From the NCBI GenBank assembly GCA_003427395.1, contig BFEA01000031.1, positions 4,128,969 through 4,186,986 on the forward strand: a stretch of DNA of 58,018 nt, read 5' to 3'. Below are positions 1 to 58,018 of this stretch, one piece after another. The notes beneath the pieces were generated by a model. That model was not told the DNA's origin. It did no database searches and saw nothing but the letters and a program-made list of their open reading frames with translations. The stretch comes from Chara braunii. Its lineage: Eukaryota > Plantae > Charophyceae. Numbering within the stretch: the stretch's first letter is position 1; each line of letters starts with the position of its first letter. The translations under genes and the position numbers were made by a program.

Positions 1-15
1 GGAGTTTGGTTTGTC

Positions 16-47
<32 letters not shown>

Positions 48-2319
48 GATTAAAAAAAAAAAGAAAAAAAAAAGTGATGTTTTTTTTGCCGATTTGAACT
101 TGGACGACGAGGATGTTGCCATTAAGTGTTTTTTTTGCCGTTTTGAACTTTGAAGACGAGGACATTGCCATTTAGTGTTTTTTTTTCCGTTTTGAACTAA
201 AAGTGTGACCCAGGAGCAGTTTCCCCTTTTATTTTTCCTTCTATTCATCTATTTCTTTTTTTTTTTCATTCATCTGTTTCTTTTTTCTCTTCTTCTTTTT
301 TGCTCTTCACAATCTACGTCCGGGCTGTGTCCTACCGGTAGCTCCAGCCTCGGCATGGCTCGGCATACCGGTAGGCCAGGGCCCGGACTCGATAGCTGAG
401 CCAGATACTGGTGGTTTAAGGACCGGACTAACATAGAGGCTTCCTTCCCGCTACGCCCTCCCTCGGATTTTCCAGATCCCTTCCCTCCTCACGCCCTGTC
501 TCTAACAGAGATTCTGACTCTCCTTTACATCCTCCTCTGCATCCTCAAAGACTCATAAGCGGAATGCCTCCTGGGAGCCCCCTTGAGGAGGACCCCGCCT
601 ATGCTTTCTCCCGTTTCTACAATCTGTTGGGGTAGTTAAAGCTGTCATTTTGAGTATTCTGAAGTAACTGAGCATGGTTTGGAGTGAGTAGTTCCTCTGG
701 ATAGTATCAGTCCCTCGCTGTCTATCTGACTCCCTTCTCATAAGGGTGAAGAGATACGAAGGACATTGGCTGCTCTGCATGCTCATACAAGACTACACAA
801 GACTACACCGGTGGAGGTTACACAGGGCCTGCTCAGTCAATCCCCTGGTTTTCAGGGTAATCGATGCTGGCAGACTCCACAGTCACTGTTTTCATTCTTC
901 TATATGTGGAACACNNNNNNNNNNNNNNNNNNNNNNNNNNNNNNNNNNNNNNNNNNNNNNNNNNNNNNNNNNNNNNNNNNNNNNNNNNNNNNNNNNNNNN
1001 NNNNNNNNNNNNNNNNNNNNNNNNNNNNNNNNNNNNNNNNNNNNNNNNNNNNNNNNNNNNNNNNNNNNNNNNNNNNNNNNNNNNNNNNNNNNNNNNNNNN
1101 NNNNNNNNNNNNNNNNNNNNNNNNNNNNNNNNNNNNNNNNNNNNNNNNNNNNNNNNNNNNNNNNNNNNNNNNNNNNNNNNNNNNNNNNNNNNNNNNNNNC
1201 ACTGTTTTCATTCTTCTATATGTGGAACACTGGACCTGGACTACACCACTCAGTCTGGACAAAACACAGGGCCTGCTCAGTCAATCCCCTGGTTAGCAGG
1301 GCAATCAACGCTGGCAGACCCACCGTCACTGTTCTCATTTTCTCAAGATACCCCCTTTTTCTGTATATGGGACGCTGGACCCGTTTTCCAGGAGGTGACG
1401 CTCCCCACCAATAGATGGCGCCTCTTCCCAGGTGTTAGTGGTGTCTGCTCTTACCAGCAGCACTAACACTGGTGCGGGTGTGTTTTTTTTTTTTTTTTTT
1501 TAAAAAAAAAAGAAAAAAGGAAGTACAGGCCTGCCGCAAAACGGCTGGTGGCGGCGCCAGGTACATTCGTGCCGCTTCGTTTTTTTGCATCGTGCAGGGC
1601 ATATTCAGGGCCGCGGCCGATATATGGGAAAGGTACTGGTGGTTTGACGATTTAACATTTAAAATTTTATATCCATCGTTTCCGTCAACCATTAAAGTTG
1701 TTGTCCACAATGAACCCATATATATGAACTAGATCACATGTCATCAACGGCTACAATTGTTGGCACAACTTGGCAGCTTTTGCCGTAACTACAGATCGTC
1801 CAAGTCCTTGCATTTTTTGGGCAATCATGGTGATAAATGGGTGGGAATTGAACACTCATGTTGTCATGGACCCCGAGCTTCAAAGCTTCAATGCTTTGAT
1901 GAATAATCAATGCAACTTGCCCCACAATGGCAGATGGGTGACACCTTCGACACCTGGGAAACGTGGTCCCGACACATACAGATTCTGATGCGTTTGCTGC
2001 AATTTCTCTGACGGAAGACCAACTGCAACAGAGCAACTGCAACCAGCAATAGCTCAGAGAAATTGCTGATGCAAAAGGCAAGAAAAAGATCAGTGACGTT
2101 CCACAAGCCAAAAGGAACTCAGACTACCGTCCTCCCCCAAATAAAGAGATGGCTGCAATATATGTACAGTCTGTACTTAGCCCCTTTCCCGGCCAGATAC
2201 GGCGAATACATTGTGTAATGACCTCGCCCAGCTATTGAAGCCGAGCCTTGGAGCCCAGCCTGAAAGTGCCCTGACGCCAGAAAAGAAGGAGTTGGTAGGG
2301 TAGGTATATAAATCGCTCC

Positions 2320-3105
2320 GGCTAGTCTGAGTTCCGCCTAGCCCTGGGCAAGTTGGGCAAAGGATGGCAGGATGTGTCCGTGGGCGCCAGCTTGCCTTGC
2401 CTAGTAGGTACTCCTGCTGTCTAGACTCTCTGATATTGGGCCTGTAGAAAAAGGATTGTATGAGCCGGCAAAGTTCGTCCGCTTCCGCTTCCACCAGGGC
2501 TGGGGGGCTGCCCAGCCTTGGTGCTTGTCACTGCTGTCTGGTCCAAGCTGCCCTGGATATAGGTAGGGTGATGGTCCTGAGCCCTGGTCACACTGAGGAA
2601 AGATAGTAGGGATAGGGGGTGTGCTGGGAGAATTAACGTGGGGAAGGGTAGGTAAGGTGGCCTATCCTGTCAGGACAACCATCAGCTGCCGCCGTGGGTC
2701 TGGTCCTTGGCCTGGGAAAAAAAGAGGAGTTGCGCATAAAATGCCAAATTGGTGAAAAAGGCCTAGCGTGATGGTCACAGTGAGGTAAGATAGTATGGAT
2801 AGGGGGTGTGCTGGGATAATTAATGTGGGGAAGGGTAGGAAAGGTGGCCTATCCTATCAGGACAACCATCAGCTGCCGCCGGGGGTCTGGTCCTTGGCCT
2901 CTACAACACCCTCAGGCTGGGCTTTTTATAAAAAGGAGAAGAAAAGAAAAAAGAGCAGCTGTGCATAGAATGCGCACTTAGTGCCAACGGACTGTGATAG
3001 TCCTCTGGATACCCCTGATCGGTATTAGCGGGGTATATGACCAACACGAGTGTGAGTGTGAGCGCGAGCGGGTTGTGTGTGGTGTGTGGGAGAGTGTTGG
3101 CCATA
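2320..3105. repeat. Unclassified dispersed repeat with internal ~190-bp duplication (homolog 14829-14868 + 17329-18015)
   Basis: GGATGTGTCC, GTCTGGTCCAAG and GGTGGCCTATCCT are shared in the same order. Confidence 0.7.
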
Positions 3106-3934
3106 GCCTCTGCTGCTACTCGATGAAGGGTGGGGGACGATGAGNNNNNNNNNNNNNNNNNNNNNNNNNNNNNNNNNNNNNNNNNNNNNNNNNNNNNNNN
3201 NNNNNNNNNNNNNNNNNNNNNNNNNNNNNNNNNNNNNNNNNNNNNNNNNNNNNNNNNNNNNNNNNNNNNNNNNNNNNNNNNNNNNNNNNNNNNNNNNNNN
3301 NNNNNNNNNNNNNNNNNNNNNNNNNNNNNNNNNNNNNNNNNNNNNNNNNNNNNNNNNNNNNNNNNNNNNNNNNNNNNNNNNNNNNNNNNNNNNNNNNNNN
3401 NNNNNNNNNNNNNNNNNNNNNNNNNNNNNNNNNNNNGAAAAAGGCCTAGAAATAGTCCACTGGGGGAGACATGATCCAAATCCACCTCACCTTTCAGAGG
3501 ACGGACATGATAGTGGAAGGGGGGGCAAGTTCACAACACAGTGCGGGAAGGGTCTGTCCCCCACAGTGGCTTACGGTTTGTCGAAAGAGCTGAGGCACCC
3601 AAGCCTTGGACCTTTGGTCCACTACATGTGGAAAATGAGAATGAATCATTGCGTAGAGCCTGGCAAAATACACCGCCATAATTTTTGTCGTTTGTGGACG
3701 TGGAGCGAGGCCCCTCCCATACATATATCTCAATGGTAAAAAACATGGAACTTTTATTTTACTGCAGTGAACAGATGATCGAACCAGTCATGCTAAGGCC
3801 TACAGAACAAATTCCCTCGCCCCACCGCACAACATTTGAAATGTATTTGTGGGCGAAATTCGTCCGGACACATTCAAAATGTTTGGTCAGTCCCGGCGAA
3901 TTTTGTCGAACGTAGATTAGTGGAGCGAGGGACG

Positions 3935-3987
3935 AAGTGTAGTATCTGTTCTGATCAGTTTAATATCTGATCCGTGGTCCATCGGAC

Positions 3988-4020
<33 letters not shown>

Positions 4021-4023
4021 AAA
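3935..4023 (+). pseudogene. U2: Truncated U2 snRNA retrocopy with poly(A)
   Basis: AAGTGTAGTATCTGTTCTGATCAGTTTAATATCTGAT plus stem IIb, then (CA)n and an A run; 5' end and Sm half are missing. Confidence 0.9.
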
Positions 4024-4123
4024 CTTCACAGTAGTAGCCGTGCTTACAACCTCTTGTGAAAGCAATTGAGTTCACAGCTGCAACAGCCGTGCTTACAAGT
4101 TACAACCTCTTGTGAAGGCTCGA

Positions 4124-4242
4124 CCCGTCCCATAACTGCTGCCCATTTCCCAACCCCAACGACAGCAGGGGCTTCTTTTCTCTTCTCTTCTGCTCACTCC
4201 ATACTACAATGGTATATAAACTGCAATTTCCATTGATATAGC
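4124..4242 (+). promoter_or_regulatory. U1 upstream promoter (USE-like GTCCCATAACT 4127-4137; TATATAAA 4213-4220)
   Basis: About 120 bp that align collinearly with the upstream region of U1 copy 2. Confidence 0.7.
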
Positions 4243-4405
4243 ATACTTACCTGGCCGGGGCGTATCCGTGATCAAAAAGGCGGACGGCCTAGGTTGCAGG
4301 GTCTCCCATTGCACTTTGGGACTCGCCTGGCCTAAGTCATACCCACAGCGGTATTACTACGGCATTATTTGTGGTAGCGGGGGCACGCGTTCGCGCGGCC
4401 CCCAA
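4243..4405 (+). ncRNA. U1: U1 snRNA gene (copy 1)
   Basis: 5' ATACTTACCTGG, loop I GATCAAAAAG, loop II ATTGCAC, Sm site ATTTGTGG, terminal GC hairpin with TTCG loop; TATA at -30; no poly(A) tail. Confidence 0.95.
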
Positions 4406-4450
4406 CGAAACGTAACGTTAAGGAGGAGAGATCAATAAAACATCACCGGA

Positions 4451-4672
4451 CGGTCTATCTCAGTTGGTAAGGCTCGCAAGTGGCATTCGGGGGGTCATGG
4501 GTTCAATCCCATTGGCCTCATGCCTTCCTGGGATTACTTGGCACCTGTTACCCAAGAGATAGATCATTGGATCTCCCGATCGGCATCAAGCAGAGTCTGC
4601 TATGTTCGTTGGGGAGGGGGGGATTGGTCCGCTTTATCCCTGGTGCTACCGGCCGTCCCCTGGCCGGTATCC
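4451..4672 (+). mobile_element. tRNA-derived SINE (tRNA-Ala-like head)
   Basis: A-box-like TATCTCAGTTGG, B-box GGTTCAATCCC, no intact cloverleaf; body shared with 20040-20288. Confidence 0.75.
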
Positions 4673-4756
4673 TGCAGGCTCGAGGGGCCGTAAAAACACG
4701 ACTCTGGCGCCCCGCAAGCTGCCAGTCCGGCAAGGCCCGGGCTGCCGACGCGACTA

Positions 4757-5791
4757 GTGCCCCGGGGGGTTTCTTCGGGCGCTAGGCCTGTGCGCGCGCC
4801 CAGCAGATGTGTGTGGTGTCTTGCCACGTGGATGGAGGGAGGCACGGCGACGGAGGAAGTGTTTGCGTGGTCCATTGCAATAACTTACAAGCTACAGCTG
4901 GAGGAGATGCATGCCACGCTGTGCCAGGCGAGAGTGGATCTGCTGTACGAGGTCCTGCTGGAGGGAGAGGACATCTACGATGGGTTGGATGATGAGCTCT
5001 ATGAGCTGATTTCTTCTCGACAGCAGGACGCGGGCGATAAAGAGCCAGCGATTGCGGTTTTTTATGATTGCGTTGAGATGGTGCAGCGAATTAAAAACAA
5101 GTTCTCTGACCTGTTGGCGAGAAGACACACACGTGACTTGTCAAGCACCGCGATACAGATAGCAACGATACCTCCAGCATCATTTACAACATCACCAACA
5201 ACATTGACGTCACCGATTGTGGCATTCACGACGACGACATCATCATCTGCAGCAGCGACGTCATTGATCACTGCGAGTTCTGTTCAGCAAGGGGGGCTGC
5301 TTGAGCAAGCTGGCGAGGTGAGGGGGCAGGAGCCGCAGGACGAGGGGCTGCCCTCCTGTGCCGAATGTGCGGATCAGATATGTTTCGACGTCAACGCGCT
5401 TACAAATTGTGGGGGCAGGGGCCTTGAGGGGGGGCGGGGCCTGTGCGCCGGGATTGACGAGTGTGTATATAAGGATGACGCTCAAAACGCTGTGGTCGGC
5501 CTTAGTGATTGTGTCCTCGCTGCTGACGATATGGGTGACGGGCGCTGTGGTGAAAACAACAACAACAATAAGGCTGATTACATAGCATGCAATGGTCGCG
5601 GTGGTGAAAATAACAACAGCAATAAGGCTGATTACATAGCATGCAGCAATAAAATCTGCGATAACACCGATCAGGGGGAAGATACTGATAGGGAGGTAAG
5701 TGCGATTAGGTTGCTTCTTTCTTCTCAGTTCTCCTCTCCTGTTCTGCTTTCGTTTCTATGTGCTGTGCGGCACGACTGGGGTCAGGGGTGA
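4757..5791 (+). CDS. Hypothetical 344-codon ORF, probably repeat-derived
   Basis: Open frame with an acidic helical segment and low-complexity Thr/Ser and Asn repeats; no recognised domain. Confidence 0.25.
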   Translation: MPRGVSSGARPVRAPSRCVWCLATWMEGGTATEEVFAWSIAITYKLQLEEMHATLCQARVDLLYEVLLEGEDIYDGLDDELYELISSRQQDAGDKEPAIAVFYDCVEMVQRIKNKFSDLLARRHTRDLSSTAIQIATIPPASFTTSPTTLTSPIVAFTTTTSSSAAATSLITASSVQQGGLLEQAGEVRGQEPQDEGLPSCAECADQICFDVNALTNCGGRGLEGGRGLCAGIDECVYKDDAQNAVVGLSDCVLAADDMGDGRCGENNNNNKADYIACNGRGGENNNSNKADYIACSNKICDNTDQGEDTDREVSAIRLLLSSQFSSPVLLSFLCAVRHDWGQG

Positions 5792-6204
5792 GACGGCTGG
5801 GCGAGTGGGAGGTGTGTGGGACTGGGAGAGGGCGTGGGATTGTGGGGGGAGGGTTGGTGGCGGGAAGGGGTAGGATAGGTGCTGCTTTCACCTCCCCGGT
5901 CAAAACGCGATTTCGAATAATGAGAATCGGGGGGGAGGTGGTTGAGGGAAGTTGACGGGTTTTCGTTTTTGGTGATGATCGATGCGGAAATGGCGTTCCC
6001 CTCCCACTTAATAGTAGATGATAAGGGTTTGGCGAGGGTGTTTCGATAGGGATGAGCAACTGACTGCCTCGTTAAGGGGGTAACTCCGGTTGCTTATCGG
6101 GATATTTTGCGCCATGTGTAGGTGTGAATTGTTATGCCTGGCTTTAGACCTCACACGTGGCGCGCTGACATGATGGGTGTTATATTTGCCCACGTGGATT
6201 GGCA

Positions 6205-6492
6205 GAGTGTTGGCCACGTGGTGTGCTGATGACTTGGTAGACGATATAAACCTCTATAATCTCTCGCTCCGGCTGCCCCTCCCTGTTATTGGTAGATCGT
6301 AAGGATGTCGGAGGTTGCGGAGTGTTGGCCACGTGGTGTGCTGATGACCTGGTAGACGATATAAACCTCTATAATCTCGCGGAGTGTTGGCCACGTGGTG
6401 TGCTGATGACCTGGCAGACGATATAATCCTCTATAATCTCGCGCTCCGACTGCCCCTCCCTGTTATTGGTAGATCGCAAGGGTGTCGGAGGG
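6205..6492. repeat. Imperfect tandem repeat, three copies of GAGTGTTGGCCACGTGGTGTGCTGATGAC
   Basis: Units start near 6206, 6320 and 6382. Confidence 0.85.
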
Positions 6493-6656
6493 GGAATCTT
6501 GTTCTCATAATGATGAGCAGCAAACCCTCAGCAGCAACGGTAATCAATGCTGCTCATCAACTTATGTAGCGCTGTGTGTTGGCTGGCCTGTACTGGTTGT
6601 GCATGATTGCTGTCCGGTCGACACGTGGCTCGCTGATATGATTCCATAATTGTCAA

Positions 6657-6773
6657 GGGACGCTGGACCCGATTTCCAGCAGGTGTTGCTCCCCACCAAT
6701 AGATGGAGCCTCCCCGGGCATGCTAGTGGTGTTTTCTCTTATCAGCATCACTAGCATCCAACAGGGCTGCTTT

Positions 6774-6846
<73 letters not shown>
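6657..6846 (+). mobile_element. Structured poly(A)-tailed short repeat, TGGGACG family (others 1368-1482 +, 7481-7592 -, 11123-11254 -, 14714-14808 +, 25197-25320 +, tail only 1-42)
   Basis: Shared head GGGACGCTGGACCCGRTTTCCAGCAG, two to three hairpins, long A tails in most copies. Confidence 0.8.
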
Positions 6847-6847
<1 letters not shown>

Positions 6848-9800
6848 GCACGCTGCGACGGACAATGGGTTTGTTCAGCTGGGGGCTGTGCTCTACTCAG
6901 TTGGGCAGGAGGTACAGCTGACGGAATTTTACTAGATCGAGTCCTTGCAGCAATTGCTAACAAGGCGAGAAGTTGGAGTAATTGAGGGAGTCCTCACCGA
7001 CTCCTCAGCTGCAATGTCCAATGTATATATCGACATGTTTCAGCATAGAATCTAGGGAGTCCTTATGGAATTCTAGTGCATTTGTAATTTGGTACCAACC
7101 AGACTCCAGATTCATGAAACTCACAACCTCGGTCACACCTCGGGTGAGGTCTATCTGAGAGTGCAGGCACCTTCCCAGCGCTCACCAGCCGGGGCGCGGT
7201 CTGAATGTAAACGGCGAGTTGGTGCGTTTTTTTGGTCACGCATCTCGGGAGAGTCCCTTTTTTTTTGAGAAAACTACGGCGCAGTCAGGGTTTGAGTTTG
7301 TAATTGCACTTGTCAATGAGGCAAAAGGGCTGGTAATGCTGAATGTATATGACCTACGTTTTGGGTCCGGTGGGGTCGCGTGTGGGTGTGTTGTATTCGT
7401 GGGATTGCCTGAAGTGCAATTACAAACGGTTTTTGTGACTGCGCCGAAGTTACCCCTCTTTTTTATACTATGAGAACAACCCGAGGCGGTGCTAGGTGTG
7501 CTGATAAGAGCAGGCAACACTAGCACTCTCGGGGAGGCTCCACCTCTTTGGTGGGGAGCAGCACCTGCTGGAAACTGGGTCCAGCATGTCCCTGAACATT
7601 GTTGTTGACTGTTTGGATGCATTGGACGTGTGACCGCAATGACTGCAAACTGCAGGGGTAACGCCGTAACGGGGTTCACCCAGAAAGTAGGAAAACTGAC
7701 AGTCAAGCAACACAGCAGTCCGGGCCGGTTGCCTACATGACAGTAGGCTGTGAGTGATACTAGCCAATTCCGGTCCCAAGGCTTCTATCTGCGTTCTTGT
7801 AGGTTAGAAAACCTCCCATTTCCGTACCCCACCCTTTGGATCTTGGAGCGATAGTGTGTGACTTCTGCTGGCTGTGTGCAGTTTGTCAATCAGTAATGAC
7901 ATGTGCCCGGGAGCATAGTACAGAGTGGATGCCTGTGTCAGTGCTGTGTGAGAGCTGTGTGGCCCTCTTTACTGGTGTGACCTAGAGCAGAAAATGAAAT
8001 GCAATCCGCCCGAGGCAAGATGGAAGATGGAAGAGTAGTGAGACTGGCAGGCCTTGACAGCATGAGAGAGGGCTGGCAGGGCAGGGCAGCCGTAACAGAA
8101 GCAGACTACTATGTGGTCAGGCCGGAAATGACAAGCTTATGGCTGTTTGTTGTTTGCTGGGACTGTGGCCGATTCGCTTCCGAGTCCTGACCCCTGGGCT
8201 CCGTTCTCCCATGGAGCTGCTAGTGTTACAGTGTTACCCCTCCCGTCTTGGTGCACCACCTCATCTATTGGCACAGTCCTATTCCGCAGCCCCCCTTAAG
8301 TCTATTTGTTGCCCAATGTCTTCATCCTCCGCAATTTCCTGTCTTCTGGTGTTCACGTCTGTGGTTGCAGTCGAGTTTCGGCTGACGTCAGCAAGTTTCA
8401 TGGCCAGGACTTCTTTCACTTGCTGGAGAAGCCTGAGAAGGAGCGAGGAAGGGGATGAGGAGGGAGGGTGACAGGAGGCGGAGGGGTGAAGAGGGGTTGG
8501 GTTGGTGGTGCATCTGGCTAGGATGGGGGGGCTGGGGGTTTTGTGGTGGCGGTGTTTCTGGTACTGGCGGAGGGGGATGAGGGGTGCATGGTGGCGGNNN
8601 NNNNNNNNNNNNNNNNNNNNNNNNNNNNNNNNNNNNNNNNNNNNNNNNNNNNNNNNNNNNNNNNNNNNNNNNNNNNNNNNNNNNNNNNNNNNNNNNNNNN
8701 NNNNNNNNNNNNNNNNNNNNNNNNNNNNNNNNNNNNNNNNNNNNNNNNNNNNNNNNNNNNNNNNNNNNNNNNNNNNNNNNNNNNNNNNNNNNNNNNNNNN
8801 NNNNNNNNNNNNNNNNNNNNNNNNNNNNNNNNNNNNNNNNNNNNNNNNNNNNNNNNNNNNNNNNNNNNNNNNNNNNNNNNNNNNNNNNNNNNNNNNNNNN
8901 NNNNNNNNNNNNNNNNNNNNNNNNNNNNNNNNNNNNNNNNNNNNNNNNNNNNNNNNNNNNNNNNNNNNNNNNNNNNNNNNNNNNNNNNNNNNNNNNNNNN
9001 NNNNNNNNNNNNNNNNNNNNNNNNNNNNNNNNNNNNNNNNNNNNNNNNNNNNNNNNNNNNNNNNNNNNNNNNNNNNNNNNNNNNNNNNNNNNNNNNNNNN
9101 NNNNNNNNNNNNNNNNNNNNNNNNNNNNNNNNNNNNNNNNNNNNNNNNNNNNNNNNNNNNNNNNNNNNNNNNNNNNNNNNNNNNNNNNNNNNNNNNNNNN
9201 NNNNNNNNNNNNNNNNNNNNNNNNNNNNNNNNNNNNNNNNNNNNNNNNNNNNNNNNNNNNNNNNNNNNNNNNNNNNNNNNNNNNNNNNNNNNNNNNNNNN
9301 NNNNNNNNNNNNNNNNNNNNNNNNNNNNNNNNNNNNNNATCCCAGACCGTGGCCATGCTGGGCCAGTCCGGCCTGGGTTAAAGGCCGGACCTTTGGAAAG
9401 GCCGACGGTTGGCTCCAGCAAACCGGTTTTAGACCCGCGCCTGCAACTGCAGGCCCGGAGCGGTAAACCGGCCCAAATGTTGTTCGTTTGAGCCTGGCGG
9501 CCGAGGATTGAGGCGGCCGATTCCTGCGGGTCTGATCTGAACCGCTGATCAAGTGGGACGGTCCAGATCACGGCGCGGTTTCACCAGCAGCCAGGCCAAA
9601 CAGGCCACCGCGGGTACTTAGGAACAGCCAATGGTCTCTTCGGGACAGACTCGGAGGCACGACATTGAGGAAGCAGCGCTGCGCTATTTTGGTTAGCGCA
9701 GCTCCAGGCAGTAGCGCTTGGTTTAGCCCTAGCTGCAGAGGCGAGAGCGAGAGAGAAACGACTTTCCTGCTACCTACCTGAGAGCACCATAGCTGCAGCG

Positions 9801-10583
9801 ACGAGGGCAAGTCTTCAGCAGCTCCAAGGTGGCACCTTGCACCTGCAGGTTGGTGCCTGGACACTGGATCAGGGCAGGAGGATCTTCCTCCGCCCCACCT
9901 CTCCATCTCCACCTTCTCCTCTGGCCCTCTCGGTTCTTCTTCCTCTCGGTTCTTCTTCTTCTTCATCATCTTCTTCTAACCTTCTACATTCTCGGTTACT
10001 ATGGGACAGAGATCGATGGTGACATTGGTTTAGTTCTGAGTACAGAACCTGTGAGAAGAAGACAGAAACGAATGTGCGCGTGACGTGGCCCTGGAATATA
10101 AGATTATCGTTCTGGCAGTTTTTTGTTTGCAAGTGCACGATCATCCAAACTACCCATGGACCCATACACACTATGACCTCATGTGATGACTAAATTACAG
10201 AGATACCCGCGCACCTTTACTTTTGCTCACACCAGCGCCTCCAGGACTGTAGACAAGAACACTTTTCCCAGCACCGTTCTATTTCACGAGGGGAAGCAAC
10301 ACAACCCAATACTACTGCCCAATCACATCAAATTCTGCCTAAGACTCGCACATACCGTGTCCAAGAAGCCAGCAGGAGAACATACAGACCATGAGATGTG
10401 AGGCCATCAGCGCTCTATATCTGTCACACAGTCTCACACTAGCACAGCCTGTCGCACACTACAACTACCCACGATATCTGAAGGGCCATGTCACATAACC
10501 CCAGGAAGGGGTGGTAACACCCTCATTTTTTTTTCATTTTTTTCGTTTTCTTAATTTTTTTTTTCTTTTTTTGTTTCACCCGT

Positions 10584-10943
10584 ATGGGGGATGGGCCGCG
10601 CTACGCTTCGCTGCAGTGCAATACGAAGGCAACACTGAAGGGACCGAGCAGGCAAGCCTGCCCTTATGGCCCCTCCGTAGCCCTAAAAAATAATTTAATA
10701 TCCTGTGACCCGATGTGCCACAGATCAGATATTAAACCACCAGTACTTGGGCACTGCGCGCCGCGCCGCGCCGGCCGCCCAAATCTCGAAGCAGCGCGGG
10801 CTGTCGATTCGATTTATCGACGGCCCGCCGGCCGCGGAAATCGCGTAGCGTTAACGCTAAGGCGTCGCCCAAGTACTGGTGGTTTAAACTGATCAGACGT
10901 TCAGAACAGATACTACACTTAGCCAAAAGGCAGAGAAAGGTGT
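10584..10943 (-). pseudogene. U2: Full-length U2 snRNA retrocopy interrupted by a MITE
   Basis: Reverse complement ACACCTTTCTCTGCCTTTTGGCTAAG..TGTAGTATCTGTTC, Sm-like ATTTTTTAG and loop IV ATTGCAC. A-rich tail; imperfect ~16-bp TSD (from 10524 and from 10944); 6-nt deletion and 8-nt insertion. Confidence 0.92.
10736..10883. mobile_element. MITE with TIR ACCACCAGTACTT and TTAA TSD (relatives 23077-23196, 25564-25713, 38954-~39095; lone ends near 410 and 1640)
   Basis: TTAA at 10732 and 10884; removing the element restores the U2 sequence CAGTTTAATATCTG exactly. Confidence 0.9.
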
Positions 10944-11120
10944 CATTTTTTTTCATTTTCTGTTATGGCAACTCTCACAATTTCTTGCAGCCAGTTCCCT
11001 TCCTGCAGAGAGTGGCTCTGAGCTGCTCCACTTAACATTTTGAATGTATTTAGAATGATACTGGTACCGTATGCATTCCATTCAGAAGGATGTCCTGGCG
11101 TCCCTCTCTGACGGACTCCG

Positions 11121-11192
<72 letters not shown>

Positions 11193-11328
11193 TAACACAA
11201 GCTCCATCTATTGGTGGGGAGCAACACCTGCTGGAAACCGGGTCCAGCGTCCCATTGAATTTTCTTTCCCTTCTCTAAAGTTTCACTTTGAACTTTCACT
11301 GCCTACCTAGACACTACCCCTAAGCCTA

Positions 11329-11433
11329 CCTTCTTCACCCGAAGTCAACGTACGGTCATTATAGCTGTATGTGAGGCATCTTTCAGTCTAGATACAGCTA
11401 TAATGACCGTACGTTGAAGTCGGGGGAAGAAGG
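11329..11433. mobile_element. Tc1/mariner(pogo)-type ~105-bp MITE, TIR CCKTCTTCCCCCGAA, TA TSD (others 23313-23417, ~39492-39597)
   Basis: Near-perfect palindrome flanked by TA. Confidence 0.85.
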
Positions 11434-11759
11434 TAGAGCAGGACGCCCCTGTAAGCACAGCCACCTCTCACAATGAAGGGGATGTATGTTCACCCCCACC
11501 CCCCCTCATTGGCGATGAATAGCTTAGGCCGGCTGCCAAGGGTGCCCACATGCTTTGGCCATGGGTACCCACATGCGCGAAGACGAGGGATATTGCCGGC
11601 AGCAGCACATTGTCGTCTGCCGGGGCACAGATCCCAGTTTTAAGCATGTGCTTATGGGCTCATGTTCAGGCCGAACTTCATCAAATAGCTGCCACTTCCC
11701 ATATGGAAAGTCTTTTCCAATGGATTGACATTCATACTCATTCAAAGTTCATTAAAATG

Positions 11760-11923
11760 TTGGGGGCCGCGCGGACGCGTGCCCCCGCTACCACAAAATA
11801 ATGCCGTAGTAATACCACTGTGGGTATGACTTAGGCCAGGCGAGTCCCAAAGTGCAATGGGAGACCCTGCAACCTAGGCCGTCCGCCTTTCTAATCACGG
11901 ATATGCCCCGGCCAGGTAAGTAT
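11760..11923 (-). ncRNA. U1: U1 snRNA gene (copy 2)
   Basis: Reverse complement starts ATACTTACCTGG and is near-identical to copy 1; loop I GATTAGAAAG, Sm site ATTTTGTGG. Confidence 0.93.
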
Positions 11924-12043
11924 GCAGAGTGATGGGAATTTGCGCATTATATACCATTGCAGTATGGAGTGCGCAGAAGACAAGAGAAAAGAAACCGCTG
12001 CTGCCGTTGGGGTTCGGAAAGGAGCAATAGTTATGGGACGGGG
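11924..12043 (-). promoter_or_regulatory. U1 copy 2 upstream promoter (TATATAA and GTCCCATAACT)
   Basis: Homologous to 4124-4242. Confidence 0.7.
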
Positions 12044-12348
12044 CTAGCATGGCTGCTGTAGCTTTGAGATATCCATGTGGCGCGTCTGGGTGGCGATGCG
12101 GGGGGGAACGTTTTCTTTTTGTTTTTTTTGTTATTGTTTTTTTCTTTTTCCTTGTTTTTTGGGGCTTCTGTTTTTTTTTGGTTTTTCTTTTGTGGCTGGC
12201 TCTTTTGCTGGAAGTAGGGCCGTAGCACTACTGAACTGGATGCATCTGAGCTGGATGGATTCGAGCCAAGGATCTGTTCACTAACAGTTTGGTCCGTTCA
12301 GGACTCTCTTTTTGTTTTTGTTTTTGTGTTTTTTCAGAGAAAGCCCAG

Positions 12349-12512
12349 GGGCCAAGTCCCACTAGCAGCGTTGAGCTACCTCAACGCCCGAATCTGGACG
12401 TGTTTGTGGAGACGTGCAGTTCAGGAAACTCAACACCACTTCTGCACATCTCCGTCAAAGCGTCCACTTTCAGGCGTTGAGGTAGCTCGACGCTGCTAGT
12501 GGGACCTGGCCC
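12349..12512. mobile_element. PIF/Harbinger-like MITE, TIR GGGCCARGTCCCACT (others 13761-13857, 23603-23769, 40930-41089, 41241-41337, 41795-41891, 42053-42213)
   Basis: Long palindromes with 3-bp TSDs CAG, CCG, CGT, CCG, CGG, CAG; the 40930 copy has mismatched CAG/CTG flanks. Confidence 0.85.
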
Positions 12513-12899
12513 CAGGGTGTTGTGGAGGCTAACTGTGACGCATTGGATGTACTGGGATGTACTGGGATGTACTGGGATGTTTAACACATTGAACTCTTAC
12601 TGTAGTTTGTGTTGGTTGCCTACTTGACGGTCTACGTTTATTCTACTTTCCGCCTAGACGAAGTAATAGTATACACATTTTATATCATGGCTATGACGCA
12701 TGACAGGTGGGATCACTCCCTTACCTGGGTTGCTTTCGTACGGTACATGTATAGCTAGTTTGTCTGGTAGAGCTCTTACTGTATCCACCGTTACTGGCCG
12801 ACTTGACCGCTACTTCGACATCCAACTTTTATCTCTACAAACTGTATCAGGCTGTGGCTCTTGTATTCCAATTCTGGAGATGAGTCCGGGCCGTCCCTC

Positions 12900-13500
12900 T
12901 GTGATATAGAGCTTCTGGTTGCGATCTCTCGTCTCTGTCTCACTGACACCCTGTTTCGTCCCCTTCTTTCTCCACTGCCCAGCCTTGGCAGGGTACCAGT
13001 GAGGTGGACAGACCCTGGCCGGCTTGGTGATGGTGATGGAAAAGAGGGGGGGTGGGGGGTGTTGGGTGTAGTGTGTGTGTGTGTGATCTGTGTGGGGTAG
13101 GGGGGGAGGGCGAGGGAGGCAAATGGGCAAGGGAGGGGGTAGTTGCAAAGCGCAGGGAGGGGGGAGGGGGGAGGGCGGAGGGGAAGAGCAGCATAATTGG
13201 GACTGTGACAGTGACAGGTGATCAGCTTTGGACTAGGATAAAGTCGGTCGGTTGATAGGGGACTTGAAAATGGTGCGTCGGTAATCGTTCCCACCGCCTC
13301 TCGGAGAGAAGCCAGGGGTGCCATGTGAGGGTGTGATCGGCAGAGTCTCTTATTTGGGTCAGTCCAGGTTTCAGCAAATCTGTTCCGCAGCCCCAGTCTT
13401 TTCGTAGTGTCCAGCTCAGCGGCTAGCTGGTTCTGCAGTTCCTTCCAAGCTGACTGGGTTTTGGCATTGATTGTGTCAATTATCGTTGATCTGGCTTGCA
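12900..13500 (-). mobile_element. Probable 3' end of an L1/Tx1-like LINE
   Basis: SAWKEL...RFAETW resembles the C-terminal F-x3-W motif of these ORF2s; followed by a C-rich UTR-like tract. Confidence 0.4.
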
Positions 13501-14868
13501 TGTGGCATTAAAGGCCGGCTCTTTGCATACGAACTGAAACCCGATCGCCAACCTGTTATTACACGGGGTACAAACGCTCCGGCCGCACACAGTTGTATCT
13601 TGGGAATGCGTGAACCGGCCAGGATCGTGCTAGCGAGCGCAGGATGGGGTACGAACGCTCTCGGGCACAGTTGGTTCTTGGGAAGGCGTGAACCCGACCG
13701 TAGAGCTGGCCAGAATCGTGCTAGCACAGCAAAATGATACCACAGTGGTTGCACGAGCCGGGGCTAGGTCCCACTTGCACAAATTAACAGATACTGACCG
13801 TAGATAGCAGAGATCAACGGCTAGAAACTCTTAATCCATGCAAGTGGGACCTTGCCCCCGGCATGACCTGTGGACCTCACCTCGCTGGCAATGATGCCGT
13901 CCCCAGCAGAAAGAGTGGAATTGGAGGTCACCCACACCGGACTTTTTGTAGGCCTTGGTTAGGTAGGGGCTTCACGGATCACCGGCTGGATCCCCTAAGT
14001 GGTTAGAACACCAGTTGGAAATGCGCATTGTGGTATGAGGTTGCCGGTTGAGAACTCAATTGCAGCCTTGTGCATGGACACCGGCAGGTCGTTAGAATGC
14101 CGCACGGCTGGGCTGCCGCACGGTAAGCTTATACAGACACTGCCTGCACACCAGCCATGGGTTCGGCTTGTCCATGGTGTTGCCTGTCGGGTCTTGATAC
14201 TGCGTGCGTTGCTTGTGGCTGTTGCTCGTGGTTGTTCTGTTGATCTCCCCAGTCCGGCATATCACACACAGGGGTCTTTTGTGATTGTCGCTCTAATGGT
14301 AGAATCTTCAGGTCACATGTCATAGATCATGGGTTTGAGTCTGGCTTGGGACTTTGGGGGGGGTTCTTGTCCAGCTTGGCCTGTCATCTCTTCAAAACGA
14401 ACACAGAGTTCCCTCTACATAGTACTGCACATATCTGGCCTTCGGGCACATACACGCTATACAATTACACAGAGCACACATAGCCTTCGGGCAGACACAA
14501 AAACACATGGCCCTACGGGCTCATACAAACATACATAGCCTTTGGGCACACACACATACACAACAACCACGATACTGGGCTGGGGGGTCTCTCAGGTATA
14601 TGACGGGGTTTACTCGCGCATGGCTTAGCTCTCGGGTAGGGTAGGGATACACGAATTTCAACACAACAATTTATTATTATGGTTCATATTCAAGGTTTCA
14701 AAAGATGTATTTATGGGACGCTGGACCCGGTTTCCAGCAGGTGACACTCCCCACCAATAGATGGAGTTTGGTTTGTCTAAAAAAAAGAAAAAAAAGAAAA
14801 AAAGAAAAAGGGAGATAAGTCGCTCTGCCTAGTCTAAGTTCCGCCTAGCCTTGGCCCTTGGGTAAGCT

Positions 14869-17328
14869 TGTGACGAACTATCTTCTGTAACCGCGCGACT
14901 TCCTGCGCGAGGCTGCTGTGGGGAAACTGGAGGGCTTTGATGGGTGACGGGGTGTAAGCAGGGATCGGTGGGGCAAGTTGCATGGATGCCCTTGCTTCTT
15001 TTCGTTTTTGTTGGAGTTCGTTGGGACGGTGCCGGGAAAAGTCCCGCGCTGACGATAAAGTGACCGCGCCCTAGCGAGCGCGAGAAATAACGGTTGCCAT
15101 AGCTTCTTTCTTGTTCTGCTGTGAGCACTACGAATTTTGGCGCAATTAGCACGCGGGAATTTTCGTTTTTAAAATTCGAACTAATGTCGAGCCCCCAGAA
15201 TTGTTTTCTTTCGGAATTTTCTTTTGCAATAAGGATTTATACTAGGAAATTGGGTGCGTCGTAATTTTTGCCTGTAACCGCACATCGCTTCTCGCGCGCG
15301 TGCGCTTTGCTGCACCCGGACCTACCCTCTGATCCCGCCGCCCCTAAATTCCATACTCAACTGTAATCTCTCCTTGCTCTTTCTTTGCGTACGCAGGTAT
15401 AACTGTAATATGCACTTTCTTGATATTCCTTCCCGCGTCGCTGTGTGCGCTCTTCATCCTCTATCTCATTGGCCAGATCGGTGCATAACTGGATCGAAGC
15501 GTGGAGTGAGGCTGCGTCCCCCACGTTGCGGCCCAGCCATGCAGCTGTAGGTACTTCCTTCTACTCTTCTCTTGTTTCGCTGGCAATCCCGGCTATTGCG
15601 CGCTGATGCACAAGTTATAAATTCTGCAAACGCGATTAATGGTCTCTCGAATCTACTTGGGAGTTAGAGCGGTCGAGAGGATCGCTAACGAGCGGAAGGA
15701 CGGTGAGTAGAGAGCCGGACGATCCGACGAGCTGGTGCTGAGTGCGCGGGGTTGACGCGTGGCCGCGAAGGACTGTGGCACGTAGGCGAACCTGGCTTGC
15801 ACACTTAGGCCAAGCGGGGTGACGACTCTGTATGGCTTTGGAGATGCGGGGCGACGGACTGTCCGCATCGAGAGAAGAGAGAAAGAGAGAGAGAGAGCGA
15901 GACGAGGATATGGTGGAACAATGTCTTCTTCTCCCTACCTTCTATGTAAAGTTTTGATTCCAACGTTGGTCAATTTTGTTGCGGCACCTTCGGATTTCTT
16001 GTGTGAATCATCTCGGACTATCTGCGTTGTGTGTATGTATGCATGAGGGTGAATGAACTCGCGTCCCTTCTTTTGAGTTGCCTTTAATCTCCAATTTTGC
16101 TTTGCTCAATTCCAATTTCGTCACTTCCGAGTACCCGTCTGCGCTGCGCGTATAACGACCTGCAAAATTTTGGTTCCCGCAGGTTGGGCCAGATACGTCC
16201 CTCACGCGCATCTCGTCCAATCACTTTTTTTTTTTGAGTCGCGCATGATTGCGAGGATCACAGGTGCGTTGGTTCTGGATGCTAAACTAACTCTGCCCTC
16301 TTTTGTATATGATGTTGTGAGCATGTATGCAATGATTAGTTCTGCCTGAGATTTGGATAACAGTTGCACGAAAGGACTAACTGCAAGCATATAGGATAAA
16401 CCGACACGTAGGTAAATCGCTCATTGGCAACGTACTCGCACGTAGTCTTTGATCTGATCGGTCGGCTCATGCGCACGCATGCGTAAGGTAGCCACCCACA
16501 AAGGTGACCTGCAGCCTACGCGTGCGCGTGCAAGAGCCAACCCGATCCCGCTCGTCGGAGATGCCTGCACTAAATTCCGCTAAATAGGATATGGCGATCG
16601 AAACTCCCTTCTGGATTACCGATCGCGAGAGCCTGATAGATCCGGAATACCGAGCGTATTGGGAAAGGGAACAAGTTAGATGACAACGAAACTTACTGAA
16701 TCCTGAGGACCCCGGCCAAACTGGAAACGAGCAACTGTGCAGGGGCCATTTCCAACTGGAAATAAACCGGGACTCAGGGATCCCGGATTATCCCGACAGT
16801 CGAACCCAACATTACTTTCTAACCCCGGGCTTCGTGGCCATCACCACTAACTTCCCTCCCTATTACATCGTCCTCCCGTATCACCAACTACTCGTCGTCC
16901 CCTGGGAGTCCATAGCCCGGTTCTGGCCCCGACCGCCTTGCTCAGAGTGTCAGCAACACGACGAGTACCGTCCGACGGGGATCACTCGACGAACCCGTTC
17001 CGAAACAGAACAATGAGAGCGCAGTTCATCCTCATCGGCCTCGGAGACTTGCGTCGACCGACAGCGGTACGAGCATTCCCACCGGGACACCCGTAGTGCC
17101 CCACCCGAGCGCCATACGCGGCCCAAGCCGCGAGATCAGCAATCGCCCCAACTCTGAGCCGAAAGAGACACACTTCTACCCCGGAAACTTGACACAGGAA
17201 ATTTCAGTTCTGACCTGGAATTCCACCCCCACTTTCCTAAATTCCTTTGCACACCCTTTTTCGCACTTCCAGGCCCACTAACACTCTGAAAACAGGAAGT
17301 TGCATTGGGCGTGAGGTTGGGCGTCACA
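14869..17328. mobile_element. Solo LTR (2,460 bp)
   Basis: TGTGACG...CGTCACA termini and 4-bp TSD AGCT; the rejoined flanks match the uninterrupted repeat at ~2322-2385. Confidence 0.8.
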
Positions 17329-18238
17329 AGCTAGGGGAAGGACAGTAGGATGTGTCCACGGGCACCAGCCTGCCTTGCTTAGCTAGGGGAAGGACGGTAG
17401 GATGTGTCCACGGGCGCCGGCCTGCCTTGCTTAGGTAATCATGCTGGGTGGACTCTTTGAATTGGGCCCATCGAAGATTGCATGAGCCTGGCGTACGACA
17501 AGGTCCGTCCGCTTCTACTTCCATTAGGGCTGGGAGGTTGGCCCAACCATGGTGCTTGTCACTTCTGTCTGGTCCAAGTTGCCCTCGATACAGGTAGGGT
17601 GATGGTCCTGACTGCTGGCCACACTGAGGTGGGATAATAGGGTAGGTGGCCTATCCTGTCGGGGCAACCATTGGCTACTGCTACCAGCAATCACCGCGGG
17701 TCTGGTCCTTGGCCTCTGCCCTGGTTCGACTGGAATCGACGCCTGTCTCTTTATCAAACAAGTCCTTGCAGGCAGGACCTCGTTCTGAGCAAGTGGCATA
17801 CTAGCTCATTTGATTTAGGCCCGCAAGTGGCATTCAGGAGGTGGTGGGTTCTGTTCTCACTGACCACCTAGGCATTCTTAGTGCCAACCAACTGAGATAG
17901 TTGGCTTGCTCCCGATGCCGGTATTGGTAGGCTCTTTGGTTATCACGAGTGTGTGAGCGTGTGTGTGTGTGTGTGGGTGGGTTTGTGTGTGGTGTGTGAG
18001 TGCAGGGCTTTGACACTGTTGTTACTTGATGGGGGCCGAGGGAGGTAGATGGGAGGCGTAGCTGCTGGCAAATGCTCGGTCTTTGTGTTAGCTGGCCTCC
18101 CCCAGCAGCGGCCCCACCCTACTCCCTGGCCAGTGCCGATTAGAGCGGGGGGCAACGTGTATCCCATTGATTGTTAGAGGTAGCTATGCTTGCAGGGGTC
18201 CCATTTATCCTCTTGACTATTAGAGGTCTATGTATCTC

Positions 18239-18705
18239 CCGTGGTCATCACTGCGGGCTTTTTGGCCGCATGCAGCCATGATCATGCCTGCGTGGGCTAA
18301 CTGCTGGGGCCAAGTGTGGCAAAAAAACCCGCCATTTTTAATTCGTAGAATAATAGTCGGAAAAAAAGGAAAAAATATGCGATTGTAGGGTTTGAAAAAC
18401 CCTACATCCCCATATTTTGTATTTGTTTTTTTTTATGTTCTTTGTGATTTAAAAAAAAATAGAAAACGAAAAACACAAGTATTAAAATCAAAAGAAACAT
18501 ATTTAAAAAAAACTTAATTTTGTTTTTTTCCTTTTTTTCTGATTGCTGGTGGGATAATCATGGTGCACCTGTTTCTTTGATTCTTTTTTTTACCTACATT
18601 TGCAAATATGAAAGGGACAAAGAAAAAAAGATAATAATGAAAAGAAAAACCCAAGCCATTTTGTTTTCTTTTTTCTTTTTTTTTTCGTTTTTGCCAGACA
18701 CACAC

Positions 18706-18736
<31 letters not shown>

Positions 18737-18772
18737 CTGTGATTGATTGATTGATTGTTTGATTGATTGATT

Positions 18773-18830
<58 letters not shown>

Positions 18831-18882
18831 NNNNNNNNNNNNNNNNNNNNNNNNNNNNNNNNNNCCGTGTGTGTGTGTGTCA

Positions 18883-18925
<43 letters not shown>

Positions 18926-19070
18926 ACCGTGTGTGTGTGTGTCACCGTGTGTGTGCGTGTTTTGTGTGTGTGTGCCGGGGGGAGGGTTGGGAGGACCTCC
19001 CCCACCAATTTATCAATCAATCAATCAATAAATCAACCAATCAATTAATTAATCAATCAATCAATCAATT

Positions 19071-19112
<42 letters not shown>

Positions 19113-19323
19113 CAATCAAGCAATCGATTTTATTTGTTTTTCTATTTTTTTTTTTCACATACCAAAAACGACCCCCCCAAATAATAAAAGAATTTAAAGT
19201 TTTTTTAGTTCAAGGGGGTAGGGTCGGGGTTCCGGAACCCCAATCCGCAACCCCAGCCCCCAACCCCCAACCCCCTTTCCCCTTGGCAGTTGCGGGCCGC
19301 GGCCGTGCCCGTGGTGACCGCGG
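18239..19323. mobile_element. Putative non-autonomous DNA transposon with inverted microsatellites
   Basis: CCGTGGTCATCAC / GTGGTGACCGCGG ends; (TGAT)n and (ATCA)n mirror each other around (GT)n. Confidence 0.5.
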
Positions 19324-19584
19324 CCACGGGTGTTTAATGGTTAGAGGTAGCTATGCTTGCAGGGGTCCCATGAATAGGCTGACAAGTGGTGGTAGGTACG
19401 TAGGGAGAGGTGAAATTGAGAGACGAATATAGCTTCGCAGCCTAGGGTGGGGGGCAACATGCATCCCCTTGATTGTTAGAGGTAGGTATGCTTGCCCGGG
19501 TCCCATGTATAGGCTTATGAGTAGTGGTAGGTAGGTAGTGAGAGGTGACATTGAGAGAAGAATATAGCTCAGCAGCCTTTGAAA

Positions 19585-19968
19585 GGGATAATTTGCAAAA
19601 TACCCCCATAAGTTGAGATATATGCCAAAATGCCCCGAAAAAATGTGGGTAGAGCGGAATGCCCCTCTGACAAAGAAACTATTTTGTGAAATATCCCTAA
19701 CGTCGGTTGGACCCCCATCTTTGCAATATACCCCTACTATATACCGTCCAACTTTGCAAAATGCCCCAGCACTTTCCAACTTTTCCTAGGCACTATTGCA
19801 AAAGCCCAAGGTCCAACCGGCGACGTCCAGATTGCAAAGTTGCACACCCGCCTGACAGGGGCACCGCACAAAAGATTCCGGCCCAAAAGGGCATTTCGCT
19901 CTACCCACATCTTTCAGGGACATTTTGGCATATATTTCAACTTATGGGGGTATTTTGCAAATTATCCC
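19585..19968. mobile_element. Mutator-like non-autonomous element
   Basis: ~80-bp TIRs GGGATAATTTGCAAAATACCCCCATAAGTTGA; TSD not clear. Confidence 0.75.
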
Positions 19969-20039
19969 TAAAAAAACAAAAAAAACACTCCTTCCCTTTT
20001 CTTTTTTTTGTTCTCAGGCTTGAAATTTTTGGATTATCC

Positions 20040-20288
20040 AGCGGCCTAACTCAGTTGGTAAGGCTCGCAAGTGGCATTCAGGAGGTCGTGCATTCAATCC
20101 CCATTGGCCTCATGTACCTTCCTGGGCATGCTTGGCGCCCGCCACCTAGAGATAGACCACTGGATCCCCCGATTGGCATTTAGCAGAGTCTGCTGATGTT
20201 CATAGGGGAGGGGACCTGAGGGGAGGCACAGGGATTGGTCCTGTTGGCATGGTCCCTGATGCTACCGGCTGTCCCCTAGCCGGTATCG
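20040..20288 (+). mobile_element. tRNA-derived SINE, second copy (head-only third copy ~17796-17860)
   Basis: CTCAGTTGGTAAGGCTCGCAAGTGGCATTC is identical to the 4451 copy and the body is collinear. Confidence 0.75.
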
Positions 20289-20798
20289 CCCACCTGCAGG
20301 CCGGGAGCAGCCCCCGCATGTTCTCTCGTGAACACGGTTCTGGCTGCTACAGGGTTTCCCGTATGCCTACAATTTGGAGCAGTGGTAGGTAGGTAGTGTG
20401 AGGTGAAATTCAGAGAAGAATATAGCTTTAATTTTTTTTTTTGTTTTTTTTTTTGGATTGGGATAACTTCAGGAAAGTGCCGTTTCAGTTTTAGTCTTTC
20501 AGGAAAAACTGGCGCTCGCACAAAAGTGCCGCCCCAAACTGGATTTACAAAAACGGGTTTGGTGCAGCAACAAAGTGCAACCCCATACCCCTTATTGCAT
20601 GAAAGTTCACTTTTCAAAAGGCCGGCCCGTTTGGCCTAAGGCCTGATCGGGAAAATTGGACCATGCTTTAGACCAACCAAGCGGGGGATGTAGGGGGGGG
20701 GATGTCAATTCCACTGTTTCCACATTCAGTGCTTTCCGGCTCGTGCTGCCCCCAGGTAAGCAAGCCAACGCTTAGCCGTCCCTGTCAGTGTATCTGTG

Positions 20799-20862
<64 letters not shown>

Positions 20863-21565
20863 NNNNNNNNNNNNNNNNNNNNNNNNNNNNNNNNNNNNNN
20901 NNNNNNNNNNNNNNNNNNNNNNNNNNNNNNNNNNNNNNNNNNNNNNNNNNNNNNNNNNNNNNNNNNNNNNNNNNNNNNNNNNNNNNNNNNNNNNNNNNNN
21001 NNNNNNNNNNNNNNNNNNNNNNNNNNNNNNNNNNNNNNNNNNNNNNNNNNNNNNNNNNNNNNNNNNNNNNNNNNNNNNNNNNNNNNNNNNNNNNNNNNNN
21101 NNNNNNNNNNNNNNNNNNNNNNNNNNNNNNNNNNNNNNNNNNNNNNNNNNNNNNNNNNNNNNNNNNNNNNNNNNNNNNNNNNNNNNNNNNNNNNNNNNNN
21201 NNNNNNNNNNNNNNNNNNNNNNNNNNNNNNNNNNNNNNNNNNNNNNNNNNNNNNNNNNNNNNNNNNNNNNNNNNNNNNNNNNNNNNNNNNNNNNNNNNNN
21301 NNNNNNNNNNNNNNNNNNNNNNNNNNNNNNNNNACACACCCACACACAAACACAAACACACACTCAAAAAAAAGAATAAATAAAAAAAAGGAAATCTACC
21401 AAGCTATAGTCCGCACGGCACAGCCAAAACGAGGGTGATGTGGAAAAAACTGAGAGTAGAGAATAGCCTAGTGAATACAAGCTGTCCCCTATATATGGAG
21501 AAGGGTGAGGGTGCGTTGTGATAGGGGCAAGACGATACAAGTGCCGTGGGCGGGCGCGCACGTGC

Positions 21566-21675
<110 letters not shown>

Positions 21676-22072
21676 CTCACACATATTTCCGATTCTCATG
21701 AGGGAAACGGATGTAACCAACTGGCACGTGGGCAACTGTCTGACGCCCACGAAGATTTGCAAAAATTGATGAGACCAGGACGTATTGCGATTCAGGGGGC
21801 CCTATTTCAATTAGGGCATACTCACACTGCGACCCGATTTGAGGTTTTGGGCATGGTTTGGGTTGCACTGCTGTACCTTTTTAGATGGGACACGGCCCTG
21901 GCCGTCTGGAGCAATGGCGATTTGGTACTTTTTGCTGGTCACACGGCACCATCCACAATTTGTGCAACAACTTTCGTGAACGAATTTTCACCAAATTGAA
22001 TTCTCGAAGACAATGGCAAAAAATAAATGGAAAACTTTAAGTCATAAAACCTCCCATCGACGAAACCTTTGC

Positions 22073-22122
<50 letters not shown>

Positions 22123-22898
22123 GCATCCATTTCCCCCCCAACGGGGAAACAGGTGCTGCAGGCCCCAGAATCACTTTTGGCGTCATCCAAAACTGGGTCT
22201 GCTAATGGGGGATGCTCCTATCACCTCCACTAGCACGATCCACGACAGCGATGTTAAAAAAAAAAACAAAAAAAACAAAAAAAAACAAAACAAAAAAAAA
22301 ACACTTTTGGCGTCATTTTTTCACCCTGCAAAACACTTCCACACCATTTTTCCACAGCGGCCTTTACCGGCCCAGACAGGGTAAGAACAAATGACAGCAA
22401 AAGTGATTTTTGGATCTGCGGCACTTTTTTCCCCGCTTGGGGGGAAATGGATACAAAGGTTTCGTTGGAAGAAAGGAGGTTTCATGATCTTTCCCAAAAA
22501 TAAATAGAGCCCTTGCCCCACGGCTACTCAGGGGACTGACAAATGGGCCCACAAATGGTACATTTAGGACTGTGGCAAATCTGCGTGACCGGTCGTGTAC
22601 CTTTTTGAGGGGAATTTTTTACTGACACCTGCTGCAGGGCGTAAACCCTTGCAATACGCACACACTGACTTTTTCACTTATTTATGGATGTAATTGCAGT
22701 CAGATGCATCCACATCCGGCCATAAATGCGGTCAGATTCATTTGAGATACAGATAGACTATTAGTGCGAGTATGCCCTCAGTGTGTCCACAAAATATTAT
22801 TCCAAGTTCCAACAGAAAATAATGCTGCGACAAAATTGCTTGATGACTACTGGAGCGTTGAGCCATAGGGCCCAGGTCCTCGTTGGGTTTTCTTTCTT

Positions 22899-22932
<34 letters not shown>

Positions 22933-24403
22933 AGGCTCCATATGCAAGACGTCTTTTTCAACCCAGTCCTCGTTGGGTTTTCAACCCCGAGTGACGTCGC
23001 TCTATGTGCCGCCCGAGTTGTGATCGTCGCACCGTCCGTGATGCGATCTGTTCTGAAAATCGCGTGGTTGATTTAAATCACCAGTACTTGAGCACTGCGC
23101 GCTGCGCCGGCCGCCCAAATCTTGAGGCAGCGCGGGCTGTCGATTCGATTTATCGACGGAGCGTTAATGCTAAGGCGTTGCCCAAGTACTGGTGGTTCAA
23201 GTTGTCTCGCTATGCCCTCCGAAATCGCTTATTTTCTTTCGTAAAAACCCACGGGAAAAATCGCATGTCTCTATTACAACACCCCCTACTCTTACCCATT
23301 CACGTTGGACTACCTTCTTCCCCCGAATACAACGTACGGTCATTATAGCTGTATTAAGACTGAAAGATGACCCAAATACAGCTATAATGACCGTACGTTG
23401 TATTCGGGGGAAGAAGGTTGCTGTCTCGTCTTTTCCATCTCATCAAGCTCAACAATATCAAGCTCAACACTCCCATATTGCCTCAACCGTTTATTTTTAT
23501 TTTTATTTTTATTTTTATTTTTATTTTTATTTTTATTTTTATTTTTTTTGTGTTGTCATTATTGGCAGTGCCAGACCGTTTCAGTAATCGGCTATTCACC
23601 GTGGCCGTGGTCCCATTAGCAAAGAGCATCGGATTGAAATGCCTGAAGCTGGACGTGTTCGAGGACAGGAGAGGGAAATCGAGATCGAACTGCTTTTCTG
23701 TATCTCTGCATAGAACATAGCCAGATTCAGGATCTCAATCAAATCCCCGTTGCTAGTGGGACCATGCTCCGTATTACAGCGATGCATATTGCAGCCGGTT
23801 TCACACACTTACCTGTCACAGTGCTGCATCAGGTCGTCGGCTGTATGGGGCCGCTATACTGTCCACATTCATGTGGAGTCATTCTGTACTGGCAGCCTTG
23901 GTGACATTGAAGAACCCCACAGCAGCCCATGCAACGTCGAATCCATATGCCAGAAACGACAAACCTTCCTCCTTTGGGGATGGAGGTCGTAAATGCCCTC
24001 GCATATTTAAAAAAAACCTCTCTTGTTGTCCTGCCTATTTTCCGTTCCTAGTTCATGACGGCGTTGATGGGAGATTGACCGTGGACATTGAGCTCTTTCA
24101 ACGAACGAGGTAGCTGTAGGAAATGTTTAACTCTATTGTATGATTGAGGGCCTGGTCAGTCGGTTGGCGCCGAGATTAGGTTTGAATTTGTGCTTGATAT
24201 TGCAAGGTTCCAAAAAGTATAGGTTTATTGTCCTTTTCAGAAACACATATTATTGAAATAATTTAGGATTTAGAGAGAAGGAAATTCGTTTTGCGATGTA
24301 TGGGAGTAATTCAGTGTTTTCCTCTTCTCAATTGCTGTAGGTAATTTTGCCTCTCGATAAGATGATATTCTCTGTAGTCACTATAATATTGTCAGTACGG
24401 AGC

Positions 24404-24773
24404 AGTGGGATTACCGATGGTGGGATGAAATGAGAGACCCGGTGAAGAGCAAACTAAAGTTGTATCCATTGGGTGCGTGGTGGGAAACCCGTCTAGGCAA
24501 CAACGGCTCTTTACAGTGTTTTGGACAGAGATGATGAGAACGTATCCCTTCGGCTCATCCTTTATCGACAGCCGCACTACGGGGGCAGTGTGAGGGCCAT
24601 CGTTAGTGGTGGGACCGTCAGTCGAATATAGTTATTATAAGAATAGTTAGCACGAGGAATAGTGGGAATACCAATGGTTGGACGAGACGAGAGACCCGGT
24701 GAAGAGCAAACTAGAGTTGTATCCATTGGGTGCGTGGTGGGAAACCCGTCTAGGCAACAAAGGCTCTTCACAG
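24404..24773. repeat. ~110-bp direct duplication
   Basis: GAGAGACCCGGTGAAGAGCAAACTA..GTCTAGGCAACAA occurs twice. Confidence 0.9.
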
Positions 24774-26495
24774 CGTGACTGGATAGTGACGATGGGAGGT
24801 AACCCTACAGCCTTCTTCTTGCTCAGCTCCTGTTCTCGGAGTTTATAGGTAGTGAGTATAGGTTCGTTCGTAGGTTTTCGAAGGTTCAAGTGCTGGGGTA
24901 CGTGTGTAGCGGTTTAGGATATTTTAGGGTAGTACGGTATAATTTTTCGTGTTTTGCCTTGTGCATTTTCGAGAGCTGCAGATCATAATGGGCTGCTCTT
25001 TGCCAATAGTGTTTCGATCTTAGAAACACGCCGGCGTTTTCCTGTGCAGCAAAGATATTGCATTTCAGTTTGAAGGAGTGGAGAGATTCTGTTATGATTA
25101 GCCCAGCCACCGTTTTCTGTTTTTTTTTTCTTTTTTTTTTCTGTGCCTCGAGGCTACATTGAGAAGTTTTTTCTATCTTTGGAGGCTGAGTGGTCTTGGG
25201 ACGCTGGACCCGGTTTCCAGCAGTTTTTCCTTTCTTTGGTAACACCCGGTAGAATTGTGAGGTCCCCGGCCTCGACCACTTTGGTTTTGAAAAAAAAAAA
25301 GAAAAAAAAAAAGAAGAAAGTAACATTGGAGGACATCTGCCCGCGGTATTAATAAATTACATTATGACATTCTTAAGGCATCTAATGCTGTCACACCGTT
25401 GACTTGGCTCAACTCAACAGTGCAGGGATCTTGTTGGAGCTCAACGGCTCAGTGGTGGGACGCTGTTGGACCTCAACGGCGCCGTTGAGCCAGCTCCTCG
25501 TTGGAGTCTTCAACCACAAGTGACACCGCGCGACGCGGCGCAGAAGATGCGAGACCTCCTTTAACCACCAGTACTTCCTAAAGTCATGCCCGTTAACACT
25601 ACGCGATTTTAGGAAACGTACGGGCCACTACAGGAGCGCCCAAATTCATCCAACTTGAAACGTTTTCACTCTATTCTTTTCCCCGGCCGATAGTTGGGCC
25701 AAGTACTGGTGGTTTAAAATTGCACGGTCGATTTATTTGAAGTGTGTAAGCCGAACGAAAAGGCCATTTCAAAAAAAAAAAAAAGGGGGGGGTTTGCCCC
25801 CTAGCTTGATTGTGTGTGTCTGATTACAGAATGCCTCTTCAAAAAAACAGAAAAAAAGGGGGTTGCCCCTTAGCTTGATTGTGTGTGTCTCATTAGTACG
25901 AGAAGGATCAAACTCGTGTTTCTCTTAAAGTCGGCTGGGTTACCGTGGGTCCATGCAGTATTCCTCTTACGCCATAAGGCCCAACGAACACATACTAATG
26001 GACTTGCGGCCACGAAGTGGGAGACTGGAGCTTGAGTGGGAAACCCAAACAAAAACGCAAAACAGATGAAAGAAAACATGCACAGACCCAGAGTTGTCGT
26101 TTTTTCTGGGTCATCGTTATGCATCTTATCATACTTGCAAAGTCAAATAACATCCTCATATATATGTATATATATCGTCACAAATAGAACTGCCCGGTAA
26201 ACCGTACTAGGTGATCTAGCCACAGGACTGGGGCACATAACTGGACTCCCAGACTTTCAGAGGTAAAAGTACAGTAAATGGGCCTCGCTGCACTACTCTC
26301 GAAATGTGCAAAACGCGAGTGAATCTTCCGCTAGAATATGGAAAGATGCGCCGCCATGATTTTTGTCTTTCGTGCATGTCGAGAGTTACTGTAGTGCAGC
26401 GAGGCCGAATGTCAGTAACCTTCTACAAGTTATGACCGATAATATAATTGAAGTACTACCCAGACAATGCCAAATGATATGACCATGAGCAAGGA

Positions 26496-26731
26496 TTCAG
26501 GCCACATAACAACTTGCATCTCACTCTTCCCCCCCCCGTCCCCGGGTAGGAACTTAAAACTACGACCCTACCGGACCTACCCCCCTTCCAGCAACCTACC
26601 CCCCTCTGGAAGGGAAGGGGGGTAGTTTGCTGGAAGGGGGGTAGGCTCGGTAGGGTCGTAGTTTTGAGTGTCTACCCGGGGACCTTGGGGGAAGAGTGAG
26701 AATCTGATGCAAGTTGTTATGAGGCCTGAAT
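26496..26731. mobile_element. Foldback/MITE palindrome (~235 bp)
   Basis: ATTCAGGCC..ATAACAACTTGCATC is mirrored at the right end and the arms pair almost to the centre. Confidence 0.7.
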
Positions 26732-26767
26732 GCATGCTCAGTTCCCACCCCAGCAGAAACGCAATAA

Positions 26768-26905
26768 TACTCTGAGCCTAAGGCAGAAGGCATAGTACTC
26801 TGAGCTGACGGCAGAAGGCATAGTACTCTGAGCCTAAGGCAGAAGGCATAGTACTCTGAGCCGAAGGCAGAAGGCATTGTACTCTGAGCCGAAGGGAGAA
26901 GGCAA
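26768..26905. repeat. 28-bp minisatellite, ~5 units
   Basis: TACTCTGAGCCTAAGGCAGAAGGCATAG at a 28-bp period with no spacers. Confidence 0.9.
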
Positions 26906-27339
26906 GAACTGCGGAGAAGATAGAAGGCATAGTACGCTACGACTCTGAGTAGAAGGCAGAAGGAAAGCATACACAATTATAACGCCCCGTGTGGCGTGAA
27001 TGACCCACCATTGTACATCTCACGATTTCAACCATACCTCAGTGGCATGTAGCCCCAAATTTCCCAAAAGGCTCAGAAATTCAGAATACATTCCACTGCT
27101 AAAAAGAGCAAAAACATTGAAACAAACACTGTCAGATTCTCATCGCAGAACGGAGTCGCCCCATGCCCCACGCCCCACGCCCCATATCCGTTGTCAGAAA
27201 CATCGGAGATTCGTAGAGAGCCAGGAGACAAGAACAGGGGCAGCAGCAGAAGTCCTCATCGCATGTCAGCTCCGCCACACCTTCACGGAATCTTCAGTGC
27301 CCTCACTGCCATGAAGTTCAACGTCAGTCATATACTGAA

Positions 27340-27378
<39 letters not shown>

Positions 27379-28130
27379 ACAGAAATGTGGGCACGGGCAA
27401 GACCATATCATCAAACTTTAAGATTCAAAACACACATTCAAGGCGGTCAGTTATATCTCATAGAGAAAGAGGATTTAAGATTCTTAAGAGAATACTCGCA
27501 CTACAACATTTTAACGGATGTTGGGACGGAATTGCGCCCAGATACATCCAGAAGATGATCCAGGTAATATGGCCGTGAATGCTGTCAGATACATTTGAGG
27601 TACTGCTATCGTGAGTACGCCCTTAGAGGACACGATTCACAAGACTCGGGCAAAAGGACTGCGCTAGTTGAGCACGTGCAAAACACTGTCAGTCGCAGTG
27701 CCACAACCAGAAAGAAAGATGCGTCGACTACAGCAGGCACCTTAACCAGTAACAAGTAACTACCAAGTTTACAACAGATATTAACCAATTCAAAAATTTA
27801 AAGCAGAGTCCGACTGGTACAGGGATCGCACATTTCAGGTGGGTCTCTCTGCCCATACCTCCTGACATTTGCAAATTGAACCCCCCTCGGCTCTACCCAG
27901 ACCCCCTGACATTTGCAAATTGAACCCCCCTCGGCAAAGTAGGGACTTAGGGGCCTGATAACACACAAGCTCTCCAAATTCGCCTCTAATGCTCGCTCGT
28001 CCATGTCTTCATGCAGCCCAAGTCTTAATAAAGGTCGGATAAATTTTGCAGAGCTCATTTTGACATGTACCACCTCAACCTCAGAGGCTCAGAGAAACAA
28101 ATTAGCGGTGATGCGCTACAGAAAGTCAGC

Positions 28131-28172
<42 letters not shown>

Positions 28173-28630
28173 AAGAATTGCTTATATCCTTTTGAAGTGT
28201 CAATTACTATAATTGTGGATGAATCTACGGCGAAATTCGGCGGAAAGAACAACAGAGAAAGAAGGTGATCCTGCAGTCTGACAGACCCTGTGACAGTGTC
28301 TGCTAGTCTTAGAGTCTGTTAAAAAAAAAGCATATGCCCTTCACTGCCTTCAGGAAGCAGTGACAGATTACTGAATCTTTTTTTTTGTTTTTTTAACGAG
28401 TTATCCAACACCATCATATCACACAATGAAATACATCATCCTACGCTTTCTGAAAACAAATAACATGCTCCTCTGTCCTCCAGCCTCAAAGCGTTATCTT
28501 GTGCTTGTCAATCTAGTACACAGATTCTACACAAAATGTAAACTATGTCCTCTAGTCTCTTCTACACAGATTCTACAGAAAACGTAAACTATGTCCTCTA
28601 GTCTCTTGTACCTCTCATTACCCAATGGAT

Positions 28631-28692
<62 letters not shown>

Positions 28693-30098
28693 TCTCTCTC
28701 TCACCGAGAACCACCTTATGGTACAAACAGTACACTTACCCTATAGTCTCTTGAAGCATCACACTGAGATACACTCTGAGTCTCCTATTTCCTTGTGAAT
28801 CAGTTTGAATATACAGCGACTTTTTTGACTTTTTTCAAATTCCCATTAGCACTCATTAACTATTGCAAGAAAAAAAGGGCGATTACCGACGAAAAGGAGT
28901 TAATATGTCCATCTCCGATCTCTTGAATCATTCATTATTCATATGCTCATGTCCCCTTAAGGGCCCTTATCTCAGCGAGGTACCCTTAACTCTACATACT
29001 TCATGTACTAAGCTTATGCATCGCATCTCAATGTACAACCAGAGTCTATCTGCTTAATCCCAATCTACACAATCCACAACCAGAACCCATGTCCTCAACA
29101 ATTATTCCACCCCACAACCTCTGGTACATCTATAACCTCAATGTACGACCGGAGTCAATGTACGACCGGGCAGGGATACCGTTATACTACACTGCATCCA
29201 ACCTAAACTACGTCTGCTACGTCTGCTACGTCTGTCATGTCCATGTACAGTCCTAAGTCCTCAAGACTCCTCACTTAGCCTATCTTCTGATACACTTCTG
29301 AATCAGGTATGCTCACTCTTAGTCTGTTACTGTTCACCAGAACAGGACTACCAACTGCCAAGCAATTCATTGAGAAACGAGGTGATCAATCCTCCAGGAC
29401 CTCAACTCAGTCAACCGTCCCCCTGAAAAAGACAAAGTGATCACATGTAATAAGTACAATCAGATGCTTGTGTCCAGAATGCTCTGCAAGCTTGGAACAG
29501 CTGGTGGTCCTGCTGTAGATTAATCGATAGAAATCGACTCAATTGACAGTTCAAGGCAGTTTGCAGATTGCTAGCGATTGCAATGACGGACTACCTGGCT
29601 GCATTCATAACAAGAGAAGAGGATAGAAAAGAGGGTAAGCTCATGAGTCACGGGGCAGTAGGGTGCATTTGACATGGCACCCTACATTTCTCAGGCATGC
29701 AGATTTCCACTCGTCCATCTGCATCTGGTCTAAAAGGAGATGATGTTTAAGCCTTCAAGGGGGCGATTGGTCGATCAACGGGTTTGCTGAGCCGATCAGA
29801 AGACAATACACTGAGGCCGACAGGTAGCACGACCTGCACTGAGACCGATCTACAGGCATGGAGGGAGGTATAGGGCCTTCGCTTCACTACTCTCCAAATG
29901 TGCAAAAAAGAGACTGAATCCTCCGCTAGAACACGGAAAGACACATCGCCAGTTTTTTTTTGTCTTGTCTGCATGTGGAGAGTAGTGGAGCCGCTGGAGC
30001 GAGGGCCATAGTCAAGAAGGTTTGGAGATCATAACGAACTACAAAGCATCATATACCTTTAGCAAACGTGATATCTTCGCCCCTTCCCAGACCAACCT

Positions 30099-33000
30099 TC
30101 ACTGACCGAGAACAGCGATAAGTCCTCGAAAAAAGCCCATGATACCTCCTCCCGGGTTGCTTGCTTCCGACGGACGATGCATCGTCACTGCTGGCCTTGA
30201 ACAATAAGCACTGCCATCTGCCCCGTGGGGACATCCGCAGACAGCAGTTTCCCGCCCATCGTAAAAGTTTAACCTATTGTCACGATTGCCATAGCCATGC
30301 TGATTTCCATCGTTGCCCTGACCAGGGGTGTGGCAACCCCCTAACTGATGGTCATCATGATGGTGGATGGGTTGGTGGTGATGACCACAGCAGATGCGCG
30401 TATGGGTGTTCCTGCCCATCGTATAGAAGTTCGACGAGACCATCTGCGGCACGAAACAATGATCTGAACACTGCAGCTGCTGACCGCGATGAAGGCCACT
30501 GCTGGAGTGATACTGCTGCTGCTGCTCAAGCTGCGGGCAATAACTGCTGTTGGTGGGGCGGTGACCTGCCTTTCTACTGCAGCTCGGCCGCTGTTTTGGA
30601 GACCTGACAACCGTTTCCGAGTAGGCAAAGTGCGAGGCTTGAAGTGCTTTGTCGTATTCTTTCATAGATTGGTAGATCATTCGGCCATTGATCTGCAAAG
30701 AGCACAGCTGATTAACCATGCCATTCACGTCTTCGGGTGACACGGAAGACACAAATGACCGGGAGGCAGGGCCCAAGGAACTCACCGTCGTGTCGATCAC
30801 TTCCTCCGCCTCCAAGAGAATCTTGATCTCGCTCTCATATGTCTCCCTCAATCGGACCAGTCCGTTCAGTATCTGTGCATTGTTCATACCTTCCGATCTG
30901 AGATTCTTCTCCTCCTCGATCAGGTGGTCCAGGTACTCGAGCATGGAATCGTTGAATGTAGCTATGGCGTTGCCCTTCAGAAAGCGCGCAAAGCGAGCGC
31001 TCATCTTCGCTATCGTCTGCTGCTCTCTCTTGAGATCCGATGCCCGCGTTTCCAGATCCTTTATGTTCTCCCGCAGCGCTTCGAGCGCCTGCTCTTTGGT
31101 CTTGATTAACAGGTCTATGTTTCTGTCCCTTATGTCCACTGGTACCAGCCTGGTCTCTGTCATCACATGCATATGAGCTGACCAACGGCAGCCGCAATGA
31201 TTGCATTGCAGTCTGCTCGGCGACATGGCCGTGCAGTTCTGCAGGTCTCGGTTGTTCACAATATTCACTTCCACGTTCCTCAGGTGGCACGGTTTGTGGC
31301 ACCTCGTACGGTAGTTGTACTTGGACACGTTTCCCGTGGTCACGACATCACGACACCTGGCAGAAGTGCACACTGTGTGCGGCTGATCGAGCACCACGTA
31401 CTCCAGATCGATGGCCGGCACGAACAGCTGGCTCTTGAGGTCGGCAATGTGTTTGGCTGAGAAGTCGACATCATCCATCTTGTCCGCGAGCAACTGCAGA
31501 TTGTGTTGGATGTTCCTGCTGATGTCCCCCAGAGGCTTTGCCAACCGCAGGATGAGTCTCCGCGCCTCGTTCACTGACACAGTGTCCTGCACCGGGTGGG
31601 CTGTACGGCTGAACACAAATGCCATCAGCCGTTGGCATTCCCTCACCGACACCCTCCAGCTCTCAGCGAAGTCCTCCTTCTGTTTCTCACCGAACTCCAC
31701 CCCCTGCTTCATGGCCGCCAGGAAGCGGAACGCCTCGTTGTCCATGCAGTAGATGGTGTTCTTGCTGATCTCGATGTCCACGTTGGGAGGGGCGTCACGG
31801 ATCTTGCGCAGCATCTCCCGCAGTGGCGGCATGGTGTCACCAGGACGGTAGAAGGTGGAGCGAGCGTTGGTGAAGACGAAGGCGATGTTGTTCTTGGCAC
31901 TCTTGTGCAGGTGGGAGAGGAGTTCCATGATGCAGAAGCGGAACAGAACGTTCAGCCTCGCGTTGTTCGGCTTGAGGAGAATGCAAATGCCGTGGATTTG
32001 CTTGTGGTGTCCCAGGAACCGAAGGATGTTGTCAAAGTTCTTCTTGTCCTGCTCGATGCCCCGAGTGTCCCCAATTCCAGGGGTGTCAATCAAGCGCACC
32101 AGTCGATCGCCATAGTGAAAAACGTATGCTTTGCACGATTGCGTGGAAGACTTCCCACCCCCACTCGTCTCGTTAACGTCGCCTTCATCTCCGATGCTCA
32201 CCATGCACTCCTCGAAGTCGTCGTCCTTGCATACTGTAAATGTAGAAGGTATCAGCGCAATGAGATCCTCGCGGGCATCATCCATCTTCTCGTACCTCAA
32301 GTAGTTGACAAAGGCGTTGATGAACGTGGACTTGCCCACGCCGGTCTCGCCCAAGAGCAAGACGTTCGTCTCGTCGCTGCGTTTCAGTTTGTCCAGCTCG
32401 TTCTGCAGCTCGGCGGACGTCCGAAAGCGGACGTACGTGCTGTCCAGGTGCATTCGGTCCCGACAAAGATATCGCAAAGACTGGATGGGACAGCGGCCAC
32501 ACTCACAATAGGCGAAGTCGTCATAGCCGTACTCCACTTCCGCGAGGCATCTCCCGCAGCGCCAGTTGCGCACTATGGGAGAGCAGAGGGAATGGGGACA
32601 GCGAATTTGCAAACGCGCAGATCTGTTAGGCGCATCGACACTCCTGGTGGTCGCTATCCCTGCCTGCAGGAGCTCCATCCTATTCGACTTTACGAGGCAA
32701 AGCATAGAGGTTCTTTCGTTATGAGCCCATACATCCTCATGCAACAACTGACCCTTCTCATACAAGCGGATGGCTGTTTCCAGAGAACCACGAAGACGAG
32801 GAGCTGGATGAGGAGGAGGAGAAGGAGGAGAAGGAGGAGAAGGAGGAGAACGAGGAGGAGGAGGAGGAGGAGGGGCATCGTGAGCAGTTTTACCTCGTGC
32901 AGCAGCCTTGATGTTCAAGCAATCTCTAGATTCTCTACTCCTCCGTGGCATTTCTGACGAGTGATGCCGTGAAGCAGCCTCTCTGACCTCGAGGACATAA

Positions 33001-35119
33001 AAGAAACGTCCTGTACATGCCTCACCCTGATCTCCTCGTTCCGCCATCTCTTCACCTCCTCCTCCTCCTCCTCCTCCTTCTCCCCTAGCTTCTCCTCCTG
33101 CTGCTGATCCATCCACACTGTTCGTGTTGCTGCCTTCCGCTNNNNNNNNNNNNNNNNNNNNNNNNNNNNNNNNNNNNNNNNNNNNNCTCCCCTAGCTTCT
33201 CCTCCTGCTGCTGATCCATCCACACTGTTCGTGTTGCTGCCTTCCGCTCTTTTCTCTTCTACTTCTTCTTCTTCGCTACGACTCTGAACAATGAGCCTCT
33301 TCAGCAGATCCAGGTTTCTAGTCCATACTGCTCCCCTTTCTGCAGTGGAAGTCCTGAGGAGTATATACACAGAATCTTGTTCGTGCTGTGACAAGATCTT
33401 GGTGGTTGCATCGAGCTCACTTTCCCCGCTCACAAAACGAATCCCATTATCTCGCAGGTCGTTCAGAAAGCCAACTCTTTCGTTCAACGTAAGCGACAGC
33501 CTGTTCAGCAATTCACGAAGCGTGGGCGGGCAGAAACGCTCTCGAAACTGATCCACCAGAGCCGTCAGATCACTTGGATCCGCACGTCCACATCGAATCG
33601 CAATGGCAAGGGAACCAAAATCTTGCGTCGCTTTTCGTCGAAAGGCCTCCATTTCTCTCTTCCCATCACAGATCATACTGCTGTCCGTCGCAGAGACAAC
33701 CCCCTCTCCCTCCGATCTTATGGCACAATCCACCCTCTCAGTGAACAGATGCACTTCCGCCTGGATTTCATGAATTTCTTGAAACAGCTGCTCCACCCTG
33801 CAAATGGAATCCCTGTCAGGCATAGCTGAAGGTTCCGCAGACGAGCGGCAAGAAGGGAGTCCCATCATCATCGAGGATGTGGGACTGTGCGCCTCCCGTT
33901 CATCCGCTTGTCTATCCCTTGGCATATCATCTCGCCTAACACTAATAAGATCTGCTGCTGCTGCTGCAGCAGAGGTCACCTGCTGTGCAGATGCCGCAAC
34001 GGGGGGTGATGATTGACGCATCGTGCCTTGCTGCAGAACAGGGGACATGAAGAACACAACGGGCACAGCGTCGCCTGTCTCATTTTGCGCCACTGTGCGA
34101 CAGGCATGTCGGACGAGCTTCTTCAAACCCTGGAAACTTTGCGGCATCTCCAAGCCGTTGATTGCAAGATCGGTGAAGATTCTGACCGCAAACATCTCAT
34201 CCTCCCACATGTCGCCTTCTTCCTCGAGCACCACCTCACAGTCTGCGTCATAGCTCTTGCCTGTGCCGCGATTGCCCATCTGATTCAAAGCCAGTTCTGT
34301 GCCAAGCGGGTCCGGCGCGGGCTCTCCCTCAGGCGACTGCGCCGCAGGATCACCCCTGCTGCAGAAAGTAACTCGACAGTACGACTCCATTTCCTGCAGT
34401 ACTGCGTCTAGTAGTTGCCCCAACCCTTCTTTGGAGTCCTCTTTCAGCGCAGAACCACTCCGTGCTGTCCTCTTTCTGCTTGTTACGTCCGCAATGACGG
34501 TGGCCCCGCAGGCTATTCCGCTTATGAAGTGGGTGGGACCCTCCGCTGCCACTTCGGTGACTTCGCGCACTACTGGTGTCCCAGGGACCAAGTGGTTCTC
34601 TTCGACAATAACTTGGAACAGGAGAGTCGCCCTCACACCTTCAAGTTGGCTATGGAGCATGTCGCTACTCAGAAGAAATTTTACAAGAGGCAGCTCATCC
34701 TCCCGTAGCAGTCCACCCAGAACGCTCAACTTGAGTTGTGGATTCACAACACCTAGTCTTGCGAACCTGGACGAAAATGTATCCTCGTCGTCGAAGTGGT
34801 GGTCCACATGCAATGACGGAGGGACTCTGCGTAGCTGCGTGATGCCGGCAGAATGAGACAGTGGGTCCACATTGCTACCTTCACAAAACCTCTCTGTTCG
34901 CACGTCGTACAGATCGCCTAGACTCGCAGAGCGACCAAGGGCACTCATCTGCACGACTCCGTTCCAGTCGCAGCTTCTTTCATCTTCAACAGGAGGATCC
35001 ACTCTGCGATCCGTCATCCTCGTCTCCGATTCTGCATCCAGTTCCCTCATCTCGACTTGATCAGCAGAGGAGCAGGAACTTCTATCACTTTGAGAACTAT
35101 GCGCAACCCCACCACCCAT
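30099..35119 (-). CDS. Large intronless protein (~1,637 aa if the gap is collapsed): SNTX-like MACPF/CDC-type N-terminus + Cys-rich module + septin/AIG1-like P-loop GTPase + Cys/His module + coiled coil
   Basis: ORF 35119..33187 ends SVDGSAAGGEARG at the N gap, and ORF 33116..30099 begins with the same peptide because the gap flanks are duplicated. GTPase motifs are GETGVGKS (32351-32328), T in KSSTQSC, DTPG and VFTNARS. N-terminal ALGRSASLGDLYD and THFISGIACGA resemble stonustoxin-family motifs. There is no stop in either half. Confidence 0.85.
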
Positions 35120-35171
35120 AATGCTGGGGTATTCAACTCTAAGGACCTCGACCCAGGTGCGCTGGCGGGTG

Positions 35172-35180
35172 CTATAATAT
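35172..35180 (-). promoter_or_regulatory. Candidate TATA box of the GTPase gene
   Basis: ATTATATAG on the minus strand about 55 nt upstream of ATG 35119. Confidence 0.4.
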
Positions 35181-35298
35181 GATATGCTATCTGTCGGTGT
35201 AAGACAAGCTAGCTTGCATGCATGCCCGTGTATGTGTGTGTGTGTGTGTCTGTGTGTGTGTGTGTGTGTGTGTGTTTACGTGTATGTGTATGTGTATG

Positions 35299-35394
<96 letters not shown>

Positions 35395-36077
35395 TCAATC
35401 TATGATTAACACCGAAACGTTCGGTGGCATAGAGGCGTCAAAGAGGCCCCAAATAGCAGCAGGCTGCAGGCCCAATGACCGACGTGCTCTCGAGCACCGG
35501 CAATATGGAAGACAGTCGCTGAGACACCTGCTGTGAATGTTCCCTCGCCGAGACTCACATCTATTTTGTATTCTGTACGGAACTGCTGACCCCTCCTCAG
35601 TACAGGATTCCCATCGACAGCATTCTGATTGACCCTGTTACTTATCTCCAGGCTTGAACGGCAAAGGTCTTCATGTTCAATGACAAAAAAGCTGCACCGA
35701 TTATCCATCATCAACAACAACAACGCAATTTGTGAGTGAGCACAGCCTCATACTCGACAACAAAATTTCGCAAGGAACATCAGGTAGTCGTCAAAAGACG
35801 CAGAACAGTTTTTTTTGGGTTAATTGCAATTTGCAAAAATATTGCTCTTGCTCTTTCCAAGTTTGGAAGCAAAAATGTCGTCCGTTCGAAGTTTCCTTTG
35901 CAAAAATAGAGGTTTCGTTGCAGCTTTACCGGGTTCCCATAGTTTGCCAGCAAAAAAAAAAAAAAAAAAAAAAACGTTTTGCCAAGTTTCACAGCGAAGG
36001 ACCCCTAGCCCTCTGGCCTCAGGTACTCACGGACTAAGCAGGAGGATTCCCACTTGGACGGATCCAGACTTGGGGAC

Positions 36078-36360
36078 TTTTTCATCTGAATCTGGGCCCA
36101 ATTTCTCTCCCATACATCCTTAAAAAACTTTTTCATCTGAATCTGGGCACAGATTCGCTCACATACATCCGTGAAAAACCTCTCAAGTGTGCAACTACCC
36201 TTTTTATCTGAATCTGGGCACAGTGTGAGCCTGGGCACAGATTCGCTCACATACATCCGTGAAAAACCTCTCAAGTGTGCAACTACCCTTTTTATCTGAA
36301 TCTGGGCACAGAGTCGCTCACATACATCCTTGAAAAACCTCTCAAGTGCGCAACTAACCT
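36078..36360. repeat. Minisatellite with ~50-90-bp units
   Basis: ATCTGAATCTGGGCACAG..CTCACATACATCC repeated four times. Confidence 0.85.
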
Positions 36361-38043
36361 TAATCAGAATGAGACCGAGGGAGGGGAACAAACAGGAGCA
36401 GCGCACGCGTGCACTCGTATCATCAGTTCTTTTTTTCCTTTTTTTTAAGAAGGGCGACGGCCTTGAGATATTATCATTGAGCTGACCAGCCCCAAGCAAT
36501 TCATTAGTAGTTGGTTGTTCTCATCATCAAGTTTCATCATCTGGATTCGAACACAGGTCTGTATTTCAACAGTTCATGGGTGTACCCACTGAGCTAGGCT
36601 CTTGGGTCGTATCATCAGTTTCACTTGACTCATTCTCCCGCTTGGACTTCACTAACTACCAGAATCTAGACGCAGATTCCGTCTGGAACTTCCTGGAAAG
36701 TGCCGAGTGTGAGTTGCCCTTATTCTGGAACACTACTGAGTGTATGGGCCTCGCCACATCACTCTTGAAATGTGCAAAAGACAACTTTGGCGGGCGCATC
36801 TGGCCATGCTCTAGCGGGAAGTTCATTCTCAATTTACACATTTCGAGAGTGGTGCAGCGACGCCCTAAGTCCCCAGGGTGTATCCGAAGGAATTTGCTAA
36901 CGGCTTCAGACAACGGAGATAGCAAACGAACAGGAGCGCCCCACGCTTGCACACGTGCCCGCCTTCAGTTTTCCACCCTCACAAAGCAATCCGGGCTAAA
37001 CTGAGAGAAGATTACGATCCAGTAAAAGAAAAGACTCCCCGGTAGGCTAAGTGTCAACAATAGCGCGTCGGCTGAGATGATTAGTGACAAGAGTGTGACA
37101 GTTTTGTTGAAATCTTAAGCTGGACATTCCGTTTGCGGGAACCTAAGTCCCGATCCATTGGTGGGTTTCCCAACGGTTTTTGAGGTGGAAAGGGTGGTTG
37201 CCTCGTTTCCAAGAGAGCTTCTGGATTCTTCTCGTACTGGCTCTCACTTCACGGATCTTCTCAGAGCAATCTTTGATGTAATTCATCGGTCTGGTATGAT
37301 AACATCATGAGTCCTGTCTTTGCCCTCAATTAAATTTGCTGCGTGGTTTTGTCGAGGGTTTGAATCCCCCTTTTTAGTCAGTCGTTTGTGCTGTACGGTG
37401 TCATTGTTAGGCCTGTATTTGCCCTTGCCCCCAATCAAATGTATCGACTTCACGGATCCTCTCAGAGCAAAAAAAAAAAAAAACCAAAAAAAAAAAAAAC
37501 AATAGCGCGTCGCAGTAGTTTCACAGCAAAAATCTTGCGGGGCCTCGCTGCACTACTCTCGAAATGTGCAAAACGAGAGTGAATCTTCCGCTAAAACATT
37601 GAAAGATACACCGCCAGGATTTTTGTCTTTTGTGCATGTCAAGAGTCGTGCAGCGTGGCCCTATATGACATTTTGTGCCTGGGTTAGTTTCACAGCAAAA
37701 ACGGCAACGAAATGTCATATAGGGCCAGTACCTCAAGGCCAGCGCCCTTTATAAAAAAAAAAAGCAATAAATAAATATATAGGGCCTCGGTCCACAGCAA
37801 AAACGTGCACCCAGCTCCCGGGTTAGTTTCACAGCAAAAACGTTTTGCGGGCGGGGTCGCATTTTCGTTGCCAAAAAAAAAAAACATCTTTCGGACCCCA
37901 CCAACATCTCGGCTGGCCCCGTTTCTTCACCTTTGCAATCAAACAAACACTTAAAAAAAATAATAATAATATAAAAAAAACTGGCTATTTCTGCAAATAA
38001 CCCCAAGAGACCACGATCCACTCGGGTCCAGAAAGAGTTTCTT

Positions 38044-38145
38044 GTCCTTCGGGACATATCCGTTAAAATTGGAACGATACAGAGAACCTAGACAAGATTG
38101 GTAGCATGTCCCCTGCGAAAGGATGACACGCATAAAAATCGAGAT
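38044..38145 (+). pseudogene. U6: U6 snRNA tailless retrocopy (copy 1)
   Basis: GTCCTTCGGGACAT..AAAATTGGAACGATACAGAGAA..GGATGACACGCA; TSD AGAAAGAGTTT at 38030-38040 and 38147-38157. Confidence 0.92.
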
Positions 38146-38186
38146 AAGAAAGAGTTTGGAATAATCCCAAAACCGAGAGAGATATC

Positions 38187-38400
38187 CGAGTCATCAGCTC
38201 ACGCTGATTACGTGCCTGCCCTTTTTACACACACCGCCGGTCGATCCTACCGATTGAATGGTCCGATGAAGTGTCTGGATGGCAGAGATCTCGACGATTT
38301 GCCGCCTCGGGAGCGGTGGAAGGTTCATTGAACCTTATCAATCAGAGGAAGGAGAAGTCATAACAAGGTTTCAGCAGGTAGGTGATCCTGGGGAAGGATC
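38187..38400 (+). pseudogene. 18S rRNA: Degenerate 3'-terminal fragment of 18S rRNA with A-rich tail
   Basis: ACACACCGCC, CTACCGATTGAATGGTCCG, GAGGAAGGAGAAGTCATAACAAGGTTTC and GGAAGGATC; followed by (CAAAA)n/(GAA)n rather than ITS1. Confidence 0.9.
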
Positions 38401-39173
38401 CTATAAACAACAACAAAAAAAACAAAAAAAACAAAAAACAAAAAAAGAAGAAGAAGAAGAAGAAGAAGAAGAAGAAGAAAGACAGGTTAAATTGCGGACA
38501 ACAACAAAAAAGCGGCGCCATATGAAGCGGCCAACTGGAGCTGATGAAGACTCTTGTGACAGACTATAATCAAGTGAAAACAGAACGAATATGAAGATCA
38601 TCATCAATTCAAACGGGGGAGGGGGAGGAGGGGGGGGGCGGAGAGGTGGAAATCAAAATTTGAAAATCATGAAGCGACTGTGGTCATCACGTAATCCAAA
38701 AAATAAGAATGTGGTTATAATAATATATAATGTAATCCGGCAAACTTTTAATTTAATCTCGGAGATAAGAAATTTAAAGTCGAGCCGAAACGATACCTCT
38801 GAAAACACGATCAGCAAATAATTTTTATTTTTTTTAAATAGCTGAGACCACGAATTAACAAATAATTAATTAAAATTTTTCATCTTATGGAGAGTCAGCT
38901 CCCACAGAATAAAAATTACTAAGCCACGAGGTTCACCAAAAAAAAATGTTTAAACCACCAGTAGTACTTCCTAGAGTCGTGCCCGTTAACGTGCCACAAT
39001 TTTAGGAAATGTACGGGCGACTATAGGAGCGCCCAAATTCATCCAACGAGGAACGTTTCTACTCTATTTTTTTTCCGCGGCCGATAGCTAGGCCACGTCC
39101 CGGCAAGATCTATGTCCAAGGGGGTTCATTGATGAGTGGAAAGATGGTGATTCGCGGTTAACTCTTGGACTAT

Positions 39174-39209
<36 letters not shown>

Positions 39210-39643
39210 GAGTATCATTTCATTTCATTCGGTGGTCTCGACAGTCATATCCGTCTACATTCATGCATGCTGGTGTGTATGCGTGCTCGCGTGTGTATGC
39301 TGTTCGTTCTGCTTTCTTTTTAATATGTAAATATCACCAGAAACACATCCAATATGATCATATGGATGCTCGTATCTATGCGTGATCGCGTCTACATTCA
39401 TGCATGCTCGTGTGTATGCGTGCTCGCTTTCTTATAATCAACTTCGTGGCAGTTACAATTCTCTCAAGTTCGGCCGAGCCAGTCTCCCAGTCGTCTCTAC
39501 CGGAATAGAAGGCCATGTCGTTATTATAACCGTATCTAGTTCAACATTCAGTCTAGGTACAGCGATAATGACCGGTCGTTGTATTCGGGGACGAAGGTAG
39601 TAGCCCATCACGCGGTGAGACGTCGCAAACGCCTCTCCATTAA

Positions 39644-39939
39644 TCGCCTAGGAACAGCGCTTTCGTCAAAACGGACATTTTCAATTTTTTTTAAACGAAA
39701 TTGAAAATCCAAACTGCGGCCAAATTTTGATGAAATTTTGGGTTAGGGCCTTCTGAAAAAGCCTTACCCCCTCGATGTATCTGGACTCTGCCAAAGTCCA
39801 GATACATCCAGAGGGTACGGGGATTTTCATAACGCCCTAACCCAAATTTTCATCAAATTTTGGCTGCAGTTTGGATTTTCAATCTCGTACAAAAAAAATT
39901 AAAATGTCCGTTTTGACGAAATCGCCGCTTATTCGGCGC
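39644..39939. mobile_element. Foldback element flanked by TTAA
   Basis: TTTCGTCAAAACGGACATTTT / AAAATGTCCGTTTTGACGAAA arms with pairing continuing to the centre. Confidence 0.7.
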
Positions 39940-51700: not shown

Positions 51701-54360
51701 CTCGAGCTGGATATGGTGCTGGATACCACGCATGGGAGGAATGCTGCTGTAGGAGACGGATGGTGGGAAAACATCGTGATACTCACGAAGGAGGGCATTA
51801 ACTCTAGGCAGCAAGGAAGAAAGAAGGATGTCAAATTCCTTGGCAGCGGCAGCGTCTGAAGCAGAGGTGGAGGGGGTCTGTATGGGTGTAGGGACTGAGG
51901 GTGTATCAGTGGTAAGGGAAGCCAGAAAGTGCAGTGGGCTAGGAGGGGTAGAGGAGGTTAAGAAAGTTGAGGAATCAAGAGGGTCGGGGGCTCGGGTGGT
52001 GGTGGGTCGAGCTCGAACAACTCAACGTCCATGGAGTTGCAGGTGAGGAGATCCGTGATGTCAACAACATAAAGTTCTACATCAGGCTCACGAAGGAGGT
52101 GGTGGAACTGGGTAGGTGTACAGATGGTGACATTTACAGGGGGGGGAAGTGTAGGGTTCGATTTGCCCAACAACGGAATACGGTATTGTTTCTCATCCTT
52201 GGCGTCGAGGATAAGATCGTTGTGGGTCCAATCGGGGCCGACATGAGCGAACTGATGGGAATAGGCAGTGCCAAGAACAAGATCATATATGATTTTCATG
52301 ATATCGAGGGTCCACTTGTCATGGAACCGAGGGGCCTTGCGAAGGCTTTGGGGCATCCGCAGGGGGAAGGAGAATGGAAAATCAGGCACCACCGAATCGA
52401 CGAAGGATTTGGCCTGATTGTCGCCAAGCGTGACAGTGACAGTGGAAGGGTAGGGGGAAGTATAGAGGGATGCCTCCTTAACTACGCGAAGATGAATGAA
52501 GTCGCCAGTAGAGACAGAGTCGCATAGCGCGCGGTATACTCTAGTAGAGGACCCGAGGCGCATTGGAATAATCGGTAAGGTGCGATCGGGATTGTGTAGG
52601 CGCTGAGACATCGCAGCCAGATTGCGCTCTTTAAGGCGGATACGTTCCTGACGGACCTTAACACACTCAAGGTCCAGGAAGTCGATGATATCCTCGACTG
52701 CAATAAGGGAAGCACTGCAGCGCGCCGTGTGAAAAACACGCCTAGTAGGAGGACGAGGAGGAGGGGGATCATGAGAGACGCAAGGCGAAGAAGTGGAGGC
52801 ACTGGAGGGTGGGCCAACGACGCTAGAACCGACCAACGATGAAGTCAGATCCGAATCCTCAGAAAGAGCAAGCGGCGCGAAGGTAGAATCGTGGGCGGGT
52901 ATGCCTGCTAATGTGGGAGGATCAGGGGAGCGGGAGATCGCCGCTAGGTGGCTGCGGAGCTGGAGGTCGAGGCGACAGGGTCAGGCTGAGGGCGGGACTG
53001 CTGAACAAAGTGATGTTGGAGAGCGTCGGCGTAGGGGTAGGTGGACGGAGTGTGACCAGGTAGGCGACAACGGGTACATATATCTCATGCACGGAAGTCT
53101 TTACTCTCCCACATAGTCAATCGGGCGCGGGGGAAGACGTAGCCCCATGGGAGGGGCAGTTGTGTGGCGGAAGAACGGGTCCTCTCTGAGGAGGACTGGC
53201 GTTGTCTCAGGATAGCAGAGAAGGCGCAGACGAGGTGCTCGTCCTAGTCGGGGTCGTCGCCATCCACAAGGGACTGGGGGTCATGTTCCTGGTCCGGGTC
53301 GCTATAGGATCCGTCCGAACCAGTACCCTCCTCAGCGCTCGACGACTCGCGGATCATAGTGTGGACACGGCGGAAGAAGGCACGTCCTGGAACTCGGCGG
53401 GGACCGCGACGAGACGTGGAGAAGAGGCGGGGGCGAGATGTGTTAGGGGGGGTGCGGCACCAGGCCCAAATGTGGAGCCCACAAGAGGTGCATAGGTGAG
53501 CTGGATGGCCCTGGCAATGTTGAAGGCCCTGCGAAGGGTATGGACCGTGTATGCCAGCATCTAAAGCTGGAAGGGTTGGGGTAACCCGGCACGGAAACGC
53601 TGGACCAAAGCGTCATCGGCTATGAGGGAGGGGGAGATCTGGGCGCGAACGCGGTGGAATGCGGTGATGTACGACTCTAAGGCATTGTTGCCACCAAGCC
53701 ATCTAATCTCAGCGATCCGTGTGATCGGGTCACGGATAGGCGTTGGGCGAGAGAAGTACTGTTGGAGAAAATCACGAAACTCCGCGTACGTCATACTCGC
53801 GTGAACGCCCTGCTGAGCACGAAGGGCGAGAAAGTCGCGCCAAGTGGAAGTCGCTCGACCGATGAAGCAGGCAGACATCTCCGTAGGCCACAAGTCCATG
53901 TTTACCCCATAGTACCGAAGTTGCTCCTCGGCTGTGGTGATCCAGCCCTGGAATTCAGAGGCCTTGCCATCGAACAGGGGGACTCTGTCGGGGTGGTACC
54001 GAGGTACATAAGGCGGGGGCTGGTAATGAGGAGGGAGGGGGAAGGCACACTGCGACAAGAGGACATAAGAACTAGGGGTACCCGCAGGGGCACTAGGCAA
54101 AGCAGGAAGCTGGGGCAAAGGGCCGTGAGACAATGTGGTGGTCGGTGGAGGAAGGGTAAAGTGCATCGCAGCGGTCTGTGTCTGATGCTGTCGGTAAATG
54201 AAAGGGGCAGCAAGCTGTGCCACGAGGTGGGGAGGCAAGCGTTGACCTCCTTGGAGTTGGCGGATGTGATCATGGGCCAGAGTGAGCTGTCGTTGGAGCT
54301 CGCCATTCAGTGTCCTGGGTGTAGGAGGGGTGGGGGGGGGGGCGAAGGATCGGGGGGTGA
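48770..54360 (-). mobile_element. Decayed Ty3/Gypsy chromovirus gag-pol
   Basis: Gag (PLFDGKASEFQGW), degenerate knuckle CTRCRLPGHTPSTY (~53079-53037), protease ALCDSVST, RT PFGLRNAPATFQ/YIDDILIYS, RNase H TDASG..VLTDN, integrase HDHRAAGHLG..GQTEVTN, chromodomain EYLV*WKGYPDEESTWEP. Many stops and frameshifts; LTRs not identified. Confidence 0.95.
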
Positions 54361-55549
54361 AGAGGGAGGTGTCGTGGAAACTAACGTGGAGGAGGTTAAC
54401 AGAAAAAATGCAGTTTCGGAACATGCAGAATTTTTGTATGATTTGTACTACATTCAACTGTTGAAAATCAGGTTCCCTACATAATTTATGAGGGTATCAT
54501 GTTGAACACATGGGATCCCAATGAAATCTTCCTTTTAAATACACTGGTCATACGGGACAATATCATTTCACTGATGGACCAGCAGTTAGTGATCAGTTGA
54601 AGTTATATTGGAAATTTGTATAAAAACAGCCTCTCCTGTTTAAAAATTGTTGAAAGTCTGTTTACAAACAGTTTACCAACACCGTTCAAAAGTTAAGAAA
54701 AAAAAAATATTCGTCCGCTACAAATAGTCATCACTCTTTATTACAACAAAACTCGCACAATATTGTACTGAGAAGACTCTGTTTTGGTTGCTGCTCGCTT
54801 CCGAAAATTTAGCGGTGAAAAAAATGAATTACATTGTATTTTGTAGTCTACGTATGTTATGGCATGTGTGGGTTTCCCCATGGCTCAGGAACAGGGATGA
54901 TACAGGGGTGATGTCGTCGCCAAGTGTGTGCCAACATACTTTAAACAAAGAGATTGTCAAAGCAACACATGACTCTCACTGATTCTGATAATAATGTTCC
55001 GCAACTACATAACTTTAACTATTTTTGTCTTCAATGCTACGTTGGTCTGCAGGTGCGTATTCATTTTCAATATGACTGCAATATTTTGTATGATATTACA
55101 ACGCACCTGCCGACTACGACGTGTCAAAGGAGTATACATTGCGAACGGATATGCAGTGTCCGTAGAATATAAAATGATTACTAAGAATCCTTCGTACACT
55201 GTTTCACACTCCTTTAGTCATAAAATTGTATTATAATCAATAAATTAAGGTGCGATTGTTGTCCGGTGCATTTAATGAAAGGTTTTTGTCTTTTGCAATT
55301 TATTGTAATTCACAGACACCCTTTACAACAAAGAACAAGGAAGCGGTTGTGAGAGGGTCACATGCAGTGTCACATGTGTACTTGTACGTGTTCAACGTGC
55401 AGTGCCATATGTTGAAAAAAACTGCAGACATCATATTCTCTCAATTTGTGTCATCTTTTTAAAATTTATGTGTATCAAATGTTTTTCAGTATGTGTGTAT
55501 ATGAGTGTGTGTGTGTATGTGTGTGTATTTTTATTGGAAAGGGGCAAAC

Positions 55550-55603
<54 letters not shown>

Positions 55604-56109
55604 ACTCGTTTGTAAAACGAACAATATAATTCATCATCCATCAGTTGCAGTGAAAGACATCATGATGTGAATACAAAACCAACACTATAAAGATGCACGA
55701 GGAGGAGCAAAGTACACTTACAATGTCGATTGTAATGTACAGTTTCATTCTGACAACAAAATAATTGCACCACGATTATCGTTTTGGTGAGGGTGGTCTA
55801 TTTCGAGCACTCCCTAGAACGGGCACTGGTCATAACATATTCTCTACGGAAAAAAAAATAAAATTGAAAATCGTTCTTCAATATCTTATTGACAAAACGA
55901 CAACGGTTTGTACAACTACATTCCTAAACAAAAGATTTAGCATGTTATCGCAGAGTTGTCTCCCTTCCTTACTTGCACAACATCATTTTATGTATAATGT
56001 ACATAAAGTATCTAAGAAGTGGAGACACGAATGAGAAGGCCTCAACAACTGAATGGAAAAGTAGACCAATGAAAGGGGTTTCCAACTGTATTTTTCAGTT
56101 TTTGCCTTG

Positions 56110-56173
<64 letters not shown>

Positions 56174-56203
56174 TCTCTCTTTCTCTCTCTCTCTCTCTCT
56201 CTC

Positions 56204-56241
56204 CTGTCTCTTATACACATCTAGATGTGTATAAGAGACAG
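56204..56241. other. Nextera mate-pair junction adapter (assembly artefact)
   Basis: Exact CTGTCTCTTATACACATCT-AGATGTGTATAAGAGACAG. Confidence 0.99.
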
Positions 56242-58018
56242 GCCTAAGGAACAGGGATAATACAGGGGTGATGTCGTCGCCAAGTGTGTGNNNNNNNNNN
56301 NNNNNNNNNNNNNNNNNNNNNNNNNNNNNNNNNNNNNNNNNNNNNNNNNNNNNNNNNNNNNNNNNNNNNNNNNNNNNNNNNNNNNNNNNNNNNNNNNNNN
56401 NNNNNNNNNNNNNNNNNNNNNNNNNNNNNNNNNNNNNNNNNNNNNNNNNNNNNNNNNNNNNNNNNNNNNNNNNNNNNNNNNNNNNNNNNNNNNNNNNNNN
56501 NNNNNNNNNNNNNNNNNNNNNNNNNNNNNNNNNNNNNNNNNNNNNNNNNNNNNNNNNNNNNNNNNNNNNNNNNNNNNNNNNNNNNNNNNNNNNNNNNNNN
56601 NNNNNNNNNNNNNNNNNNNNNNNNNNNNNNNNNNNNNNNNNNNNNNNNNNNNNNNNNNNNNNNNNNNNNNNNNNNNNNNNNNNNNNNNNNNNNNNNNNNN
56701 NNNNNNNNNNNNNNNNNNNNNNNNNNNNNNNNNNNNNNNNNNNNNNNNNNNNNNNNNNNNNNNNNNNNNNNNNNNNNNNNNNNNNNNNNNNNNNNNNNNN
56801 NNNNNNNNNNNNNNNNNNNNNNNNNNNNNNNNNNNNNNNNNNNNNNNNNNNNNNNNNNNNNNNNNNNNNNNNNNNNNNNNNNNNNNNNNNNNNNNNNNNN
56901 NNNNNNNNNNNNNNNNNNNNNNNNNNNNNNNNNNNNNNNNNNNNNNNNNNNNNNNNATGTTGAAGTTCACACATGTGTCTCGTGCCTCGACGGATGCAAT
57001 AATTTCTCTTTTAATCTCTGTCAACTCCGAGATTTTTTCGTCCACTCGAGTTTTCTTCGCGCATTGCAATACCTCATTTTTTTATTACCATCTCTGGAAA
57101 TGCAAGTTGTTGCAATGAAACACTTGTCCCTTGGCCTTTCCTCGTGTGAAATAACACCCTTGCCACGCAGAGTTCGAACGCCGGATCACCCCATGACTCG
57201 TTTCCCTTCCGACTCCATGTCTTCTTTTCCACACGTCTCCCTCGTTTTTCCATCCTTTGGCTTGTTTTCTCCCTGCCTTGCGCGATTTCAACTATGTGTG
57301 GGTAGCCAATGATGTCATCGTCATTCTCACTCTTCCGACGCAATCTTTTCGCCTTCCGTGGTGCGCTTGGCGTTACTGTTCCCTCCTCTAGCCGACTTAT
57401 ATTCCGCCTCGCCGTTGAAGACGTCCCGTCGATCTTTTTTCTGCCTTTGGTTGTCGACTCCTTCTCCCTGCGAGGAATAGGCAATAACCACATGCGTGGC
57501 CTCAAATGGAAGGTATTGATAACGATGTAATGGTATTTAGTGCACCTCCAGACTCAAAGATAGGACCTGACACATCAGATCCAGACTGGCACACGATTAT
57601 CATCACACATGCCACAGAGAAAGAAGGAGACTCATACATAGAAGAAACGTCTCCGCCAGACGTGGTACTTGAGGGTAAATGGGCCCACATTCCTTAGATG
57701 CTTACCCGGGTCGGCAGGTGCGCTGTCTTTTGACGTACAATTACAAGGTTGTACAAAAGAGAATGACGCACCTGCCGACCACCGTGTAAGGAAGGACTAG
57801 TCCTTGCCAATAGCCGACCGGATGCAAGGCTATGCAAGTGGAGACATGAGAGAAGGTGGGGAGGGGTAAGAAGGTGTTGAGGGGAGAGAAGTACTAGTCT
57901 ACTCTTCCAGCGCTGCTCTTTCACAGTTGTCCGCAAGAGGGCGCTGCTCTAGCAGCGTGACGCCGAAGTAACGCTCCAACCCTAAAGTCCGTGGCCTCAA
58001 GTGGACTGGTCTAGGTGT

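Follow-up and report, generated by a model that had tools for sequence, protein, structure and literature searches.

Within the genome of the charophyte alga Chara braunii, one locus raises the question of whether a pore-forming domain of the stonefish toxin type and a GTPase have been joined in a single polypeptide, and whether that polypeptide attacks membranes. The locus lies in a 58,018-nucleotide stretch of contig BFEA01000031.1 (the window) and is interrupted by an assembly gap. The original prediction held that one hidden, intronless gene encodes a stonustoxin-type MACPF/CDC domain fused to a septin/AIG1-like GTPase, together acting as a one-component membrane-attack effector. The features of the locus are collected in Table 1.

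A probable single gene across an assembly gap

The gap of 45 N (33142-33186) is flanked, as predicted, by an exact 62-bp duplicate (33080-33141 = 33187-33248), and every motif of the claimed series is present in the order and at the position given. A stop-free frame runs for 644 codons above the gap and for 1,013 codons below it; the lower ORF had been put at 1005 aa, a figure that counts from the duplicate, and the ATG-started ORF has 982 aa. Collapsing the duplicate creates a single 1,637-aa frame. It had accordingly been regarded as an assembly overlap that joins the two ORFs; the single frame stands, the overlap does not, as sequencing contigs across 33080-33250 preserve the frame with the duplicate uncollapsed and 40 bases separating its copies. 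This arrangement is read in four of eight sequencing runs: X1 and X3, from which the assembly itself may derive, and X5 and X12, which belong to two other studies; it was not seen in X6, X9, X20 and X21, where depth is little or nil. Since the 40 bases are similar to the 37 bases preceding the lower copy, we are dealing with a real tandem repeat with a unit of 102 nt. Replacing the 45 N by the 40 bases, in which no stop codon was seen when read by eye, gives 5,016 nt, or 1,671 aa and a stop, with the frame kept. Collapse of the duplicate is rejected on account of the contigs with 40 bases between the copies; the contig search masked 33045-33141, so that a collapsed allele could not appear in it. 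Raised depths in X3 (35 over the repeat versus about 13) and X1 (12.4 for the linker contig versus 6) would be compatible with a third unit; the frame would still be kept, with 34 codons more and a total of 1,705 aa.

None of the contigs of the eight runs reaches from unique sequence above the gap to unique sequence below it. Both halves match 79 of 171 fetched proteins, with identical order in all 79, and the match to DUF7656 ends just above the gap, at profile position 62 of 101. The open frames, the frame-keeping filler, the collinear relatives and the domain match cut at the gap make it very likely that the prediction of one intronless gene is correct, with about 1,671 aa broken only by the assembly gap. 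The expectation that an annotator would have split it found no confirmation: neither ORF is present in the protein collection and the best identity in any length class is 77%, which suggests a gene left without annotation or withheld, not one cut in two. One X5 contig is without one base at 31312; an X6 contig with its other differences keeps this base.

Table 1 Features of the locus, in coordinates of the window
Feature	Position	Strand	Basis
Single intronless CDS, ~1,671 aa (1,705 with a third repeat unit)	30099..35119	-	Contigs, frames, collinear relatives
Predicted stonustoxin-type MACPF/CDC domain, ~residues 56-363	34031..34954	-	PF24674, model, Foldseek, VIA
TMH1 hairpin region, 53 aa, two prolines, eroded alternation	34634..34792	-	Alignment and model
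TMH2 hairpin region, 95 aa, ~50-aa low-confidence insertion	34193..34477	-	Alignment and model
Helical bundle, predicted equivalent of stonustoxin FAT domain	33449..33814	-	Model, family profile, VIA
Thioredoxin-like/DUF7656 domain, split by repeat and gap; lower limit approximate	32736..33454	-	PF24676, paralogue alignment
Tandem repeat, 102-nt unit, containing the 45-N gap	33043..33248	.	Contigs
Cys/His-rich putative zinc-binding finger	32448..32600	-	Conservation; metal binding inferred
TRAFAC GTPase domain, Toc34/GIMAP/septin-like	31590..32378	-	MMR_HSR1, model, conservation
P-loop of GTPase	32325-32351	-	
Long beta-hairpin region rich in Cys/His (DUF8206 of relatives)	31131..31421	-	Model, conservation
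Long helices (coiled-coil stalk)	30639..31097	-	Model
His/Gln/Gly-rich low-complexity C-terminal tail	30099..30560	-	Translation

The front half and its predicted stonustoxin-type fold

A single-sequence search of solved structures returned stonustoxin alpha merely at E 0.35 and septins at E 0.03-0.09, and a family profile and a structural model were therefore required. In Pfam, PF24674 (MACPF_SNTX) scores 26.9 bits against a cut-off of 27 (E 3.3e-6), and PF24676 (DUF7656) scores 15.4-19.8 against 27 over profile positions 3-62, above the gap; the piece below the gap has no Pfam match by itself, and the rest of the DUF7656 region in it aligns to paralogue P0013. The family profile matches stonustoxin alpha with E 7e-62 (residues 5-505) and beta with E 8e-61 (residues 5-451). 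The model of the N-terminal half (pLDDT 79), in which the bent four-stranded sheet and two helix clusters of the MACPF/CDC architecture are found, retrieves 4wvm_B in Foldseek with E 2.9e-11, and VIA aligns 363 residues of it (range 5..568 to 4..470 of stonustoxin beta) with Z 19.1 and rmsd 4.5, the next row having Z 11.9. Profile, Foldseek and VIA agree, and the front half is predicted to adopt the stonustoxin-type MACPF/CDC fold originally proposed. That proposal overlooked that, according to profile and model, the FAT and thioredoxin-like domains of stonustoxin are retained behind the MACPF domain, the thioredoxin-like part being half modelled owing to the gap.

These three domains and their order are shared with stonustoxin alpha/beta (PDB 4WVM) and the fish SNTX-like cytolysins (domain limits from the excerpt of PMC8704401). 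In place of the C-terminal PRYSPRY of the fish proteins, the Chara protein has a Cys/His finger, the GTPase, the DUF8206 region and a stalk, and no SPRY domain occurs among the 25 of 34 Pfam matches listed. Stonustoxin, furthermore, is a venom of two subunits of ~700 aa, whereas the ~1,670-aa Chara protein is the product of one algal gene, without a venom role and with mismatched hairpins.

MACPF pore-formers are characterised by the signature Y/F-G-T/S-H-x7-G-G in the excerpt of PMC5483515. This copy and 83 of 93 aligned rows contain a TH-x7-G[AS] strand, and so does stonustoxin alpha itself in the profile alignment, which makes the strict signature inapplicable to the stonustoxin branch. The protein has no hydrophobic N-terminal stretch and of 64 long relatives, 58 have a MACPF domain that begins within their first 20 residues; on these grounds it is predicted to be cytosolic.

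Hairpins and pore competence

Pore-forming MACPFs insert two hairpins of equal length (excerpt of PMC5483515). In this copy TMH1 comprises 53 aa and TMH2 95 aa. TMH1 is 46 aa long in 65 of 81 non-Chara relatives and TMH2 42-48 aa, typically ~44, in 67 of 80, counts that are not independent, as the set is rich in Glomeromycota near-copies; TMH2 measures 56-248 aa in the nine Chara rows that span it. The alternating run in TMH1 has a length of 5; the median is 8 outside Chara (with a higher value in 68 of 79) and 4 after shuffling, and prolines and charged residues occupy the position of a small-residue motif found in 61 of 86 rows. For TMH2, the alternation score of 5 equals the median of the relatives and is without power to separate this copy, the hydrophobic moment (170 degrees) is uninformative, being not below that of the four non-Chara rows printed, and a short alternating stretch remains after the TMH2 helix. 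Equal hairpins of alternating polarity were not found in this copy, with hairpin limits taken from one MAFFT alignment and one model, and with the stonustoxin hairpins outside the comparison. Judged from its sequence, this copy has probably lost the capacity to build a normal beta-barrel pore with its MACPF domain, and the predicted membrane attack is unsupported for it, while the hairpins of the fungal and animal members make these look pore-competent. Low-complexity insertions are also present in further loops of the Chara copies, and the one in TMH2 might likewise be accommodated as a loop outside a barrel.

Unequal hairpins are a feature of astrotactin amongst the non-pore MACPFs of the astrotactin/BRINP type, and Arabidopsis CAD1/NSL1 are green-plant MACPFs tied to immunity (excerpt of PMC5483515); both, likened here by description alone, belong to another MACPF branch and are without a GTPase.

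The back half: finger, GTPase and DUF8206 region

Seven Cys and one His of the finger are conserved in 78-80 of 79-84 rows. The adjoining GTPase scores 31.3 bits for MMR_HSR1 against a Pfam cut-off of 21.9; AIG1/GIMAP (PF04548, 20.5 bits, gathering score 27) and Septin (PF00735, 16.6 bits versus 26.2, over 28 residues only) stay below theirs. The G1, G2 and G3 motifs are kept in this copy, and across the family the G1 Lys is present in 105 of 105 rows, the G3 Asp in 104 of 105 and Arg268 in 99 of 104; the latter is placed as a candidate arginine finger by position alone, without superposition. The best structural matches of the model (pLDDT 86) are Toc33/34 and the GIMAPs (Toc33 with Z 15.2, rmsd 3.7 and 210 aligned residues; GIMAP4 with Z 13.6), and a septin follows with Z 11.4; mitofusin and bacterial dynamin-like proteins match the G domain and long helices more weakly. 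By modelled fold and G1-G3 motifs the domain falls into the Toc34/GIMAP/septin-like ('paraseptin') group, in agreement with the predicted septin/AIG1-like GTPase. It shares with these proteins the conserved Arg past the strand following G3, and differs in its low identity (14-17%) and in sitting within a multidomain MACPF protein. A canonical G4 motif carries an Asp. The G4 region here reads FTNAR, without Asp, and GTP specificity is hence putative.

Toc34, GIMAPs and septins form head-to-head G-domain dimers (excerpt of PMC5084822). A complex prediction of the GTPase-region homodimer with GTP/Mg, run without an alignment, scored 0.30 against a mark of 0.32. In the DUF8206 region the ligands are conserved in 100-104 of 102-105 rows, except for one Cys (91 of 104); PF26633 (DUF8206) was assigned via paralogues with a precomputed match, and local Pfam misses even those proteins.

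A family in fungi, animals and Chara

The predicted fusion very likely exists; what had been overlooked is an entire family, with 1,253 relatives in the database from fungi, animals and Chara. The MACPF domain is present in 64 of the 69 long relatives listed, and PF24674, PF24676, the G domain and PF26633 follow one another in this order in one chain. Members from Rhizophagus, Rotaria, Plectus and Chara (CBR_g31754, g55050) share the whole architecture and the conserved residues; those outside Chara have ~1,200 aa and hairpins of ~46 and 44 aa, whereas those of Chara exceed this length, contain insertions and have eroded hairpins. The fusion is thus not unique to this locus, and the family is functionally undescribed as far as the literature was searched: no paper on it was found, in a search that did not extend to Ellisdon 2015, where such relatives may be discussed, and the Pfam and PANTHER identifiers returned 0 papers. 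A stonefish-toxin-like N-terminus in a non-animal is also described for the Drechmeria neoverrucotoxin-like proteins, with MORN repeats rather than a GTPase as C-terminal module and a speculative function (excerpt of PMC4859500, whose S5 Table may bear on the fungal members).

Chara braunii has 11 paralogues, amongst which the gene is nested with support 100/99, as expected of the green-plant host that had been predicted. Over the back half, identity reaches 77% with CBR_g31754 and 45-48% with the best matches from Glomeromycota, and the closest relatives outside Chara are fungal and animal. Within Chara the trees of the front and back half give the same groupings, which indicates that the halves were inherited together. 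By the AU test, the gene tree is at variance with that of the species (p 6e-5); as the trees are unrooted, with weak deep support and possible hidden paralogy, we claim no donor of a gene transfer. Amongst viral contigs, 0 of 145 candidates were confirmed, and the viral structure library held generic G-domain matches only (10-15% identity). Prokaryote genomes yielded 10 loci, one a near-full relative and the remainder short P-loop matches.

Divergence and expression

From its nearest paralogue the gene is separated by a distance of 1.11 in the front half and 0.22 in the back half. The ratio is thus 5.0; in 45 pairs from outside Chara its median is 1.7 and its highest value 2.9. Strain differences are non-synonymous in five of five cases in the front half and in three of seven in the back half. 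Two raw poly(A) runs contain six reads in 8.9 million records and two reads in 16.7 million records, respectively, and the sequencing-run search for the gene listed no RNA run among its matches. The gene is covered by contig sets whose kind is unknown or was guessed to be RNA (18 of 30 bins in X9, 13 of 30 in X12), which does not prove transcription.

Function and rival readings

We give an even chance to the reading that this is a cytosolic, GTP-switched, membrane-docking defence protein, composed of a MACPF front half and a finger-GTPase-DUF8206 back half, with the pore likely lost in this copy. The back half occupies the place of PRYSPRY, the surface binder of stonustoxin (excerpt of PMC8704401), and may serve to aim and switch the protein. 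With GTP bound, the G domains would pair head to head, as in Toc34, GIMAPs and septins, and copies would gather on a membrane. Pore insertion by the matched hairpins would follow in the fungal and animal relatives; what the Chara copies would retain is a MACPF core that acts as an oligomerising scaffold, sensor or decoy. A role in defence is suggested by the paralogue expansion, the patchy distribution and the kinship to immune proteins.

That this copy is, as originally proposed, a working one-component pore-former, assembled by GTP on a target membrane before MACPF insertion, with the extra TMH2 sequence looped out or cut off, is unlikely, if worth serious attention: the MACPF core is modelled with high confidence, the TH-x7-GA strand is common to the family, TMH2 keeps a family-median score and its alternating stretch, fast change could mean diversifying selection instead of decay, and a part in the defence of fish is under discussion for stonustoxin-like genes (excerpt of PMC12107551). 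Against this stand the mismatched hairpins, a TMH1 alternating close to the shuffled level with its prolines and charges, and a TMH2 that is longer, and of highly variable length, in every measured Chara copy. We consider it distinctly unlikely that the gene is a decaying, near-silent product of birth-and-death expansion with little current function. Its near absence from the poly(A) runs, the one-base deletion in a contig of another sample, the fast front half, the repeat growth within a domain and the 11 paralogues that could cover its function would fit; a ~5-kb open frame, repeat units that all preserve it, a GTPase that retains its catalytic and Cys/His residues and is 88% identical to that of the nearest paralogue, and the coverage in the small X9 and X12 contig sets speak against it.

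A role outside defence, for instance in membrane remodelling or development as in astrotactin-type MACPFs, is improbable. Mismatched hairpins do mark developmental MACPFs (excerpt of PMC5483515), and the G domain and long helices recall GTPases of the dynamin-like type with their helical stalks; the expansion within one lineage, the rapid divergence and the tree conflict would better suit conflict genes than housekeeping genes. Hardly any weight is left for two genes, a frameshifted pseudogene or fungal or animal contamination of the contig, to which the unbridged gap and the fungal and animal affinities might point: the filler keeps the frame in four runs, one domain straddles the gap, the 79 relatives are collinear at full length, and the gene, nested amongst Chara paralogues, turns up in sequencing runs from several studies that all carry the same organism label.

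Implications

Two well-studied toolkits of immunity, pores of the perforin fold and GTPases that coat membranes, come together in one family of more than 1,000 sequenced members. A wider reading, doubtful as a whole and offered tentatively, is that of an undescribed cell-autonomous killing device of arbuscular fungi, rotifers, nematodes and a charophyte alga, in which a perforin-fold pore-former would be aimed and triggered by a GIMAP/Toc-like GTPase in one chain; the stonefish toxin would be a derivative with PRYSPRY in place of the GTPase, and the gene would have reached Chara by horizontal transfer and multiplied there to a dozen copies, whose pore domain may have become a fast-evolving sensor or decoy. 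For the locus itself, the gains are a corrected gene model and a repeat that is not to be collapsed. The relatives with matched hairpins bear on the idea of a GTP-gated pore and on the origin of the fish venom cytolysins; in the Chara copies, the ability to form pores has probably been given up.

A probable single frame across the assembly gap

The minus strand reads as two long frames, from 35119 into the gap and from the gap to 30099, with 644 stop-free codons above the gap and 1,013 below. As the original prediction had it, the run of 45 N is flanked on both sides by an exact 62-bp duplicate whose collapse would give one frame of 1,637 aa (computed), and the motifs named there are all found in the window. 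The single gene stands; the collapse does not, as contigs place 40 bases between the copies. Eight of 24 listed sequencing runs were compared with the window, and in contigs of X1 and X3 (the possible source of the assembly) and of X5 and X12 (two other studies) 40 bases link the end of one 62-mer copy with the start of the next; the other four runs gave no joint, their depth at the gap being little or nil. The 40-base filler resembles the 37 bases preceding the lower copy, which makes the duplicate a genuine tandem repeat whose unit is 102 nt. The filler contains no in-frame stop by eye, and its substitution for the 45 N keeps the frame, yielding 5,016 nt or 1,671 aa and a stop. Each contig at the gap covers unique DNA on one side at most, part of the region is masked, and read depths make a third repeat unit possible (34 further codons, frame kept).

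Features of the window and of a prokaryote locus
Feature	Position	Strand	Remark
Fusion gene	30099..35119	minus	
45-N gap	33142-33186		
Masked stretch	33045-33141		
Triplet repeat	32798-32873		codes for a proline-rich stretch within a thioredoxin-like domain loop; adjoins second triplet run
Second triplet run	33055-33099		
Single-base deletion	31312		in one X5 contig
Second gap	915-1199 (884-1230 with flanks)		31-bp flank overlap; none at the other six gaps
Ty3/gypsy-type retroelement remains	48834-54424	minus	separate ORFs match gag, reverse transcriptase and SH3_Tf2
Stand-alone GTPase-DUF8206 relative	L001:4752-6857		Nostocales MAG contig; 701 aa, 45% identity, without MACPF

Architecture of the two halves

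Alone, the front half scores 26.9 bits against PF24674 (cut-off 27), and a single-sequence search reaches stonustoxin alpha at E 0.35 only. A 94-row family profile, built with the full lengths of the relatives, matches stonustoxin alpha at E 7e-62 (residues 5-505) and beta at E 8e-61 (5-451), a span that, with the domain limits given in PMC8704401, takes in MACPF, FAT and the thioredoxin-like domain. The predicted structure (pLDDT 79, pTM 0.78) matches 4wvm_B with a Foldseek E of 2.9e-11 and stonustoxin with a VIA Z of 19.1 (rmsd 4.5 over 363 residues), cholesterol-dependent cytolysins scoring 10-12; MACPF_SNTX clusters were also returned from a protein atlas, a hit of low recognition value.

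In the model of the back half (pLDDT 86), a Cys/His finger and a G domain are followed by a long beta-hairpin rich in Cys and His and by long helices. It most resembles Toc34/33 and GIMAPs (Foldseek E 3e-7), with Z scores of 15.2 and 13.6, respectively, and 11.4 for septin, other GTPases scoring close; the sequence lies below the Pfam cut-offs for AIG1 and Septin. This copy and nearly every one of 105 rows retain the G1, G2 and G3 motif residues together with the conserved Cys/His, and 99 of 104 have Arg268. The G4 region lacks the usual Asp, so a specificity for GTP is putative.

Distribution of the family

Of 7,989 candidates in the range 540-1,719 aa that were scored with the back half, 1,253 match at E 1e-30 or better, besides 12 longer proteins and, at E 1e-20, 509 shorter ones. 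Among the best 120 of the 1,253, the family profile detects MACPF in 69, including 64 of the 69 proteins of at least 1,100 aa, and always before the P-loop. Carriers of the GTPase region named among 252 listed rows are Chara braunii (11 paralogues), Glomeromycota, Endogone, ascomycetes, rotifers, tardigrades, nematodes, insects, mites, a millipede, a sea urchin, a coral, Giardia and Dictyostelium; these are the top rows, many without a name, and none names a green plant besides Chara. For the window's gene itself, searches of the protein collection in all length classes found no record.

GTPase relatives also occur alone or in tandem. Five animal proteins (P0001, P0003, P0006, P0016, P0033) have two tandem P-loop GTPase units and no MACPF by family profile, P0007 has the order GTPase-MACPF-GTPase, and three fungal proteins (P0011, P0063, P0111) have a HET domain or kinase ahead, which could reflect either genuine fusion or the merging of gene models. 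Among 185,579 prokaryote genomes a single cyanobacterial one has the stand-alone form, the only near-full relative (L001); its neighbouring ORFs look bacterial by eye, and a eukaryote-to-bacterium transfer is possible. A tree that keeps animals and fungi in one group was rejected (AU p 6e-5, in a test run after the tree was seen, two labelled rows without a P-loop match being left out), which fits transfer or old paralogy.

The constituent domains are already in Pfam and the relatives are labelled 'G domain-containing' or 'DUF8206' proteins in databases; literature searches found no paper on the fusion family. Non-venomous fish and worms are reported to carry SNTX-like genes, and a fungal protein to share its N-terminus with neoverrucotoxin; the GTPase fusion is undescribed in the accessible portions of the same sources (PMC12107551, PMC10566576, PMC8704401, PMC4986456, PMC4859500, PMC5483515, PMC5084822, PMC10996617).

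Expression and alleles

In two raw poly(A) runs, 6 reads in 8.9 million records and 2 in 16.7 million fall on the gene. Contig sets guessed to be RNA cover most of it with a deeper 3' end (X5 29 of 30 bins, X6 25 of 30); of the small sets, X9 reaches 18 of 30 bins and X12 13 of 30. Expression is likely to be low or conditional. The base missing from one X5 contig (depth 16.9) is present in an X6 contig that shares the other differences of X5 and ends 8 bases further, and the deletion marks either a null allele or an assembly artefact.

Alternative explanations

That the gene is split or a contaminant is scarcely credible. Both halves match 79 of 171 fetched proteins, in identical order in all 79, and the Chara copies form the same groupings in front-half and back-half trees. 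The DUF7656 match stops at profile position 62 of 101 directly above the gap, below which the alignment to paralogue P0013 carries on; the piece below alone has no Pfam match. As the gene lies within the Chara group, adjoining CBR_g31754, its host is likely Chara and contamination unlikely.

A working pore-former is a doubtful reading of this copy. According to PMC5483515, the two hairpins of a pore-forming MACPF are equally long, and astrotactin's mismatch of 30 residues would prevent a barrel. The first transmembrane hairpin region (TMH1) is 46 aa long in 65 of 81 non-Chara relatives and the second (TMH2) 42-48 aa long in 67 of 80, the hydrophobic positions alternating. The corresponding lengths in this copy are 53 and 95 aa, and in the nine Chara rows that span TMH2 it varies from 56 to 248 aa (P0013 and P0005 do not reach across it). 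This copy's longest alternating run in TMH1 is 5. The non-Chara median is 8, with 68 of 79 above this copy, and shuffling gives a median of 4; the value is 4-6 in 10 of 11 Chara rows, the exception being poly-glycine. The case against a pore is suggestive and not closed, because the TMH2 alternation score is no different from that of relatives (5 versus 5) and other loops of the Chara copies carry insertions as well. Divergence from the nearest paralogue is 5.0 times as large in the front half as in the back (median 1.7, maximum 2.9 in 45 non-independent non-Chara pairs), and non-synonymous strain differences, in small numbers, are 5 of 5 in front and 3 of 7 behind. A decaying paralogue is unlikely. 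A role outside defence we consider improbable.

Proposed mechanism and significance

The reading we prefer, at about even confidence, is one of docking and gathering. In stonustoxin it is PRYSPRY that first touches the cell surface (PMC8704401); its position is taken here by the finger-GTPase-DUF8206 module. Toc34, GIMAPs and septins pair head-to-head (PMC5084822) and carry arginine fingers (PMC10996617). Nucleotide-driven pairing would dock and gather the protein on a membrane, relatives with matched hairpins would form a pore afterwards, and the Chara copies would have kept switch and scaffold and probably not the barrel. The window's gene is real, of the stonustoxin kind and part of a large undescribed family, and it is this family, more than the present copy, that holds the interest.
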